The notes under the pieces were generated by a model. The model ran no database searches and was not told where the DNA came from. It saw only the letters and a list, made by a program, of their open reading frames with translations. From IMG/VR virus record IMGVR_UViG_2852300590_000011: a stretch of DNA of 64,000 bases; one strand, 5' to 3'. A program made the translations under genes and the position numbers. Shown here piece by piece: positions 1 through 64,000 of the stretch (positions within the stretch are counted from its first letter, which is position 1; each line of letters starts with the position of its first letter). This DNA comes from an uncultured virus (IMG/VR IMGVR_UViG_2852300590_000011). Taxonomy: Duplodnaviria; Heunggongvirae; Uroviricota; Caudoviricetes.

Positions 1-1128
1 TTAAATCACGATTTTTATCCAATCTTTCCCTCGATCATCATGGTATTTATCCGTTTGAATTTGGTTTTTATGACCCAGCAAATCTTTAGTGTTTATACCT
101 TGTGCTCGATATAACCTTTCAGATAAAGAGCGCTGTTCGTGAAATGTTGCAGGTGTTCCTTCTCCCCAATCAATATCCGTTTTATTTCTCGCCTTTTTAA
201 AGTTAGTCGTTAGTGTATTTGCTGTAACTTGTTCGCCACGTTTAGATTGTGAAGTGGTATGAAAATAATGAATAAGATAAGGGCTAATAACGCGATCACG
301 ACAACGAGCAACAACTTCACGTAATGACATATTTAATTGTTCAGAACGTAGTGATAATGGAATAGCTAATTTGGTGCCAGTTTTTTCTTGGATAATATGC
401 AAATGATCATCCCAAATATCACTAAACTTCATTGCCGAGATATCACCTAATCGTTGGCCTGTAATAAGTGCAAGCAACATGGCATTGCCCATATAACGAT
501 GTTGTTTGTCAGCAATCTCAAATATCTTTTTCCATTCATCAAAATTAAGGCGTTGGCGAGTTACTTTTCGTTTCGGTTGTTTAGTGGCGAGGGCAGGGTT
601 ATAACCAGGAGGAACTTCACCTGCATGTTGTGCTTCTTTAAATACATCAATTAAAACAGAACGAATAACTTGTGCCATTCTGTGCTGGCCATTAGATTTA
701 TACTCATCAAGAATTTCAGCAATATCTCTGGCATCAACAGCTGGTAATGGTTTCATGGATAAGGCTTGCCTCATTAAATCGACTGGCTTCCTTTTTTGTT
801 TATATGTATTTGGCTTTATATCACCTTCTTTTAAACGTTCTTCTTGAATAGCCCAGTATTTATCTAACCAAGTATTAACCGTGATTTCTTTACCTTTAAT
901 TTTTGCCACCCGATCACTAATAGCCATAACTTGCCGGCTTCGTTGTTCTGCTAACCTTGTATTAGCTTCAATGGCTATTGCTTTGGCCTCGGCTTCATTG
1001 TCACCGAGGGCATGATATTTACCTGTTACAGGATGGCGGTAACGCCAATAAACCTTGCTGGCTTTACGACTAAGTAATGGATAAAGGTTAGGAATATTGA
1101 CGTTATTCTTACGAGGTCTGGCAGCCAT
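1..1128 (-). CDS. int: Lambda-family tyrosine integrase
   Basis: N-terminal arm-binding domain (MAARPRK..NLY), TGQRLGD, HEQRSL, LLGH..QTDKY catalytic motifs. Confidence 0.95.
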   Translation of the reverse strand: MAARPRKNNVNIPNLYPLLSRKASKVYWRYRHPVTGKYHALGDNEAEAKAIAIEANTRLAEQRSRQVMAISDRVAKIKGKEITVNTWLDKYWAIQEERLKEGDIKPNTYKQKRKPVDLMRQALSMKPLPAVDARDIAEILDEYKSNGQHRMAQVIRSVLIDVFKEAQHAGEVPPGYNPALATKQPKRKVTRQRLNFDEWKKIFEIADKQHRYMGNAMLLALITGQRLGDISAMKFSDIWDDHLHIIQEKTGTKLAIPLSLRSEQLNMSLREVVARCRDRVISPYLIHYFHTTSQSKRGEQVTANTLTTNFKKARNKTDIDWGEGTPATFHEQRSLSERLYRAQGINTKDLLGHKNQIQTDKYHDDRGKDWIKIVI

Positions 1129-1378
1129 CTTTGAGGATCCTTTGTAAAATAGGGTTATCGTTGTTATTGATAACCGGTGATGTCAAATTACCGACAAGGT
1201 CAGCATCTTCTCTCACGCGCCAAATGCCACCTTCTTTCCTTGCTGGTGGGTAGAACAGGCCACCACGAGCATATCGTTGTAGCGTTCCTAACTTTGGTGG
1301 ACGACTTTTATATCTTTCTTGCGCCCACTCCTCTAAAGTCAACATTTGCATATTTTTCTCTCCACACTGTCCGTACAC
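1109..1378 (-). CDS. xis: Excisionase (start probably the internal MQMLTLEEW)
   Basis: LTLEEWA..Y...P...TL.RYAR.G..YPP..KEG..WRV motif; overlaps the int start. Confidence 0.88.
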   Translation of the reverse strand: MYGQCGEKNMQMLTLEEWAQERYKSRPPKLGTLQRYARGGLFYPPARKEGGIWRVREDADLVGNLTSPVINNNDNPILQRILKDGCQTS

Positions 1379-1412
1379 AGTTTAAATAGATATTAGTCAA
1401 TGCTGGTGGTTA

Positions 1413-1976
1413 TTAGCCCTTTTTCTCTTTATAAAGTTCATTAAAACGGCGTAAGAATAGGGATTTTGCTTGTCGAGGGGGTAGCGGGGTGACAGCAAAA
1501 TCGCTAGCTGGAATACCTTCAAGCATTAACCAGTTACTACCTGCATCAATGTCTAAATCACGCTTTTCTGTGGCTAACATCACTAGGTCTGCAAAATGGA
1601 CTTCATCAGATATATTTTCAGGTAACCCAAACTTTTTGCGGATCATTTTTTCCACACGCAATTCAATTAATTTATATTCAGGCAATAACTTTTTAAGTGG
1701 TGACGGTAGGTCTTTGACATAAGCTTCACTGGCATCATGAAGTAGGGCCTCTAAAGCAAATTCAGGTGCAACTAAATAACTTGCATATACAGAATGCTGA
1801 GCAACAGAATAGAAATTATCAATCTGTCCATTAAAGCGACACTCATTAGCTAAACCTGTCGCAATATCTTGAATGTCTATATCTTCGATCCGTACATCGA
1901 GATAATAGAAATGTTTATTTGTTGCTGTTGCAATATAAGACATTATTCTCTCCACACAATTTACAAATGCCACCAA
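1413..1976 (-). CDS. HD-domain hydrolase, YfdR-like 5'-deoxynucleotidase
   Basis: CRFNGQ..FYSVAQHSV and EALLHDASEAY motifs. Confidence 0.85.
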   Translation of the reverse strand: MVAFVNCVERIMSYIATATNKHFYYLDVRIEDIDIQDIATGLANECRFNGQIDNFYSVAQHSVYASYLVAPEFALEALLHDASEAYVKDLPSPLKKLLPEYKLIELRVEKMIRKKFGLPENISDEVHFADLVMLATEKRDLDIDAGSNWLMLEGIPASDFAVTPLPPRQAKSLFLRRFNELYKEKKG

Positions 1977-1999
1977 GTTAGTGGCATTTGTGCGATTAA

Positions 2000-2827
2000 T
2001 TACGCTGAAAATTTACCAATGAATGTTTCGATTTTGCTTTCATCGAATTCATTGCAAAGCATATCTCGAAACTCTTGAGCGATTTGTTCTTCAAGTTTTT
2101 CAAGTTGAATGATTCGAAGAACTAAAACGGGAATATCATCACCAGTGAGTACGCTATAACGTAATTTAATGCTACGTTCTTTTAATTCGTCATAAGGAGT
2201 ACAAGTAAACTGGAATGTAGCAGGCATAATGTCTTTGCTTCTTGCTTCAACATTTTCTAACACTGAGCGTTTAGCACTAAAATCAGCATCTTCATGTTCA
2301 GCAGAGCGTGTTGATTCAATCGTAATACGACGAACAGCAGAAATAGCTTGTTTGATATCTAAAACATTACCGTCAGCATCAAATGCCATTAAATAATCGT
2401 GCCAATCTTCTAACCACTCGGCTAATTGTTTTTGACGATATTTAACACCATCCATTTTTAATAATGCTGTGAATGGGGCGGTTTGTTTTAATTTCACAAT
2501 AGCAGTGTTATCAGCATGACCTGCTTTACCTATTGTGCCGAGATTAAAAATAGTTTCGGCACTCATTTCATCGGCATCAATAAAGCAGCTAACACCTTCA
2601 TCAATTGCATTCTTGATTGAGTATTTAACAAAGTCGCTGATACTGGTTGTTTTCATTTCCCCGCGAAAACGGAAACGACCTTCTTGTAAATTTTCTAAAC
2701 TACTTACTTTAAAGTCATTCGGAAGCACAATCGCTGGACAAAGAGATTTTTCTATTGCTTCGAGGCTTAATGAAGCCACGGTCATATCTTGAATTTGCGA
2801 AATAGCATTACCGTCTAATTGAGACAT
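2000..2827 (-). CDS. DUF2303/YfdQ-family phage protein
   Basis: RFRFRG, FNLGT...GHADN, QKQLAEWLEDW; yfdPQR-like synteny. Confidence 0.82.
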   Translation of the reverse strand: MSQLDGNAISQIQDMTVASLSLEAIEKSLCPAIVLPNDFKVSSLENLQEGRFRFRGEMKTTSISDFVKYSIKNAIDEGVSCFIDADEMSAETIFNLGTIGKAGHADNTAIVKLKQTAPFTALLKMDGVKYRQKQLAEWLEDWHDYLMAFDADGNVLDIKQAISAVRRITIESTRSAEHEDADFSAKRSVLENVEARSKDIMPATFQFTCTPYDELKERSIKLRYSVLTGDDIPVLVLRIIQLEKLEEQIAQEFRDMLCNEFDESKIETFIGKFSA

Positions 2828-2892
2828 GAGTAGACTCCTACTTATTTAAAAGTATTAAATTAAATGGATAGGTTTAATTAAAAATAAGAAAA

Positions 2893-3267
2893 CTAATTAA
2901 TGGCTTTTAATTTACCATCGGGCTGACCTTGTAAAGAAAATAATTGACCTTGATCTTCTTGCATAATGGTCAACTTGCCGCCTTTACCCACGTACATAGG
3001 TGTTTTGGTGGTATCTTCCTCAGTCCGTTTTCCTCTAGGTGTTGGTGCAGAGAATTTAAGCTTATGAGTTATTTCAACTCGTTTTTCTTCCATTGAATTA
3101 CTAAGGCGAGCAAAATCTAATTCAATAGTGACTTTGCCTTTTCCACCATTATTTAAAACGCCTAAAGCCACATCATTTAAAACAGCAGAGACTTTATTTT
3201 CAAAAACGCCAGCATCTAATTCAGAAAGAAAGTCAGGGACATTTGTCTTACGATCTTCTTGGCTCAT
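2893..3267 (-). CDS. YfdP-like phage protein
   Basis: TNVPDFLSELDAGVF...EEDTTKTPMYVGKGGKL; synteny. Confidence 0.75.
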   Translation of the reverse strand: MSQEDRKTNVPDFLSELDAGVFENKVSAVLNDVALGVLNNGGKGKVTIELDFARLSNSMEEKRVEITHKLKFSAPTPRGKRTEEDTTKTPMYVGKGGKLTIMQEDQGQLFSLQGQPDGKLKAIN

Positions 3268-3596
3268 TTCTATAACCTCACGTTATCACTTCACACAATA
3301 AGAAAGGGTACTAGCGAGTTGATATAATCCTGATATGACATTTCACAAAGAATGCCAGTACCCTTACTTATTGTTAGATTTGATAAAAATGGCTGACTGA
3401 GCAGAACATTATCACCACAACCCCTTTTAATGGTAAAAGACTCAGCCAGCCATTGTTTCTCTTCACACGTTCTCTTCACACTTCAAATATTGTGCCTGAT
3501 TATTTTCCCACCTCAGGCGGTGGTGGTTTCTGCTATTCCCCAACAGACAGAAATTGATTATTATTAATACACCCCAACAAGCAGAAGGATGATTTA

Positions 3597-3713
3597 ATGA
3601 TAACTTATGAAGAAAAGCAGCTTCCTAGAAAACCGGCACCATCAGAGAAATTAACACCTGATGGTCAAGTGCCTAGGAGACCAGCACCTCAACCAAAGCC
3701 ACCCCAAAAATAA
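3597..3713 (+). CDS. 38-aa proline-rich peptide (not in the ORF track)
   Basis: MITYEEKQLPRKPAPSEKLTPDGQVPRRPAPQPKPPQK, preceded by an AGGA RBS; its stop abuts the AGGAG RBS of the next gene. Confidence 0.65.
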   Translation: MITYEEKQLPRKPAPSEKLTPDGQVPRRPAPQPKPPQK

Positions 3714-3725
3714 AGGAGTGTTACC

Positions 3726-4193
3726 GTGAACCACCAGGACCCAATTTTTACAATTACTAGCTCTTACTATCTAAACGAAATGCAAAGTGTTGTTTCAGGT
3801 AGGATCGATAAATTTATATCAATCGCACTATTTATCCTTGGTGGTTCTGTTATGGCCTCTTTCTCTAACATGTTCATCATAGGGGCGCTTATTTCAGCGC
3901 TATCAGCAATTCAAATTTTTTGCCAATTTGGTAAACAATCTGACGCCTCTAATGACAGAGCCAAGCAATATTTAGCATTAATGCATGATGCGTCAAAGCT
4001 TACTGAAGAAGAATTACACCAAAAAATAGGCAGCCTATTACAAAGTGACGTATTTGTTTTTGGCTCCTTGTATAATCCCGCGTATAAACGTGCCGCTATT
4101 CACTTAGGATTGCCGGACGATACGAAACTTACAAGGTTTGAGTCTGTAATGGCTTGGCTCGCAGGTGACCTGCCTATTTCCCCACATAATTGA
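3726..4193 (+). CDS. Two-TM membrane protein, SLATT-like topology (moron)
   Basis: Strong RBS, two adjacent hydrophobic helices followed by a helical tail; opposite strand to the pL operon. Confidence 0.7.
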   Translation: MNHQDPIFTITSSYYLNEMQSVVSGRIDKFISIALFILGGSVMASFSNMFIIGALISALSAIQIFCQFGKQSDASNDRAKQYLALMHDASKLTEEELHQKIGSLLQSDVFVFGSLYNPAYKRAAIHLGLPDDTKLTRFESVMAWLAGDLPISPHN

Positions 4194-4212
4194 TTCTCTT
4201 CACATATAAAAA

Positions 4213-4425
4213 TCATTTACTTTGTATCTGAATAGCGCTTTTACTGATGTACTCTGCTATTTCGGCATCTAGCTTTTTTACATCGCTCATTAGTCTTTCT
4301 CGCTTACCGTGTAAAACAGGGAGATAATCTATGCACTGCAACTTGCCCCTCATCCACTTTGCGATATCTTCGTTAGTGAAACCATCTGGCGCAATGATTA
4401 CGGGTTCTGTTGTCATTTGATTCAC
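4213..4425 (-). CDS. Small hypothetical early-left protein
   Basis: First ORF downstream of the putative pL/OL region. Confidence 0.6.
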   Translation of the reverse strand: MNQMTTEPVIIAPDGFTNEDIAKWMRGKLQCIDYLPVLHGKRERLMSDVKKLDAEIAEYISKSAIQIQSK

Positions 4426-4452
4426 CTAAGTTGTAATTAATGCTTTATTTAA

Positions 4453-4512
4453 AACACCTTTTGGTTGTTATGATAATTGTAAAAATGAAAAAGTCAACAA
4501 CTTTATGTTGTT
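4453..4512. promoter_or_regulatory. Putative OL operators
   Basis: 17-bp imperfect palindromes AACACCTTTTGGTTGTT (4453-4469) and AACAACTTTATGTTGTT (4496-4512); the second differs by one base from the site at 6168. Confidence 0.65.
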
Positions 4513-4558
4513 TGATTTGTTTTAAATAAAATTTAACTATAAGCTCAAAGGAGGATAT

Positions 4559-5446
4559 ATGAACGCTAACCCTGCATTTAACTACAAAAGAAATCGTGAC
4601 AAGTTATTCGCTAATTTAATATCAATCATTGATGGTATTCTTTCCGACGGGGAGCTATCTGATACGGAAATTTTATATGTAACTACATGGCTTAATGAGT
4701 CACATCAAATATCTGATAACCCATTTATTCAACTACTTAAGGACAGAATTACTCGAATTTTAGATGACGGGATTATAACCAAAGAAGAAAGATTAGATCT
4801 AGTTCAAACCTTAAAAAATGTACAACAGTCAATCATGGATATGCCCAGTGTTGACTTGTATTCAAAAGAATCAGATGTAAATTTGTTAATCGGGCTTTGC
4901 AAAGGGATAGTTGCAGATAAAAAACTCGAAGTTGATGAGATAAATTATCTCGATTGGTGGTTATCTAAGAATGGTCAGTTAAAAAAAAATTATCCTGGGA
5001 AATATCTTTATGAACTCATTAAGAAAATAAAAAAAGATGGGGTGATCAATAAAGACGAAAGCCAACTTTTATATCAAGCTTTAGTTGACTTTTCTGGTAC
5101 AGATCTTGAATACGGTGTTGTGGACGGTATGTCCTCTATATTACCTTGTGACCAATTAGATGTAGTGGAGGTCAAAAATTCATCTTTCTGTTTAACAGGT
5201 AGTTTTATATCAGGGAAAAGAGCTACTATAGCTGAAAGAATTAACAGTGCTGGTGGCTCAATTGTTGATAGAGTGACACATAATACTCATTTTCTTGTAA
5301 TTGGAGCTATGTCTTCTCGAGATTGGAGGTTTTCAAGTTACGGCAGAAAAATAGAAAAAGCTATCCTTGATCGTGATAATGGAAGATCTAATGTAAAAAT
5401 AATAACAGAAGAGCTGTTAATTAAATCACTACCAGCTTCTCGATGA
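4559..5446 (+). CDS. BRCT-domain protein with duplicated TerB-like N-terminal repeats
   Basis: Repeats L.....GILSDGELSDTEI.....WL and L.GL.KGIVADKKLEVDEI..L.WWL; C-terminal FCLTGSF..G.R...GG......T..T.FLVIG.....YGRKIEKA. Confidence 0.8.
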   Translation: MNANPAFNYKRNRDKLFANLISIIDGILSDGELSDTEILYVTTWLNESHQISDNPFIQLLKDRITRILDDGIITKEERLDLVQTLKNVQQSIMDMPSVDLYSKESDVNLLIGLCKGIVADKKLEVDEINYLDWWLSKNGQLKKNYPGKYLYELIKKIKKDGVINKDESQLLYQALVDFSGTDLEYGVVDGMSSILPCDQLDVVEVKNSSFCLTGSFISGKRATIAERINSAGGSIVDRVTHNTHFLVIGAMSSRDWRFSSYGRKIEKAILDRDNGRSNVKIITEELLIKSLPASR

Positions 5447-6112
5447 CCAAAAAACCCTTCCAATAATATGTACTCGAGCAGCCATCTCGTTTTTACTGAG
5501 CTGCTCATCTGGGTACTCATCTTTATTAAAGCTTTTAATAATTATTCCGCCATCTGGCTGATAAACTAATATTTTCACCCTCAATAAAACTCCATCACGT
5601 ATTGCGTAAAGATCACCATCACGTATATCTCTCTTACTAATATCCACGGCTACTAAATCACCGCTATTTAATACGGGGTATAGACTATTCCCAATGATTT
5701 TTACTATACGAGCATTATTTGCACTAACGTTATGCTTTCTCAACTCATCTCTGCGAAAAGGATAAGTGTACTCTTCCAGTTCAATTAATTCTGCATTAGC
5801 TCCAGAACCCGCAGATAACTCTATGTCCAACACAGGAATACCAATAAAATCACTGTTATGATACCCAATATCTTCCCATTCTTTGACTTCAAAGTTTGTT
5901 TTAGAACCGTTTTCGTCTGGCGCTCCAAACTGTAACCAGTGAGCAGAGACACCGACTGCATGTGCAATATCTTCAATTTTGCGAGGAAATGCCGTTTGGC
6001 CTGATTCAATTTTTTGAATAGACTGCTGACTAACTCCTACTTTATCCGCTAATTCCGCTTGACTTAAACCCGCTTTTAATCTGGCAGATAACAGTCTTTC
6101 TGCAATCGACAT
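5429..6112 (-). CDS. cI: CI-like repressor (XRE HTH plus S24 peptidase)
   Basis: HTH LSQAELADKVGVSQQSIQKIE; SAG cleavage site; GNSLYP and RVK S24 motifs. Confidence 0.92.
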   Translation of the reverse strand: MSIAERLLSARLKAGLSQAELADKVGVSQQSIQKIESGQTAFPRKIEDIAHAVGVSAHWLQFGAPDENGSKTNFEVKEWEDIGYHNSDFIGIPVLDIELSAGSGANAELIELEEYTYPFRRDELRKHNVSANNARIVKIIGNSLYPVLNSGDLVAVDISKRDIRDGDLYAIRDGVLLRVKILVYQPDGGIIIKSFNKDEYPDEQLSKNEMAARVHIIGRVFWSSRSW

Positions 6113-6142
6113 AACAACCTCCGCTTATTTTTAAGTGTATTT

Positions 6143-6184
6143 TACAACTTTAAGTGTTTATTTATCCAACATCTTTATGTTGTT
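6143..6184. promoter_or_regulatory. Putative OR operators between cI and cro
   Basis: AACATCTTTATGTTGTT (6168-6184) and the related ACAACTTTAAGTGTT (~6144-6158). Confidence 0.65.
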
Positions 6185-6236
6185 AGTTTGGTTGTTATGT
6201 TTTATTATTAAGTTGTTTTAACAACCAGGGGGTGTT

Positions 6237-6500
6237 ATGAATAAAACAACCAGTACCGATTGTGTGAGCGGTTTAAAAAAGGCAATCGATAAGTCAGGTG
6301 GGCAGACTCATCTAGCGAAGCTAATAACAGACATATCAGGTAAGACCGTAAAGCAACAGCAAGTATGGAATTGGCTAAATAGAAATAAGCGAATTCCTTC
6401 AGATAAAGTTTTATTTGTTGAACTGGCAACAGGCATACCAAGGGATCAACTGCGACCAGATCTTTACCCAAATAAAACTGACGGTTTACCAAAACCATAG
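6237..6500 (+). CDS. cro: Cro/YdaS-like regulator
   Basis: Divergent from cI; GGQTHLA...QQQVWNW...LRPDLY. Confidence 0.85.
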   Translation: MNKTTSTDCVSGLKKAIDKSGGQTHLAKLITDISGKTVKQQQVWNWLNRNKRIPSDKVLFVELATGIPRDQLRPDLYPNKTDGLPKP

Positions 6501-6551
6501 CAAAACCATTCAAACAGTTTAACTACAAGAAGTTATCAACGGTGGTAGGAA

Positions 6552-7010
6552 ATGAATAGTCAATCAATAAAACAGGTAGTGAAAGACATGTGTGAGGCGA
6601 CAGCTGGTGGACGTGAGGCGATGGCTGGAGCACTAGGTCTGTCTTTAACATCATTCAACAACAAGCTTTATGAGAAAAACGGTTGTCGTTCATTTGATTT
6701 AAACGAGTTGTTCGCGATGCAAGATATTTCTAAGACCGTTTTATTTGCTGAATTTGTCGCTCGTGAATCAAACCGTTTACTCGTGGACAGAATTAGCCCT
6801 GCTGATTTAGATCAGACAGAACTATTCACATTACGTAGCAATGTTGACGAAATGCAGGGGCGTTTAGCGTTATTGATGAAAGACAGTTTAGCTGATGGCG
6901 TTATTGATAACGAAGAAGAGCAGAAAATAAAAATGATGCTGGATGGATTAATTTCGCAGATCCGCACATTTATGAATGCGTTTGTTTCGTTGCATCAAAA
7001 GAGAAATTAA
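6552..7010 (+). CDS. YmfL-family (CII-like) regulator
   Basis: GGREAMAGALG....FNNKLYEKNGCR.F motif. Confidence 0.8.
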   Translation: MNSQSIKQVVKDMCEATAGGREAMAGALGLSLTSFNNKLYEKNGCRSFDLNELFAMQDISKTVLFAEFVARESNRLLVDRISPADLDQTELFTLRSNVDEMQGRLALLMKDSLADGVIDNEEEQKIKMMLDGLISQIRTFMNAFVSLHQKRN

Positions 7011-7099
7011 AGATGGCTATATCCAGAAAGGGTGAAGCCAAAGGTGTACGGCCTCTGGCTTCGGTTTGCCAAATTTCAATTGTGTGAAGAGAAATTAGC

Positions 7100-7309
7100 A
7101 TGAGTAGATTAGCGCATTTAGTACCTAAAAAGCAATTCCGGTGTTTACCTGTCTCAGGTCGTCAGTCATTTCGCTATGTAGAAATCATAGTCTCTGACAA
7201 ACAACCAGACAACTACAAGAAACCTGCATGTTTGGTAGATAGGCAGGCTCTTAAAAAGGCGTGGACTGATTTTTATTTTTCAAGTGGAGAGCGGGGCAAT
7301 GAGCAATGA
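7100..7309 (+). CDS. Hypothetical phage protein
   Basis: ORF within the early-right operon. Confidence 0.55.
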   Translation: MSRLAHLVPKKQFRCLPVSGRQSFRYVEIIVSDKQPDNYKKPACLVDRQALKKAWTDFYFSSGERGNEQ

Positions 7310-7469
7310 GAACCCAAACCAACTTAATCGCTACTACAAAAATCACCGAGGTGTTGTTGTTCGTTATGACAGAGAAAAACAGCGCGTTATTTTTATGCTT
7401 GATGGTTGTGACGACCCACAGTGTGAACCTGTACAGCGTTTTAAAGAGAAGTACACAGGTATTAAGTAA
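7299..7469 (+). CDS. DUF4222-like small protein
   Basis: RYYKNHRG..V..YDRE.QRVIF..DG....CEPV.RF; ATG at 7299. Confidence 0.65.
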   Translation: MSNENPNQLNRYYKNHRGVVVRYDREKQRVIFMLDGCDDPQCEPVQRFKEKYTGIK

Positions 7470-7481
7470 TGAGGTGGCAAG

Positions 7482-8573
7482 ATGAGTTTATTATTACTAA
7501 AAAGTCGCCCTTTAGTCGTTATTCCTGAGTTAGCGGTACGTCTTGGTTTAAATGAGGCGATGCTGTTACAGCAAATTCAATATTGGTTAACTGAAACTAC
7601 TTCAGGTGTTGAATATGACGGCTCACGCTGGATTTATAACACCGTTGAGGAGTGGAAGGAGCAATTTCCTTTTTTCTCTGAATCAACGATTAAACGCGCT
7701 TTTGCTAATTTGAAAAAGCAGGGTGTTTTACGCATCGAGCAAATTAATAAATCGAACCATGACCGCACTAATTATTATGCGATTAATTACGATCACCACT
7801 TGCTAACCGATGAGGTCAATATGACCCAATCGAACAGTGATAATTCATCTAATCGAATAGTTCAAAATGACCTTATCGATAAGCGCAAATTGAAACCGTC
7901 AAACAGTTCAAAATGCGCTGTTCTGAACAGGTCAAAATGGCCTGATCTTACAGAGAATACAACAGAGATTACTTCAGAGAGTACAACAGAAACAGATCAT
8001 TCGTTGCAGAATTCTGACGAATCCAGCGACCAGCCGAAAAATGATTTTTTAACTCGTTATCCTGAAGCAGTGATTTACAGCGCTAACTTCCAAAAATGGG
8101 GCGATGAAGGTGATTTAAAAACGGCGAAATGGATGTTTGGTCGTGTTAAAAAACTGAATCCGTCCGCGTTAGAGCCTACTTGGTATGACTGGGCGAACGA
8201 TATCCGCCTGATGCGCCAAATCGATGGGCGTACCCATGAGAAAATTTGTGCCTTGTTCGATTGGGCTAACAAAGATTCATTCTGGCACAAAAATATTTTA
8301 AGTCCTCGAAAATTACGTAAACACTTTGATGAACTCACTATCCGTAGCCAAGAGCCAAGGAATGAACCAAAAGTTCAAGTTGACACCATTGAACGCGATA
8401 GTGCCTTTTCCCGCTTGATTGGCTCTCGCTCTAAACCTAAAAACCGCATTGAAGAAATTGCACTTGAGCTAGCAGGTAAAACAGGCATTCGTCGTATGAG
8501 TGAGTTTTCAGGTCGCCAAGCATGGAACAGCATTTGGAAGCAAGCGATAGAAATGTTACAGGAGACTCAGTAA
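7482..8573 (+). CDS. Phage replication initiator (O-like)
   Basis: MSLLLLKSRPLV..PELA..LGLNEA; WIYNT; WANDIRLM...FW..NILSP.KLR. Confidence 0.88.
   Translation: MSLLLLKSRPLVVIPELAVRLGLNEAMLLQQIQYWLTETTSGVEYDGSRWIYNTVEEWKEQFPFFSESTIKRAFANLKKQGVLRIEQINKSNHDRTNYYAINYDHHLLTDEVNMTQSNSDNSSNRIVQNDLIDKRKLKPSNSSKCAVLNRSKWPDLTENTTEITSESTTETDHSLQNSDESSDQPKNDFLTRYPEAVIYSANFQKWGDEGDLKTAKWMFGRVKKLNPSALEPTWYDWANDIRLMRQIDGRTHEKICALFDWANKDSFWHKNILSPRKLRKHFDELTIRSQEPRNEPKVQVDTIERDSAFSRLIGSRSKPKNRIEEIALELAGKTGIRRMSEFSGRQAWNSIWKQAIEMLQETQ
7814..7945. repeat. Replication-origin iterons inside the initiator gene
   Basis: GKTCAAWATGNCC-like units at 7814, 7860, 7883, 7906 and 7930 (23-24-bp period, with the 7837 position degenerate). 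Confidence 0.7.
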
Positions 8574-8653
8574 TGCTAACTAAATACATTTTGTTCGTTG
8601 GTTTTTGGTTTGTAGTGACATTATTGATTGGGTTATGGGGTACTTATGCCTGA
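8573..8653 (+). CDS. 26-aa single-TM peptide
   Basis: MLTKYILFVGFWFVVTLLIGLWGTYA; TAATG overlap with the rep stop codon; GGAG upstream. Confidence 0.55.
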   Translation: MLTKYILFVGFWFVVTLLIGLWGTYA

Positions 8654-8729
8654 GTTGATGTTAATGGATATTGTGAAGGAGAGAATAATCTGCCCATTTA
8701 ATCACGTGATGTACGGTCACGAGTAAAAC

Positions 8730-9452
8730 GTGGAGAGAAATAGCATGATGCAAAAAATAATGGAAGTTTCAGTATTACCCATAATGAATCGTGAATTAAC
8801 TATGTCGAGTCGAGAGATTGCCAGTTTAACGGGAAGTAATCATTCCGATGTTAAGCGTTCTGCCGATAGGCTTTTTGTTGCTCAAATTTTAACCCAGCCA
8901 TTGGCTGAGTTCCCTTTTGAACATAACGGCAATCAATATACTGAATATCGTTTTAATAAAAGAGACTCTCTGGTGTTGGTAGCTCGATTGTCACCTCAGT
9001 TCACAGCAAAAATAGTTGATCGCTGGCAGGAATTAGAATCAAAAATGCAGCCAGTCATTCCTCAAACATTACCAGAAGCATTGCGATTAGCAGCAGACTT
9101 AGCAGAAGAAAAACAAAAATTGGAAAGTGAACTGGCGATTGCGACACCTAAGGCTCAGTTTGTTGATAATTATGTTTTATCCCATGGTTCTATGACATTT
9201 CGACAAGTGTGTAAATTACTGCAGGCGAAAGAAACCGATTTTCGTTGTTTTTTAATTGATAAGAAAATTATGTATCGCTTGAATAATACGTTTACGCCTT
9301 ATCAAACTCATGTCGATCTTGGTCGCTTTGAGATAAAAACGGGAACGAACCAAAAAAATAACCACGCTTTTGCACAATCAAGGTTTACTACTAAAGGTGT
9401 GAAGTGGATTGCAGGGTTATGGGCTGAATATAAAGTTGAGGATGAGATTTAA
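8730..9452 (+). CDS. Rha-N/KilAC antirepressor-like protein
   Basis: TMSSREIA, SPQFTAKIVDRWQELE, PQTLPEALRLAAD, RFTTKG..W. Confidence 0.88.
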   Translation: MERNSMMQKIMEVSVLPIMNRELTMSSREIASLTGSNHSDVKRSADRLFVAQILTQPLAEFPFEHNGNQYTEYRFNKRDSLVLVARLSPQFTAKIVDRWQELESKMQPVIPQTLPEALRLAADLAEEKQKLESELAIATPKAQFVDNYVLSHGSMTFRQVCKLLQAKETDFRCFLIDKKIMYRLNNTFTPYQTHVDLGRFEIKTGTNQKNNHAFAQSRFTTKGVKWIAGLWAEYKVEDEI

Positions 9453-10477
9453 TGAAATTACTCTTAACGCCCTATATTCAGTCTGACCTTGGCGTTGTTT
9501 TATTGAAGCCTGGAGCGGAGTTGCTTAAGCAATTTAAACCACATTCGCGCGTGATTATTAGCGATGTACCAAAAAGTTTAGATAAATGGCCTTCTGGGGC
9601 ATTAACAGGAAATGAACAGCCATTATTGGATAACAAGGGCATTGTTGATTTTTTGAATAATAAAAAAGTTCTCCAAGCTATGGGAGGATTGTCATCGATG
9701 AATATGTGGATAGGCAGAAATATCCATTGTTGTCAGATTAACGATAAGCATGACAGTTATCATCATCATGAATTAACAACCACATGGCATAAAGACGGTG
9801 TGATACGGACTTGTTGGTACCATGATAATCATATTCGCCATTCATCAGCTGAGTGGGTTGCTGAATTGGCTCATAAAAATCGTATTGCTTGGATGGTAGA
9901 CACTATTCGCAGTCGTTTAAGATTGGATAATGGCCACCAGCTGACAGTACCCGATTTTTTCTCATTTGCTGTGATGCATAAACTGGTTGATGAATTACCT
10001 GATGCGATATTACGTCAAATTTTGGATTGGTCTGAAAAACCTAAAGAGCGCAGGGTACATGGTGGTTTTCCTGAAGCAGATATTATTCCAAGCAATGTAA
10101 CAGCACTATCAACAATGAATGAACGATTAGACATGATAAGACCAGTCATAAAAGTTGCTATCGATCCTGAGCCACTAGCGTCATTCCTTTTGAAACCTAA
10201 AATGCAACGTTGGGAGAATTCCCAATGGCTTCAATGGGTGAAAACACAGCCTTGTTGTGTTTGCGGACAACAAGCTGACGATCCACATCACATTATCGGC
10301 CATGGTATGGGAGGTATGGGAACGAAAGTTCATGACTTATTCACTATTCCATTATGTCGGCAACATCATGATGAGTTACATCGTGATCCCAAGTTGTGGG
10401 AAGCCACTTATGGCAATCAAATCGAATTGTTATTTTCTTTTCTAAATCGTTCATTAGGAATAGGGGCATTGGTTTAA
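9452..10477 (+). CDS. DUF968 (YdfU-like) protein
   Basis: WVKTQPCCVCG..ADDPHHIIG.G.GG...HDLFTIPLCR.HHDELH. Confidence 0.88.
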   Translation: MKLLLTPYIQSDLGVVLLKPGAELLKQFKPHSRVIISDVPKSLDKWPSGALTGNEQPLLDNKGIVDFLNNKKVLQAMGGLSSMNMWIGRNIHCCQINDKHDSYHHHELTTTWHKDGVIRTCWYHDNHIRHSSAEWVAELAHKNRIAWMVDTIRSRLRLDNGHQLTVPDFFSFAVMHKLVDELPDAILRQILDWSEKPKERRVHGGFPEADIIPSNVTALSTMNERLDMIRPVIKVAIDPEPLASFLLKPKMQRWENSQWLQWVKTQPCCVCGQQADDPHHIIGHGMGGMGTKVHDLFTIPLCRQHHDELHRDPKLWEATYGNQIELLFSFLNRSLGIGALV

Positions 10478-10504
10478 CGTGTATACGGCACGGGGAGCAT
10501 TAGT

Positions 10505-10903
10505 ATGAGAGATATGCAGGAAGTTTTATCGCGTTGGGGAGCGTGGTCAGCTAATGAGGGAAATAGTATCGATTACTCATCAATTGCCGCAGGTTTTAAA
10601 GGGTTGATTCCAAGTTCAAGACGAAGCCAAGAGCAATGTTCAGATGATGATGGCTTAAAAATCAATAAAGCGGTATTACATTTAAAGATAAATAATAGTT
10701 ACTTGTTTCAATTGGTTATTATGTACTATGTGAAGAATTATCCTTTGCGTTCAATGGCTTCAAAACTCGGTATTTCGCATAATGAAGTGGCTAAGCGATT
10801 ACAGGCAGCGGAAGGATTTATTGAAGGGTGTTTATCGGTTGATAATGTAAAATTAGATATGGATAAAATAATTAAAAAATACCCTATTTATAGTCTTGCG
10901 TAA
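10505..10903 (+). CDS. Q: Late antiterminator Q
   Basis: MRDMQ.VL.RWGAW...DYS.IAAGFKG...CSDDDG...AEGFIEGCL. Confidence 0.88.
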   Translation: MRDMQEVLSRWGAWSANEGNSIDYSSIAAGFKGLIPSSRRSQEQCSDDDGLKINKAVLHLKINNSYLFQLVIMYYVKNYPLRSMASKLGISHNEVAKRLQAAEGFIEGCLSVDNVKLDMDKIIKKYPIYSLA

Positions 10904-10930
10904 TTACAAAACACAATATATTGTATTAAT
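10895..10930 (+). promoter_or_regulatory. Putative late promoter pR'
   Basis: TTGCGT followed by TATATT/TATTGT directly at the Q stop, the usual position. Confidence 0.45.
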
Positions 10931-11037
10931 AATGGTTTTGATATTACATGGTTTATCTATTAAGAAAAGCTCGTGAGTATAACGAGGTTGTGTTTTTTAG
11001 AGGTGCACGTAATCTGATTTACAGCTAAAAAATAAAG

Positions 11038-11245
11038 TTTGCTATCTGAATTTTTCTATGGCTTAATAGCGTCACTGGTTTGGAAGTACAGACCTATTTA
11101 TGTTAGTAAGTTTAAAGTTGTTCCCATTTAGCGTTATCCTCGATACCTCTTCATTGTGAATTCCTTCTAATTAATACCCATAAGTAAAAATACAAAACAA
11201 ACCGCCTATGCCTTATGGCAAATTAAATAAATTAAGGGAAATTCT
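11038..11245 (+). promoter_or_regulatory. cspA-type promoter and long 5' UTR (cold box/thermosensor)
   Basis: TTGC...TGGCTTAAT...GGTTTG..GTACAGACC...GTTATC...GATACC...GCC....GGCA follows the E. coli cspA leader as recalled. Confidence 0.7.
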
Positions 11246-11458
11246 ATGTCTAATACAATGACTGGTACAGTAAAATGGTTTAACGATGATAAAGGTTTTG
11301 GTTTCATCACTCCTAAAGATGGAAGTAAAGATGTATTTGTACATTACTCTGCAATTCAGAGTGATGACTTCAAATCTCTGATGGAAGGCCAAGAAGTTTC
11401 ATTTACCATGGAAAATGGTATGAAAGGCCCAGCAGCAGGCAACGTGGTGGCTCTCTAA
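11246..11458 (+). CDS. csp: Cold-shock protein (CspA family)
   Basis: [15 protein letters not shown] (RNP1) and DVFVHYSAI (RNP2). Confidence 0.96.
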
Positions 11459-11465
11459 AGGCGCT

Positions 11466-11606
11466 ATTACTATTTACCTCTATTTTAAATGCCCTTGTTG
11501 TCGCGGTTCACAATATAGAACATCACAATTTGATGTCACAGTGAACAATCCGCACGGCGCAAAATGTATCTTTTGCAAAAGTGTGATGACAGCTCAAATG
11601 AGTTGA
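11466..11606 (+). CDS. ymcF: YmcF/YnfQ-like cold-shock small protein with ATT start
   Basis: ITIYLYFKCPCCRGSQYRTSQFDVTVNNPHGAKCIFCKSVMTAQMS, 7 nt after the csp stop; no ATG available for the start. Confidence 0.8.
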   Translation: MTIYLYFKCPCCRGSQYRTSQFDVTVNNPHGAKCIFCKSVMTAQMS

Positions 11607-11627
11607 GCATTAAATAGTTGAATATAC

Positions 11628-11660
11628 AAAACCTCGCTTTGGCGGGGTTTTGTTTTTTTT
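11628..11660 (+). terminator. Intrinsic terminator of the csp-ymcF unit
   Basis: AAAACCTCGC-TTTG-GCGGGGTTTT followed by a T run. Confidence 0.75.
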
Positions 11661-11859
11661 AAATATATTTATAATTATTAATTAAAAAATTTGTTGGAAG
11701 TTTTTCGTTTTCATTGATTGTTTGTTTATATTCAAGATGAAATTTATTGTTATCCTATAAGAATAAACCTGCAGTGTTTAACTAATAATTAAAATAATAA
11801 ACAGGTATTCTTATCTCTACTATACTCATAATATTCAATTTATAGAGCGAGTATATATA

Positions 11860-12381
11860 ATGATTGATTTGTTTAAGTTAACGAAAAAAAGTTCTAGGCA
11901 TATTGGTATAGCAATATATGTTGGTATTATAGCGGGTATCTTTTCAGCTTTAGTTAAATCTGGTTTTGAAGACCTAATTCCCCCGAGAACACTTGAAACG
12001 ACACCCCCGCCAGTCGTCTTACTCGAAAAGCTTGGATTAAATATAGATACTATGACTTATCATTGGATGGGATATAGTATTAATTGGGGCGGTAATGGTG
12101 TTCATATATTATTCTCAATAGTTATCGCTGTGACATATTGTGTTATTGCTGAATTCTTGCCAAAGGTTAAATTATTACACGGTATTTGTTTTGGTATTGG
12201 CGTTTCTGTTTTTGCTCATGGTTTAGTCGTACCTCTACTAGGATTGTCTGGCTGGCTTTGGACAGCAGGTTATCAAGCATTAATTTCTGAGTTTGTTGGA
12301 ACCGCTTTTTGGATCTGGTCAATTGAAGCGATTAGACAAAATTTGCGTTATTGTTTAACTAAAGAAAATGATGCTGAGTAG
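11860..12381 (+). CDS. YagU/DUF1440-family inner-membrane protein
   Basis: GIIAGIFSALVK.G.E..IPPR...PP...HILFSIV.A..YC..AE..P...SE..G...WIW.IE.IR. Confidence 0.82.
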   Translation: MIDLFKLTKKSSRHIGIAIYVGIIAGIFSALVKSGFEDLIPPRTLETTPPPVVLLEKLGLNIDTMTYHWMGYSINWGGNGVHILFSIVIAVTYCVIAEFLPKVKLLHGICFGIGVSVFAHGLVVPLLGLSGWLWTAGYQALISEFVGTAFWIWSIEAIRQNLRYCLTKENDAE

Positions 12382-12527
12382 ATAAGGAAGTTCAACCTTA
12401 ATCTGTTATAAATTTCTTAAAGATCGCTTAGGCGGTCTTTTTTCGTATATGCCGACCACAGAATCAATCACCCTCGTTATCACGTTCACACAAGAGCTGT
12501 GAGTCGGCACCTTATTAACTAAATAAA

Positions 12528-12962
12528 TTGGTAAATGTTATGTCAAAAGAGATAAGCGAATTACAGTTTAGTCTTCACTATGCCTCAGAAACAGACAGTG
12601 AAAAGAATACCTCCATCATTTTAACGGCGAATATCCATACGGCTGATGGTGAAACTCAACAACTGACACAATTAATTTGCACGACATCTTCCGCAGGTAA
12701 AAAGCAATATCGAATCGGCTTGCAAAAAATTAGTGATGCTGGTGCTCCATTGCTGGTGGCGATTGAATCCTATTGGCGCAAAAACACACAAGAGAGTTGT
12801 GTTTATTTGTTAGAGAAAGCGAAGCAATTTATTCAAGGACACTTACAACAAACGAATACATGGATATCTATGTATGGTCTTGTGATTGTTTCTAATGCGT
12901 CACTGGAAGAACAGTTGCCTGAAGGTTTATTAAAGGCACTTAAAGTATCAATCCCCGCCTAA
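12528..12962 (+). CDS. Hypothetical protein upstream of the lysis cassette
   Basis: Intact ORF, likely ATG at 12540; no recognised motif. Confidence 0.6.
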   Translation: MVNVMSKEISELQFSLHYASETDSEKNTSIILTANIHTADGETQQLTQLICTTSSAGKKQYRIGLQKISDAGAPLLVAIESYWRKNTQESCVYLLEKAKQFIQGHLQQTNTWISMYGLVIVSNASLEEQLPEGLLKALKVSIPA

Positions 12963-13015
12963 TTTTTTTAACACTTTCACACTAATCATCAACGGACACT
13001 CCTCTGGGGGTGACT

Positions 13016-13285
13016 ATGCGTATGGAAAAATTAACCAATGTAACTTATGGAACAGCAGGCCTAACGGCCTTTTTTGCCAGTCTTTCGTTATATGAATGGG
13101 GATTTGTTATCGGGATGGCGTTCAGCATGGTTCTCGGTTTAGCCACTTACTTTATGACTCGTCGAGAACAACGAAAACGCACTCAATTATTTGAAAAGCT
13201 TGTTCGTCATGTTGACCCACAAAACCCGACCGAAACCTTAAAAAAGCTTGCTGAATTAATGGTGAAAGCGCCAAAGGATATTTAA
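13016..13285 (+). CDS. Holin with dual-start Met-Arg-Met
   Basis: ATG-CGT-ATG at 13016/13022, two TM segments, basic C-terminus, directly before the endolysin. Confidence 0.82.
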   Translation: MRMEKLTNVTYGTAGLTAFFASLSLYEWGFVIGMAFSMVLGLATYFMTRREQRKRTQLFEKLVRHVDPQNPTETLKKLAELMVKAPKDI

Positions 13286-13755
13286 TGTCTCTCAAACAGA
13301 AAATAGCGGTGATAACAACAGCAGGAGCAACAGCCATCGCGTTAGTAGTAATAGCCCATTTTGAAGGTGTACGTTATGAACCTTATCGTGATGTGGCAGG
13401 TGTTCTAACTGTTTGTTATGGACATACAGGCAAAGACATTATTCAAGGCAAGAGATACACACAACAAGAATGTGATGCGTTATTACAAATCGATTTTATT
13501 AAGACACAACAGCAAGTCGATGCATTAATCAAAGTATCACTCGATGACTACACCAAAGCTGCTTTATATTCCTTTGCTTTTAATGTGGGTACAACCGCAT
13601 TTGCTCGCTCAACATTACTCAAGAAGCTAAACGCTGGTGATAGAGCGGGTGCCTGTGAAGAAATGAAACGTTGGATATATGCAGGCGGAAAGGTCTGGCG
13701 AGGGCTTGTCAGTCGTCGAGAAGCGGAGTCAGCACTATGTCATGGAAACCTTTAA
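13285..13755 (+). CDS. SAR endolysin (GH24 lysozyme)
   Basis: Ala/Gly-rich N-terminal SAR helix; FEG...PYRD..GV.TVCYGHT catalytic triad. Confidence 0.92.
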   Translation: MSLKQKIAVITTAGATAIALVVIAHFEGVRYEPYRDVAGVLTVCYGHTGKDIIQGKRYTQQECDALLQIDFIKTQQQVDALIKVSLDDYTKAALYSFAFNVGTTAFARSTLLKKLNAGDRAGACEEMKRWIYAGGKVWRGLVSRREAESALCHGNL

Positions 13756-13895
13756 TCATCATTATCAGCTTTATCCTTGCATTACTCATTACAGTCGCTG
13801 GTGGCATTTATCTCTTGATTGATAACTCATGTACTAAAGACCAAGTGAGTTTAGAAAAGCGCTGTCAGATAGCTCTCTCACATCATCGGTACTAA
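13737..13895 (+). CDS. 52-aa single-TM protein inside the lysis cassette
   Basis: MSWKPLIIIISFILALLITVAGGIYLLIDNSC...C...; GGAG upstream; ends 2 nt before Rz. Confidence 0.6.
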   Translation: MSWKPLIIIISFILALLITVAGGIYLLIDNSCTKDQVSLEKRCQIALSHHRY

Positions 13896-13897
13896 TC

Positions 13898-14359
13898 ATG
13901 AAATACGGGAAACTCTATGCCGTTATTACGATGGTAGGCATCATTGTGGGAGGCTATTGGGTGGTTAATTGGCAAGCTAATAGGATTAATTCACTGACAG
14001 ATATCAACAAAAAACTGGCCGTAGCTCTTGAAGAACAGAAGTCTATTAATACTGATTATCAAGCACGCATAATGCGGTTAAACCAACTGGATATTCAATA
14101 TACGCAGGAGTTAGCGAATGCCAAGAATGAAATTAGTCGCTTGCGTGATATTAGCGAGCGTCATCCTGAGCGGGTGTATATCAAAGCCGAGTGCCCAAAA
14201 AGCAAAACCACTTCCGCCACCAGCTTGGCTTATGCAACCACCGCCCGACCTACTGACACCGCTATCCGAAATTATTGGTTACTCAGAGAACGAATTGCAG
14301 AGTCAGAGCAAATGATTAAAGGGTTGCAGGATTATATCAAACAAGAATGCATGGAATAA
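13898..14359 (+). CDS. Rz: i-spanin (Rz)
   Basis: N-terminal TM, coiled coil, RNYW.LRERI...GLQDYI..EC. Confidence 0.9.
   Translation: MKYGKLYAVITMVGIIVGGYWVVNWQANRINSLTDINKKLAVALEEQKSINTDYQARIMRLNQLDIQYTQELANAKNEISRLRDISERHPERVYIKAECPKSKTTSATSLAYATTARPTDTAIRNYWLLRERIAESEQMIKGLQDYIKQECME
14118..14315 (+). CDS. Rz1: o-spanin (Rz1) lipoprotein embedded in Rz
   Basis: Lipobox LSGC and Pro-rich PLPPPAWLM. Confidence 0.88.
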   Translation: MPRMKLVACVILASVILSGCISKPSAQKAKPLPPPAWLMQPPPDLLTPLSEIIGYSENELQSQSK

Positions 14360-15196
14360 AAAAGCCCAGCATGGGAGGCTGGACAATACTAACAATATAT
14401 TGTTTCATATGGGTATAGTTAGACTTATTATTATAACTAAAGTAAATATATATGCTAGTTTATTGTGTTTAATTATTTATTTTTATTTGATTAATAGACG
14501 TAAGATAAAAAATAGCCCTATGATTTAATGTTCATAGGGCGGTTAAAATGAAGCAAAAAGTAAATATCAATCATTTCCAATTATATAATTATTATTTCTT
14601 TATGCAATAGAATATATTGTATTTCTGTTATATTAGTAGATTAAAAAATATATTTAATTGTAATATGTCATATAGTATCTATTTGATGTAAGTGTCTCTT
14701 TAGAGGTAGATAGTATTCCACTCTATCTGAACTCCCGATGGAATAAATAACGATGTGTAATCAAAAGTTAGTCGTACTTTTACTCGCTGATGGATCATGT
14801 AAACAAGTTGATATCACGGACATGTACTAATGACATGAGCATAAATACTCCAGATATCTATTTAGATAATAGTGACTGCTCGTCATTTGTACTGGGTTAG
14901 GGGGGCAGTAGATTTTGATGAAAAAAAACTGTAAGAGAGATTACAGGGCTGAAAAACATAAATATATTTATATATCTTTTTGAAACAGAAAGCGCCGCAT
15001 TGTCGCTGTCTCCTATGTTAGCTATGACCTGTTTTATTCTCGACAGAGAGCACATAGTGAGAATCAAAAACAACGAATACCACCGTTTTGTTATTTTCGG
15101 TCATTATCAGCAACGTCAGCTGTAGGTAGAAGAAGGGGCGTGACGATGGAGAGACATCATCTACAAACGTCATTCATTGATTGGTGTATACAGATA

Positions 15197-15226
15197 GCCA
15201 TCAGTTAACCACTGGTGGCTTTTTTA
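15197..15226 (+). terminator. Intrinsic terminator before the HNH gene
   Basis: AGCCATCAGT-TAACC-ACTGGTGGCT followed by a T run. Confidence 0.65.
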
Positions 15227-15254
15227 TTGCGGAAAATTTGTAATGGAATAAATC

Positions 15255-15593
15255 ATGAAAAAACGTAATGTTTATGGTGGGCGCTGGGCTAAGGTGCGAT
15301 TAGCGTTTCTTAATGAACATCCGCTCTGTGTCATGTGCGAAGAACAAGGACGTATTACTGCTGCCACAATAGTTGACCACATTATTCCGCATCGTCTTAA
15401 AGAAGCACTTGAATCAGGCGATAAAGAACGTATCGCAAAAGCTCAAGCCTTATTCTGGGATACAAAGAACTTTCAAAGCTTATGCGAACTGCATCATAAC
15501 TCAACCAAACAACGTATCGAAAAGAGTGGCAAAGTCATTGGCTGTAATGCGGATGGCATTCCACTCGATCCCAATTCTCATTGGCATCAATAA
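15255..15593 (+). CDS. Terminase-associated HNH endonuclease
   Basis: PLCVMC...VDHIIPH...NFQSLC..HHN, just upstream of terS. Confidence 0.9.
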   Translation: MKKRNVYGGRWAKVRLAFLNEHPLCVMCEEQGRITAATIVDHIIPHRLKEALESGDKERIAKAQALFWDTKNFQSLCELHHNSTKQRIEKSGKVIGCNADGIPLDPNSHWHQ

Positions 15594-15711
15594 CACCATG
15601 AAATACAGGGTGGGGGCGGGGTAAAAGTTCAAACACTTTCGCCCTGATTACCTAGCGCCCTCATTTGTGCGCACAACCGCGAAATGAAAAGTTTTTTTCT
15701 GGGAGGTTCCG

Positions 15712-16179
15712 ATGGCAGGAAGACGCCCGAAACCGACCCACTTGAAGGTGGTCACCGGTAATCCGGGAAAACGAAAACTCAACGATAAAGAACCCCAACC
15801 CAAACGTGAAATTCCAAGCCCACCCGAACATTTAACGGATTGGGGGAAAATGGCGTGGGCAAAATTAACCTTATTACTCGATGGAATGGGTGTTTTAACC
15901 GTGGCTGACACGCTGGCATTAGAACGGCTGTGTGATATCTACGCCGATATTCTTCAATTGCGAGACACCATTGCCATTGAGGGGCGGACATACACCACAA
16001 AAACGCAATCAGGGGATTTTTTAATTAAAGCGAATCCTGCTGTTGCCATGTTGGCCGATGCAGATCGCCGTTTTAAAAGTTATTTAGTCGAGTTTGGTTT
16101 AACCCCTGCCGCTCGCTCGAAGGTGAATATGGATGGTGGAGAAGAAGAGGAAGATCCGCTCAACCAATATTTCGGTTGA
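15712..16179 (+). CDS. Terminase small subunit (P27 family)
   Basis: GRRPKPTHLK...GNPGKR; EFGLTPAAR. Confidence 0.92.
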   Translation: MAGRRPKPTHLKVVTGNPGKRKLNDKEPQPKREIPSPPEHLTDWGKMAWAKLTLLLDGMGVLTVADTLALERLCDIYADILQLRDTIAIEGRTYTTKTQSGDFLIKANPAVAMLADADRRFKSYLVEFGLTPAARSKVNMDGGEEEEDPLNQYFG

Positions 16180-17866
16180 TCCCGCAACACAATACGCGCA
16201 AGACGTGCATCAAGGCAAAATCTTAGCGGGGCCTGATATTCGTCATGCATGTGCACGTCATCTCAAAGATTTAAACGAAGCCGAGCAACGAGGATTAGTC
16301 TGGGATGTCGAGGCTGTCAAAAGGGTGATCGATTTTTTCGCGAAAGTCTTAAAGCTCAATGGCGGGGAACATGAAGGCAAACCGTTTATTTTATTGCCTT
16401 GGCAATGCTTTGTGATTGGCTCCATTTTTGGCTGGAAAATGACTGATGGTACACGGCGATTTCGCATTGTGTACGTTGAATCAGGTAAAGGTTCAGGAAA
16501 ATCACCGATGGCGGGTGGCGTTGGGTTGTATTGTTTAGTCGCCGACAGTGAACCGCGTGCTGAAGTGTATGCGGCAGCCACGAAAAAAGACCAAGCCATG
16601 GTTTTGTTTCGTGATGCGGTGGCAATGGTTGATCAATCTCCCGCATTAAGTCAGCGGATCACCAAATCAGGCGGAACAGGCAAAGAGTGGAACTTGGCTT
16701 ATTTGAAAACGAGTTCATTCTTTCGTCCGATTAGTTCGGATGATGGGCAATCAGGGCCTCGTCCCCATTGTGCGTTGATTGATGAAATTCATGAGCACAA
16801 AAATAATACCGCCGTCGAGATGATGCGAGCGGGTACAAAAGGTCGGCGGCAAGCCTTGATATTTATGATCACCAACAGTGGCCATGATAAAACCAGTGTG
16901 TGTTATGACTATCATGAATACGGACGAAAAGTCGCCGAAGGAACTATCGAAGACGACAGTTTCTTTTCCTATATTTGCTCACTGGATGAAGGCGATGATC
17001 CCTTTAAGGATGAGTCTTGCTGGGGGAAAGCCAATCCATCACTGGGCTACACCTTTTCTGATCGCTATTTGCGCGAGCAAGTGACACAAGCTCGAGGTAT
17101 GCCCGCGAAAGAAAGCATTGTGCGTCGGCTTAATTTTTGTCAGTGGGTGGATGCCGATAATCCGTGGATTAACAGTGAAACATGGATGCAGTGTGAAAAC
17201 ACGTTCACATTCGATGACCTTCAAGGTGAAGAGTGTTATGGCGGACTGGACTTATCGGGAACCAAAGATTTAACCGCATTAGCCTTGTATTTTCCTAGTC
17301 TCAAACGTCTTTATGTCGAATTTTGGACACCCAAAGACACTTTATTGGATAGAGCGAAAACCGACCGAGTGCCTTACGACTTATGGGTAAGGCAAGGTTT
17401 TATGCATACCACGCCAGGGAATGCGGTGAGATATGAATTTGTGGCAGAACGCATTGCTGAAATGGCGATGCACGTCAGCATGAGAGCCATTGCCTTTGAC
17501 CCTTATCGCATTAAATACCTTGAACCCAAACTCGATGACGCGGGTGTGACGGTTCCTTTAACTCCGCATGGCCAAGGATATTACAAAGCCAAAGATTCAG
17601 GGCTGTGGATGCCACACTCTATCGAACTGTTTGAACAGCTCATTGATGACAAGAAGATTGAGATCCACACCAATCCTTGTTTGAGATGGAATGCTGCATC
17701 CGCTGTGCTTGAGGCTGACCAAAAAGATAACCGCGTCTTTGCCAAGAAAAAAAGCACCGGTCGAATCGATGGTGTGGTGGCCTCTGCAATGGCGATTGGT
17801 GCTGCGGAAGGTGAGGTTGATAATGGCAACCTTGATGATTTTTTCTCTAACCCATTGAGTATGTGA
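16133..17866 (+). CDS. Terminase large subunit
   Basis: Walker A GKGSGKS, Walker B LIDEIHEH, GLDLS, RIDG. Confidence 0.95.
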   Translation: MVEKKRKIRSTNISVDPATQYAQDVHQGKILAGPDIRHACARHLKDLNEAEQRGLVWDVEAVKRVIDFFAKVLKLNGGEHEGKPFILLPWQCFVIGSIFGWKMTDGTRRFRIVYVESGKGSGKSPMAGGVGLYCLVADSEPRAEVYAAATKKDQAMVLFRDAVAMVDQSPALSQRITKSGGTGKEWNLAYLKTSSFFRPISSDDGQSGPRPHCALIDEIHEHKNNTAVEMMRAGTKGRRQALIFMITNSGHDKTSVCYDYHEYGRKVAEGTIEDDSFFSYICSLDEGDDPFKDESCWGKANPSLGYTFSDRYLREQVTQARGMPAKESIVRRLNFCQWVDADNPWINSETWMQCENTFTFDDLQGEECYGGLDLSGTKDLTALALYFPSLKRLYVEFWTPKDTLLDRAKTDRVPYDLWVRQGFMHTTPGNAVRYEFVAERIAEMAMHVSMRAIAFDPYRIKYLEPKLDDAGVTVPLTPHGQGYYKAKDSGLWMPHSIELFEQLIDDKKIEIHTNPCLRWNAASAVLEADQKDNRVFAKKKSTGRIDGVVASAMAIGAAEGEVDNGNLDDFFSNPLSM

Positions 17867-19134
17867 TGACAGATAAACAATATTCAATCGATTTGCGCAC
17901 TAATCATGGTTGGTTTGCGCGTCTGGCTTCCTTCTTCGTTGGGGGAAGACTCGTGACACCTGAACAAGGTTCACAATCAGGCGTTATCTCAGCGCAAGGC
18001 TCACTTGGTGATTCTTCTGTAAATGATGAGCGAATACTCCAAATATCAACGGTTTGGCGTTGTGTTAGCTTAATTTCGACGTTAACGGCTTGTTTGCCAC
18101 TGGATGTGTTCGAAACGGATAAACAGGGAAATAGAACCAAAGTCGATTTAAGTCACCCATTGGCTCGATTACTGCGATATTCGCCCAATCAATATATGAC
18201 GGCTCAAGAATTCCGAGAGGCAATGACTATGCAGCTTTGCTTTTATGGTAATGCTTTCGCGTTGATTGAGCGAAATAAAGTCGGTGATGTGATCAGCTTG
18301 CTTCCTCTGTTGTCTGCCAATATGGATGTGCGCATGGAGGGGAAGAATATTATCTATAAATATCAGCGTGATCATGAATTTGCGAAATTTAAACAACATG
18401 AAATTTTTCATTTAAAAGGGTTTGGTTTTAATGGGTTAGTTGGATTGTCGCCTATTGCTTATGCATGTAAGACAGCAAGCACGGCCGTTGCGATGGAAGA
18501 TCAACAACGTGAGTTTTATGCCAATGGGGCTAAGTCTCCTAAAATTCTAACAACGGGTGATAAGGTATTAAATAAAGAGCAACGTAGCCAACTTGAAGAG
18601 AATTTCAAAGAAATTGCGGGTGGCCCCGTTAAAAAACGATTGTGGATCTTAGAAGGGGGATTTCAAGCACAAGATATTGGCGTTAGTCCTCAAGATGCAG
18701 AAACAATGTCTTCCCGAAAATTTCAAGTCAGTGAATTAGCGCGTTTCTTTGGTGTTCCACCGCACTTAGTCGGTGATGTTGAAAAATCAACAAGCTGGGG
18801 AACAGGTATTGAACAACAAAACTTAGGCTTTCTTCAATATACCTTACAACCCTATATCTCCCGATGGGAAAATTGCATTGCGCGTTGGCTTCTAAAACCA
18901 CCCGAAGTGGGAAAATACCATGCTGAACATAACCTTGATGGATTATTGCGTGGCGATTCCACTTCACGCGCCGCGTTTATGAAAGCGATGGGAGAATCGG
19001 GGCTAAGAACCATTAATGAAATGCGGCGGCTCGATAATTATCCTCCTCTTGAAGGTGGAGATGTCGCTTACCGGCAAGCACAATATTTACCGATTAACCA
19101 ACTCAATAAGGAGCCTCACGAAAGTGGGGCTTAA
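17863..19134 (+). CDS. HK97-family portal protein
   Basis: GNAFA, IFHLK...GLSPI, ARFFGVPPHL, TINEMR. Confidence 0.95.
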   Translation: MMTDKQYSIDLRTNHGWFARLASFFVGGRLVTPEQGSQSGVISAQGSLGDSSVNDERILQISTVWRCVSLISTLTACLPLDVFETDKQGNRTKVDLSHPLARLLRYSPNQYMTAQEFREAMTMQLCFYGNAFALIERNKVGDVISLLPLLSANMDVRMEGKNIIYKYQRDHEFAKFKQHEIFHLKGFGFNGLVGLSPIAYACKTASTAVAMEDQQREFYANGAKSPKILTTGDKVLNKEQRSQLEENFKEIAGGPVKKRLWILEGGFQAQDIGVSPQDAETMSSRKFQVSELARFFGVPPHLVGDVEKSTSWGTGIEQQNLGFLQYTLQPYISRWENCIARWLLKPPEVGKYHAEHNLDGLLRGDSTSRAAFMKAMGESGLRTINEMRRLDNYPPLEGGDVAYRQAQYLPINQLNKEPHESGA

Positions 19135-19151
19135 TTATTTATGGGGGTTCA

Positions 19152-19820
19152 ATGCCTGATATTAGAAAAACACTGAATTTTGATGAAGCGGAAATCAAAT
19201 TTACGGGAGATGGCACACAAGGCGTTTTCGAAGGTTATGCCTCCGTATTTAGTCATCAAGATCTTGATGGTGACATTATTTTACCCGGTGCATTTAAGCA
19301 TGTTTTAGATAAGCAAAAACAAAAAGTCGCTATGTTTTATAACCATCGAGTCTGGGAGCTTCCTGTGGGGAAGTGGGAGTACATGGAGGAAGATCAAAAA
19401 GGGTTACGTGTAAGAGGACAACTGACGCCCGGTCATAGTGCGGCTCAAGATCTAAAAGCGGCAATGAAGCATGGCACGGTTGACGGGCTTTCTATCGGAT
19501 TCGGTTGTCTGCGTAATGATTTTGAGCGAACACCTTCAGGTCGTATTTTTAAAAACATCTCCCTGTTACGTGAAATCAGTATTTGTACATTTCCCGCTAA
19601 TGACCAAGCACAGGTTTCATCACTCAAGAGCATCGATGGGTTATTAACGATCCGAGATATTGAGGATTGGCTGAGAGAGTCAGCCGGTTTATCAAAATCA
19701 GAAGCAGTCGGTTTTATTTCCCGCTTCAAATCCGCTATTCGGAGTGAGTCCGATGACGCTCAACAATCCCTAGTCGCATCCATTGTTAACCAAATTAATG
19801 CATTTAATCTGAAAGGATAG
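19152..19820 (+). CDS. HK97-family prohead protease
   Basis: FEGYASVF...DGD.I.PGAF, GLSIGF, LREIS..TFPAN. Confidence 0.93.
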   Translation: MPDIRKTLNFDEAEIKFTGDGTQGVFEGYASVFSHQDLDGDIILPGAFKHVLDKQKQKVAMFYNHRVWELPVGKWEYMEEDQKGLRVRGQLTPGHSAAQDLKAAMKHGTVDGLSIGFGCLRNDFERTPSGRIFKNISLLREISICTFPANDQAQVSSLKSIDGLLTIRDIEDWLRESAGLSKSEAVGFISRFKSAIRSESDDAQQSLVASIVNQINAFNLKG

Positions 19821-19823
19821 AAT

Positions 19824-20990
19824 ATGTCTGACTTAGCTATTATCCAAGAAGCCATCGAAGGATCACAAAAAAAGGTGCAAGAGCTCTTCGATGCACAGAA
19901 GAAAGAAATTGAAGCTACTGGCGTAGTTTCAAAGCAATTACAAACAGATTTAGCCTTAGTCCAAGAGGAATTAAAAAAAGCCGGTGAACGTCTGTTTGAT
20001 TTAGAGCAGAAAGGGGCAACGAGTGCTGATGATCCTAATGCGAAAAAAGATTTTTCTGAGCGAGCAGCAGAAGTGCTGACAAAATCATGGAATGGGAGTC
20101 AGGCTTCTTATGAAGTGAAAACTTTTAATAAATCATTAGGCAGTGATGCGAGTTCAGCCGGTGTTCTCATTCAGCCGATGCAAGTACCGGGTATTATTAT
20201 GCCGGGGATGCGTCGTTTAGTTATCCGCGATTTATTAGCACAAGGCCGAATTTCCAGTAACTCACTGGAATATGTACGCGAAAAATTGTTTACCAATAGC
20301 GCGGCACCCGTGAAAGAAAAGGCACAAAAACCAGAATCTAATCTGACATTTGAAAAACAAACGGCAAATGTGATCACTATTGCTCATTGGATCCAAGCGT
20401 CTCGCCAAGTGATGGATGATGCTGTGCAGTTACAGTCTTACGTTAATAACCGCTTATTGTATGGCTTAGCATTAGTGGAAGAGGAGCAATTACTCAATGG
20501 TGACGGTACTGCGGATAATTTGACGGGAATTAACCATGTTGCCACTGCCTATGATACCACATTGAGTGCTACGGGCGACACGCATGCTGACCTGATTGCT
20601 CATGCCATTTATCAGGTGACAGAATCTGAATTTAGCGCCTCTGGTATTATTTTAAATCCTCGTGATTGGCATGCCATTGCGTTAATGAAAGACAAAGAAG
20701 GGCGTTATATTTTTGGTGGCCCACAAGCGTTTACTTCAAATGTAATGTGGGGATTACCTGTTGTTCCAACAAAAGCACAAAAACAAGGTGAGTTTACTGT
20801 TGGTGCATTTGATTTGGCGTCTCAAGTATGGGATCGAATGAATGCAGTTATCGAAGTGAGTCGAGAAGATCGTGATAACTTTGTGAAAAATATGCTGACC
20901 ATTTTGTGTGAAGAACGTTTAGCATTAGCCCATTATCGCCCTCAAGCCTTAATTAAAGGAACTTTCCCAACGTCTGGAAGAAGTGCTTAA
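19824..20990 (+). CDS. HK97-family major capsid protein
   Basis: Coiled-coil delta domain; TIAHW..ASRQVMDDA..LQSY; F.KNM.TIL.EERLAL. Confidence 0.95.
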   Translation: MSDLAIIQEAIEGSQKKVQELFDAQKKEIEATGVVSKQLQTDLALVQEELKKAGERLFDLEQKGATSADDPNAKKDFSERAAEVLTKSWNGSQASYEVKTFNKSLGSDASSAGVLIQPMQVPGIIMPGMRRLVIRDLLAQGRISSNSLEYVREKLFTNSAAPVKEKAQKPESNLTFEKQTANVITIAHWIQASRQVMDDAVQLQSYVNNRLLYGLALVEEEQLLNGDGTADNLTGINHVATAYDTTLSATGDTHADLIAHAIYQVTESEFSASGIILNPRDWHAIALMKDKEGRYIFGGPQAFTSNVMWGLPVVPTKAQKQGEFTVGAFDLASQVWDRMNAVIEVSREDRDNFVKNMLTILCEERLALAHYRPQALIKGTFPTSGRSA

Positions 20991-21028
20991 GTAATAGGTC
21001 GGGGTAGGTAACTATCCCGTATTACATC

Positions 21029-21328
21029 ATGAATATCTTAGATGTCATTCCTCTTTCTTTATTAAAACAGCATCTCGAATACAGCGGTGATGATCGTGAT
21101 GAGCAGATTATATTTTATGCACAAAGCGCATTAAATTATTGTTTGAGATGGTGTGATGAACCGGCTTGGAAATCACCTGATGATATCCCTTATGAAGTGA
21201 AATCTGCCATGCTTTTGGTGCTGGGGGATATGTTTGAACATCGAACCAGCCAAAGTGAAATTCTGTTATATGAAAATAAAGCAGTAGAACGATTGTTACT
21301 GCTTTGTCGAAATTGGCGAGGTAGTTAA
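21029..21328 (+). CDS. Head-tail connector (HK97 gp6-like)
   Basis: LKQHL...DD.D..I; A.LL..G..FEHR. Confidence 0.85.
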   Translation: MNILDVIPLSLLKQHLEYSGDDRDEQIIFYAQSALNYCLRWCDEPAWKSPDDIPYEVKSAMLLVLGDMFEHRTSQSEILLYENKAVERLLLLCRNWRGS

Positions 21329-21657
21329 TGGATCCGGGACGATTACGCCATTCTATTAATATTCAAAAACCAGTATTAGCGCCTGATGCCATCAGTGGCA
21401 ATGATGTGATTTGGACGGATCATGCGACAAAAGTACGTGCAGCGATCATGCCTTATCAAGGGCGGGAATATTTTCAAGCCCAGCAAGTACAAAGTGAGGC
21501 CACAACACGAATTCTTATTCGCTATATCGCTGATATTGATACTTCGATGCGTATTGTATGGGGTAAGCGAATATTTAATATTATTTCGATTATTGACCCT
21601 TATGAGCGTCATCGTGAGCTTCAATTAATGTGCAAAGAGGGCGTGAATGATGGGTGA
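21328..21657 (+). CDS. Head closure/adaptor protein
   Basis: MDPGRLRH.I.IQ...GREY..AQ. Confidence 0.85.
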   Translation: MDPGRLRHSINIQKPVLAPDAISGNDVIWTDHATKVRAAIMPYQGREYFQAQQVQSEATTRILIRYIADIDTSMRIVWGKRIFNIISIIDPYERHRELQLMCKEGVNDG

Positions 21658-22120
21658 GATTAAAATCAGTGGATTGTCTGAACTCGCTCAACGAATGCAA
21701 GACATTGCCCGTAAAACCAGAAATCAAAGCGCGCGTAAGGCGATGAATGCAGGTGCTTCGGCGTTAAAAGAAGAAATCAAACATCGAGTGCCTATCCTTA
21801 AGGAAACGGTGCCTCATCGACGCAAAGGCACTATCAAGCGCAATATTCGTTCTAAAACGAAAGTACAACGCAATGGGCAAGTCAAAACGCGCATTTGGGT
21901 GAAATCATTATCGGGTAAAAAGGTGTCTGCCTTTAAACAAGCAACGGGGAAAAGTGCAGCATTGAACCCAAATGATCCGTTTTATTGGTGGTTTGTTGAG
22001 TTTGGTACTGCCAAGATGCCCGCACAACCGTTTATGCGCCCCAGCTTTGAGGCGAAAAAGGAAGCGACGGCTAAAGTGATTGTTCAAACACTTAAAGAGG
22101 ATATTGAAAAAGCAAGGTAG
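21647..22120 (+). CDS. HK97 gp10-family tail component
   Basis: FYWWFVEFGT.KMPAQPF.RP. Confidence 0.88.
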   Translation: MMGEIKISGLSELAQRMQDIARKTRNQSARKAMNAGASALKEEIKHRVPILKETVPHRRKGTIKRNIRSKTKVQRNGQVKTRIWVKSLSGKKVSAFKQATGKSAALNPNDPFYWWFVEFGTAKMPAQPFMRPSFEAKKEATAKVIVQTLKEDIEKAR

Positions 22121-22125
22121 AGATC

Positions 22126-22467
22126 ATGATACAGCAATTAAAAGAGACCCTTTCACCGCTGGTTGATGGAAGGGTTTTTTTTCAGGTATTACCTGAAGGC
22201 AAAGGGCATTATCCCGCCATTGTGATCCAGTTTGCCAGCATCACGCCTAACAGTGCGCTGGAGGATACGGATTTAGACAACTATCGTGTGCAACTTGATG
22301 TGTATGCGCCACAGCCACAACCCCTTATGGTCTTGCGTAAAAAAATTGAGGCTCAGATTGTTGAAGCGATCCCATTCGCACAACGGGTGAATGCGGTCTT
22401 TGGGTATGAAGCGGATGTCAAATTGCATCGGCTTGTTCTTGAATTAATGATTTCATCAGATAAATAA
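22126..22467 (+). CDS. Tail terminator (DUF3168-like)
   Basis: RVQLDVYA motif and position. Confidence 0.7.
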   Translation: MIQQLKETLSPLVDGRVFFQVLPEGKGHYPAIVIQFASITPNSALEDTDLDNYRVQLDVYAPQPQPLMVLRKKIEAQIVEAIPFAQRVNAVFGYEADVKLHRLVLELMISSDK

Positions 22468-22470
22468 GGA

Positions 22471-23142
22471 ATGGATATGACAAAGCCAAAGAACCATAAA
22501 GCGACGCCTTTCCTCGGCACGAAGATCTTTGTGCAAACAGGCTTAGGAGAGGCGATGACCGTGACCGAAGCGACGTTATCACCCGCAACCATTACTATCG
22601 CCAATAATAAGCTGAAAGCCGATGACATGATTATGTTATCGGGACTCGGGGAGTTAGATGGACGTTTTCCTGTTGCACAGGTTGATGGCAACAAAGTGAC
22701 CCTGTGCGACGAAGTGGATTGGAGTGATAAAACGCTACCCACTGATTTTTCAAGTGCTAAGGCACAACGTATTCAATGGTCTAATAACTTTTGTGCGGTA
22801 AAAAGTTTCAGCAAAGACGGTTCGACAACCGAACAAATCGATGTCACCACCATTTGCAGTGATGGCAAGGAATATGAATCCGGCGATACGGAATACGGCT
22901 CAATTAAATTGACCTTTTTCTTACGTTATAGCTCCAGTGAGGTGCAGCGACTCTTGCGTAAATATGAAAACAGCAAAGAAAAATTTGCGGTGAAAATGGT
23001 CTTAACACGAGATGAGGGCTCCATGTTTTATTACGGCTCCGTCGAAACGGGCATGAATATTGATGGCAGTGTAGGACAAATGATGGATTCGGGGATCTCG
23101 ATTAAATTGTCTGGCCGTGATTATTTGAATGCGAAGAAATAA
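22471..23142 (+). CDS. Major tail tube protein
   Basis: IDVTTICS..KEY..G; position before the chaperones. Confidence 0.75.
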   Translation: MDMTKPKNHKATPFLGTKIFVQTGLGEAMTVTEATLSPATITIANNKLKADDMIMLSGLGELDGRFPVAQVDGNKVTLCDEVDWSDKTLPTDFSSAKAQRIQWSNNFCAVKSFSKDGSTTEQIDVTTICSDGKEYESGDTEYGSIKLTFFLRYSSSEVQRLLRKYENSKEKFAVKMVLTRDEGSMFYYGSVETGMNIDGSVGQMMDSGISIKLSGRDYLNAKK

Positions 23143-23200
23143 CCCCTAATTCACCTCTTTCATTATTTCTCTTCTCCCTTCTCGATAAAAAATCTTAGGA

Positions 23201-23623
23201 GTGATTATGTCTAACGCTTTATTGCGTGAATTAGTGTTAAACCAAGCACTGAAAGTGACGCCTTTTACCTATTTAGACAACACCTTTTATGTCAAAGAGT
23301 TGGATGTTGGCACCATGAATTACATTCAGCGCAAACTTCGTCAAATTAAAATCAAGCTCGCCGAAGAGCAGGACATTTATTTAGACGAAGACGATCCCGA
23401 ACAATTTAATGAAGCGATAAATCGTGTCTACGATGAATATGATGTCGCCAGAATGTTGGCCTTTAAGTTGTGTGATGAAAAAGGGGAACTGCTTTTTGAT
23501 GCTGAAAATGAAGAAGACTTAAAAGGTCTTAATCGTCTAGGGCAAGGGTTCTCTAATGCGGTGTTTACGGCCGAAGCGGGGAATAGCGAAAAAAACTTGG
23601 AGAACGGCGACAATTTCAATTGA
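23201..23623 (+). CDS. Tail assembly chaperone (G-like)
   Basis: Position; LCDEKGELLF; slippery site near the 3' end. Confidence 0.75.
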   Translation: MIMSNALLRELVLNQALKVTPFTYLDNTFYVKELDVGTMNYIQRKLRQIKIKLAEEQDIYLDEDDPEQFNEAINRVYDEYDVARMLAFKLCDEKGELLFDAENEEDLKGLNRLGQGFSNAVFTAEAGNSEKNLENGDNFN

Positions 23624-23898
23624 TATTGTCGCTGGCATTGGGAAAAACCCTCGCGGAAATCGAGCAAATGCCCGAAAGCCACTTGTGTGAATATGAAGCT
23701 TTTTATCGCAAACAACCCTTTGGTTTATGGCGAGAGGATTATCGGATGGCACAAGTGGCGCATCTTCTTGCGATGATAAATCGTGATCCGAAAACGTCTC
23801 CGCCTGAATTGATGGATTTTATGCCGATGTGGAAGAAGAAAATCACGGAAGAAGAGGTGTGGGATAACGTCACTGAGAGTGTATTAGCTAATCGATAG
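23590..23898 (+). CDS. Tail chaperone extension (T-like), reached by -1 frameshift
   Basis: A-AAA-AAC heptamer at 23590-23596; the -1 frame is open into LSLALGKTLAEI...PFG. Confidence 0.75.
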   Translation, partial: KKLGERRQFQLILSLALGKTLAEIEQMPESHLCEYEAFYRKQPFGLWREDYRMAQVAHLLAMINRDPKTSPPELMDFMPMWKKKITEEEVWDNVTESVLANR

Positions 23899-23922
23899 CC
23901 CCACATCCGTGGGGCTTAATCG

Positions 23923-24114
23923 TTAACCACCGCGAGACATTTTCTCAATTTTTTTATCCGTATTGTATTGAGAAAGGGCATAAACCGACCAGATAGCCGC
24001 TGGGATCCACCCAATTAAGGTGATTTGTAGGATAAGGCAGAAGATGCCAGCAAATGGGCGACCAATCGTGAAAAATTGTAACCAAGGTAGTAATAACGCC
24101 AGAATAAGTCTCAT
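23923..24114 (-). CDS. YqaE/Pmp3-family small membrane protein (moron)
   Basis: ILALLLPW...LTLIGWIPAAIWSVY-like signature; convergent hairpin at 23897-23917. Confidence 0.85.
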   Translation of the reverse strand: MRLILALLLPWLQFFTIGRPFAGIFCLILQITLIGWIPAAIWSVYALSQYNTDKKIEKMSRGG

Positions 24115-24240
24115 AAAACCCCCTCTATTATTCGAAATTTCAGTTTATCAATAATTAAATCAATAGCAAATAACAAGGAATATTGCATTTATTCAGGGTG
24201 AAAGTTTGCTTTTGTAGTGTTCATACCAAGGATTGAATTT

Positions 24241-27200
24241 ATGGCGGGAGCATTAGGTAGATTAAATATTGATTTGACGCTGAATACGGCAAATTTCACA
24301 AATGCGATCAACCGTAGCCAGCGCCAAACAGAACAATTCGGGCAAAGTATTTGCGTCAGTCTTCAAGCTATCACCGTACAACAAGAGCGAATGGTATCGC
24401 AAACCGCAAAATCCTCGGCGCTCTTTACTCGTTTTGCGAGCGTCGCAGCAAGTGCATTATCTGTACGGCAAGTGATTAATTATGCTGATAGTTGGACGGA
24501 ATTACAGAATCGACTGAAATTAGTCACAGATAGCACTCAATCGCTAAACAGAGCGACCAATGATGTTTATACCATTGCCCAAAAAACCTATCAATCATTG
24601 GATGCCACAGCACAAGTTTATCAACGTTTTGCGGATAATGCCGACCGTTTAGGCTTAAGTCAGCAAAAAGTGGCCGAACTCACGGAAACTGTCTCAAAAG
24701 CCGTGGCGATTTCAGGCGCGAGTGCCACCGCAGCCCAAGCGGCATTAACTCAATTTGGTCAAGCATTAGCCTCGGGTCAGTTACGTGGCGAAGAGCTAAA
24801 TTCAGTGATGGAGCAAACGCCTGCGTTAGCGAAAGCCATCGCTGACGGAATGAATGTTAGTGTGGGTGAACTAAGGAAGAAAGCCCAAGACGGTGAAATG
24901 ACGATTGAAAAAGTCATTCAAGCCTTAGAACGTGCAGCCGACAGTGTGGATAAAAAATTTGCTACCAGCGTGACAACGGTTAGCCAAGGTTTTACTAATC
25001 TTCAATCGGCGATGACAAAATTTATCGGTGAAGCGAATCAAGGTACAGGTGCGACTCAGCTTTTTACCACAGGGATGACCACTCTTGCCGATAATCTATC
25101 GTTAGTCGCTAAAGTAGTCGAAGGGATCGCCGTCACGGCATTGGTAGCAAAACTCTCTCAATGGACGAAAGCCACTTATCTGAAAAATCAGACAACGTTG
25201 AATGAAGCCAAAGCCACATTACAGAGTGCAGAGGCAAACAGTGTGGCAGCAACCAGTGCCGTGAGGAAGGCATGGGCGGATAAAGAAGCCACCACATCGG
25301 CGCTCAATAGAGCCAAAATGGAATATCAAGTTGCTAGAGGCACTAACGCGGAAAAAATAGCACTTGATAACCTTATCGCCACAAAGTCACTCGCAAGAAC
25401 AGCCTCTCTAAATTATACACAGGCATTAACCGCCGAAAACGTTGCTCAACGTGCATTAACGACCGCTCGGCGTCAATCAACGGTGGCGGGGCGAGCACTT
25501 AACAGTGTTATGGGATTCGCGGGTGGCCCTATTGGATTAGTGTTGACGGGTGTTGCAGCATTGGGCATGGGATTGTATGAATACAGCGAAAATGTCAAAC
25601 AAGCCAAACTCGAATCGATTGAATTTGCCAATTCCCTTGATACATCAACAGAAGCGTTAAACAAAATGAGCAATGCCACATTAGTGGCGAATTTAAGTAA
25701 AGTTTCATCGGGCATTAACGCGCAATTGGAGAAAGTCGAGGAGCTTAAACAACAGGTCATTTCCTTACAAGGTCTATCAAAATACAGCGTTGAGAGTGAA
25801 AAGGCGTTTGCTGAACAAGGTGTGGGGGATTTATACCTTAAACGAGTGGCTGAAAAGCAAAAAGAGCTTGATGCTGCGATGGGGACATATGCAGAGCAAG
25901 TTAATAACTTAGAGCGTCAGCGAGCCAATATGCAAAATATGTTGGCGACACTCAAAGAAAAAGTGGGCGATCAAGCTCCGGAATATAAACGCTATGCCAC
26001 TGAGTTACAAAATGTTGATGCCGTTATCAATTCACTTAAGGCGAGTTTAAAGAGTTTAGGCATTGAATATGAATCACTCATTGATATCACGCTTCAGGCG
26101 ACAAATAGCCAAGTGAATGTCGCCACGGCGATTGCTAAACAGATTGATGAATCGATTGAAAAATCGCAACGTTCAGTGGCAAAAGCGCAAGCCACAGGGA
26201 AGGCATTAGCGAAATTAAATGCAGAAGATGTATTGGCTTCACGCAAAATTACGCCAGATATGCAAGGCTACGATAAGGCCTTACAAGCTGAAATTGAGGC
26301 ACAACTGGCACTGCAAGCCAAACGGACGTATAAGCCCAGCCACAAATCAACCATTGATTATGCCAAGCAATACACCAAAATCTTAACGGAATTAGAGGAA
26401 AAACAAGCCTCACTGATTGCAGATGGGCAAAGTATTCAGCGGTATGGCACTACCTCTTCCTTTAATGAATACACATCCGCCTTAGCCGATATCAAACAGA
26501 ATAAAGATAAGTTTGATGCCATCTTAAAAATCGATCCCAACGCCATTGAGACGATCAAAGAAAAAGCGAAAGCCATTGATGACTTAGCGCGTGCCAATTC
26601 GGTCGCGCAATTTGCTTATGATCGCGGTAAAGAAATTGAGCAGATGCAATTTGAAACCACCCTGATAGGAAAATCACGCGCAGAGCAAGAAAAGCTTAAT
26701 GCCCTTCGTCAGATTGATGTGCTGTATCAGCAAGCCAGTGTGGATTTAGGTGAGAAAGAGCTGGCGAACTTACAACGTAATGTTGAACTCACTAAACAGC
26801 AGATTGAGGAAGAACTGAGGAAGCGAGAGGCCATGAAAGGTGATCCGATGGTGGGATTAAAACAAGGCTTATCGGATTTCAGTGAGTCAGCCATGGATGT
26901 GATGGAGAACGTCAGAAACGTCACTACCAATGCGCTTAATAATATGTCTGATGCGTTAGCCGATTTTGCTTTAACGGGGAAAGGAAGCTTTAAAGATTTT
27001 GCCAATGCGGTGATCTCCGATATCACTCGAATGGTGATGAAAATGCTGGTTTTCAAAGCCATTGAAGCAGGCGGGCAGGCAATGGGCTTTGATATGGGAT
27101 GGATGAGCAAAGGGCATGCTTATGGTGGCTATACGGGGCATGGCGGGAAATTCGAACCTAAAGGGATTGTACATGGTGGCGAGTTTGTTTTTACCAAAGA

Positions 27201-27516
27201 AGCGACGGCTAAATTGGGTGTCGGCAATCTCTATCGCTTAATGCATGCGGCGCAAGGTTATGCTTCGGGGGGCTTTGTGGGGTCGGTCGCAGGGCGAATA
27301 CCGATTACACCGCAACCGACGTTAGCCCGTGCAGGCGGGGTGCAAATGACGGTCGTTAATCATATTACGGTGACAGGAAATGGTGACGCTGTACTTGCTC
27401 AAGCAATGAAAGAAGCCGCACAACAAGGGACAGAAGCAGGCGCACAGAAAGCTCACGCGATGATGTTACAAGACTTTCAAAGTAATGGCGCAGCACGCAG
27501 AACATTAGGAGTTTAA
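24241..27516 (+). CDS. Tail tape measure protein
   Basis: Long helical protein; QFGQALASG.LRGEELNSV; C-terminal GGYTG.GGK.EP.G.VHGGEFV. Confidence 0.93.
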   Translation: MAGALGRLNIDLTLNTANFTNAINRSQRQTEQFGQSICVSLQAITVQQERMVSQTAKSSALFTRFASVAASALSVRQVINYADSWTELQNRLKLVTDSTQSLNRATNDVYTIAQKTYQSLDATAQVYQRFADNADRLGLSQQKVAELTETVSKAVAISGASATAAQAALTQFGQALASGQLRGEELNSVMEQTPALAKAIADGMNVSVGELRKKAQDGEMTIEKVIQALERAADSVDKKFATSVTTVSQGFTNLQSAMTKFIGEANQGTGATQLFTTGMTTLADNLSLVAKVVEGIAVTALVAKLSQWTKATYLKNQTTLNEAKATLQSAEANSVAATSAVRKAWADKEATTSALNRAKMEYQVARGTNAEKIALDNLIATKSLARTASLNYTQALTAENVAQRALTTARRQSTVAGRALNSVMGFAGGPIGLVLTGVAALGMGLYEYSENVKQAKLESIEFANSLDTSTEALNKMSNATLVANLSKVSSGINAQLEKVEELKQQVISLQGLSKYSVESEKAFAEQGVGDLYLKRVAEKQKELDAAMGTYAEQVNNLERQRANMQNMLATLKEKVGDQAPEYKRYATELQNVDAVINSLKASLKSLGIEYESLIDITLQATNSQVNVATAIAKQIDESIEKSQRSVAKAQATGKALAKLNAEDVLASRKITPDMQGYDKALQAEIEAQLALQAKRTYKPSHKSTIDYAKQYTKILTELEEKQASLIADGQSIQRYGTTSSFNEYTSALADIKQNKDKFDAILKIDPNAIETIKEKAKAIDDLARANSVAQFAYDRGKEIEQMQFETTLIGKSRAEQEKLNALRQIDVLYQQASVDLGEKELANLQRNVELTKQQIEEELRKREAMKGDPMVGLKQGLSDFSESAMDVMENVRNVTTNALNNMSDALADFALTGKGSFKDFANAVISDITRMVMKMLVFKAIEAGGQAMGFDMGWMSKGHAYGGYTGHGGKFEPKGIVHGGEFVFTKEATAKLGVGNLYRLMHAAQGYASGGFVGSVAGRIPITPQPTLARAGGVQMTVVNHITVTGNGDAVLAQAMKEAAQQGTEAGAQKAHAMMLQDFQSNGAARRTLGV

Positions 27517-28113
27517 ATGTCTATTCTTGAATGGCCAAAAGAGGTGATCCCCACACAGGAAAACTGGCAATTATTGAGTAACAGCAAAACCTTTACCTCG
27601 CCATTTAATGGAGGTAGCCAGACGGTACGCTTTCCTGGAAGTCGTTGGCGTTGTGAGCTGACATTCAATAATTTAAATGAAGAGAAATCGCGCCAGTTAG
27701 AAGCGCTGGTGGCCTCATTGGATGGGATGTCGGGACGGGTCAAAATATCAAGCTGGATAAGAAAAGGGCGTTATGGGTATGGTTCGCCTCGTATTGCAAT
27801 ACCGAGCCAATTGGGACATCGGCTAGAAACAAAGGACTGGAAGCGCAATATGCGCGTGTTACAGCAAGGGGATCGTTTAACTGTGGGTAATGAACTCAAA
27901 ATGGTGGTGGCAGATGTGGTCAGTGATAATCAAGGACGTGCCATTATTCTTATTTCGCCGATGTTAAGAACGTCACCTACCGTCAATGAAATGCTCGAGG
28001 TTGAGCGTCCTTTTGGAGTTTTTCGGCTCGTTGATAATGAACAGGGTAAATTTCAGCATCGTCGCTTGGGGTATACCAATATCACGTTATCTTTTGAGGA
28101 GGTGTTGTACTAA
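27517..28113 (+). CDS. Distal tail/minor tail protein
   Basis: Directly after the tape measure gene; F.SPF.G..QT...PG.RW. Confidence 0.7.
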   Translation: MSILEWPKEVIPTQENWQLLSNSKTFTSPFNGGSQTVRFPGSRWRCELTFNNLNEEKSRQLEALVASLDGMSGRVKISSWIRKGRYGYGSPRIAIPSQLGHRLETKDWKRNMRVLQQGDRLTVGNELKMVVADVVSDNQGRAIILISPMLRTSPTVNEMLEVERPFGVFRLVDNEQGKFQHRRLGYTNITLSFEEVLY

Positions 28114-28694
28114 TGCAATATCATCCATTTTCTGACGCCATGGTCAACGCGATTAATGAGGGGGCTTATATCGTCTTAGCCGCCAGACTCGATTTAAAAT
28201 CAGGCGTGACCTGTGCGCATACCGGTGTTGGGCAACTGATTATTGCGGGGGAAACCTATTTAGGTGTAGGAAGTTTAGGCGAAATCAGTCAGCTAAAAGA
28301 AAATAAGACAACCAGTCCACCACAATTACAGCTTAAATTGGCCGGTTTTGATAAATCGCTGGTGGGGATGGTGATGAATGAGCAAAGTCGAGGGCGAGAA
28401 GTGCGGTTGATGATGGCCGCCATCGGTGAAGAGGGTAAACCGTTGCTTGCTGAAATCTTATTTGTTGGACAAATCACATCTATCAATGTGGTGTCTGGCG
28501 AAGAAAATGCCGTATGTGTTAATGTTTCTAATCGATTCGAACGATGGTCAATCGGGTTACCCGATAGATTCACTGATGAATCTTGGTCGTCAAGAAGGCA
28601 AGGGGATCGCATCTTTCGTTATGTTGCTCAAATGGCTGAACGAGCGATTTATTGGGGCAGCAAGAAAGATGCACCTGCATTTATTTATAAGTAA
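28113..28694 (+). CDS. Minor tail protein (tail-tip hub region)
   Basis: Synteny; G.TYLGVGSLG and GD..F.YV.......YWG. Confidence 0.7.
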   Translation: MQYHPFSDAMVNAINEGAYIVLAARLDLKSGVTCAHTGVGQLIIAGETYLGVGSLGEISQLKENKTTSPPQLQLKLAGFDKSLVGMVMNEQSRGREVRLMMAAIGEEGKPLLAEILFVGQITSINVVSGEENAVCVNVSNRFERWSIGLPDRFTDESWSSRRQGDRIFRYVAQMAERAIYWGSKKDAPAFIYK

Positions 28695-28710
28695 TTGCGA
28701 AGGGGATAAC

Positions 28711-29046
28711 ATGGCTAAATCGTTATTCATAATCTGTTTTTCAATAATCTTATCGGGTTGCTCAGTGAAAAAAGAAATAGTACCTATCGGTGGTAGTAAA
28801 GCTGATGGTACGGTTCGTATGGGTTATACATATGGTGATAAATTCGGTGCTTTTGAAGTTCCTGTTGTTGATATAGAACGTGCAAACGAATTAGCAACAA
28901 AAAAATGTAAAACTTGGGGATATGAAGGCGCTGAAGCATTTGGTGGGAAAACTGAAAATTGTGGTATGAGTAATGGATTTGCATGTACAAGAATGAATGT
29001 TGCTATTGAATATCAATGCATCGGTGGTAAATCAGCACAATATTAG
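28711..29046 (+). CDS. YecR-family lipoprotein (moron)
   Basis: True start at 28711 (AGGGG RBS); lipobox LSGC; GGSKADG.V...Y; C..WGY..AEAFG; EYQC. Confidence 0.82.
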   Translation: MAKSLFIICFSIILSGCSVKKEIVPIGGSKADGTVRMGYTYGDKFGAFEVPVVDIERANELATKKCKTWGYEGAEAFGGKTENCGMSNGFACTRMNVAIEYQCIGGKSAQY

Positions 29047-29124
29047 GTAATACAATTAGTTAATGATTTTTGCTTAATATGAGAAGTAGATGATAGTTCA
29101 TATTATAAGCGGAAAGGATGATGA

Positions 29125-29523
29125 ATGAAACAACCTAACTGGACACTCCAGTTACCAGAAACCATAAGGGTGGCGATGAGCCGCCCTTTTTCATGGGGCA
29201 AATTTGATTGTTGTATTTTTGCCTCTGAATGTATTGACGCACAATGCGGTTTCTCGCCAATAAAGCCTTATCTCAATCACTATAAAACCAAAGCCGAAGC
29301 CTTCAATCTTATCAAATCTAAATTTGGCTCCTTAGAGAAAGCCGTTTCACGCTATTTCAAATCCATTGAGATTGAACGCGTTCAGCGTGGCGACCTCGTA
29401 TTGTTTAAAGGTGAGGACGGTGACAGCTTAGCGGTGGTTTGGGCGGGGCATTATTGGGGCGTAACCCCAGAAGGCGTGAAGCCAGTGCAGATTAACCCAA
29501 TAAAAGCGTGGAGAGTGGAATAA
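29125..29523 (+). CDS. NlpC/P60-like tail assembly protein
   Basis: PFSWG..DCC.F...C; QRGDLV. Confidence 0.75.
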   Translation: MKQPNWTLQLPETIRVAMSRPFSWGKFDCCIFASECIDAQCGFSPIKPYLNHYKTKAEAFNLIKSKFGSLEKAVSRYFKSIEIERVQRGDLVLFKGEDGDSLAVVWAGHYWGVTPEGVKPVQINPIKAWRVE

Positions 29524-32500
29524 TGGGTGGGAGTGGTGGATTAATTTCAAAAGTCTTGGGTGCTGGCTTAATGATTGCTGGGCTGTTTAATGGTGGTGTT
29601 ACTGCGGGAATAGGGATTGCTTTAATGTCGGCTGGTGTCGCAGTTCAAATGGCAGGCTCATTGATCTTTAAGCCTAAACTACCCTCCATGAATTATCGAG
29701 ATACAGGTGAACGCAAACAGATGTTACGTTCATCGTCTGCCCCTGAAACCGTAATCATCGGAAAAATAGTGATATCGGGTTTGCTTTTCTTCGCCGAAGA
29801 AGAGGCGGGTGAACAAGATGAAAACGAAAAAATCACACTGGCATTAGCGTTAGCAGGGCACCCCATAGAGAAAATTGGGAAGATCTGGTTAGGGGACGAT
29901 TTAATTGAGACTTTTGGTGATAAAGCCTCATGGGAATTACATAACGATAGGGAAGATGCCGCTCCCTTTATGCTTAAAAATTGCCCGTCATGGAAAGAGG
30001 ATATGATTGGTCGAGGTCTAGCGTGGTTACGTGTGACACTCACGTTTGACCAAGAAAAATTCCCCTATGGATTACCCAATGTGAAATGTGAAGTTTGGGG
30101 AAAACATCTGTTTGATCCTCGCACTGGGCAAACTGTGTGGGGTAACAATGGGGTCTTAGTGATTTTGGATTATTACCGCCATTATTTAAAAGTACCTGAT
30201 ACGGATATTGACTTTGACAGCTTTAAACAGGCGGCCGATTTATGTGATGAAAAAGTGAGTCTGCCAGAAGGCGGATTTGAGCCGCGATATACCCTTAATG
30301 GCGCCTATGATTTAAATGAGAGTCCATCCAGTGTCTTGGAGGCGATGCACAAATGTATTAACGCGGAACCAACATTCACCGCAGGAAAACACGGTATTCA
30401 AATCGGCGCTTATTATGGGCCGGCAATAAAAACCATTACCGAATCACAATTGATTGGCACCGTCACGTGTACCCCTGAAACAGGATTAAAAGACGCGACC
30501 AATGCGGTGTATGGCACGTTTATTGATGCCGAACAGTTGTACACAAAAACGGATTTCACGCCTGTGATTGTAGACGAATGGGTGAAAGAGGATGGCTTAG
30601 AAATTCGAGAGAACATCGACTATCGTTTTGTCACCAGCCCTTATCAAGCCCAACGATTAGCTCGCCAATATCTTCGCAAAAAGAAAGCGGGAAGACGGGT
30701 TCAACTCACGATGAACTTAGACGGCTATGCTTATCGTCCGGGGGAAGTTGTGCTTTTAGCATTACCTTCTTTGGGGATTAGTGGGCTGGAATTCCGTATT
30801 GCCGAATGGTCTTTCCATGCATTAGACGGTGTGGCTTTAACGTTGGAAGAGGATGGTGCCTATTTATATGAAGATGTGATTGGTAAACCTTTTGAGCGTC
30901 CACCGTTTGTGAGTTTACCCACTGGCGGTGTTGCTTCCCCTATTAATCTTGCTTTTGTTCCACTTGCCGTCAGTGACATTGTTCAAGGTATGCTTTCTTG
31001 GCAGAATGTGGCGTCTGATGTGCGCTACAACACGGTTAATATCCTTCAAAACGGTAGAGTGATTCAATCTATTCAGGTGCCGGGTGAGCGCGTTGATATT
31101 AACGGATTAGCACGAGGAACTTATCGTGTTGAAGTTAGAGCGACGAATATGGCGGGGGCAATGTCGGCACCCGCTATCAGTGATTTTGCTATCCAAGCAC
31201 CGCCAGCTCCCATTAAGGTTGATGTTACTTCGGGAATGTTCAGCCTCACCGTCTCGCCAAAACAAGGTGATAGTGCTGTCTTGGGTTATACCTTTGAGTT
31301 TTGGTTTAGTGAGGAAAAACTCGCTAATCTTTCTGAAAATGAAGTGATCACCAAAACAAACAAAGTTGGCCAAGGGAATTTCTGGACGCAAGAGAATTTA
31401 AAAGCAGGACATACGTATTATTTTTATGTTCGAACAATCAACAGCTATGGCAAATCACCTTTTGTGGAGGCTTCTGGTGTTTGCTCAGCTCAAACGGAGT
31501 TGCTTCTTGATGAATTAGCGGGGCAAATCAGCCGAGACCAACTCGCACAAGACTTATTGGGTGAAATTAACAGTAAAGCTAACCAAATCGATATTACTGA
31601 ATTACATGAGTTAATGAGGATAAATCACGACAAGCTTTTAGAAGAGTCAATGAGGCAAGGCGCGACGATTGAAGAAAGTGAAAAAAAATGGGAGGAGGCC
31701 GAAAAATTACTGGCTGAGCGGATAAATCAAGTTTCAACGGCAACAGAAGCACAGGCAACCGCAATTAAACAAGAGCAACAAGCACGTATTGAGACTGATA
31801 AAACCGAAGCACAACAACGCCAATTCTTAGCCACTCAACTTCGTGGTGATTATACCGGTAATGATTTATCGAAAGTCACCGCAGGACTCATTTCCGCAGA
31901 GAAACAAGCACGTGTTACAGGCGACCAAGCAGAAGCGAAAGCCCGACAATCACTGGAAACACGGATGAATGGGAATGTTTCAGCGATTAATCAATCACTA
32001 GAAACCCTCACCTCGAAACAGCAAGCACAAACGCAAGAGATTTTAACGCTCAATTCAAATCTTAAGGGGAAAGCTGATAGCAGTGTGGTGAATGCGTTAA
32101 ATACGCGAGTAACTAATCTCGATGGCAAAGTGACGTCCGCAACCTCTCAGGTACAAACGTTATCCAGCAAATTAGATACAGTGAAAGCCGATTTAACGGA
32201 GTCTGTGGTGGTGGATTTAGATTTATCTAAACTCAATGAAAACACCTATTATCCGATTATTTTGCCATTAGTAACTTCTCGACGTTATGCCTTTAAGGTT
32301 TTTAGAACCTTAGGGCAATATTCAGACAATAAACCCAGCTATGCGACTCACAGCACCAAAGGCTTTGCCGTGATTGTGGAATGGCAAGTCAGTGGTTCTG
32401 GATGGGGAACACAGTCTGAAAACCGCATCATTGATAATTTTGATTGGCGATGGACAAATCAATCCCCTGTGATGGGGCCAGCTCAATTAACGAATGGTTC

Positions 32501-33248
32501 TGTGGAATATATCTATTTGCGAGGAGGTGCTAAATATCAGCTCACTAAGCATAAAAGTGTTAACCATCAAATTATCACCCGCACTTATACCAATAACAAA
32601 CAATCGGTGGCACCAAAAGGATTTGTGGCGAATGAAGTACCTAAGTCCAGCGAACAGAAAGCCAATGCAACGGCGAATGCGGTAAACCAACTTGAAACTA
32701 AGGTGACTGAGGTCTCAGGTAAAGTGACCTCTACCGCCCAGCAAGTCACTCGCCTTGAAAGCCAAGTGGGTACAAGTTCAGCCAAAATCGAACAAACCTC
32801 GAAAGTGGTCACCGACATAAATGGCAAAATTTCCGCATCATGGACAATGAAAGTTCAGCAAGATAGCAAAGGGAATAAAGTCATTACGGGCATTGGCTTA
32901 GGGTTTAATGCACAAGGAAATAGCCAATTTCTGGTCAATGCCCAAAACTTTGCAGTGATATCGTCATTAAATGGCAAAGTGGTGACACCGTTTATCGTGA
33001 AGAATGGACAGGTGGTTGTTAATGAAGCTTTTATTGGTGATGCAACTATTACCAGTGCAAAAATAGCTAATGTATTGCAATCAACCAATTTCAGCCATGC
33101 AAACAAGGTGGGCTATCAACTTAATATGCGCACTGGTGAAGAAATTAAATATGGGAATAACGCTCAGGGGTACTGGATTGAAACAAACATATTAAAACGT
33201 TTGTTTGATAAAAAAGGCACAATGCGTATCAGAATGGGGATATGGTAA
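29523..33248 (+). CDS. Host-specificity/tail-tip protein (J-like)
   Basis: FN3-like region YYFYVRT.N.YGKS.F, coiled coil, C-terminal S.FLV.A..FAV...PF.V.NGQV..N.AFI. Confidence 0.9.
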   Translation: MGGSGGLISKVLGAGLMIAGLFNGGVTAGIGIALMSAGVAVQMAGSLIFKPKLPSMNYRDTGERKQMLRSSSAPETVIIGKIVISGLLFFAEEEAGEQDENEKITLALALAGHPIEKIGKIWLGDDLIETFGDKASWELHNDREDAAPFMLKNCPSWKEDMIGRGLAWLRVTLTFDQEKFPYGLPNVKCEVWGKHLFDPRTGQTVWGNNGVLVILDYYRHYLKVPDTDIDFDSFKQAADLCDEKVSLPEGGFEPRYTLNGAYDLNESPSSVLEAMHKCINAEPTFTAGKHGIQIGAYYGPAIKTITESQLIGTVTCTPETGLKDATNAVYGTFIDAEQLYTKTDFTPVIVDEWVKEDGLEIRENIDYRFVTSPYQAQRLARQYLRKKKAGRRVQLTMNLDGYAYRPGEVVLLALPSLGISGLEFRIAEWSFHALDGVALTLEEDGAYLYEDVIGKPFERPPFVSLPTGGVASPINLAFVPLAVSDIVQGMLSWQNVASDVRYNTVNILQNGRVIQSIQVPGERVDINGLARGTYRVEVRATNMAGAMSAPAISDFAIQAPPAPIKVDVTSGMFSLTVSPKQGDSAVLGYTFEFWFSEEKLANLSENEVITKTNKVGQGNFWTQENLKAGHTYYFYVRTINSYGKSPFVEASGVCSAQTELLLDELAGQISRDQLAQDLLGEINSKANQIDITELHELMRINHDKLLEESMRQGATIEESEKKWEEAEKLLAERINQVSTATEAQATAIKQEQQARIETDKTEAQQRQFLATQLRGDYTGNDLSKVTAGLISAEKQARVTGDQAEAKARQSLETRMNGNVSAINQSLETLTSKQQAQTQEILTLNSNLKGKADSSVVNALNTRVTNLDGKVTSATSQVQTLSSKLDTVKADLTESVVVDLDLSKLNENTYYPIILPLVTSRRYAFKVFRTLGQYSDNKPSYATHSTKGFAVIVEWQVSGSGWGTQSENRIIDNFDWRWTNQSPVMGPAQLTNGSVEYIYLRGGAKYQLTKHKSVNHQIITRTYTNNKQSVAPKGFVANEVPKSSEQKANATANAVNQLETKVTEVSGKVTSTAQQVTRLESQVGTSSAKIEQTSKVVTDINGKISASWTMKVQQDSKGNKVITGIGLGFNAQGNSQFLVNAQNFAVISSLNGKVVTPFIVKNGQVVVNEAFIGDATITSAKIANVLQSTNFSHANKVGYQLNMRTGEEIKYGNNAQGYWIETNILKRLFDKKGTMRIRMGIW

Positions 33249-33610
33249 TGGGCATGGGTTTAGAAATATATGATGAGAAAGGGCGACTCATTATTGGAGA
33301 AGACACTATTATACCGCGCCACTTGGGGCAATTTGACCTTCCTTTGTCCCAATATGGATCTCTTACTATTCCTGAGATTTCCTTAGGAGGTGAGGTTGTT
33401 TGCCATTTCTGGCTACGGTATCGCTCTCGATGGAGTGGTGAATTTCATGTAGATAAGCCTAATGAGAGAACAGAGTACTCCATATCTGGGAACACGTTAA
33501 ATTACCGCGTTGATTACAATATCTATCGCTGGGAGAACAATGGCTCTGGTGGTGGGCAGACACAAGCGAATGACTCATTCTCAAGTCATGTTGTCGTATG
33601 GGTGGTGTGA
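33242..33610 (+). CDS. Tail-tip accessory protein
   Basis: GLEIYDEKG motif typical of small genes after J. Confidence 0.65.
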   Translation: MVMGMGLEIYDEKGRLIIGEDTIIPRHLGQFDLPLSQYGSLTIPEISLGGEVVCHFWLRYRSRWSGEFHVDKPNERTEYSISGNTLNYRVDYNIYRWENNGSGGGQTQANDSFSSHVVVWVV

Positions 33611-33611
33611 A

Positions 33612-34226
33612 ATGGTTGGTGTAGAAATTTACACAAATAATAGGCTGATACAATTAACCGATAAACTCGAAACAATATGTGTTTTGAGAAAAGCAACTCC
33701 TGATGAACTAACGTCATCATCAGGCCCTCATGATAGCTATCCGAGAATCTATGCGTTAAATAGCCAATGGATGGTTGCTCCGATTTCCAAGGTAAGCATA
33801 CCTCAACACGGAGTTGGTCTTGAAGTTTATGATGAGCAAGGGAAAATGAAATTTTCATCTCTTGCTAAGTTGGTCTGCTTTGAGAAATATTATGATGTCA
33901 ATACGGGGAGCGCTGGCAAAGGCTCATTAAGAATCGCAGGCAAAAGTGGTCATCGGTATGGCATGATTAAGACTCGCTCTATGGGGTATTTTCATAATAC
34001 AAACATACGAAGCTACATAGACCCTGACACGTGGGATGAAGTTTGGACATTCAAAAGATATAGCGAGCGTTATGTCTTGGTTGATGATGTGGGAGGGTTA
34101 ACATTTGAGTATCGATACGAGTTCTTAGGAGAAGAGGATGGCTGGATAAGTATGCCTCCGAGTCGAGAAGGTTCTGGATTAATGGAACAAGGGCTTATGA
34201 TAGACGTTTCAATGTTAGAAGATTAA
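33612..34226 (+). CDS. Tail-tip accessory protein
   Basis: ATG at 33612; GVEIY and GLEVYDEQG repeats. Confidence 0.65.
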   Translation: MVGVEIYTNNRLIQLTDKLETICVLRKATPDELTSSSGPHDSYPRIYALNSQWMVAPISKVSIPQHGVGLEVYDEQGKMKFSSLAKLVCFEKYYDVNTGSAGKGSLRIAGKSGHRYGMIKTRSMGYFHNTNIRSYIDPDTWDEVWTFKRYSERYVLVDDVGGLTFEYRYEFLGEEDGWISMPPSREGSGLMEQGLMIDVSMLED

Positions 34227-34275
34227 ATACCGCACTAATGTGGTTTTTTTGTATCTAAATTTTAGGAAATAAATC

Positions 34276-35214
34276 ATGATATACACAACAGGCACTGTTA
34301 GCACAGTGTCAGGGTCTGCTGTTGTCTCTGGCACAGGTACCATTATTTTAATTAAAAATGGTAATGCTAATTTTATTTATATGGTGGACAGGGTTAATAG
34401 CGATACAGAATTAGTCATTTCACAACCGGCTACATTTACCGTAAAAAACACTAGTTACAGCATTAATCTCACTGAGCCGAACTCATACAGCGACGCTAAT
34501 AATCGTATGACCGCTATTGCATCAGATATTACGTAGTTCTTAAACGAGCAACGAGTTACGCTCGATGGTGTTAAAAAAGTGCTGGGGGATATTAGTAAAA
34601 AGTTAGATAAAAGTGGTGTGGACCTTTCAGGGATTTCGAAGTGCGATTACACGTAATACACAAATGGCTTATTGTGTGTTTCGACAAAAATCCACCTTAA
34701 AGGCGGGCGCTATTGGTCTTTGCCGACAATATTATCGCATTTAGATAAGTGTGTTGTGTTTTATCATACCACCAACTCTCAAGCGGAAGTGAGCTATTTA
34801 GCGCATAAAAAGCAATTATACAGTTCAGCCCAAACAGACATTTATGTGTGTGTATTCGTTTCAGGAATGGTTTTGACCCCGAAGAGACGTTGGGGGTTAT
34901 CACTGTACAGTGAAGATGGAGCACGGGTCTTTAATACGGACTATTTGCCTTTTACCCGAGGAAAATCAATGGCATTGTTATTACGGGAGGGGAGTGTAGA
35001 GACTCCATATAGTTTGCCTTTAGTCTGTGCAACCAGTCAGTTTGTGAATGCGTCTTATCAGGATGACCCTATTGATTGGGCCAAGTGCAATACGGGGATA
35101 CGTTTTCGGGGAAAACAGATTTTTGTGAGCGAACAAATACGTGATGCTCATCGGCAACATCATGTAGAGCAACGTATTCCCTTTTATGTCCTTAATGGTT
35201 CACATTATTTTTAA
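34276..35214 (+). pseudogene. Tail-fibre gene broken by two in-frame stops
   Basis: ORFs 34276-34536 and 34672-35214 share one frame, interrupted by TAG (34534) and TAA (34654); fibre-like MIYTTGTV...GTGT start and WGLSLY..DG..VF motif. Confidence 0.72.
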
Positions 35215-35236
35215 TAAAATGAATACCTGTCTATAT

Positions 35237-35572
35237 TTATGTGGGATACATGTCGCTTTTCTTTATTGGCATAATGCTTTCTGCTGATAATGATTGTTTT
35301 GCTTTAATCATTTCTTTTTCATTTGAAAATTTATAATTAGGCAATAGTTCTTTAGGTTTGACACCTAAAATAAACGCGATAGAGAATAAATGTTCTACTG
35401 TTATTTTGGTATGTCCATTCTCTATACGTGAATAGTGCTGTTGACTTATTTCCAATGAATGGGCTATTTCAATGCCTGTCACCCCTAATTCTTTTCTTTT
35501 TTGTTTTATTTTTTTACTGATGATGTAATTCAATGTATTCATGATATTGTCCTGATTATAAATATCCTGCAA
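35237..35572 (-). CDS. MrpJ-like XRE regulator
   Basis: IS.KIK.KRKELG.TG..IA..L.ISQQHYSRIENG..KI.V.HL; resembles the SQQQFSRYE core of Proteus MrpJ paralogues. Confidence 0.78.
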   Translation of the reverse strand: MQDIYNQDNIMNTLNYIISKKIKQKRKELGVTGIEIAHSLEISQQHYSRIENGHTKITVEHLFSIAFILGVKPKELLPNYKFSNEKEMIKAKQSLSAESIMPIKKSDMYPT

Positions 35573-36507
35573 CTAAACTAGATAAAGCAAAAAGTTATAA
35601 GATTAATTTATTTTAAATAAAAATACGGGGTTTTTATATTGTTTATTTCATTTTATGAGGTTGGTGTGCATTTTTTTTGTTTTTTTTCAATCGGTTGTGT
35701 GTTTTTTTAGGCGCAGATGACTATTTATTCGATATTTCAATGTTGTGTTAATAATGAAATTATATAATTAATAAAATTTTTGCTTATTTGTTGAGCATCT
35801 TGCTCTTTTTTACTATTTATCAAATGATAAAACCTCTGTAAATAATATTGTTTTTTATTATCATTCGCTTTTTCTGCTTTGTTGAGAGATATTTATACTG
35901 GTTATTTCTATTTTGAGTAGATAATTATAATGAAAATTAACTTTAATATAAAAAATAAAATGAAATCATTGAGTGTCATTTTTTATTATTGATTATGTCT
36001 TTAATGTATTGTATTAATATTTTGTTCATTAGGTTTTCATTTGAAAATCTTAACATTACGTTTATTAAAATTTAGCCCGTATTTATACGGTTTTTTTATG
36101 AATATCAGTTTTTTACTAATGTTATTGCGAATTTAATTATAATATATAGCTAAAAAACTAAGAAAATTAGTGAAAATTTCTATTGAATTATAATCACATT
36201 ATAATTTTTAAAATTTTAGTTAATTGCAGTTTGGTTTGAGATTAATAGAAAGTAGCTGATGTAAAGTATATTGCTTAGTGCTAATATTGATAATTTAATC
36301 AAATGATTGCGTTATTATATCATTTCTTAAGTTAAATAATTGTTTTTTTTGTATAAAGAAAGCAATTTTAATGAAATTTAAAAACAATTAATATCATTGT
36401 TAAAAGATTATAAGATTTAATTAATGTAAGAATATTTACTTTGTGAATTTTATCATATAGTATTTCTTTCTTTAATGTCATAACTCATTGGGTTTATTTC
36501 TTTATTT

Positions 36508-37911
36508 ATGAATTTTATATTGAATTGTAAATTCAGATTTTGTCTGTTATTTATTCTATTTCTGAGTTTTCATAGTATTGCGAATGACGATTATAATAAA
36601 AAAAGTAATAATTTAATAACTGAGGCTCAATTGGTTGAGGATCCTACTCTATTATTACGATTATTTATTCCTGCATTAATTAGAAATGATGTAGAAGGTG
36701 TTGGATTATTACTTTCTATTTATGAAAAACAAAAAAAAACAGAAAATGATGAGTTGTTAATATGGGGTAATGCTATTATTTCTCGTAAGAATAAAGACTT
36801 AGATAAGTCAATATCATTATATAGAAGTTTAGTTTCTAGAAATCCTAAATTAGTATTTGCTCGATTACAGTTAGCAATTTCATTATTTGAAAATAAAGAG
36901 AATGAGGCGGCATTAGAACAATTTGATAAACTGAAAAGCGAAAGCTTGAATGATAACATCATTGATATTATTAATAAATATTCCGAATTAATCAATCACC
37001 AGAATGATTGGTCATTTAATGGTGGCATTGTTTATTTAAATGAGTCAAATATTAATAACTCTCCTAAATTAGGTGTTAATGCTGCAAATTGGAAGAGTAC
37101 ATCAAAGCCTGAAAGTGCTGAGGGTTTTTCTTATGTAGGGGTAGCTGAAAAGAAGTTATCGATATATAAAAATTACTTTTCTTTATTGAATATTCGAGGA
37201 AAGGGAAAATATTATTGGGATAACTCTAAATATAATGAAATATCTTCTAGAGTGAAAGTGGGATTGGGATATAAAGATTTAACTAATGAAGTGTTATTTT
37301 TACATTTTGTCGAATACTCATGGAATCCAAATAAAACTCAACAAAATGGTTCTACATTTCATCGTTATTCAAATGCAATTGGAACAGAGGTTGAAATAAA
37401 CAATTGGTTAAATAAGCAATGGAAAAATTCACTTTCAGTTGAGTTATCAAGGCAAAGTTATCATAAGACAAAACTATTGGATGGTAATGTTTATTCTGTA
37501 TCTGATACACTATTGTATATATCAAGTAGTAATCAATATTGGTTTTCTGGAATAGATTTTTATCATAAAGAAGCTAAAAGTAAAGCTAATGCTTTTGATC
37601 GATTCAGTGTCCGTGCAGGTTGGGGGCAAGAATGGTTACAAGGTATTTCTACTCGTTTTCAAGTTGGTTATGCTAAGCGTATTTATCAAGGAGCAATAGC
37701 AGAAGAAAATAATTATTGGGTTCCTGATTTTTATAAAAAACCACAAAAAAATGATGAGTATAGTGTTTATATAACATTGTGGAATAGAAATTTTTATTTT
37801 TATGGAATTACACCAAAAATAACATGGGCATATCAAAAAATAGATAGTAGTAATTTATTTTATAGTTATGATAAAAATAACTTTTATCTTGAGTTTAGTA
37901 AATATTTTTAA
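36508..37911 (+). CDS. Slam/DUF560 outer-membrane translocon (type 11 secretion)
   Basis: Signal peptide, TPR-like RLQLAI.LFEN.E.E.A..QF.KL, NINN motif, LWNR.....GITPK.T, C-terminal FYLEFSKYF beta-signal. Confidence 0.87.
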   Translation: MNFILNCKFRFCLLFILFLSFHSIANDDYNKKSNNLITEAQLVEDPTLLLRLFIPALIRNDVEGVGLLLSIYEKQKKTENDELLIWGNAIISRKNKDLDKSISLYRSLVSRNPKLVFARLQLAISLFENKENEAALEQFDKLKSESLNDNIIDIINKYSELINHQNDWSFNGGIVYLNESNINNSPKLGVNAANWKSTSKPESAEGFSYVGVAEKKLSIYKNYFSLLNIRGKGKYYWDNSKYNEISSRVKVGLGYKDLTNEVLFLHFVEYSWNPNKTQQNGSTFHRYSNAIGTEVEINNWLNKQWKNSLSVELSRQSYHKTKLLDGNVYSVSDTLLYISSSNQYWFSGIDFYHKEAKSKANAFDRFSVRAGWGQEWLQGISTRFQVGYAKRIYQGAIAEENNYWVPDFYKKPQKNDEYSVYITLWNRNFYFYGITPKITWAYQKIDSSNLFYSYDKNNFYLEFSKYF

Positions 37912-37931
37912 TTAAAGTTGGATATTATATT

Positions 37932-38986
37932 ATGAAAAAAATATACCTTTTGTTGTTTTACCTCTTATTATTGCTGGATGTTCTAGTGGTGGCGGTGAGA
38001 ACAAAGATAATAATGTTATTCAGGAAAAGAAAGTCGATGTTATATCTAATAACCCTACATCTAGTTTAAATAAAGAGGAGGGTAAAAGAGTCAATGAAGC
38101 ATTAAATAAAGAAGTAAATGAAGAAGTAAATGAAGAAGTAAATAAAGTAACGAATAAAGTAGTGAATGAGGTGGTAAATAAAGAAGTAAATGAAGTGGTG
38201 AATGAGATAATAAATAAAGAAATAAATAGAATAGATGAAAAAGAAGATGCTGCGGAAATTTCAAACGATAAAGGAATATCCGTGGATGAAAAATTATTAT
38301 CAGATAATAAAGAAAAAGTATATACAGGTAGTAAGATAGATAAGATATACCATTCTAACTGGGATTATGGGAAAGAAAATATTCCTGTTTATAATATTGA
38401 AGGTTCAAAAGATCCATATGAGAATTATTTATCTAGTGAGGAAAAAATAATTACTTTCGTAACAGATAAAGGCGATTCGCATCAATTTAGTTTATTGGGT
38501 GATGTTGGATATTATGGGTATCGAATTGAATTAGATGCTGATAGAACAGCAAGTTATGCTTCTTATATTTATTCTATTGAAAAAGACCTTATTGCTGAAA
38601 ATGTGCCTAATGATTTAAATGCTGTGTATAGTAAAAAAGACGGTTTTGTGTATGGTCCATTAGATCATAGATCTGATCAAATAAACGCAGTCGTTAGAAC
38701 AGCAGACATTACAATGAATTATACTAATGGCATAGTTAAAGGTGTTATTACTGAAAATGATCCATATATAGGTAATGATGAATTATTTAAAATAGATGGT
38801 AATACTAAAAGTTTAGTAATAACACCTACTCGGCATGTATCAAATGGTATCATTCCTAATGATAGAGCAGCAATGGATATTCAATTTGTTAATTCTGCAG
38901 AAAATATAGATGATCACAAATATATTTTAGGAACTACAAAAGCGGAGTCATGGGTAGGTGTATTAGCAGCAGAAAAACAGAATTAA
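37932..38986 (+). pseudogene. Slam-cargo surface lipoprotein with a 1-nt frameshift in the A-run after ATG
   Basis: ATG+A7; one extra A gives MKKNIPFVVLPLIIAGCSSGGG (lipobox) in frame with ORF 38162-38986; acidic repeats; barrel-like C-terminus WVGVLAAEK. Confidence 0.8.
38090..38232 (+). repeat. Imperfect 12-bp coding tandem repeats (VN[E/K][E/V])
   Basis: GAAGTAAATGAA-type units repeated about 11 times. Confidence 0.8.
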
Positions 38987-39028
38987 TATTAGAGTGATGT
39001 ATAGCTATTTTAGTTAGTTTTATTTATC

Positions 39029-39053
39029 AAAAGCCTCTTAGCTGAGGCTTTTT
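39029..39053 (+). terminator. Intrinsic terminator after the lipoprotein gene
   Basis: AAAAGCCTC-TTAGCT-GAGGCTTTTT. Confidence 0.75.
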
Positions 39054-39426
39054 AAAAAATCATAGTCTAGGTTTATATGGATAAAAATAATTATAATTTT
39101 TTAAGTAATGAGAGTTTTTCACACCATGTATTAAGCGTTTCTCGTTTTTCTCTAAAATAATCATATCTATCATAATGCTTTTGAGAAATTCCTAGTCTTT
39201 TATGGTTTTGTACCATATTCTTAATTCAGAACTTATTCCCATTTTTCTAGCTAATGTTTCGAATACTCACTAAGTCATGTTTACAGCCCTAATTAGTGGT
39301 TATCAAAACCAATAAAAGCATTATGGTAATCAACTAGTTATAAAAATGCATAATCACTGTATTTTAAGTCTATTAAGAGTAAATATGCCTTAATAAACAA
39401 ATAGTTAATAATGGCTGATTTATATA

Positions 39427-39591
39427 ATGCTACGCCACATGGGGTGGACAGAAGCCGCTGACTTAATCATTAAAGGTATGGAAGGCGCGATCGAAGCGAA
39501 GACCGTTACTTATGATTTCGAACGTCTAATGGACGGCGCTAAAATGCTGAAATGTAGCGAGTTTGGTGACGCGATTATCAAACATATGTAA
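39427..39591 (+). pseudogene. icd: icd 3'-end duplicate (att junction, icdC-like)
   Basis: [54 protein letters not shown] is the IDH C-terminus; IHF-consensus AATCAACTAGTTA at 39328-39340. Confidence 0.93.
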
Positions 39592-39749
39592 TTGTTGATT
39601 TGATAAATAGTTAACGGGAGCTTATTAGTTCCCGTTTATTTTTTGTACTACAAAATTCTTCCCCAAAACCCCACCAAAACTATTCCCCAAAACAGTACAA
39701 TTAAAAATGTGGATTATCTGAAGTAATTTCTGGGAACAATGCGTGGTGT

Positions 39750-40166
39750 GTGAACTTAATTGATACTATTCAAGGTAATTCAGCAGAATATGAGCTCTAT
39801 GTATTTGTGAAATCTTCTTATCATATTTCACTTCATCCTCAAAAATGGGGAATTCAAATTTATCATAAAGGTGTTATTACACACGCTTCAAGTCAAAGAC
39901 CGCTTAATTTATTAGAGGGAAATAACTTTGTACTCACAGGAAATAATTGGAATGGCGTGGATGTCGGGTTTCCTTGTGCGGTATTAATCACAACAATAGG
40001 GCATATTGGGATGATGGATTCGATGGGAGGAAAAACAATTAGGATAACTCTTTGTGGACGAGGTAACCGTATTATCCCTCATTCCATGATAGTCTCCGGA
40101 CAGATGTCAACAACCTCACTAGGTAAGCAGTATTTTTATATTGATGTAAGGGAGTATGGTGGGTGA
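39750..40166 (+). pseudogene. Fragment of a tail-fibre accessory gene
   Basis: YELYVFV...KWGIQIY...RPL resembles DIYVCVFV...RWGLSLY in 34672-35214; no 5' part. Confidence 0.55.
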
Positions 40167-40625
40167 TAGAAGAGTTTAGATGGTTAGTTTAGTTATTGAG
40201 TACGAGAGAGCGCTAAAAAAGGATATATTCGTTGGTAGTCGGCTTTGTGCCAAAAACGGGGCTCTGCCAGCTCGTTATTGCCCCATTCCGTGTTTTGGCT
40301 CGTTAGCTTAATCGAAAGTTCCCGCTCCTGCTACCATACAAATTCTTATCTATTTGCCTATGTTTGGTTTTACCAGAAATCGACTAACCGTGTATGGAGA
40401 TACAGCCATATGACTTGAACACAGTATTAGTGCGCACCAATTCCATTCGGAATAAATAAAACTCTATAAAATCAATTAACTATAGAGACTTAGTTTTAGT
40501 TGATAGGTTTAAAAAACGCGCATGCACATTTTTCAAGATGGTGTATTTGGTTGAAAGCTGATAACTTATTTGTATACAGATAGTTAATCATGCGCGTTTT
40601 TATTGGCCTAACGAGTTAAACACAC

Positions 40626-40649
40626 GTGCGCACAAATAAAATATTAGGC
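40626..40649 (+). other. attI-like site
   Basis: GTGCGCACAAATAAAAT-ATTAGGC resembles the recalled AATAAAATGTTRRRY attI end; TTAGGC is complementary to R'' of the next attC. Confidence 0.5.
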
Positions 40650-40694
40650 CTATACAACACGACAGGCTTTAAGAATGTTGTTCCAAATCTTCCG

Positions 40695-40765
40695 GCCTAA
40701 CAAATCGTTCCAGAGGACTCCGAAAAAGCTACGCTTTTTCTCCCCTCTGAACTCATGCGTTATAT
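40695..40765 (+). other. Integron attC site 1 (71 bp)
   Basis: R'' GCCTAAC, L'' GTTCCAG / L' CTGAAC with one extra base, inner stem GAAAAAGC/GCTTTTTC, R' GTTATAT. Confidence 0.8.
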
Positions 40766-40778
40766 TTAAGAGGCTAGC

Positions 40779-41681
40779 TTGAGCGGTATAAAAATAACTT
40801 TTGCTTATGATAGCAATGGTGTTCGTGTGGATGCAGATTCTTATGGGGATCACTCTATAGCTCATCCTCTCGTATGTCCAGATAAAAACTGTGAAGCGTT
40901 TTTGAAGCATGTGAATGGGTATAAGCGTGAAAGCTACGGCAAACAGCAGTTCATCCCTGCTTTTTACCGATTAGAAAAAGGCTCCGATCATAGTGAGTAT
41001 TGCCGTTACAAATCCTCTGGCAGAGATACAATTGTTGCTGGAGAGTCAGATCATGAAGTTAAAGATGCTCTTGCGAAAGGTGAACTATTGTTTCGTATTC
41101 ATGTAATGGATGCGGAAGAAAAGGAAAAACTAAAAGATAAGGCAGGGGTCTTTCAACAGTTTCCACCGAATGATACGACTAAGCGGAAATATAGAAACCA
41201 AGGACGCAGATCTACTTATGTTCGCACGATGAATAGCCTATTGGAAATCTATAATCATGGGCGTCTTAATTCACAAGATAGAGCAAAGATTAGGCTCATT
41301 ATTGGCGGTAAGTTAGTAAAGTGGACAGATTTCTTTTACTCGACCAATCATCTAGGTAGTCTAAAATTGCGCCTTCATCGAGAGGGAATTGTTCAAGCAG
41401 CCGTTGTAGTTAAAGTAAGTATTGTAGGGCTACCAAATCAAAAACTTGGTGGCTTTTGCTTTATAGAGTGCAGCCCCAAGACTACTGGATTAGGTAAACA
41501 TATATACACGACGTTGAAACTAGCTAAGAGCTTACCAAGTAGTCACTTCTCTTTGAATCAAAACATAATGGTTTTAGGCAAATTTTGCATTCCAGAATCA
41601 AGTGACCGTGTTACTCCATCATATTTAGGTAATGAAATCAGGACATTAATAACTCATACACAGCAAGTGGTGGACATTTGA
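40779..41681 (+). CDS. Cassette-borne 300-aa protein with a putative N-terminal Zn ribbon
   Basis: RBS AAGAGG right after attC1; CPDKNC...HSEYC; stop codon abuts attC2. Confidence 0.8.
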   Translation: MSGIKITFAYDSNGVRVDADSYGDHSIAHPLVCPDKNCEAFLKHVNGYKRESYGKQQFIPAFYRLEKGSDHSEYCRYKSSGRDTIVAGESDHEVKDALAKGELLFRIHVMDAEEKEKLKDKAGVFQQFPPNDTTKRKYRNQGRRSTYVRTMNSLLEIYNHGRLNSQDRAKIRLIIGGKLVKWTDFFYSTNHLGSLKLRLHREGIVQAAVVVKVSIVGLPNQKLGGFCFIECSPKTTGLGKHIYTTLKLAKSLPSSHFSLNQNIMVLGKFCIPESSDRVTPSYLGNEIRTLITHTQQVVDI

Positions 41682-41806
41682 GCATAACAAACTCTTCCAG
41701 AGGAATTTCCAACACATGGCATTTTATTGTACGTTGATTTCGGTGATTTCAGTATTATGCGGAAACTTGGTAGTAATGTTGTCAGCCCCTTAGGCGAGCG
41801 TTATCT
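41682..41806 (+). other. Integron attC site 2 (125 bp, Vibrio repeat-like)
   Basis: GCATAACAAA..TTCCAGAGG..TTCCAAC.C.TGGCATTTT...GTTG....CCCCTTA....GCGTTA matches the recalled length and layout of Vibrio chromosomal attC repeats. Confidence 0.78.
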
Positions 41807-42087
41807 CCATAGAAATTTTAATCTGAAACTGACGAGTTAGAGCAAAGGGTCTACCACGCTTTATATGTCCCGAAGCGAGTTAGGGCAATGACCATTATTC
41901 GCTCGCAGCGGACCTTGTGACCTTGAATTTTGTCCTTTCCGTGCCAGGAGCGGACATTTAATGATTCTAAAAACTATGATGTCGCAGCCCAGTTTTGCCG
42001 ACCGTAGCTTGGCAACAAATGACGTGATTGACTATTTTTGTTTAAACAGAGAAGATTTAAGAATAGCCTCTTAAGGAATAGATTCTC

Positions 42088-43074
42088 ATGTTACGAAAAA
42101 GCATTGAAGCTAAGAAGAGACACCATTATGTTTGGGCGAATTACCTAACGCGCTGGGGTAATGGTACAAAAAATGTTTTCTACACAACCAAGACTGGAAA
42201 GATTGCCTGCGACAGTGTACGTGCAATAGCTGCTGACGACTTTTTCTATAAAACAACAACGCTTACTAGCGAGAACGTTGATATAATTAAGGCCTTCTCT
42301 CGAAAAAGCCCCAACCATCTCCATACTCAACACATTTCCTACCTAGATGACGTCCTTAAACTGCAAAGATTAGAGGCTATGTATAGGGCTTCTGGTAAAC
42401 AAGATCAGGAAGCGGAAGCACTTCTTCATGCCACAAAGTGCAACTTAATGGAGAATCTCCATTCATCTCATGAATTGAAGGCATTATCGATATTAGAAGC
42501 GCTCGCAAATGAAAGGCTTGATATACTTCATGATAAACAGCACATGATTGAATTCATGATGTTCTTTGGTCATCAGATTACGCGTACAAAGCCTTTCAGG
42601 GACGCAGTGTTTAATGCTCAGCCTCGTCGTAATAATCTTGAAATAAAAGTATCCGACACGATTGTTCATGCCTGGTGGTTTATAAGCTACATGTTTGGGA
42701 TGAATATTGGCTGGAGTTTATATTCAAGTCGTAATGAAGATATACATTCATTATTGGTAAACGATACCGGGCTACCTTTCATAACATCAGATAATCCAGT
42801 CGCTAACGTTCACTCATGTGTCTTAGAGACAGATTTTATCGCGCCTGAGTATACTGACTTTTACTACCCAATTTCACCACGCATAGCCTACATCATATGT
42901 AATTCAAAACGATTTTCTCCAGGTGTGAACTATATCGATAAAGATACTGTTGAGAAATTAAATATAAAAATTGCAAACCAAGCCATGGTGCATATTATAG
43001 GAAACACAACAAACGCCCTACTACCTTATAAAAAACGCCTGGGTTTAAGATATAAAAAAAGGCCTCTTTTTTAA
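42088..43074 (+). CDS. DUF4238-family protein (candidate anti-phage)
   Basis: N-terminal HHYVW..YL..W and FITSDNPV...YYPISP..A signatures. Confidence 0.82.
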   Translation: MLRKSIEAKKRHHYVWANYLTRWGNGTKNVFYTTKTGKIACDSVRAIAADDFFYKTTTLTSENVDIIKAFSRKSPNHLHTQHISYLDDVLKLQRLEAMYRASGKQDQEAEALLHATKCNLMENLHSSHELKALSILEALANERLDILHDKQHMIEFMMFFGHQITRTKPFRDAVFNAQPRRNNLEIKVSDTIVHAWWFISYMFGMNIGWSLYSSRNEDIHSLLVNDTGLPFITSDNPVANVHSCVLETDFIAPEYTDFYYPISPRIAYIICNSKRFSPGVNYIDKDTVEKLNIKIANQAMVHIIGNTTNALLPYKKRLGLRYKKRPLF

Positions 43075-43356
43075 GATGGTATGTTTTTATATAAAGTTAA
43101 ATATAAGCATCAACCTTAAATTCATTCATCGCAACATTGTACCAATGTCCGCTTATCGCTCAGAGCAGACCTAAAATCGTTCTGAGTGATGAGTGCCAAA
43201 AGATGATATTGCTAACACCGTCATGTGTTGATTAAAAAGGAAAGTGCCAATGCTTTGAAGAAAGTACAAGAAGACAATTTAATGGGGTAGACCAGTAAAC
43301 TAATAACCAATTATCGATTGCTGATCTTACAGAAGCTCACTAAAAGAGTTTGAGTG

Positions 43357-43734
43357 CTAGCGTTGTACAATCCGATCGTTGGAATCCAACCACATTCCAT
43401 CAGACAAATACACCATTTCCCCAGAATCATTTGTTACCTGTAGGTCATGGTAAATTGAAGTAAGTTCGTTTTCGGGCGAAGGCGCAATATCGTCGTTTCC
43501 AAAAATCATATCTTGGTATTGCGACCAGTTTTGGTGAATTTCGAAATACATATCAACATCATAATCCTGCATTCTTAGTTCATCATCTGAAGTTATATTC
43601 AACGTCTTTTTGAGACCGATAATGTTAAAAATCCATTTCTTACCACTTTTAATGAAGTATGCTCCCGTGTAAGCCTCTTGGTCTGGTACTGCCTCATAAC
43701 CTAAACTCAAAGATAACTGTATCTGTTCTGCCAA
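43357..43734 (-). CDS. Hypothetical acidic protein (start uncertain)
   Basis: Frame open upstream (..YGWKKPFTLAEQ) but has no ATG; C-terminal YLSDGMWL. Confidence 0.55.
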   Translation of the reverse strand: MAEQIQLSLSLGYEAVPDQEAYTGAYFIKSGKKWIFNIIGLKKTLNITSDDELRMQDYDVDMYFEIHQNWSQYQDMIFGNDDIAPSPENELTSIYHDLQVTNDSGEMVYLSDGMWLDSNDRIVQR

Positions 43735-44235
43735 TGTAAAGGGCTTTTTCCATCCATACTTGTTTACCTGTTTACTGTACGAAAACGATATAATAAAGCA
43801 TTATTGATAACCATGACCTAAGTAAACTTAACTAAATATGTATTATAAGGTCATTTATTCCCAGAATAAGATCCACTCCTTTCTCAAAGCTGATAATCAG
43901 ATTTAATCTATTGCATAATAAATTGTTATTTTGTTTTTTTTAAATATTCACTACATTAGTATAGTGAAAAATATTCAAATTAAATAAAAATCCCTAATTT
44001 ATTTTCAGTGTGAATTATTTTAATTAAATTTTTACTTTCTATTATTTAATATAAATCATAGGTTTGAATGCTTGATATCAAGCTTGATAAGCACTCAATC
44101 ATTAAAGTATCTTCCCCAAAACCACCCTAATCCAAACTAAAAATCAACCAGTTACATACAAACCAAGATCACATAAAAATTATCACCTCAATAAATATAG
44201 TTTATTTAATAAGTTACCTAATTATTATAGGTATA

Positions 44236-44349
44236 ATGTTACGCCTCATGGGTTAGACAGAAGCCGCTGACTTTATCATTAAAGGTATGGACGGCGCTAA
44301 ATTGCTGAAATGTAGCGAGTTCGGTGACGCGATTATCAAAGATATGTAA
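44236..44349 (+). pseudogene. icd: Second, decayed icd 3'-end duplicate
   Basis: Same sequence as 39427 with an internal TAG and a 51-bp deletion between ATGGA repeats; IHF-consensus AATCAACCAGTTA at 44142-44154. Confidence 0.9.
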
Positions 44350-44645
44350 TTGTTGATTTGATAAATAGTTAACGGTAGCTTATTAGTTCCCGTTTTTTAT
44401 TAATGTTTTTTTACAATAATAAATAACATACTCATATAGAGAATTGTATTTAAATAGCCAAAGTTAGCAAAAGTGAATAAATCTCAACAGACATTAAGCT
44501 AAATATAAAATATGAGTGAATAAACAATAAGGTATTTATTTTGGTGAAAAATATAACAGAAAATAATCTGCAAATGGCATGATAAAGAAGCCGAAGTTTA
44601 TCAATTGCAGATTATCTGATGCTTAAAAATATAACCAAATAAAAA

Positions 44646-45773
44646 TTAACAGGTAATGGTTACCCACTCTTTTCCACGAGTATTGTTATAACGATCAGTT
44701 TGTAAACGTGTGGTATGGCCTAATAAGGCTTGGGTATCAATACCTTGTTTTCGGTATAAACGTTCAGATAAAGAACGTTGCTCATGAAATGTTGCAGGTG
44801 TTCCTTCTCCCCAATCAATATCCGTTTTATTTCTCGCCTTTTTAAAATTAGTCGTTAACGTATTTGCAGTAACTTGTTCGCCACGTTTAGATTGTGAAGT
44901 AGTTCGATGATAATGAACTAAATAATGGCTTACAATACGATCACGACATCGTTCAATAACTTCTTTAAGAGATACATTAATAGCTTGATTACGTAAAGAA
45001 AGTGGTATTGCTACTTTTGATCCTGTTTTACTTTGTATGATGTGCAAATGATCATCCCAAATATCTTGAAAACGCATACGTGAGATATCACTAACTCGCT
45101 GACCCGTCACAATGGCAAGTAGCATTGCATTTCCCATATAACGATGTTGTTTATCGGCAATATCATAAATTTTATGCCATTCATCTAGAGTGAGTCTTTG
45201 GCGCCTGATCCGTGTTCTTGGCCTTTTCGTTGCTAGAGCAGGGTTATATCCGGGAGGAACCTCTCCAGCATGTTGCGCTTCTTTAAAAATATCACTAAAA
45301 ACCGATCTTACAACTTGAGCCATACGCATTTGACCTATTGCTTTGTATTCATCAATAATACTGACTAGATCACGAGTACCTATATTTGCTAATGGATATA
45401 AAGCCAATTTTTGACGCATCAGATCTATAGGTTTTTTCTTTTGTTTATATGTAGCAAGTTTTATCTCACCTTGTGATAAACGTTCTTTTTGAATATTCCA
45501 ATAGCGATCTAACCATGTAGAAACAGAGATAGATTGATCTTTCATAGTAGCAACTCTATCACCAATGATTAAAATTTGGCGTGTTCTTTGTTCTGCTATA
45601 CGGTTATTGGCTTCAAGAGCTATCTGTTTAGCTTGTGCTTCATCATCTCCTAATGAATGAAATTTTCCTGAAATTGGGTGACGGTATCGCCAATATATCT
45701 TTTTCATCCTTGGATGATATATTGAATATAAATTGGGTATATCAATATTCTTTTTATGAAGTCGTCCGCTCAT
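44646..45773 (-). CDS. int: Tyrosine integrase, paralogue of int1
   Basis: Same length (375 aa) and motifs TGQR, HEQRSL, LLGH...Y. Confidence 0.95.
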   Translation of the reverse strand: MSGRLHKKNIDIPNLYSIYHPRMKKIYWRYRHPISGKFHSLGDDEAQAKQIALEANNRIAEQRTRQILIIGDRVATMKDQSISVSTWLDRYWNIQKERLSQGEIKLATYKQKKKPIDLMRQKLALYPLANIGTRDLVSIIDEYKAIGQMRMAQVVRSVFSDIFKEAQHAGEVPPGYNPALATKRPRTRIRRQRLTLDEWHKIYDIADKQHRYMGNAMLLAIVTGQRVSDISRMRFQDIWDDHLHIIQSKTGSKVAIPLSLRNQAINVSLKEVIERCRDRIVSHYLVHYHRTTSQSKRGEQVTANTLTTNFKKARNKTDIDWGEGTPATFHEQRSLSERLYRKQGIDTQALLGHTTRLQTDRYNNTRGKEWVTITC

Positions 45774-46011
45774 CTTTTAATATTTTCCTTAATATAGGGT
45801 CATCGAATGTTTTGATGGAAGGAGTGGCAACTATACCAACTAAATCAGCATCTTCTTTGACTCGCCATAATCGGCCCTCTTTCCTTGCAGGGGGACAAAA
45901 ATAACCTAATCGTGCATATTTATTTAATGTTGTTAGAGAAGGTGGATTACTTTTATATCGTTTATCCGACCATTCCTTTAATGTTAATACTTTCATAATA
46001 CATCCTTGCAT
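45754..46011 (-). CDS. xis: Excisionase
   Basis: LTLKEWS..RY...P...TL..YAR.G...PPARKEG.LWRV. Confidence 0.87.
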   Translation of the reverse strand: MQGCIMKVLTLKEWSDKRYKSNPPSLTTLNKYARLGYFCPPARKEGRLWRVKEDADLVGIVATPSIKTFDDPILRKILKDERTTS

Positions 46012-46253
46012 AATAAAAATTAGTTAATAAGTATTAATTTACATTTAAATAAAAAAATAATGAAATTTATTTGACAACTAATAAATAGTATTATTTTCTA
46101 TCGAATATATATTTCCTTTTGCATTGTTAATAAGAGAGATGTTTGTTAATAGATAATTATTGTACCTGATGTTTATATTATTACAATAACCATGTAATGG
46201 GAAGTACATATTGAGCTGAAATGAGCCAGCTCAATAAACTAAAATAAAGAAGA

Positions 46254-46913
46254 TTAGAGAGTCTGAATAATTTGTATTACATAACCAATAATTTGATAAT
46301 CATCAGTAAATAATATTGGGGTAAAGGCTGTGTTTAATGAAATTAAATAAAATTGTGGTGGTTCATGGATAAACTTTTTAATAACGATGTCATTAGTAAT
46401 AATATTTTTAGCGATAATTATTTTTCCATATAACTCTATCTTATTCTTGAATGATGGTTCGATAATAACGGTTGAACCTTTAGGGATTGAAGGAAGTGAA
46501 TAGGGGTTTGTCATAGATTCGCCTTGGTAAATTAACCCATATGCTTGTTCAGATACGGGTACTGTTGCACAGCACCAATGCTGAATATCGCTTAATCTTA
46601 ATGTATCGTAACGTGCTTTCCAATCAGCTGCTTGTTCAAGCGTGATAATGGGTATTTTCTTAATATTCACTGTCTTGCGAGTTATAATTAATGCATCTGC
46701 TTCTGATGAGTTTCCCCCGTAAAGTAACCATTCAGGAGAGACTTCAAGGACTTTGGCTAATGCCTGTAAATTTTCTCCATCCGGTTCTGTAACTCGTGTT
46801 TCCCACTTTGTAATAGAAACTCGGCTTACACTTAACATCTTTGCTAGAGCTTCTTGTGTTAATGACAATTGTAAACGGCGTTCTTTAATTCTTATGTGCA
46901 TTTTATTTCTCAT
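46254..46913 (-). CDS. CI-like repressor (HTH plus S24)
   Basis: HTH LTQEALA...VSRVSITKWE; GESM and IKK motifs. Confidence 0.85.
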   Translation of the reverse strand: MRNKMHIRIKERRLQLSLTQEALAKMLSVSRVSITKWETRVTEPDGENLQALAKVLEVSPEWLLYGGNSSEADALIITRKTVNIKKIPIITLEQAADWKARYDTLRLSDIQHWCCATVPVSEQAYGLIYQGESMTNPYSLPSIPKGSTVIIEPSFKNKIELYGKIIIAKNIITNDIVIKKFIHEPPQFYLISLNTAFTPILFTDDYQIIGYVIQIIQTL

Positions 46914-47231
46914 GTAATTTATGTTTCCTTTTTTTTAGGTAAAAAGTATTTGCGTACTCTTTGTCTATTTGTTAATTTTAATTACCCAAACGGATAACTT
47001 ATTAATTTAAGTGATATGCATATAATATAAATTAATTATATTAATTCGAATGACTATAGTTTTAGTATTAATAAAATGCTTACTATTTTAGTCATGATTA
47101 AATTTAATAAAATAGAATATTTTACAAAACACTAACGGAATTACCATCTTTTGTTATTTTTTCAATTAAATTATTTTTAATTTAATGCTTTTTGGCATTT
47201 AGAAAGAATAAAGAGAAAAGGAGTTCAGCAT

Positions 47232-48305
47232 ATGAAATCATTAATTATAAAATCTCGACCTCAGATAGTGATACCAGAATTAGCTGTCAAAATTGGATTG
47301 CATGAAGCTTTAGTATTGCAACAATTGCATTATTGGATAACAGAAACTAAGTCTGGTATTGAACATGATGGGCGACGATGGATTTACAATACACTATCTA
47401 ATTGGCAATTACAGTTTCCATACTTATCAGTATCAACGCTCAAACGGGCATTTGCTCAGTTACGTATTTCTGGCTTGATTGAGGTAAAACAACTCAATAA
47501 ACATCTTCATGATCGTACAAATTTTTATAGTATCAATTATCAACATAAGATCTTGCAAATAGAAGAAGATGAAAAGAAAAGTTTGAATGAAGGTAATTAT
47601 GCCAATAAAACAACAATAAAACCGTTCGATGAGCCCAAATCGAAACAATGGACAGGTGTAACAAATCTATCTCAGAGTAGTTCAAATAGAGCCCTTCTTA
47701 CAGAGAGTACAACAAAGATAACTACAGAGAGTAACAATAAAAGATCTCGGTCAGTTTGCTCGTTTTCAAGTCCTGAACGTCCAGAAATAGAAATTATCCG
47801 TTATTTTAACAAAGTGACTCACTCCCATTACCGTGAGTGTCAGACGACGTTAGGATATATCCGTGCAAGATTAGCTGATGGTTTTCATTTCGAAGAATTG
47901 ATATTAATAATCGATTATTTAACAGCTAAATGGCTCAATGATAATAATATGCAGGACTATTTAAGGCCTAAAACATTATTTCATAAAAATAATTGTACTG
48001 AATATCTTGATAAAGCGAAGAAATGGCATTTAAAAGGGAGGCCAGCATATCGAAATGGGCAATGTTTAAAACCCGGGGAAATACCGATTGAAATTGATTA
48101 TGCAGAAAGAGACAGTACGTTTAATTTACTATTTAGCTCAGCGTGGAAGCCCAAAACAGCACTTCAAATTCTAGCTAAAAAAATGGCTTTACAGCGTGGT
48201 TTAGGGCATATGCATATTCACAAGGCTAGGTCTGTTTGGAAAGAAATTTGGTATCAGTCGGCTCAATTAATTGCTCGTTCAACAATTACAGATAAGATCG
48301 CATAA
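47232..48305 (+). CDS. Phage replication protein
   Basis: N-terminus homologous to the 7482 protein; YLRPKTLF C-terminal domain. Confidence 0.85.
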   Translation: MKSLIIKSRPQIVIPELAVKIGLHEALVLQQLHYWITETKSGIEHDGRRWIYNTLSNWQLQFPYLSVSTLKRAFAQLRISGLIEVKQLNKHLHDRTNFYSINYQHKILQIEEDEKKSLNEGNYANKTTIKPFDEPKSKQWTGVTNLSQSSSNRALLTESTTKITTESNNKRSRSVCSFSSPERPEIEIIRYFNKVTHSHYRECQTTLGYIRARLADGFHFEELILIIDYLTAKWLNDNNMQDYLRPKTLFHKNNCTEYLDKAKKWHLKGRPAYRNGQCLKPGEIPIEIDYAERDSTFNLLFSSAWKPKTALQILAKKMALQRGLGHMHIHKARSVWKEIWYQSAQLIARSTITDKIA

Positions 48306-48317
48306 GGTAGTGGTGAT

Positions 48318-48716
48318 ATGAGAGATATACAACAAGTATTAGAACGATGGGGAGCTTGGGCCTCGGATGTACAAAGTGGAGTAGATTATTCTCATATTGC
48401 AGCAGGTTTTAAGGGTGTTTTACCTTATCAATCATCTTCAAGGATAAGTTGTTGTGATGATGATGGTATGATTATTGACGCTACAATAGCGCGATTACAA
48501 CAATTGAGAAGAGAAGAAGAATTGAATGCGCTTATTTTACATTATATATATCAGTGCTCTAAAAGAAGCATTGCAAGACGTTGGAAGGTGAGTGAAAGCC
48601 GTGTACGTCAGATTATACAGATTGCAGAAGGTTTTGTAGAAGGTGGTTTGGCGATGTTAGATTCAGGATTAGTCATGGATCATGAAGTTGCTTGTAATAA
48701 AAAACAGGTTAAATAA
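48318..48716 (+). CDS. Q: Late antiterminator Q
   Basis: MRDIQQVLERWGAWA...DYS.IAAGFKG...CCDDDG. Confidence 0.88.
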   Translation: MRDIQQVLERWGAWASDVQSGVDYSHIAAGFKGVLPYQSSSRISCCDDDGMIIDATIARLQQLRREEELNALILHYIYQCSKRSIARRWKVSESRVRQIIQIAEGFVEGGLAMLDSGLVMDHEVACNKKQVK

Positions 48717-48937
48717 AAAAGTATTAACGCGCTACGCAAATTAACTGTTATTCTAATAAAAATAAAGATATTTTTCTGGGTTATATATATTGTAAAAATA
48801 TAGCCTTAAGTGATTAAATATAATATTTTATATAAATTAATATTTTTATTGCTAACCTTGTTAAGTAATGCTTAATTTTAAATTTTCTAATTTTTATGAT
48901 ATAAACTTATGCAGTCATCTTAAATGTTAGAGTTATT

Positions 48938-49198
48938 ATGGTACCTAAAAGATTAAAGGCTGCAAGGGCAAGAGTTGCATTAACTCAAGAAGAGTTAGGT
49001 ATTTTAGCTGGGATTGATGAAGAATCAGCTAAAATTAGAGTGTGTCAATATGAGTCTGGTACACACCGCCCAAACTTTGAAACTATTTGCCGATTTTCCA
49101 AAATATTAAAAGTTCCAGAAAATTATTTTTATACTTTAAATGATGAATTCGCGGAAGAGTTAATAAATATTTATAATAATAAATATAATTGCTCTTAA
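48938..49198 (+). CDS. XRE-family HTH regulator
   Basis: RLKAAR....LTQEELG..AG.D......R..QYESG.H.P.F. Confidence 0.85.
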   Translation: MVPKRLKAARARVALTQEELGILAGIDEESAKIRVCQYESGTHRPNFETICRFSKILKVPENYFYTLNDEFAEELINIYNNKYNCS

Positions 49199-49352
49199 AT
49201 ATTATCTAGAGAGATTATACATGTTTTGTTACTTTATTATATAAATAAAGAGATTACATGAATAACTTAAACTTATTATGTGCTATTTAAAATAGGAGGT
49301 AAAATATTTTATAAATACACTATTGTTTTTAATATAATACTAAAGTCTAATT

Positions 49353-49613
49353 ATGGTTCCTTTTAGGTTAAGATATGCCCGTAAAATGGCAAAATTAACT
49401 CAGACAAGATTAGGTACTCTGGCCGGAATGGATGTAGCTAGTGCTCGTTCAAGAATTTCGCAATACGAGTCTGGACTACATAAACCAAGTTTCGAAGTTG
49501 TGTGTAAACTAGCCAAAATACTTAACTTGCCTGAATGTTATTTTTATACCGTTAATGATTATTTAGCGGAAGATATAATGAAATTATATCGTGAAAAATA
49601 TAATAAGCAATAA
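49353..49613 (+). CDS. XRE-family HTH regulator (paralogue of 48938)
   Basis: Same 86-aa length and motif. Confidence 0.85.
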   Translation: MVPFRLRYARKMAKLTQTRLGTLAGMDVASARSRISQYESGLHKPSFEVVCKLAKILNLPECYFYTVNDYLAEDIMKLYREKYNKQ

Positions 49614-49615
49614 GC

Positions 49616-49888
49616 TTATAATTCATCTTTATTATTTATATTTTTATGTCTTAATTTACGAATAATTTGATTTCCTTTTTCATCAAAGTACCGTTCAGGC
49701 CATATTGTTGATGGAGGTATATCAAGTTCTTTAGCAATAATTTGCTCTCCTTTTGGCCATGGACGGGACAACGCGTTAGATAGAGTCGATGAGCTTAAAC
49801 CTGCAGCTCTGGAAACTTCTGCTAGTGTTGTCCCTTTTTTCTTTAAAGAAGCAATAATATCAGCCGGATGCCAGTTTTTATTAATCAT
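49616..49888 (-). CDS. Ner/SfsB(Nlp)-family DNA-binding protein
   Basis: WHPADIIA.L.K.GT.LA..SR.AGLSSSTL.NAL.RPWPKGE..IA...IWP.RY. Confidence 0.9.
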   Translation of the reverse strand: MINKNWHPADIIASLKKKGTTLAEVSRAAGLSSSTLSNALSRPWPKGEQIIAKELDIPPSTIWPERYFDEKGNQIIRKLRHKNINNKDEL

Positions 49889-50194
49889 AAGATATCCATA
49901 TAGATTGGTTTAAAGTATATTGATGAAAGTAAAATGTTAATATATCGGTTAACATTTTTCATTTTAAATAATTGTTATATTTTTTTAAATGAAGTAATTC
50001 CTATTTTTAAATGTAACCGGTTAGTATTTCCATTTATAAAATATATTAAATATATAAATTAATATTTTTATTTTTACAATTATCAGCAGGGTTATTTATT
50101 TAAAAATAATCTGACAAAAAAGACTTGCTGTTTATATGATGACGAGTTACACCTTTATATATATTCATATTTCTACACTAAAGGGTAAAATGTC

Positions 50195-50401
50195 ATGATA
50201 AAACAGAACGATATGACAATTCAGGCGTATAATATATTAGAAATGATATCCCAATATACGGGGAATAATATAATAGAAATAGTTACTAAAACACAACTAA
50301 GTTATGAAAGTTGTGAGTTTTTACTTACACAATTAGAAATGGCGGGTTTTATTTTAAAGCATGGCGAGTTTTATAAAAGAACAACTAAGAGGGTTAATTA
50401 A
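50195..50401 (+). CDS. Small winged-helix-like protein
   Basis: MIKQNDMT..A..IL......I...T.LS...CEFLLTQLEMAG. Confidence 0.6.
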   Translation: MIKQNDMTIQAYNILEMISQYTGNNIIEIVTKTQLSYESCEFLLTQLEMAGFILKHGEFYKRTTKRVN

Positions 50402-50699
50402 TTATTGCATACCATCAAAAAAAGATTGATGGTAATTTTTCCGACATAAAAGATAAGGTATATGTGATGAGATAGTGAAGAGAATAGTTACATCTGCTAG
50501 ATGAAATGGTAGTGGATTTTTTATGGTGAAAATATTACTGTTGCTGAGGTTTACGAAGATAGGGTTAAGATTGAAAAAATGCCTAATAGATAGTTATATA
50601 AAATAAATAGGCCAATTTCCCCTCTACTTTTTATATTAATGAAAGTTAAAGGCTAGGGACTAATAGTTTCTGGCTTTTTTATTATTTAGATAAAGGATA

Positions 50700-51719
50700 T
50701 TGATGCAATTATACAATAATGATGCATTAGCTATATTAAAAACATTACCTGACAATTATATTGATTTAATCGCTACGGATCCACCGTATTTCAGAGTGAA
50801 ATCGTGTGCATGGGATAACCAGTGGGATAATGTTGAGGCATATCTGTCTTGGCTTGATGAGGTACTAGTTGAATTCTGGCGAGTATTAAAACCCAATGGC
50901 AGTTTGTATTTATTCTGTGGCTCTAAATTGGCATCAGATACTGAACTGCTTGTTCGCGGGCGATTTAATGTATTAAGCCATATTATTTGGGCTAAACCAT
51001 CTGGGCCATGGAAAAAACAAAATAAGGAAAGCCTACGCACCTTTTTCCCTTCAACAGAGCGGATACTCTTTGCTGAACATTATCAAAAGCCAATAACCGC
51101 TAAAGGTTCTGAATTTTCTTTAAAGTGCCAGGAGTTAAAGCAAAACGTATTTAAGCCCCTGATTGATTATTTTAGAAATGCTCGTTTAGCACTGCAGGTG
51201 AGTGCAAAAGAAATAGACCAAGCAACAGGTAAGCAAATGTGCAGTCATTGGTTCAGCAATAGTCAGTGGCAATTACCTAGCGAGGAAGACTATAAAAAGT
51301 TACAAACACTGTTTACACATATTGCTGATAAACAAGAAAAGTTATCGCCGTTATCCCGCCAGTTTACCGAATTAGAGCGCGAGCAGGTTACATTACAAAA
51401 AGACTATCAAGAATTAATAAAAGAATATGGTTTATTAAGACGACCATTCTTTGTAACTGCAGATGTGCCTTACACCGATGTGTGGGCTTATCCACCTGTT
51501 CAGTATTATCCCGGTAAACATCCTTGTGAGAAACCATCAGCCATGATGGAACACATTATTCGCTCAAGTAGTCGCGAAGGGGATTTGGTTGCTGATTTCT
51601 TTATGGGATCAGGAGCAACACTGAAAGCAGCACTAAAACTTAATCGAAAGGTTTTAGGTGTTGAGCTTGAGAAAGAACGCTTTATGCAAACAAAAATGGA
51701 AATAAAAATTCAAAAATAG
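50700..51719 (+). CDS. Phage DNA methyltransferase (N6A/N4C, beta class)
   Basis: DPPY, HPCEKP and DFFMGSG in beta order. Confidence 0.92.
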   Translation: MMQLYNNDALAILKTLPDNYIDLIATDPPYFRVKSCAWDNQWDNVEAYLSWLDEVLVEFWRVLKPNGSLYLFCGSKLASDTELLVRGRFNVLSHIIWAKPSGPWKKQNKESLRTFFPSTERILFAEHYQKPITAKGSEFSLKCQELKQNVFKPLIDYFRNARLALQVSAKEIDQATGKQMCSHWFSNSQWQLPSEEDYKKLQTLFTHIADKQEKLSPLSRQFTELEREQVTLQKDYQELIKEYGLLRRPFFVTADVPYTDVWAYPPVQYYPGKHPCEKPSAMMEHIIRSSSREGDLVADFFMGSGATLKAALKLNRKVLGVELEKERFMQTKMEIKIQK

Positions 51720-51722
51720 CAT

Positions 51723-51755
51723 AAGTCTCTTACTAATTATAAGTAAGAGACTTAA
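51723..51755. terminator. Bidirectional hairpin between convergent genes
   Basis: TAAGTCTCTTACT / AGTAAGAGACTTA perfect 13-bp stem. Confidence 0.7.
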
Positions 51756-51760
51756 TAGAA

Positions 51761-51988
51761 TCATAGTTTAGTGATTCTAATGGTACGGCGTTGGGGTGGA
51801 TATGATGATGTTGTATCTTTTACTAAATATTTTTCACAAACAATTCCATTTTCATCGATTTGTTCATATGTATAGCTATCGGTATCTTGGCCTTTTCTTA
51901 GACCGTCCCAGTTAGAACCTGTTTTCACAAGAGTGTGATTCTCTGGAATGGAATGTTGTTTTTTGATTCTTTCAATTATTTCGTCCAT
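51761..51988 (-). CDS. Hypothetical moron protein
   Basis: GGAG RBS; antisense ORF between the MTase and the holin. Confidence 0.65.
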   Translation of the reverse strand: MDEIIERIKKQHSIPENHTLVKTGSNWDGLRKGQDTDSYTYEQIDENGIVCEKYLVKDTTSSYPPQRRTIRITKL

Positions 51989-52110
51989 TAAAGAACTCCA
52001 ATGTTAAAAATAATTTAACATTATGGCATGCTTTTTATGTCTTTTCTTTTGCTTGTATCACATATCAATAATTAGCACTAAATATATAAACAAATAATAG
52101 GACTACACAT

Positions 52111-52500
52111 ATGAGTGAGCCGTTAACGGGCACTACAACAGCATCGCTAGCGGGCGTTTCAATTGTGGGCCTATTTGCTGGTATGGATGCAGGCGTCGTC
52201 ATTGGTGCGTTTGCCGGGGCGGTTATATTTGTATTGTCAGCACATGATATTCGGTTATTAAAGCGATGGGCGTATTTCACTGTTGCATTTGCGATTGGGA
52301 TATTAGGCGCTGATTTTATGTCATCACTACTGAGTGGCATTGTCGGAGATAGAGAAGTCGATCGCTCTGTTGGTGCAATGTTCTCATCGGCTGGTTTGGT
52401 TGGTGTTTTGGTAACAATATCTAAACCCGGTGCGCTCACAGACAGTATCAACAACGTTATCAACAACCTGATAGATAAATTCAGAGGAGGTGGAAGATGA
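52111..52500 (+). CDS. Putative holin (multi-TM)
   Basis: MSEPLT...GAFAGAVIFV; first gene of the lysis cassette. Confidence 0.75.
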   Translation: MSEPLTGTTTASLAGVSIVGLFAGMDAGVVIGAFAGAVIFVLSAHDIRLLKRWAYFTVAFAIGILGADFMSSLLSGIVGDREVDRSVGAMFSSAGLVGVLVTISKPGALTDSINNVINNLIDKFRGGGR

Positions 52501-52784
52501 CCATCTCAATGTTTTGGATTTACGTCAATTTTTTCTCATGCTTATTCGCTGTTATTCGCCTTGTTAACTATGAGCGTAACGGCGCTAAATACAAATTCTT
52601 TCCGTCACTTATAGCATGGGTTCTCATTGTTATGCTTGGTTCTATCCCACTACGCATATTAACGAATGACTACGCGCATGCAGATCCATTTGAAGTCGGA
52701 ATCAATATCACACTATGCGCGCTAATAATTCTTAGTCGTGGGAATGTGATGCAAATATTTAGAGGGGTTAGTAAAAATGGCTAG
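52497..52784 (+). CDS. Second holin-family protein (3 TM)
   Basis: RL..Y.RNGA.Y and RGNV motifs. Confidence 0.72.
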   Translation: MTISMFWIYVNFFSCLFAVIRLVNYERNGAKYKFFPSLIAWVLIVMLGSIPLRILTNDYAHADPFEVGINITLCALIILSRGNVMQIFRGVSKNG

Positions 52785-53181
52785 ACCAGCGCGCGGTGAA
52801 CGCAATAACAATCCGGGCAACATTCGACACGGTTCAAAATGGCAAGGGCTATCAGCACAGCAAACCGATAAGGACTTTTGCCAATTCGTATCACCTGAAT
52901 ATGGCATTCGGGCCATCTATAAGCTACTGCAAACGTACCAAAAGAAATACGAACTCGACAGCATTGAGTCGATTATCGATCGGTATGCTCCGCCAAATGA
53001 AAATAACACGGCCGGCTACATTTATCGTGCGGCTAGAGATATCGGCGTTAGTGTAAATGAGCCTATTAATGTTTCATCTAAACCAGTCGCTATTGCATTA
53101 GCCACGGCGATTGTTGGTGTCGAGCTTGGGTATCAGCCTTACAGCCCAAAAGTATTTGAAGATGCTTGGTTGTTGTTATGA
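52777..53181 (+). CDS. Endolysin (RG.RNNNPGNI lysozyme-like family)
   Basis: RGERNNNPGNIR, F.SPEYGIRA, RYAPP.ENNT. Confidence 0.82.
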   Translation: MARPARGERNNNPGNIRHGSKWQGLSAQQTDKDFCQFVSPEYGIRAIYKLLQTYQKKYELDSIESIIDRYAPPNENNTAGYIYRAARDIGVSVNEPINVSSKPVAIALATAIVGVELGYQPYSPKVFEDAWLLL

Positions 53182-53630
53182 ATCTAGGCGAAACAATAGT
53201 GTCCGTGGGCGTTATTTTGATGATGAGCGTCGGTATGACTTGGCAAGGGAATAGGATAGATAAACTGAAAGCCTCAAATAGTGAACTAACCACTCAGTTA
53301 TCAGAACAAGTTAAAATCAACGAAAAATACCAAGCTCGCATCACTAAATTAAACGAGCTTGATACAAAACACACGACGGAACTCACAAATGCAAAAGCTG
53401 AAATTGATAGGTTGCGCGTTAGTGCTGAGCGTAATCCTGACAGGGTGTACATCAAAGCCGAGTGTCCAAAAAGCACCACCACTTCCCCCGCCAGCATGGA
53501 TGATGCAACCACCGCCCGACCTACTGACTCCGCTATCCGAAATTATTGGTTACTCAGAGAGCGAATAACACAGTCTGAGCAAATGATATTAGGGCTACAA
53601 GATTATATCAGGCAAGAGTGTATTCAATGA
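53178..53630 (+). CDS. Rz: i-spanin (Rz)
   Basis: Homologous to the 13898 protein. Confidence 0.9.
   Translation: MNLGETIVSVGVILMMSVGMTWQGNRIDKLKASNSELTTQLSEQVKINEKYQARITKLNELDTKHTTELTNAKAEIDRLRVSAERNPDRVYIKAECPKSTTTSPASMDDATTARPTDSAIRNYWLLRERITQSEQMILGLQDYIRQECIQ
53389..53568 (+). CDS. Rz1: o-spanin (Rz1)
   Basis: MQKLK...LTGC lipobox, Pro-rich, embedded in Rz. Confidence 0.85.
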   Translation: MQKLKLIGCALVLSVILTGCTSKPSVQKAPPLPPPAWMMQPPPDLLTPLSEIIGYSESE

Positions 53631-53729
53631 AAGTTAGAGTACAAACTAAACTAATAGAAATTGATATAGATATTAAATGGCGTATATTGAAGTTAATATA
53701 AATAAATTTAACATGGAATTAACTTTAAT

Positions 53730-54223
53730 ATGCTTGATTTAGATATAATCACAAATACACTTGTTGGATTAATATCGGGTGTCATGGGAGCGTTATTCAC
53801 AGCATGGATTGCATTTACTCGATTTTATAAGGAAAAATTATGGGAAAAAAATATGAGGTTTACAGTAGACTATTCGAGGCTATTTATTTCCATAAGAAAC
53901 TAATTAAAGAATATAAAGAAGATGCAGAGAACCAGTTTAATGGTTATGGAACTTCAAATAAAGCAGAAAAAATTAAATTAGAAATGAAGGAAAGTTTAGA
54001 GCAAGTTGTTGTTGCATCTTTATTTATTTTAAATGAAAAAGTACATGATTTAATTAATGACTTTTTTGAAAAAAGAAACGAATGGCAGTCTCATATAAAA
54101 AATAACCCAGAAGACAATAATGACCCGGATGTTCATATAAGTCTATACAACCGTGAATTAGAGGAAATTGATAATCTAACGGGGCAAATTGTCTTAATAG
54201 CAAGAAAAGCACTTCGAATATAA
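53730..54223 (+). pseudogene. Single-TM moron protein split by an A7 frameshift
   Basis: MLDLDII..TM..RFYKEKLWE joins KKYEVYSRL if the A7 at 53845-53851 were A8. Confidence 0.68.
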
Positions 54224-54289
54224 ATGATAATTAGATACTTAAAAAAGCCATTAATTTAAAGTTAGTGGCTTTTTTATTGGAGAGAGTAA

Positions 54290-54790
54290 ATGAATATAAC
54301 AATTAATGATGATGTTTCTGTTTGTATTAAGAATAATTCTTATCGAAGCCATTATGATCAAGATGGAAATTTAAAGGTTGTTATTGGTAGTCTGAATACT
54401 CCTAAAAAGATAGCTATCAATTATCCCGAAAAAGAGATAGGTGAGTTGATCTACAAAGTCTCGGTAGATACATCTGACTTAGATAAGTTAGAAGAGCAAT
54501 TCACGCGGATTAAGCAACTGATGCAAGATGTAGGGGCAAAGCCTAAATCAACATAACCTTTCGCTGGTAAGTTATTTATCAAAGACACCTTTATTAATTT
54601 TGCAGGACTAAAAGATGTGGCTGTTAGTTATAAGTTAGAACAAGACACTAAGGTTGAGTTGGCAGATCTACGCATGAGAGCTAATCAACAAGATGTTGCT
54701 ATCAATGAGCTTAAGAAAGCAATGGCAACTCAGCAACAAGCATGATCACAAGCTGTGCGTGAGTTAAATAACAGAACGTGGTGCAGTTAG
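54290..54790 (+). pseudogene. Hypothetical phage gene with two in-frame stops
   Basis: The frame continues as coiled-coil-like sequence past TAA (54554) and TGA (54742) to TAG (54788). Confidence 0.55.
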
Positions 54791-54832
54791 AAGTAAAGGT
54801 GAGGTTTCTCACCTTATTCATAATTTATAGCG

Positions 54833-55327
54833 TTAGATTATTTCGCCGAGAAGCCTATGAGTTTCTTCGATAGGGAATTCATCCCAGTAGTATTCTGACA
54901 TGTATCTTTTGTCAATGGCGGTGGTTTCCCAAAATCCCCTTGTTACTGAAGTTTGATATTCCACTGATTCATCCAAGTTTTCAATACAATCCTTGGCATC
55001 ACGAGTAAGGGAAAGATTTTTAATTTCGCTATGAAATAGAATGACGATATCTTTTAATTGATACAGTTGTGATTTTACTGGATCTATAGAAAACAAAGTA
55101 TGCATTGCGTGATATAACGCCTTTCTTTCTAATAATGGTTCAAAATTAGTGGCGTTTTGTCTTCTATATAATTCAATATAAAGACAAAGTCTGAGCATTT
55201 GATTTACTCGTCTAGCAATTTTTAGTTTTGTTAAAGGGCTAAGATTATCAGTATCAATGTTATGTGATTCTATTATTCCTTTTTCGATAATATCTTTGAT
55301 TTTATGAATACTATGGATATTTAACAT
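54833..55327 (-). CDS. Phage-associated hypothetical protein (ECs1072-like)
   Basis: AGGAG RBS; RRVNQ...E.YRR....FEPL..RKALYH. Confidence 0.6.
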   Translation of the reverse strand: MLNIHSIHKIKDIIEKGIIESHNIDTDNLSPLTKLKIARRVNQMLRLCLYIELYRRQNATNFEPLLERKALYHAMHTLFSIDPVKSQLYQLKDIVILFHSEIKNLSLTRDAKDCIENLDESVEYQTSVTRGFWETTAIDKRYMSEYYWDEFPIEETHRLLGEII

Positions 55328-55382
55328 GTTAATTCTCCTTTAAGTATAAAGAGAAAATGATAGTAGCCTTTAATATAAAGTC

Positions 55383-55445
55383 AAAAGGTACTCCCAGCGG
55401 GGTACCCTCTCCACGGGGCGACGCGCACGCGGGAAACGGCGCATT
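55383..55445. other. Putative cos (cosQ/cosN-like) site
   Basis: GC-rich AAAAGGTACTCC...CCACGGGGCGACGCGCACGCGGG in AT-rich DNA upstream of the terminase; resembles lambda GGGCGGCGACCTCGCGGG. Confidence 0.65.
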
Positions 55446-55733
55446 TTTCAATTTTTATCGGTCGTCACCACCAGTGTAATTATTTGATAAATATATGTTA
55501 AAAAATAACAGTGATGAAATTTTTTGTTTTTTATTCATCACTAACTCAAGCTTTTAACTCTCACTTTTATTGTTTTACATCTCATTTCACTGCGCATTCA
55601 CAGCGCAATCACTAAAACGTCGGATCCAATCACTTTGATATGAGCCTTCGAGGAAGTCAGTTATGGCTGGCGAGCTTCGACGGGCTGATTTTCTATGTGA
55701 ACGAGGGTTCATTTCAAATGTAGGAAATACGTT

Positions 55734-56246
55734 ATGCAATATCCAAGAGTCAGTATTAATGGTGTATCTGTCCGTGTTGATAGTGAGGGTAGATATAACT
55801 TAAATGATCTGCATGCAGCTGCTGTTGCGGATGGTAAAGCAACGGAATCACAAAGACCCGGTGCATTTTTGAAAAGTCGTCAAGTAAAGCGGTTTGTTCA
55901 AGCTTTAAGCGATGCAACAAAAAGTGCATCGGTTAAAGTAATTAAAGGTGGACTTAATCAGGGAACTTGGGCTTTAGAGTTAGTTGTTATTCGGTATGCA
56001 GCTTGGTTAAAGCCTGAGTTTGAAATTCTTGTCTACAACACGTTTAAAGATGCGACGACAAAAGGTTTAGATGTTATGTCTAAATTGAACAAGCTAGATC
56101 ATGTCATTAATGCGGAAACTAAAAACGTCAGTCACTGTGCAAGGACAATGGCTAATTGGGGAGTTGGTGGTAGAAAACAATTACTGCTAATGGCAAGAGA
56201 GCGAATTATTAATGAAGCTCAAATCTATCTTCCGGGAGTGGAATAA
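55734..56246 (+). CDS. KilA-N domain protein
   Basis: VR.D.EGRYNLNDLH.AA...GTW..ELV...YAAWL.P.FE..VY. Confidence 0.88.
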   Translation: MQYPRVSINGVSVRVDSEGRYNLNDLHAAAVADGKATESQRPGAFLKSRQVKRFVQALSDATKSASVKVIKGGLNQGTWALELVVIRYAAWLKPEFEILVYNTFKDATTKGLDVMSKLNKLDHVINAETKNVSHCARTMANWGVGGRKQLLLMARERIINEAQIYLPGVE

Positions 56247-56258
56247 AACAAATGAAAT

Positions 56259-56753
56259 ATGGACAAAGAACTCAAACACTTAAAGCTCAATATCAGCCAG
56301 ATAGCAGCACTTTCTGGCGTCCATCGACAAACAGCTTCCGCCCGTCTTAATCATTTAGAGCCTGTTGCAGGCAATAGCTCAAATCTAAAACTCTACGCAC
56401 TCACTGATATTTTATCTGAAATGATGAAGGCGCCAGCCCCTGTCGAAAATCAGGAAATGCTACCTCAAGATCGGAAGGCGTGGTATCAGTCTGAGCGGGA
56501 GCGTTTGAAGTTTGAACAAGAAGTGGGGGAGTTATTGCCTACCTCAGAGGTTGCACGAGAATATTCAGCACTGGCTAAAGCGATGGTGCAAGTGCTGGAA
56601 ACGTTACCTGACATATTAGAACGTGATTGTGCATTAACACCGACAGCTGTATCTCGTGTTCAGGGTATTATTGATGATCTGCGCGACCAGATAGCACATC
56701 AAGTTTTAAGTGATAACTCGGATGATGAAGAGAGCGATGAGGATGAGTTATGA
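56259..56753 (+). CDS. Terminase small subunit (DUF1441)
   Basis: LNISQIA...GVHRQT; P.DRKAWYQSE.ER; LETLPD.LERD. Confidence 0.88.
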   Translation: MDKELKHLKLNISQIAALSGVHRQTASARLNHLEPVAGNSSNLKLYALTDILSEMMKAPAPVENQEMLPQDRKAWYQSERERLKFEQEVGELLPTSEVAREYSALAKAMVQVLETLPDILERDCALTPTAVSRVQGIIDDLRDQIAHQVLSDNSDDEESDEDEL

Positions 56754-58852
56754 CAGCAACAGTGTCAGCAACCACATTAAGAAAAAATGTGGCTCAACTC
56801 ATTAAAGCACCGAGGCGAATGCCAGTTGCGGATGCTGTGGCAAAATATATGCGTGTACCTGTGGGAGCGGGTAACTCGGTTCCTTGGGATCCGGCAGTAT
56901 CTCCTTACATTGTTGAACCTATGAATTGTTTATCGTCACGGCTCTATGATGCAGTGATATTTGTGGGTCCTGCAAGAACAGGAAAGACGGTCGGGTTAAT
57001 TGATGGCTGGGTGATTTACAATATTGTGTGCGATCCTTCTGATATGTTGCTGGTGCAAATGACGCAAGATAAAGCACAAGAGCACAGTAAAAAACGGCTT
57101 TCTCGCACCTTTCGTTGCAGTCCTGAAGTCAGCAAACAACTCAGCCCTCGTCGTAACGATAACAACGTGTTTGATAAATACTTTTTATCGGGCAGTTTTT
57201 TAAAAATGGGGTGGCCATCGATTAATGTGATGTCCTCATCTGACTTTAAGTGTGTGGCGCTCACCGATTATGACCGTTTCCCTGAAGATATCGACGGTGA
57301 AGGAGATGGCTTTTCTTTAGCCTCAAAACGGACAACCACCTTTATGTCTGCGGGTATGACGCTGGTGGAAAGTTCTCCGGGGCGTGATATTACCGATACT
57401 AAATGGCGTCGTTTGTCTCCTCACGAAGCTCCGCCCACAACGGGTATTTTATCACTTTATAATCGGGGTGACCGCCGTCGCTGGTACTGGCAATGTCCTC
57501 ACTGCCACGAATATTTTCAGCCTATTTATGATGCGGTAAAAGGATATCGTGACAAGTCAGATCCCGTAGAAGCAAGTGAATTTGCGTATGTGGAGTGTCA
57601 GCACTGTTTAGGTCGTATCGAACCCCATCAAAAACGGGAGCTCAATAATAAAGGGGTGTGGTTGATTGAAGGACAGTCCATTGATAAGCAAGGAAGGATA
57701 TCAGGCACTGGACGCCGTTCGCGTATTGCCTCTTTTTGGATGGAAGGCCCTGCTGCAGCTTATCAAACGTTGTCTCAGTTAGTTTATAAGTTACTAACTG
57801 CAGAACAAGAATACGAATTAACCGGCAGTGAAGAAACCCTAAAAGCGGTCACCAATACAGACTGGGGTTTACCTTATTTACCCCGTACAGCACAAGAACA
57901 GCGCCGGAGTGATGAACTGATTAATCGTACGGAAAGTTGGGATGAGTCAGTGGTACCAGAAGGCGTGCGGTTCTTGGTTGCCACGGTTGACGTGCAAGGT
58001 GGTAAAAAACGTCGCTTTGTGGTGCAAGTGGTCGGTTACGGTGAAAAAGGCGAACGCTGGGTGATTGACCGCTTTGAAATCACTCAATCCCTACGTTATG
58101 GCAATAACGGTGAGTGCCGGCGAATTGATCCGGGCTCTTACCCTGAGGATTGGCAGGTATTAATTACCGATGTATTAGAGAAAACCTACCCATTACAGCA
58201 CTATCCTCATCATGAGATGGGGATCATGATGTTGGGGGTAGACTCCGGCGGTGAAGATGGCGTTACTGATAATGCCTATAAATTTTGGCGTCGCTGTCGA
58301 AAAGAGGGACTGCATCGTAAAGTCTATCTCTTTAAGGGTGACGGGCATAAACGCAGTAAGTTAATCACCAAGTCATTCCCCGATAACACCAGTCGTTCTG
58401 AACGGCGCGCCCAAGCTAAAGGGGATGTGCCTCTTTATTTACTGCAAACTGACCAACTTAAGGACCGGATCAGTTCTGCGTTATCGCGCGATACCGTAGG
58501 GCCTAACTATATCCATTTCCCTGATTGGTTGGATGAATCGTTCTATGACGAGTTGACGTATGAAGAGCGTGATGAAAAAGGGCATTGGGAAAAACCGGGT
58601 CGAGGCGCTAATGAGGCATTTGACCTAATGGTTTACGCCCATGCCTTGGTGATATTAAAGGGGTACGAAGGGATCAATTGGGAAAAACCGCCTAAATGGG
58701 CAAGGTTACCTGATGTGACACTTTCCTCCTCCTCGCCAATTACCGATATCGCCACAGAGCCTGAAATAAAACCCTCACCCGAAACCCCAAAACAGGAAAC
58801 GCCTGCGGTATCAGCATGGGCACCGGTATCAAACAGCGGAGGCTGGATATGA
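56750..58852 (+). CDS. Terminase large subunit (GpA family)
   Basis: GPARTGKT, LTDYDR, ESSPG, CPHC..C, VDVQ, NEAFD. Confidence 0.95.
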   Translation: MTATVSATTLRKNVAQLIKAPRRMPVADAVAKYMRVPVGAGNSVPWDPAVSPYIVEPMNCLSSRLYDAVIFVGPARTGKTVGLIDGWVIYNIVCDPSDMLLVQMTQDKAQEHSKKRLSRTFRCSPEVSKQLSPRRNDNNVFDKYFLSGSFLKMGWPSINVMSSSDFKCVALTDYDRFPEDIDGEGDGFSLASKRTTTFMSAGMTLVESSPGRDITDTKWRRLSPHEAPPTTGILSLYNRGDRRRWYWQCPHCHEYFQPIYDAVKGYRDKSDPVEASEFAYVECQHCLGRIEPHQKRELNNKGVWLIEGQSIDKQGRISGTGRRSRIASFWMEGPAAAYQTLSQLVYKLLTAEQEYELTGSEETLKAVTNTDWGLPYLPRTAQEQRRSDELINRTESWDESVVPEGVRFLVATVDVQGGKKRRFVVQVVGYGEKGERWVIDRFEITQSLRYGNNGECRRIDPGSYPEDWQVLITDVLEKTYPLQHYPHHEMGIMMLGVDSGGEDGVTDNAYKFWRRCRKEGLHRKVYLFKGDGHKRSKLITKSFPDNTSRSERRAQAKGDVPLYLLQTDQLKDRISSALSRDTVGPNYIHFPDWLDESFYDELTYEERDEKGHWEKPGRGANEAFDLMVYAHALVILKGYEGINWEKPPKWARLPDVTLSSSSPITDIATEPEIKPSPETPKQETPAVSAWAPVSNSGGWI

Positions 58853-59064
58853 CGAAAGAAGAAATTGAACACATGATTGAGCAATACCGTTTAGCGGAAG
58901 AGGCGGTATTAAAAGGCAAATCCATCACTTTTAATGGACAAGCCATGACAATGGAAAATCTCAACGAGATCATAAAAGGTCGTGAGCGTTGGGAATCTCG
59001 TTTGTCGGCATTGATATCGAGAAAACGAGGCAACCCAATGTATAAACTTGCGAGGTTTAGATGA
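58849..59064 (+). CDS. gpW-like head-tail joining protein
   Basis: ATGA overlap; Y..AE.AVL.GKS...NG...TMENL.EI..GR. Confidence 0.8.
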   Translation: MTKEEIEHMIEQYRLAEEAVLKGKSITFNGQAMTMENLNEIIKGRERWESRLSALISRKRGNPMYKLARFR

Positions 59065-60551
59065 CATTATTAGACAGCGCCATTGGTTATTTTGCCCCAA
59101 ACTGGCAAGCCTCGCGTCTCCGCTCTCGCTTACAAATTAAAGCTTATGAAGCCGTTTTACCCACTCGTACTCATCCCGCTAAACGTGAAAATCGTAATGC
59201 AAACCAATTGACGCAATTTGGTGGTACTTCCTTACGCGAGCAAGCGCGATGGCTAGATAACAATCATGATATCTCTATCGGTATTCTCGATAAGATGGAA
59301 GAGCGCATTGTTGGGGCAAAAGGCATTATTGTTGAGCCTCAGCCTCTCGATGGTGCAGGGCAAATTCATGAAGATTTAGCCTCACAAATTCGTCAAGCCT
59401 GGGCGGAGTGGTCAGTACTACCCGAAGTGACCGGGCAATTTAGTCGCCCTGTATTAGAGCGTTTACTGGTCAGAACGTGGTTACGTGATGGCGAAGTGTT
59501 TGCTCAACTTGTTAAAGGTAAAGCGAAAGGATTAGAGGCTCAAGCTAATATTTATTTTTGGCTCGAAGCCTTAGAGCCTGACTTTGTGCCGATCCACATG
59601 AATATGCCTGAAAGCAAGATTATTCAAGGCATTAAATTCAATGAGTGGGGGCGACCCACAGGGTATCAGGTATATAAAAATCTCCCTCAATTTAGTGCCA
59701 ATTTAGGGGATATCAAAACCATTGATGCCGAAAATATGTTGCACCTGAAATTCACTCGTCGGCTTCATCAAGCGCGAGGTGTCAGTTTGTTTTCGGGGAT
59801 CTTAATGCGTTTAAGTGCGTTAAAAGATTACGAAGATGCGGAATTAACCTCCGCACGTATTGCAGCTTCATTAGGCATGTACATCAAAAAAGGCGATGCC
59901 GGCTCTTTCCCTGAGGGTGACTATGACGAAGATGAGCAACGTAATATTGATATTCAGCCGGGCATGATTTACGACGGTTTAAAACCGGGTGAAGAAGTCG
60001 GCATGATCAAATCAGACCGACCCAACACCAACCTACAATCGTTTCGCAATGGACAATTACGCGCGGTTTCTGCAGGCAGTCGGGGGAGTTATTCCAGTAT
60101 CGCCCGTGACTATAACGGTACGTATAGCGCTCAGCGACAAGAGCTGGTGGAGTCATTTGAAGGTTATAATATTTTCCAAGATACCTTTGTGGCAGGCATC
60201 ACACGTCCGATGTATCGCAATTGGTTAAAAATGGCGATAGCCAGTGGTGTGGTAACCGTTCCACCTGATGTTGACCCTAAATCCTTGTTTAATGCGGTTT
60301 ACAGTGGCCCTGTAATGCCATGGATTGATCCGAAGAAAGAGTCTGAGGCTTGGAAAACCTTGTTACGTGGTGGTGCGTCAACAGAAAGTGACTGGATACG
60401 CGCCAAAGGGGGCAACCCTGCGGATGTGAAACGTCGTCGTAAAACCGAAATTGACGAAAATAAACGATTAGGACTGGTATTTGATACTGATCCTGCTAAT
60501 GACAAAGGGGCACAAGATGCTAAACAACAAGAAATCGATGATGATGCCTAA
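59061..60551 (+). CDS. Lambda-family portal protein
   Basis: LREQAR.L..N, DGEVF, YSA.RQ.LVE, PWIDP.KE. Confidence 0.94.
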   Translation: MTLLDSAIGYFAPNWQASRLRSRLQIKAYEAVLPTRTHPAKRENRNANQLTQFGGTSLREQARWLDNNHDISIGILDKMEERIVGAKGIIVEPQPLDGAGQIHEDLASQIRQAWAEWSVLPEVTGQFSRPVLERLLVRTWLRDGEVFAQLVKGKAKGLEAQANIYFWLEALEPDFVPIHMNMPESKIIQGIKFNEWGRPTGYQVYKNLPQFSANLGDIKTIDAENMLHLKFTRRLHQARGVSLFSGILMRLSALKDYEDAELTSARIAASLGMYIKKGDAGSFPEGDYDEDEQRNIDIQPGMIYDGLKPGEEVGMIKSDRPNTNLQSFRNGQLRAVSAGSRGSYSSIARDYNGTYSAQRQELVESFEGYNIFQDTFVAGITRPMYRNWLKMAIASGVVTVPPDVDPKSLFNAVYSGPVMPWIDPKKESEAWKTLLRGGASTESDWIRAKGGNPADVKRRRKTEIDENKRLGLVFDTDPANDKGAQDAKQQEIDDDA

Positions 60552-62505
60552 AATGTCGGGGCCAGTAAATCAAAAAAGCTGGTTTCGCATGCAGGCTAAA
60601 GAAGACCAAACGGCGGATATCTATATTTATGATGAAATCGGTGGGTGGGGAATTAGCGCAAGACGCTTTACGGAAGATTTAATCTCGCTGGGTAATCTCA
60701 GTCATATCAATCTGCATATTCACTCCCCCGGTGGTGAAGTGTTTGATGGTATCGCCATTTATAACCAACTTAAAAACCACTCTGCAACAATTACGGTTTA
60801 TATCGATGGTTTGGCCGCCTCAATGGCCTCAGTTATTGCGATGGTCGGGGATACGGTCATTATGCCGAAAAATGCCATGATGATGATCCACAAACCGTGG
60901 GGTGTCTCATGGGGAGATGCGAATGATATGCGTGAATATGCTGACTTACTCGACAAGTTAGAAAACGTATTAATCCCTGCTTATGTGGCGAAAACAGGGA
61001 AAACAACCGAAGAAATTACCGCCATGTTAGAGCAGGAAACATGGCTTGATGGTGACGAGTGTGTTGAACACGGTTTCGCCGATAAAGTGATTGAGCCAGT
61101 GAAAGCAATGGCAAGTCTTACATCTAAACGAATTGAGGAATTTTCATCTATGCCAAGTGCAATTAAAAATCAAATTACCCCCAAAAACACTACTAAACCT
61201 ACGCAACAGCCTCAACCAAATTCTTCACCAGAGCCACAGCCTAGCGCCTCCTTTGCGGATGAGCAAACACGCTTAAATGGCATTAAAGATTTATTTGCCA
61301 TGTTCGGTGGTCGTCATAATGAGCTAATGATCACGTGTTTAGCAGATGCGAACTGTTCTGTTGAAAAAGCGCGTGAGCAATTGCTCAATACGATTGCACA
61401 GCAACAAAATCCTGAGCCATCCAATAAAGATAATGCGCATATTTACGCAGGAAACGGCAATATCGTCGGTGACAGTGTGCGTGCCTCTGTGATGGCGCGT
61501 GCGGGTTATCAGGATTATGAAAAAGATAACGCCTATAACAGCATGACACTGCGTGAGTTAGCACGCGCATCACTGACGGAGCGTGGTGTTGGCGTGGCTA
61601 CGTATAATCCGATGCAAATGATTGGTATGGCCTTTACGCACAGCACCTCTGATTTCGGTAATATCCTGCTGGATGTCGCGAATAAAGCGATTTTGCTTGG
61701 TTGGGAAGAAAATGACGAAACCTTTGAGAAATGGACGAAAAAAGGACAACTCAGTGACTTTAAAACTGCACATCGTGTGGGATTAGGGGCATTCCCTTCC
61801 TTACGTCAAGTGCGTGAAGGTGCTGAGTATAAGTACGTTACGCTCGATGATAAAGGCGAAACCATCGCGCTGGCGACCTACGGTGAGTTATTTAGCATTA
61901 CCCGTCAAGCTATCATCAATGATGATATGAACATGCTGACGGATGTGCCAATGAAGTTCGGTCGTGCAGCGAAAGCGACAGTCGGCGATTTGGTGTATGC
62001 GGTACTTATCGACAATGAAAAAATGAGCGATAAAAAAGCACTATTTAGTACCGATCATAAAAACATGCTCACGGGCGGGATGGATGTAGAAACCATCAGT
62101 GCGGGTCGTACTGCTATGCGTCAACAAAAAGAAGGCGAACGAACACTCAATATTCGTCCGGCATTTATGTTGGTACCGACCACACTGGAAACACAAGCTA
62201 TCCAAGTGGTTAAATCGGGTAGTGTGAAAGGCGCAGATGTTAATGCCAATATTATTAATCCAGTACGTGATTTAGCTGAAATTATCGCCGAACCTCGGTT
62301 AGATGAAGCTAGTACAAAAGATTGGTATATGGCCTCACGCCAAGGTAGCGACACCATTGAAGTGGCGTACTTAAATGGGATTGATGTGCCATATATTGAT
62401 CAACTAGAAGGCTTTACCTCTGATGGTGTCACGACAAAAGTGCGTATTGATGCGGGTGTAGCGCCAGTTGATTATCGCGGTCTACTGAAAGTGACGGGTA
62501 AGTAA
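60517..62505 (+). CDS. ClpP-like protease/major capsid fusion
   Basis: HSPGGEVFDG, DGLAASMAS, MMIHKPW, then the capsid domain HSTSDF..IL, TYG..F.ITRQ.IINDD. Confidence 0.93.
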   Translation: MLNNKKSMMMPKMSGPVNQKSWFRMQAKEDQTADIYIYDEIGGWGISARRFTEDLISLGNLSHINLHIHSPGGEVFDGIAIYNQLKNHSATITVYIDGLAASMASVIAMVGDTVIMPKNAMMMIHKPWGVSWGDANDMREYADLLDKLENVLIPAYVAKTGKTTEEITAMLEQETWLDGDECVEHGFADKVIEPVKAMASLTSKRIEEFSSMPSAIKNQITPKNTTKPTQQPQPNSSPEPQPSASFADEQTRLNGIKDLFAMFGGRHNELMITCLADANCSVEKAREQLLNTIAQQQNPEPSNKDNAHIYAGNGNIVGDSVRASVMARAGYQDYEKDNAYNSMTLRELARASLTERGVGVATYNPMQMIGMAFTHSTSDFGNILLDVANKAILLGWEENDETFEKWTKKGQLSDFKTAHRVGLGAFPSLRQVREGAEYKYVTLDDKGETIALATYGELFSITRQAIINDDMNMLTDVPMKFGRAAKATVGDLVYAVLIDNEKMSDKKALFSTDHKNMLTGGMDVETISAGRTAMRQQKEGERTLNIRPAFMLVPTTLETQAIQVVKSGSVKGADVNANIINPVRDLAEIIAEPRLDEASTKDWYMASRQGSDTIEVAYLNGIDVPYIDQLEGFTSDGVTTKVRIDAGVAPVDYRGLLKVTGK

Positions 62506-62593
62506 GACGTCTTTTTTCTTCATTTTATCCTGATGCCCTGATGGGCTTTTTTTATATCTAAAATCCGGTGCTTCGGCATCGGAAGGAGTTTTT

Positions 62594-62944
62594 ATGGCTA
62601 AAAATTATGTACAACAGGGGGGCACAATTGCAATTGCCAACAACACAAAAGAGATCATTAAAAGTGGTCAATTGGTACACGTTGGTGCGGTTGCTTGTGT
62701 TGCGATCACGGATATTCAACCTAACGAAACCGGTGATGGTTTTGCAGAAGGTGTTTTCTTACTGAACAAGAAAACGGGAATTGCCTTAAAAGCGGGGGGA
62801 GTGGCCTCTGTTAAAGACAATATCGTGGTGGATACAGGTGGCACACCTGCTGGTGTGGTTTGGGATGATGCGGATGCATCGAGTGAACATGTCACTATTA
62901 AACTCAATGTCTTTGTGCCATCAGCGGGTACCCCTCAAGGTTAA
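62594..62944 (+). CDS. DUF2190 capsid cement protein
   Basis: MAKNYVQ.G; EGVF.L.K. Confidence 0.85.
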   Translation: MAKNYVQQGGTIAIANNTKEIIKSGQLVHVGAVACVAITDIQPNETGDGFAEGVFLLNKKTGIALKAGGVASVKDNIVVDTGGTPAGVVWDDADASSEHVTIKLNVFVPSAGTPQG

Positions 62945-62954
62945 GGCAACATAG

Positions 62955-63227
62955 ATGAATCCATTTGAACACTTAATAAAAAGAATGGATAACGCGACCA
63001 CTGAGCGGATGGGGATCCCCATCCGTATTAATGGTGTTATTTATCAAGCACTCGAATCTCACTTTATCCCTGAATTGGGGCCGATGAGTGGTGACGGGGT
63101 GAGCTATGTTGTTTTTTCTTCAACATATCACCCTAAGCGCAGTGACGCCGTAGAAATTGAGGGGGAAGCCTATCAAGTCACTCGACACCAAAAGTTTAAT
63201 GGGAAACCACATATTTGGATCAAATAG
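62955..63227 (+). CDS. Gifsy-2-type head-tail joining protein
   Basis: MNPF......D......MG; Y.VTR...FNGKP.IW. Confidence 0.75.
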   Translation: MNPFEHLIKRMDNATTERMGIPIRINGVIYQALESHFIPELGPMSGDGVSYVVFSSTYHPKRSDAVEIEGEAYQVTRHQKFNGKPHIWIK

Positions 63228-63800
63228 GTGGGTGATATGAAAGGGTTAGCGCAAGCCATTAAAAACCTGAATAGCATTAATGATGAAATGGTCCCGAAAG
63301 CAACGGCAATGGCGATTAACCGTGTTGCTCGTCGTGTCATTAGCCATAGTGTTAAACGGGTTTCATCTGAAACCAAAGTACCTCAACGCCTGATCCGTCA
63401 ACGTGTTCGACTTAGTCGAGCGAGTAGCCGTTATAAAACGCCTCGCGCTCGATTAGTGATAAATCGGGGTAATTTGCCGGCCATTGCCCTAGGTAATGCG
63501 CGCGTTCAGCTATCAAGAAAACGAGGTAATCAGAAAGGCGCTGGAAGTGTTTTGAAGGTGGGGAGATTTTCTTTTCCTCATACTTTTATTCAACAGCTTG
63601 ATAATGGCCGTTGGCATATTCTTCAGCGAGTTGGTCAAAGCCGTTATCCCATCGAGGTGGTAAAAATTCCGCTCGTCACACCGCTAACAACAGCTTACAC
63701 CGAAGAGTCAGAGAAATTGCTTCAATCTGATATGCCCAAAGAAATGGCGTCGGCCTTAAAGCAACAGTTACGGCTTTATATAAAAGGGAGGGTTTGGTGA
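63228..63800 (+). CDS. Minor tail protein Z-like
   Basis: AINRVA, NRGNLPAI.LG, FIQQL.NGRWH, RYPI.VVKIP. Confidence 0.9.
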   Translation: MGDMKGLAQAIKNLNSINDEMVPKATAMAINRVARRVISHSVKRVSSETKVPQRLIRQRVRLSRASSRYKTPRARLVINRGNLPAIALGNARVQLSRKRGNQKGAGSVLKVGRFSFPHTFIQQLDNGRWHILQRVGQSRYPIEVVKIPLVTPLTTAYTEESEKLLQSDMPKEMASALKQQLRLYIKGRVW

Positions 63801-64000
63801 TCAAACATACACAGATCCGACATGCAATTAAAGAGGCGATTGAGCCTCATGCCAATGGGGTGACAGTCTTTGATGGTCGCCCTTTTTTTGTGGATGAAAA
63901 CGACTTTCCAGCCATTGCGGTGTACATCACCGATGCTATTTCAACAGGTGAAAATCTCGATGAAGATAGTTGGCAAGCAATTGTTCACATAGAAGTTTTT
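63797..64000 (+). CDS. Minor tail protein U-like (partial)
   Basis: MIKHTQIR...FDGRP...DE.DFPAIAVY; runs off the window. Confidence 0.88.
   Translation, partial: MIKHTQIRHAIKEAIEPHANGVTVFDGRPFFVDENDFPAIAVYITDAISTGENLDEDSWQAIVHIEVF

Follow-up and report, generated by a model that had tools for sequence, protein, structure and literature searches.

The term CALIN is applied, in section 3.4 of PMC9892861 and section 27 of 10.1101/2022.09.11.507474, to at least two neighbouring attC sites with intI absent nearby. Section 3.3 of PMC9892861 describes such an attC cluster without intI in the cryptic Shewanella prophage vB_SspM_M16-3, where a Shewanella-type attI motif, AAACGCGCATGCGCACTAATAAAATGTT, heads the array; the same motif, in a modified form, heads the locus described here.

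We analysed a 64,000-nucleotide stretch of an uncultured caudoviricete record (IMGVR_UViG_2852300590_000011; the whole stretch is hereinafter designated the window), which carries an integrase-less integron module. The module is an authentic yet eroding marine-type integron fragment consisting of an attI, an empty cassette and one gene cassette. Judged by its sequence, it is a two-attC CALIN that still has its own attI, a class already reported in a Shewanella prophage; it is thus a known type of integron relic in an unusual host, a Proteus-type bacterium. In the reading that we consider likely, a decaying CALIN with its own attI moved as a platform fragment into the cargo of a Morganellaceae prophage and now serves as the carrier of a passenger gene, ORF300.

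Results

Architecture of the module

The module comprises, in order, a left arm, the attI region, a 116-bp ORF-less cassette, the 1041-bp ORF300 cassette and an array terminus reaching ~41903 (Table 1). Homology, a covariance model and the attI match all support the anatomy that a sequence-only reading of the window had proposed, namely an attI-like site, an ORF-less cassette, a gene cassette and a Vibrio-type attC. That reading had also found no intI in the window. Consistent with this, tblastn of two IntI proteins against the whole 64-kb window gave no integron integrase below E 0.9. The two integrases that the window does encode are lambda-type proteins with an Arm DNA-binding domain, and no intI adjoins the attI, as it would in a complete integron. 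The two attC sites are separated by 917 nt and the 64 kb contain no intI, which is the arrangement of a CALIN; an intI may lie elsewhere in the genome.

Table 1. Features of the integron module and its prophage surroundings, in window coordinates (a slash marks the crossover point)
Feature	Position	Strand	Description
Left icd 3'-end direct repeat	39529-39643	+	115 nt; attachment-site copy; 95% identical to right copy
Conserved right-end segment of Proteus-lineage prophages	39709-40259	+	90-94% in 20+ IMG/VR loci
ORF138	39750-40166		99% to Proteus terrae protein
Integrase-less integron module	40260-41903		In variable cargo slot of icd-site prophage remnant
Left arm of integrase-less platform	40260-40400	+	Non-coding; occupies intI position of complete relatives
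attI region	40401-40643	+	Homologous to intI-attI intergenic region of Shewanella-type integrons
Core attI	40618-40645	+	23/28 to published Shewanella-type attI
ORF-less cassette	40644-40759	+	116 bp; starts TTAGGCC
attC1	40695-40765	+	71 nt; R'' GCCTAAC, R' GTTATAT; 25.7 bits, E 9.7e-4
ORF300 gene cassette	40760-41800	+	1041 bp; Vibrio-cassette homology from GCG/TTAT to GCG/TTA
ORF300	40779-41681	+	300 aa; TTG start at 40779, TGA stop 41679-41681
attC2	41682-41806	+	125 nt; Vibrio-repeat type; 87.8 bits, E 5.1e-18
Conserved array terminus	41801-41903	+	~45-75 nt past last attC in related platforms
DUF4238 gene unit	41941-43074	+	Neighbouring cargo outside the integron; only Pfam/NCBIfam family found nearby
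Right icd 3'-end direct repeat	44287-44401	+	115 nt; attachment-site copy
Next prophage's integrase	44646-45773	-	Beyond right icd repeat

Two attC sites of unequal quality

An attC covariance model (R1), distinct from that of IntegronFinder, was built in this analysis from 20 attC sites of other genomes and run over the whole window on both strands with filters off. The 20 training sites include the attC of a 68%-identical homologue cassette (L003:4374-4474), and the model is therefore not fully independent of attC2. Only two of the 13 matches at E<=10 reach E<=0.01, the next best having E 0.23. These two are attC1 and attC2, found at 40695-40765 and 41682-41806, where the sequence-only reading had placed them. 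A search of Rfam (E<=1, positions 36000-48000) returned nothing but a chance plastid match.

attC sites end in the core sequences RYYYAAC (R'') and GTTRRRY (R'). AAC and GTT are exact in both window sites, each of which departs from the consensus at one or two degenerate positions; the cores of attC2 are GCATAAC and GTTATCT. The 20 reference sites have canonical R and L boxes with compensatory changes in 7 of 14 pairs, and fold with an MFE of -10.1 to -22.0 kcal/mol and z below 0 in every case. The description of both window sites as textbook hairpins holds for attC1, which forms an 8-bp L stem with a bottom-strand extrahelical G (bottom-strand MFE -11.2 kcal/mol, z -3.4), but is overstated for attC2, the weakest of the 23 sites folded (bottom-strand MFE -7.5 kcal/mol, z +0.8). 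Specifically, three of the 14 stem pairs of attC2 are non-canonical, ten are Watson-Crick and one is G-T, while both R cores are retained. The 5' arm of attC2 is possibly a patch copied from attC1: the arms of the two sites have TTCCAGAGGA in common, and this stretch covers two of the three broken attC2 pairs.

The assignment of attC2 to the Vibrio-type repeats stands, as most of the matches listed from the 401 genomes of the V. rotiferianus family fall on this site, at 72-88% identity over ~123 nt. A strict attC1 pattern had no match in metagenome contigs. A looser pattern for its 5' arm matched 118 stretches, and among the 80 retrieved the model recognised a single attC, that of L115, a 97% relative. 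Beyond close copies of the module itself, nothing related to attC1 or to the ORF-less cassette turned up.

The cassettes and ORF300

The first seven nucleotides of the ORF-less cassette are exactly complementary to GGCCTAA, which lies in the R'' of the cassette's attC1, in agreement with the complementary start expected of the ~115-bp cassette first described there. Homology between the window and Vibrio cassettes begins and ends at G/TT crossovers, and the unit so bounded contains an ORF followed by an attC, as a gene cassette does; its V. rotiferianus copy sits in the intI-side array. The cassette start and R'' are complementary at 4/4 positions in all six V. rotiferianus cassettes. For the ORF300 cassette the match is 2/4 in the window, compared with 4/4 in the V. 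rotiferianus counterpart. ORF300 homologues adjoin attC sites in other genomes too, the attC abutting the stop codon in all three genome loci. At the level of sequence comparison, the cassettes are shown to have been made by integron recombination in a marine gammaproteobacterium.

A single ORF lies between the attC sites, its ribosome-binding site following R' and its stop touching R'', as the sequence-only reading had noted: an AAGAGG motif stands 5 nt upstream of the TTG, and the TGA directly touches GCATAAC at 41682. Proteins of V. rotiferianus, Enterovibrio and V. gallaecicus share 85-87% identity with ORF300, and one from Shewanella W3-18-1 shares 79%. The V. rotiferianus homologue (86% amino-acid identity) is encoded by cassette 2, ~800 bp from an intI that scores 502 bits. 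With its conserved N-terminal Cys/His residues and C-terminal OB fold, ORF300 is predicted to be a zinc-binding-type OB-fold protein, and likely binds nucleic acid through the OB fold. PADLOC, Pfam and NCBIfam gave no match for ORF300, ORF138 or ORF125, no consistent Pfam family emerged among 26 distant ORF300 relatives, and its protein atlas matches were to unnamed clusters only. The setting suggests, as a guess, an anti-phage gene. A consensus scan upstream of ORF300 found no strong plus-strand promoter; on the minus strand, a possible 5' end is indicated at 40845.

A platform, probably transferred, with its own attI

The site described earlier as attI-like corresponds to an attI, and its type and crossover base can now be added. 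The core differs by five substitutions from the Shewanella-type motif as given in section 3.3 of PMC9892861, and the crossover GTT starts with A rather than G. Relatives have G at this position, whereas A is found at 40643 and also in L115. The 150-240 bp flanking the attI are homologous to relatives at 77-84%. A dif/Xer site, which the attI core resembles, was dropped as an identification, since attC-bearing cassettes come after the core. Similarly, the 150-bp attI region was rejected as an odd ORF-less cassette: its left ends are ragged, no common left G/TT is present, and it adjoins intI in L021 and L025.

The left arm is common to two Vibrionaceae genomes (G194 and G215), Shewanella plasmids and Providencia plasmids. 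Its interpretation as an intI remnant was dropped, as tblastn gave no match and no reading frame is conserved. Among 11 related Vibrionaceae loci surveyed for attI context, a complete intI lies 298 bp from the crossover in two (L021 and L025), is cut to 41 aa in one, and is absent beside the attI region in eight; the sequence right of G/TTA differs in all 11. At the other end, a terminus of the window type follows the last attC in six loci, and its identity with L115 extends to 41903.

Insertion of free cassettes by an integrase straight into the prophage at a secondary (attG-type) site is documented in bioRxiv 10.1101/2022.09.11.507474 and could yield small CALINs or SALINs. For the module such an origin is extremely improbable, given that the ~380 bp before the first cassette show homology to the attI platform of other genomes and an array terminus lies downstream. 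This homology on both sides indicates that the transfer involved a platform fragment and more than the cassettes by themselves. The proposal that a piece of an array was captured by a phage-derived element of an enteric host is kept, with an icd-site element and a Proteus-lineage host, and amended in one respect: the left arm, attI, cassettes and terminus occur together, and the arms recur in other genomes, so that the captured piece was a whole platform fragment, as opposed to some arbitrary stretch of a Vibrio array.

The recurrence of these parts raises a further reading, in which the left arm, the Shewanella-type attI and the terminus form a distinct integrase-less "satellite" platform that moves among Shewanella plasmids, Vibrionaceae chromosomes, IncC and Providencia plasmids, and Morganellaceae prophages and exchanges cassettes through trans-acting integrases, the Proteus copy being stranded and decaying. 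In its favour are the adjacent intI missing from eight of the 11 Vibrionaceae attI-region copies and the terminus shared by six loci. In addition, one and the same left-arm/attI junction is present in the window, L115, the two Vibrionaceae genomes and the Shewanella plasmids, each time ahead of a different first cassette with an attC after it. Those cassette differences could, however, predate the loss of intI if intI was lost several times, and recombination alone may explain the differing left contexts. The ends of L115 form a 10/12 inverted repeat, which would suit a mobile unit but is short and, in the window, has lost part of its sequence; neither a transposase nor a target-site duplication came to light, and terminal inverted repeats with target duplication were rejected as a description of the ends. 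We regard the satellite reading as somewhat doubtful, and continue to favour an integrase-less platform fragment that was carried into the prophage.

Probable decay of the recombination sites

Comparison with L115, which draws on just 17 differences, gives a measure of the decay. Divergence is 3.5-4.5% in the non-coding parts and 1.9% in the ORF, where dS is 0.032; the att sites appear to drift at about the neutral (synonymous) rate. For ORF300, dN/dS comes to 0.08 in the comparison with V. rotiferianus and to 0.50 in that with L115. ORF300 may be under selection, being intact in the window and L115 and more conserved than its flanks; in a sibling record (L035), one nucleotide of ORF300 is missing, at 41454. 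Damage in L115 falls elsewhere, with two broken pairs in attC1 (19.6 bits, compared with 25.7 in the window). The module looks like a fossil, to judge from the A at the attI crossover, the broken attC2 pairs and the neutral drift.

These observations bear on whether the module can still function as a donor of cassettes, with an IntI supplied in trans (class 1/2, Shewanella- or Vibrio-type) folding attC1 and attC2 and excising an ORF300 circle. attC1 folds well (z -3.4) and has its extrahelical G, and attC2, with a score of 87.8 bits, has both R boxes preserved. An R-box folding probability of <=0.04 is also seen in 4 of the 20 genuine reference sites. Moreover, IntI2*179E and SonIntIA are reported in PMC3053210 to tolerate altered extrahelical bases of attC. 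On the other side, attC2, with three stem pairs broken, is less stable than any other of the 23 sites folded; the attI crossover base is altered; the sites drift neutrally, and the damaged one differs between lineages; the 64-kb window has no intI; and module content is unchanged in all close copies seen. A working donor is therefore quite unlikely in our estimate. Because of the attI crossover A, the weak attC2 fold and the near-neutral att drift, excision by IntI1 or IntI2 in trans seems less likely than the sequence-only reading implied, and residual recombination at the module sites may occur. We retain the view of a decaying fragment.

Prophage setting

The two icd repeats bracket a 4.64-kb integrase-less island, and positions 39427-39591 encode the Iso_dh C-terminus. 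Together with the ORF138 loci and the Proteus terrae match, the repeats bear out the placement of the module in an icd-site, phage-derived element of an enteric host. An ORF138 relative is encoded in 28 IMG/VR prophage loci. Conservation of the right end stops at ~40250-40260, which is the start of the variable cargo slot: most of the compared ORF138 loci have unrelated cargo after the conserved segment, and the module occurs only in near-identical records. Model R1 found no attC in five module-less Proteus-type prophage loci. Contig X15 shows no difference from the window over 40250-43153 but 23 in 39733-40249; it is from an RNA library, which is not proof of transcription. The first 160 nt of the neighbouring DUF4238 unit match a Klebsiella IncF plasmid at 96% identity. 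No junction signature of module entry was found.

Discussion

The history that we propose begins with cassettes assembled in a marine gammaproteobacterium by integron recombination. A complete integrase-less platform fragment would later have been carried to Morganellaceae, plausibly by a plasmid, and have landed in the right-end variable cargo slot of an icd-integrating prophage; for the entry itself we infer a plasmid followed by illegitimate recombination. The cargo would then have been swapped among prophages, with the conserved flanks as the sites of homologous recombination. In the Proteus-lineage host the recombination sites would no longer be maintained and would decay, leaving the module merely the passenger carrier of ORF300.

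The module would offer a clean case, dated by decay, of marine Vibrionales/Alteromonadales cassettes that ended up as prophage cargo in a clinically relevant enteric genus. It would illustrate the fate of attI and attC without their cognate integrase, namely drift at the neutral rate with the passenger gene kept, and it directs attention to an attI platform without an integrase that recurs. Relatives of this platform lie on conjugative IncC plasmids beside a cassette annotated as a FosG-family fosfomycin-resistance gene. If such platforms are served in trans, they would constitute a little-noticed path of cassette traffic.

Comparison with known systems

The vB_SspM_M16-3 phage record is 83.6% identical to window positions 40496-40646. 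As far as section 3.3 of PMC9892861 describes it, that prophage also has a complete integron with intI, which is not seen in the 64-kb window, and its CALIN type of attI differs from the window attI by five substitutions, including the crossover G. Its host is Shewanella, whereas that of the window is a Proteus-lineage enterobacterium, and the window attC sites, unlike those of its CALIN, are decaying.

The ORF300 cassette itself corresponds to cassette 2 of the sedentary chromosomal integron of V. rotiferianus CAIM 577 (L001), with 86% identity in the ORF and matching boundaries. Both cassettes have a TTG start, a shared ribosome-binding site and a Vibrio-type attC. Cassette 2 adjoins intI and attI in a long array and its attC folds canonically, with the R box formed (MFE -12.3, z -2.1); the window cassette lacks intI and its attC2 does not fold in this way. 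With dS 0.94 between the two, V. rotiferianus is not the direct donor.

The single cassettes described as SALINs or attG insertions in bioRxiv 10.1101/2022.09.11.507474 resemble the window, to the extent reported there, in lying away from any integrase. Unlike them, the window has an attI platform and two attC sites, and no secondary-site junction.

Platform pieces are also found on plasmids of Shewanella, Providencia and Moellerella and on IncC plasmids. In the attI-cassette modules of Shewanella xiamenensis, S. putrefaciens and IncC plasmids, the attI region is 77-82% identical to that of the window. As in the window, each cassette ends in an attC and no adjacent intI is annotated; the Shewanella plasmid copies have the left arm in common with the window, and the IncC copies (Enterobacter, Citrobacter and E. 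coli), with their annotated FosG-family cassette, have the array terminus. In contrast to the window, these modules carry other cassettes, are plasmid-borne and retain the attI crossover G.

Two attC sites delimit a gene cassette and an ORF-less cassette

The covariance model R1 was built from 20 attC sites in cassette arrays of other genomes (alignment A3), of which one (L003:4374-4474) comes from a cassette homologous to that of ORF300 (68% identity) and the other 19 belong to unrelated cassettes. The RNAalifold consensus of these sites is a canonical attC, in which an unpaired spacer separates a 4-bp R box from an L box with bulged bases, and compensatory changes occur in 7 of its 14 pairs. 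Run over the entire window on both strands without filters, R1 gives 13 matches at E<=10, of which two have E<=0.01. These two, attC1 and attC2, have exactly the coordinates proposed in the sequence-only reading; the third-best match has E 0.23. With the island as query, 177 of 401 V. rotiferianus-family genomes give a match, and most of the matches listed fall on attC2 (72-88% identity over ~123 nt), consistent with its earlier description as Vibrio-like.

Features of the window
Feature	Position	Strand	Details
Lambda-type integrase with Arm DNA-binding domain, prophage 1	1-1128	minus	
icd 3' fragment	39427-39591		
115-nt direct repeat of icd end	39529-39643 and 44287-44401		copies 95% identical
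ORF-less cassette	40644-40759		116 bp between crossovers
attC1	40695-40765	+	R1: 25.7 bits, E 9.7e-4
Cassette 1 (ORF300)	40760-41800		1041 bp between crossovers
ORF300	40779-41681		TTG start
attC2	41682-41806	+	R1: 87.8 bits, E 5.1e-18
Lambda-type integrase with Arm DNA-binding domain, prophage 2	44646-45773	minus	

When the window is aligned with three loci that hold ORF300 homologues, homology starts at GCG|TTAT (40757-40763) and stops at GCG|TTA (41798-41803), and the sequence outside these limits is unrelated. Homology bounded by GCG|TT crossovers is the signature of a cassette. In all six V. rotiferianus cassettes, the cassette's initial GTT is followed by four bases complementary to the four that open its own R''. 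The ORF-less cassette follows this rule at 4/4 positions (TTAGGC versus GCCTAA), as the earlier reading of its TTAGGC end had it. Cassette 1 follows it at 2/4 positions in the window and at 4/4 in L115, a metagenome contig that holds 40260-41903 at 97.1% identity.

A Shewanella-type attI heads the array without an adjacent integrase

Sequences matching window 40495-40646 occur in at least 15 of the 401 genomes, and 11 such loci were compared. In all 11, the conserved sequence ends in ...GCGCAC(T/G)AATAA(AA/GC)TG|TTA, with minor variants, followed by locus-specific sequence that usually begins with an RBS and an ORF; R1 finds an attC downstream in seven. Two loci (L021 and L025) have a complete intI at 298 bp from the crossover, one (L032) has intI cut to 41 aa, and no intI adjoins the attI region in the other 8 of the 11 Vibrionaceae loci. 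The Shewanella-type attI motif, as given in the published account (PMC9892861), is exact in the Vibrionaceae locus L029. The window has 23 of its 28 positions, with A in place of the G of the crossover GTT, and the record of Shewanella prophage vB_SspM_M16-3 matches 40496-40646 at 83.6%. Thus, the earlier attI-like call was right in kind, but the site is of Shewanella rather than Vibrio type and is damaged. The reported absence of intI from the window holds, as tblastn with the IntI proteins of genome G336 and V. rotiferianus finds nothing below E 0.9.

The attI region without adjacent intI is seen in Vibrionaceae loci L026-L031, L033, and L034 and also on Shewanella plasmids (L067 and L189). 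The attC-bearing cassettes that follow differ from copy to copy, and a single genome often has copies on both of its chromosomes. This pattern suggests that orphan attI platforms may be serviced in trans.

The arms of the platform recur elsewhere

The place expected for intI, left of the attI region, is occupied by a left arm (40260-40400) common to two Vibrionaceae genomes (L029 and L030). Left arm and attI occur on Shewanella plasmids (77-80% over 40279-40646), and a left-arm remnant occurs on six Providencia alcalifaciens plasmids (86.7% over 40260-40349). Every full copy of the platform has a different first cassette and then an attC: a PIN-domain gene on an S. xiamenensis plasmid, and other ORFs on an S. 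putrefaciens plasmid and in genome G194. On IncC plasmids of Enterobacter, Citrobacter, and E. coli, the attI region precedes a pair of attC-bearing cassettes; their annotations are a FosG-family gene and a sugar O-acetyltransferase. The array terminus to the right of attC2 (41801 to ~41872) also follows the last attC in L025, L027, L029, L068, and L115. L115 is flanked on the left by a diverged version of the phage boundary and on the right by an IS30-type transposase gene. The copies hint at an integrase-less attI platform with fixed arms that circulates widely.

L068 is Enterobacter hormaechei IncC plasmid pN069_1, where a Shewanella-type attI, two attC cassettes, and the array terminus lie at 4001-5409; arrays of this type are carried by conjugative IncC plasmids in three clinical genera. 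No intI is annotated alongside the pN069_1 array, and a 634-aa 'site-specific integrase' is annotated upstream. The left arm and the terminus (41801-41903) of the window contain repeated CTAACTCG / CGAGTTAG-like words. The ends in L115 form a 10/12 inverted repeat, GGTCATT(A/G)CC; 12 nt of the left end (TCATTACCTGAA) are absent from the window.

The module lies in a variable cargo slot of an icd-integrating prophage

The window contains two lambdoid prophages in tandem at icd. The icd-end repeats flank a 4.64-kb stretch without an integrase, which contains ORF138, the module, a DUF4238 gene, and a small minus-strand ORF; the earlier placement in an icd-site element is borne out by this repeat pair. 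ORF138 matches a portion of a Proteus terrae protein at 99% identity; therefore, the host is of Proteus lineage. Relatives of ORF138 are encoded in 28 IMG/VR prophage loci. In most of the loci compared, segment 39709-40259 (90-94% identity) is followed by a few kb of unrelated DNA and then by a segment like 43870-44401 with the icd repeat. This places the module in a variable cargo slot, at the right end of a prophage that integrates at icd; nothing but this end of that prophage remains in the window. Only records 99-100% identical to the window (L035/L060, L036/L044, and L012) carry the module. RNA-library contig X15 matches the window without a difference over 40250-43153 and has 23 differences in 39733-40249, a pattern that fits a swap of the whole cargo between prophage backbones.

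The order icd copy, ORF138 remnant, cargo, icd copy (window 39644-44286) is common to L046, L058, and L059 with differing cargo; therefore, the prophage remnant is old and the slot is still turning over. DNA from 41941 on is a separate unit (DUF4238 gene, 41941-43074), a second, independent cargo piece in the same slot. In its upstream region and gene start it shares 96% identity with an IncFIB/IncFII plasmid of Klebsiella pneumoniae from a flying fox; on that plasmid, the matching DNA has TonB/colicin-type genes on one side and a GH26 gene on the other. A Slam (surface lipoprotein assembly modifier) gene (36508-37911) and, downstream of it, a family-less ORF (38162-38986) occupy a stretch of 22-29% GC at the first prophage's right end; they look like a prophage-borne Slam/substrate pair.

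The recombination sites are decaying

R1 marks three non-canonical pairs in attC2. The attC bottom strands were folded as DNA. The 20 reference sites have MFE of -10.1 to -22.0 kcal/mol and z of -0.6 to -5.4, with the R box formed in the MFE structure in 15. The V. rotiferianus orthologue of attC2 forms its R box (MFE -12.3, z -2.1), attC2 of the window does not (MFE -7.5, z +0.8), and attC1 has MFE -11.2 and z -3.4. L115 retains one attC2 pair lost in the window (91 versus 87.8 bits) and has two broken pairs in attC1 (19.6 versus 25.7 bits), so each lineage has been damaged independently. The attI crossover base is A in both.

Relative to L115, the window differs by 3.5% (18/518) in the non-coding left part and by 4.5% (10/221) in the right part; for ORF300 the difference is 1.9% (17/903), with dS 0.032 and dN/dS 0.50. 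Change in the att sites therefore proceeds at roughly the synonymous rate, and ORF300 is somewhat better kept. Between the window and V. rotiferianus, ORF300 has dS 0.94 and dN/dS 0.08. In record L035, ORF300 carries a 1-nt deletion (at 41454), either real or an assembly error.

ORF300 is a cassette gene with a predicted OB fold

ORF300 has 20 relatives at E<=1e-3, with 85-87% identity to Enterovibrio, V. rotiferianus, and V. gallaecicus proteins and 79% to a Shewanella sp. W3-18-1 protein. A genome scan confirmed three homologue loci, and an attC abuts or overlaps the stop codon in all three, answering the earlier question of whether homologues adjoin attC sites. In V. rotiferianus CAIM 577, the homologue lies ~800 bp from an integron integrase (502 bits; cut-off 265), as the second cassette after attI.

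Pfam, NCBIfam, and PADLOC searches return no family for ORF300, and 228 clusters are found by profile search at E<=1e-3, most of them with lengths of 300-330 aa. In the structure model (from 18 sequences; mean pLDDT 79.9), residues 185-300 are predicted to form an OB fold. VIA gives this region Z 8.0-8.8 to AspRS anticodon-binding, MCM, RPA, and HIN domains, near the tool's background ceiling, yet the matches are uniformly OB folds; the Foldseek E is 4e-4. Invariant C33, C38, H71, and C75 suggest a putative zinc site, and a nucleic-acid-binding role is likely. Defence systems encoded by integron cassettes have been reported (bioRxiv 10.1101/2024.07.02.601686); an anti-phage role for ORF300 would be a guess from its setting.

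A contig of exactly 40104-40845 occurs in two ncRNA-seq runs (X17 and X18) of one sample, with small-RNA 5'-adapter sequence at both ends. Its end at 40845 is ~7 nt downstream of a minus-strand promoter-like site, TGGACA-17-TAGAGT (40880-40852). A candidate antisense RNA may start inside ORF300 and read across attC1 and attI.

Comparison with known integrons

The module is a two-attC CALIN (attC cluster without an integron integrase) with its own attI; as a whole, the sequence-only reading described it well. Neither module nor platform is described in the literature searched, supplements aside, on SonIntIA attI, Shewanella fosG integrons, and, among the papers listed and at the level of titles and abstracts, integron attC in Proteus prophages. 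CALINs are common: 21,105 genomes yielded 2961, and two cassettes are present in 1362 of these (bioRxiv 10.1101/2022.09.11.507474). A CALIN with the same attI at its head has already been published from a Shewanella prophage (PMC9892861). The window module shares that attI at its head, whereas its host belongs to the Proteus lineage; this host lineage, the setting in a prophage cargo slot, and the measurable decay are new.

Follow-up and report, generated by a model that had tools for sequence, protein, structure and literature searches.

Among the described systems that resemble the sites reported here are the pdif modules of Acinetobacter plasmids, in which XerC/XerD sites flank resistance and toxin-antitoxin modules. 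In shufflons, according to excerpts of two papers (PMC4176322; PMC11852207), the sfx site has the core 5'-GTGCCAA-3' with one conserved (right) and one variable (left) arm, and the recombinase Rci has an extra C-terminal domain and catalyzes inversion only. The Z/fun hotspot of P2-like phages carries anti-phage cargo between the tail-fibre assembly gene G and the sheath gene FI. The excerpted text of Rousset et al. 2022 (PMC9122126) calls the mechanism of exchange at P2 hotspots an open question and makes no mention of sites; the hotspot and its cargo are also described in bioRxiv 10.1101/2024.10.15.618418, where the sites go unmentioned.

Here we present two classes of short sites, A and B, which border the cargo genes of an island in the window, the 64-kb stretch of viral DNA that was analysed. 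We consider it rather likely that they are the core sites of a site-specific cassette-exchange system, present here without its own recombinase and partly decayed. Genes are swapped within the sites, and the agent is probably a small unnamed recombinase encoded elsewhere.

All A and B repeats are 24 nt long and are built of a 9-nt arm, a 6-nt centre and an inverted 9-nt arm, with the centre GTGCCA in class B and TCGCTC in class A. The original prediction of paired repeats of two types is borne out at five of the six places claimed. At the sixth, a supposed degenerate A+B pair at ~40320-40385, the top score was 15/24, which is equalled by matches in coding sequence at 43464 and 43681, and the pair is therefore unsupported. 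A degenerate B site placed at 43191-43210 is present, but 7 nt further left, as site B2 (Table 1). In strict scans (up to three mismatches for A) the A consensus has a single match in the window, at 43147-43170, and the B consensus has two, at 41932-41955 (+) and 43147-43170 (-); the expectation from 100 shuffles was 0.00 matches for either class. Because the two scans share the match at 43147-43170, A approximates the reverse complement of B. The six sites of Table 1 come from looser scoring. As had been proposed, the repeats are confined to cargo borders: no comparable site occurs elsewhere in the 64 kb, the next best matches being 17-19 of 24-27 at 9321, 15319, 20049 and 30110. The A1-B1 spacer is identical in 16 of 18 letters to a spacer in Klebsiella spallanzanii, and the start-to-start spacing of this pair, 42 nt, is the commonest in the family (85 of 188 A-B pairs). 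The A2-B2 spacer is shortened to 13 nt.

The repeats had also been described as hairpins. Inverted arms of 7 nt do exist, but stable folding does not: as single-stranded DNA the units have folding energies of -0.5 to -3.9 kcal/mol, and their z scores relative to shuffled sequence range from -1.5 to +0.9. No pairing excess over shuffled arms extends past the 7-nt arms; positions 8-9/16-17 are Watson-Crick paired in 48% of B (40% in shuffled arms) and 35% of A (34%). Intrinsic terminators were rejected on the weak folding energies, the z values near those of shuffles and the lack of a T run after the units.

The array comprises three units, from B0 to A3, at the icd-side border of a prophage, and the layout anticipated for it (an integron piece, a DUF4238 gene and the ORF at 43357) is correct. 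The two copies of the 115-nt direct repeat are 95% identical and have matches in the icd fragments of phage 21 and of lambda-like phages. A single integrase lies in 34-50 kb of the window; it is of the lambda type, belongs to the prophage and was rejected as the enzyme of the A/B sites.

Table 1. Sites, cargo and borders of the island, in window coordinates
Feature	Position	Strand	Description
icd 3' end, first copy of 115-nt direct repeat	39529..39643	+	left limit of 4.7-kb island
ORF, 138 aa	39750..40166	+	backbone in common with P. mirabilis H110; no Pfam family
Site B0	40238-40261	+	GTCGGCTTT-GTGCCA-AAAACGGGG; left arm 8/9, right arm decayed; left boundary of variable array
Unit 1	40262..41889	+	stretch 40279-40646 and 300-aa ORF 40779-41681
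Site A1	41890-41913	+	GACCATTAT-TCGCTC-GCAGCGGAC; right arm canonical, left arm decayed
A1-B1 junction spacer	41914..41931	+	18 nt, CTTGTGACCTTGAATTTT
Site B1	41932-41955	+	GTCCTTTCC-GTGCCA-GGAGCGGAC; left boundary of DUF4238 unit
Cargo gene, DUF4238 protein, 328 aa	42088..43074	+	PF14022, E 1.9e-17
Site A2	43147-43170	+	GTCCGCTTA-TCGCTC-AGAGCAGAC; right boundary of DUF4238 unit
Site B2	43184-43207	+	GAGTGATGA-GTGCCA-AAAGATGAT; centre intact, both arms decayed, 17/24
Cargo ORF, 125 aa	43357..43734	-	no Pfam, NCBIfam or PADLOC family
Site A3	43871-43894	+	ATCCACTCC-TTTCTC-AAAGCTGAT; decayed, centre TTTCTC; right boundary of variable array
icd 3' repeat, second copy	44287..44401	+	attachment-site border of adjoining lambda-like prophage
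Lambda-type integrase of adjoining prophage	44646..45773	-	Arm-DNA-bind_1, Phage_integrase

Gains and losses of genes had been expected to break at the repeats, and the breakpoints fall even inside them, in comparisons with P. mirabilis H110, with a Klebsiella plasmid and among phage backbones. Positions 39422-40186 of the window share 95.4% identity with 12041-12805 of the P. mirabilis H110 locus. B0 and its counterpart (14035-14058) have the left flank and left arm in common and diverge from the centre rightwards; A3 and its counterpart (17481-17504) have only the right arm AAAGCTGA and the right flank in common, the left arm and the upstream DNA being different. Homology to this locus restarts at 43868. 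The DUF4238 unit is 95.9% identical over 1230 nt to the K. pneumoniae IncF plasmid NZ_CP077808.1, in which the same two sites form its borders; homology begins at 41941, inside B1, and stops at 43170, the last base of A2. The right junction in the plasmid abuts a truncated GH26 gene. This copy is not the product of a clean site-to-site exchange, which counts against the reading preferred here.

The site family is present in at least 134 genome stretches and at least 123 viral contigs, and in 516 of 5426 E. coli genomes. Viral contigs carry arrays of the form B..A-B..A with 81 distinct B..A units of 367-4977 nt, whose cargo ORFs are oriented one way relative to B-to-A in 76 cases and the other way in 60. 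In P2-like phages the sites occupy the same slot as the Z/fun hotspot, which is framed as backbone-B-cargo-A(-B-cargo-A)-backbone; phage P2 and E. coli prophages have B at the left and A at the right. A Pfam scan of cargo representatives from the arrays yielded defence-like families and, in the 91 of 100 cluster representatives scanned (E <= 1e-6), no transposase or recombinase family.

Throughout these relatives homology breaks inside the sites, the outer arm going with the backbone and the inner arm with the cargo. Three phage backbones together carry 36 different cargos joined at B. The left arm of the backbone is retained, as GTCCGCTCT in 20 of 23 distinct rows of one and as GTCCGCTTT in 8/8 and 5/5 rows of the others, and the right arm varies with the cargo: its first two bases take 7, 4 and 5 states in the three backbones, and where two backbones carry the same cargo its right arm is unchanged (L190/L225, L169/L217). 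At the A sites of one phage group, nine of ten loci are constant from the centre rightwards, with variable left arms and upstream DNA. Among 204 pairs of A sites with the same right and different left flanks the right-arm dinucleotide is identical in 84% (background 20%) and the left-arm dinucleotide in 16% (background 17%), and among 579 pairs of B sites with the same left flank identity is 62% in the left arm (background 32%) and 26% in the right arm (background 14%), the pairs being phylogenetically non-independent. The centres vary very little: in 168 viral units they are GTGCCA in 107 and GAGCGA, the inverse of TCGCTC, in 54; the hybrid centres GAGCCA and GTGCGA occur in none of the 168.

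The earlier proposal of a cassette system served by a recombinase in trans is supported by these sites and by a candidate enzyme that is absent from the window (tblastn with the protein found nothing there) and present at such sites elsewhere. The candidate is a conserved 200-aa tyrosine recombinase encoded in other loci. Copies in an E. coli island, in Phytobacter and in a viral contig are 94-95% identical, and one in an alphaproteobacterial MAG is 55% identical; these four loci were chosen by site motif alone. Of 12 loci, 11 have the gene in an A-B junction, as do all ten of the viral loci with full-length copies of at least 83% identity. In these ten the gene starts 40-43 nt after the end of an A-type site and is followed by a GTGCCA site that starts 19-21 nt past its end; the arms beside the gene are constant and the outer arms variable. 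The sites of more distant homologues (60-66% identity) differ in their centres, which read CGGCCA in three cases and the inverse of GGGTCA in a fourth, and the alphaproteobacterial homologue is flanked by local site types.

All 26 sequences aligned, which are 55-95% identical, share the catalytic residues R51, K79, H148, R151, H174 and Y183 without exception. The Phytobacter copy matches PF00589, and NCBIfam gives weak Xer-like scores (58 bits, cut-off 220). A structure model of the protein (pLDDT 81.3) has its best Foldseek match in XerA (5hxy, E 3.3e-8, TM 0.70), followed by XerH, IntI4 and Cre. With the R-K-H-x-x-R-H-Y residues and a catalytic-domain fold the protein has the features of a simple tyrosine recombinase (Xer/Cre/IntI-like). 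The gene is complete in G002, contains one in-frame TGA in G003 and is reduced to a remnant in G006; searches of G004, G005, G007-G010 and the Klebsiella plasmid did not find it, nor did those of two E. coli chromosomes with P2-type arrays and of a 36-kb viral record identical to the region. Most of the site-bearing records tested are without it, which counts against the preferred reading.

In the proposed mechanism A and B would be double-stranded core sites of a site-specific tyrosine-type recombinase, with two arms of 9 nt in inverted orientation (GTCYGCTnn / nnAGCRGAC) that flank a 6-nt, asymmetric centre; the two centre classes stay unmixed. Cargo is located between a B and the following A, and adjacent units are linked by an A-spacer-B junction. 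Like sites, B with B and A with A, would recombine within one replicon or between two and would so replace, add or remove cargo units, possibly by way of circular intermediates; with cargo exchanged between like sites, each site would therefore be a hybrid that owes one arm to the scaffold and one to the cargo. The conserved 200-aa recombinase, hardly more than a catalytic domain, is the likely enzyme; in some arrays its gene takes the place of the spacer in one A-B junction. Its action on the A/B sites and the chemistry of strand exchange are predicted. With no recombinase gene and with decay in three of its six sites, the array in the window is non-autonomous and probably ageing.

A wider view is offered tentatively. 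A and B may belong to a widespread, unnamed cassette system parallel to integrons, in which a 200-aa recombinase housed between two inverted core sites with different centres exchanges accessory and anti-phage genes and lets them accumulate in phage hotspots (Z/fun of P2 among them), genomic islands and plasmids of Enterobacterales. In soil Alpha- and Betaproteobacteria related site types may have proliferated into REP-like populations, and the array in the window may be a recombinase-less branch that swallowed a true integron piece. No printed description of the site system was found in the literature compared, outside which lies Nilsson et al. 2004 (Mol Biol Evol 21:1), a paper whose title reportedly mentions site-specific recombination.

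The 9-6-9 layout (11-6-11 with flanks) fits the geometry of dif/pdif sites, which consist of a XerC arm and a XerD arm around a 6-nt centre. Both systems have short dyad sites that alternate in orientation and flank discrete modules; the modules occur in varying contexts and carry no recombinase. In contrast to pdif, each A/B site has two arms that are nearly the same sequence inverted, the centres fall into two classes, units are linked by two sites and a spacer instead of sharing one site, and some A-B junctions hold a dedicated 200-aa recombinase gene. The A/B arrays resemble integrons in their promoter-poor accessory or defence genes, 0.4-5 kb in length, in the recombination elements with inverted halves (about 66-72 nt) that separate these genes, in a tyrosine recombinase beside a half-canonical site (with IntI4 among its best fold matches), and in the many arrays without the enzyme, as in CALINs. 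Unlike integrons, they show no RYYYAAC/GTTRRRY cores in units or spacer, no intI at the head of the array in the window (the 200-aa gene elsewhere sits inside a junction), mixed instead of mostly common cargo orientation, breakpoints in both halves of the junction, conservation of site sequence and not of structure alone, and a candidate enzyme of 200 aa. The B centre, often followed by A, matches the sfx core as quoted in the shufflon excerpts, and the sites that flank the 200-aa gene have one canonical and one odd arm. However, the sfx right arm given in the excerpt of PMC4176322 is unlike nnAGCGGAC, A/B cargo is replaced between genomes and the candidate enzyme has 200 aa.

An old model explains phage mosaicism by exchange of modules at short linker sequences, and it favours a reading in which the sites are conserved boundary sequences, with no dedicated enzyme and the recombinase gene as a passenger. 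Exchange would then proceed by template switching or short-homology recombination, through RecA, phage annealing proteins or slippage of replication at the dyad symmetry. Arrays are mostly without a recombinase in the same record, and the identical letters of each site amount to just 7+6+7, so that the sequence alone is compatible with a homology-driven, centre-biased process, a point against a dedicated system. Homologous recombination is weighed for P2 hotspots in the excerpt of Rousset et al. 2022 (PMC9122126). We nevertheless regard this reading as unlikely: breakpoints cluster in the 6-nt centre and not across the identity blocks of 7, 6 and 7 nt (B 20/23, 8/8, 5/5; A 9/10), the two centre classes remain unmixed, and the recombinase gene sits in the junction (A..B) and not in the cargo position (B..A), its distances to the sites being fixed and the inner arms its own in 10/10 loci.

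Outside the enterics the sites take on another appearance. In alpha- and betaproteobacterial MAGs they lie between ordinary chromosomal genes, grouped into doublets and triplets at a period of 45 nt, and in the alphaproteobacterial MAGs each arm of a site is a near-identical inverted copy of the other. A 3-Mb alphaproteobacterial MAG contains 35 perfect-stem copies and three enteric genomes contain 9-11 (against 0-3 in reversed-pattern controls); P. mirabilis H110 has 0. These populations look REP/BIME-like and are hard to square with freely active recombination sites, which again counts against the preferred reading. BIMEs consist of alternating types with fixed linkers, and the two to three site types here resemble them; several palindromic types in intergenic doublets and triplets and an enzyme gene flanked by inverted units are likewise features of REP/BIME-RAYT systems. 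The sites could accordingly be intergenic elements that travel with accessory genes or accumulate beside them and play a structural or regulatory role, for instance at mRNA ends, in binding proteins or in insulating cargo from phage operons. This is improbable, since such a role leaves the homology breaks inside the sites unexplained and since folding is weak, with no pairing excess outside the 7-nt arms and no T run. Nor are the sites RAYT-type REPs: a Y1 transposase/RAYT (PF01797) scored above cut-off in just 2 of 9 site-bearing genomes, the five loci fetched around such matches contained no site, and the flanked gene is a phage-integrase-family recombinase and not a Y1 HUH transposase. In contrast to REP/BIME elements, the A/B unit is common to several classes of Proteobacteria and frames accessory cargo in enterics and phages.

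That B and A are terminal inverted repeats of non-autonomous transposons (mobile insertion cassettes, MITE-like) moved by a DDE transposase elsewhere is very improbable, although B approximates the reverse complement of A (20/24 in the Klebsiella copy), the DUF4238 unit is common to both replicons from site to site and the symmetry reaches ~9 nt outward in phage P2, since transposon or IS ends move whole and here the outer arm stays with the scaffold and the inner arm alone moves, no target duplication was seen at the Klebsiella copy, and no transposase family occurs among the 91 cargo representatives.

In unit 1 the stretch 40279-40646 shares 80% identity with non-coding stretches of Shewanella plasmids. 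The 300-aa ORF, for which no Pfam, NCBIfam or PADLOC family was found, is flanked by two attC-like repeats at about 40695-40765 and 41682-41805. With this attC-flanked ORF inside the B0-A1 unit, it is plausible that the integron piece was imported as one unit. The attC-like sites themselves, whose RYYYAAC/GTTRRRY cores were recognised by eye, are separate passengers in unit 1.

Comparison of the 24-nt core sites across phages, plasmids and islands points, as the best-supported and on balance probable reading, to the system of the original prediction, in which the repeats would be recombination sites of a cassette system with a recombinase supplied in trans. The window holds six sites of one family, B0, A1, B1, A2, B2 and A3, all within an island at 39644-44286. 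Each is built of a 9-nt arm, a 6-nt centre and an inverted 9-nt arm, type A being approximately type B turned round. In strict consensus scans the number of matches expected from shuffled sequence was zero. The repeats as first described are essentially right, except for their hairpin character: single-stranded A and B units fold weakly and the positions beside the centre pair at chance level, without excess, so that the sites are dyad-symmetric and the structural hairpin reading was dropped. A further degenerate copy proposed at about 40320-40385 scores at noise level. Rfam at gathering thresholds gave no match at the sites in the window, and eight site-rich loci returned one tRNA only. The array is whole in 14 sequencing runs (share 1.00), with a share of 0.90-0.91 in six more. 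The sole Rfam match in the window is a cspA thermoregulator at 11074-11512 (219 bits).

Features of the array, its surroundings in the window and the corresponding slot in Proteus mirabilis H110 (locus L003)
Feature	Coordinates	Strand	Remarks
Site B0	40238-40261		centre GTGCCA; right arm decayed
Site A1	41890-41913		centre TCGCTC
Site B1	41932-41955		centre GTGCCA
Site A2	43147-43170		centre TCGCTC
Site B2	43184-43207		centre GTGCCA; both arms decayed
Site A3	43871-43894		centre decayed
Repeat copies	39529-39643 and 44287-44401		icd 3' end
attC-like repeats	~40695-40765 and 41682-41805		judged by eye; flank a 300-aa ORF (40779-41681) of no known family
Lambda-type integrase	44646-45773	-	right of island
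cI-like repressor-like gene	46254-46913	-	right of island
H110 slot content	L003 12806-17477		IS3-family element, 705-aa helicase, 239-aa DUF2290 protein

The island is bracketed by two 115-nt repeat copies, 95% identical, which are the 3' end of icd, where phage 21-type and lambda-like phages have their attachment region. These icd repeats, together with the lambda-type integrase and the cI-like repressor, place the array in a small island at a prophage border. The icd copies around the island, followed by a lambda-like prophage, look as if the icd attachment site had been occupied in tandem, the left element being apparently reduced to cargo alone. Further left, at 36508-37911, lies a Slam-type surface-lipoprotein assembly gene; in a Leclercia locus (L063) a Slam gene with a TbpB-like ORF before it is located 0.6-2.8 kb from a B site.

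The predicted division of the cargo into three units was borne out: one combines a Shewanella-like non-coding stretch with the attC-flanked 300-aa ORF, one holds a DUF4238 gene and one a 125-aa ORF. PADLOC gave no match among this cargo. The 300-aa ORF is a putative integron cassette stranded inside the B0-A1 unit, going by its attC-like repeats as judged by eye; no intI is in view. The second repeat, of about 120 nt, is in the style of Vibrio repeats, again by eye. The non-coding stretch at 40279-40646 (with locus L002, 4001-4390) shares 77-80% identity with unannotated Shewanella plasmid stretches, four of these places being in one S. putrefaciens plasmid.

Strain differences had been predicted to break at the repeats, and breakpoints were indeed located inside sites in H110, in the Klebsiella pneumoniae plasmid NZ_CP077808.1 and in phage backbones. 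At B0, the left arm and the flank before it are common to H110 and the window, and so are, at A3, the right arm and the flank after it; in between, H110 has an IS3 element and a helicase-DUF2290 pair in place of the three units of the window. Both proteins of the pair match PADLOC candidate-defence families. The DUF4238 unit shows 95.9% identity to NZ_CP077808.1. Homology with this plasmid sets in inside B1 and runs to the final base of A2; of the two arms of B, the outer one is the more divergent. Klebsiella IncF plasmids have further mosaic breakpoints at two B-type sites. The Klebsiella plasmid was also considered as an insertion/empty-site pair, but on its right flank a glycosyl hydrolase gene is present a second time, in truncated form, which leaves no clean empty site to be defined. 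A G+C-rich non-coding stretch of the Klebsiella plasmid (L001, 5471-5970) is 80% identical to one in Pantoea brenneri (L069, 6805-7250), each lying beside a B site. The 6-kb region L001 3500-9500, which includes this block, matches at least 5000 plasmid records, several of the matches listed being confined to the 500 nt directly left of that B site.

Among B sites on a common backbone, the left arm is constant in 20/23, 8/8 and 5/5 distinct rows (three backbones), with a right arm that varies along with the cargo; when one cargo recurs in two backbones, its right arm is kept. The A sites of one phage group are represented by ten loci picked for a common right flank: nine have an identical sequence from the centre to the right and are unrelated to the left of it, and in the tenth the break lies at the next B or before it. 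Counted pairwise, 322 B and 98 A sites give the same picture, the pairs not being independent of one another. One and the same junction core, running from A centre and right arm through the spacer to B left arm and centre, is bordered by differing cargos on both sides in three loci (L145, the E. coli island L146 and the viral contig L162). A serine recombinase crossing over at the central GC would leave half-and-half centres; this reading was abandoned because such hybrids are nearly absent (0 among 168 viral units, 1 among 74 enteric ones).

In viral contigs the sites follow the order B..A-B..A-B..A, with mostly 42 nt from A to B (start to start) and a partly conserved spacer. The 81 distinct B..A units are 367-4977 nt long and contain 136 ORFs in 100 clusters and both orientations. 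The 91 cluster representatives, out of 100, that were searched with Pfam comprised typical anti-phage cargo (reverse transcriptases with SLATT or AAA_15, TIR, YobI NTPase, AAA_13, Mrr, patatin, DprA, DUF3800 and DUF6650) and, as a second kind, genes of metabolism and regulators; transposases and recombinases were absent from these 91. The known Z/fun hotspot, which follows gene G and precedes FI, has B on its left, A on its right and an A-B junction between two cargos in phage P2 and two E. coli P2-like prophages; in Salmonella phage STYP1 the slot is empty and the sites are absent. Compared with the empty STYP1 slot, P2 (L149) has additional DNA of about 62 nt in front of B (324-385) and about 70 nt behind A (2008-2080), in which CTGACA / TGTCAG motifs are repeated with inverted symmetry. 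In all three phage backbones (L151, L154, L150 and relatives) the motif TGGCACAG(A/G)GTA lies just ahead of the boundary B, at a distance of 12-31 nt; TGGCAC is what the B centre reads on the opposite strand. The motif is possibly a decayed inverted unit, in which case the left edge of the array may once have been a full junction.

The candidate for the recombinase expected in trans is absent from the window and was found at such sites elsewhere. In the E. coli island a 200-aa tyrosine recombinase, termed "site-specific integrase" in RefSeq, adjoins the sites. Copies in a Phytobacter locus and one viral locus are 94-95% identical, and a homologue in an alphaproteobacterial MAG locus shares 55%; all four loci were fetched via the site motif alone. 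Clustering of 876 ORFs from 80 genome loci did not reveal this gene, which came from the annotation of the E. coli locus; the largest cluster consisted of ABC substrate-binding proteins (28 ORFs, 15 loci). Searching viral contigs yielded 68 loci, 49 of which were examined, giving 29 distinct ones once identical flanks were removed. In all ten loci with a full-length gene (at least 83% identity) and both flanks, an A-type site ends 40-43 nt upstream of the gene and a GTGCCA site begins 19-21 nt downstream; the gene-proximal arms (ATAAGGGAC-like and AGCAGCCCT) do not change, in contrast to the variable outer ones. The gene replaces the A-B junction spacer in 11/12 loci, with B..A units detected on each side in 9/11 junction loci. 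Four viral contigs (L325-L328, about 4001-4117) retain only the last 39 codons of the recombinase directly before B; such C-terminal remnants are decayed recombinase-bearing junctions.

The catalytic residues of the enzyme are invariant and its structural model resembles XerA, XerH, IntI4 and Cre; a PDB sequence search gave zero matches at E ≤ 0.001. The family is very large and bears generic names only. Distant homologues adjoin other centres, and the alphaproteobacterial one is flanked by local site types. Of 5426 complete E. coli genomes, 904 contain the recombinase unit, annotated just as "site-specific integrase". The gene was not found in a 36-kb viral record identical to this region of the window, in the Klebsiella plasmid, in two E. 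coli chromosomes that carry P2-type arrays or in 6/9 site-bearing genomes.

In its operation the A/B system would be analogous to integrons and to the dif modules of Acinetobacter plasmids; among the defining features of integrons, attC cores are absent from the A/B sites, intI is absent and gene orientation is mixed. Transposon ends behave otherwise than the A/B sites. The sfx core of shufflons equals the B centre, which is taken as a lead only.

Defence and other accessory genes turn over fast at the fixed hotspots of phages, satellites and islands; how they do so is a question that Rousset et al. 2022 (PMC9122126) pose and answer by speculation only. The A/B sites offer a concrete, testable mechanism: two incompatible core sites frame each cargo unit, breakpoints fall inside them and a candidate enzyme is present. 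If cassette exchange is true, the limits of cargo units would be predictable at nucleotide resolution, an aid for mining new defence genes; the occurrence of one gene at both a Proteus prophage border and in a Klebsiella conjugative plasmid would be accounted for, and the known repertoire would gain a very small recombinase with a natural pair of heterospecific sites. In the literature, exact matches to six site strings were confined to two unrelated papers. Passages of PMC9122126, 10.1101/2024.10.15.618418, PMC13100340, PMC3448106, PMC6379469 and PMC1904263 contain no description of the sites or the small recombinase, nor was one found elsewhere in the literature covered, which did not include Nilsson et al. 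2004, a likely precedent, and Odegrip et al. 2006.

The site family is widespread. The 23-letter B pattern occurs in at least 134 stretches of one-genome-per-species contigs (chance estimate about 9) and in at least 123 viral contigs, and a junction query matches 516 of the 5426 E. coli genomes. The perfect-arm pattern has 9, 9, 11 and 35 copies in four genomes (reversed control 0-3) and zero in P. mirabilis H110. In Enterobacterales (89 ORFs, 9 loci scanned) and viral contigs the sites frame accessory genes. In MAGs of Alpha- and Betaproteobacteria, sites with three types of centre are arranged between ordinary genes as doublets and triplets of 45-nt period. Cassette exchange leaves this REP-like spread in the alphaproteobacterial MAGs unexplained; a link to RAYT/REP elements was tested and rejected. 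The centres in these MAG loci (L004, L017, L020, L076, L082 and others) are GGGTCA, C-rich (e.g. ACCCCC) and GTGCCA. Doublets measure 45 nt and triplets 91 nt; their linkers start ATGTGCAG and are conserved in part, and the neighbouring genes are often ABC substrate-binding paralogues.
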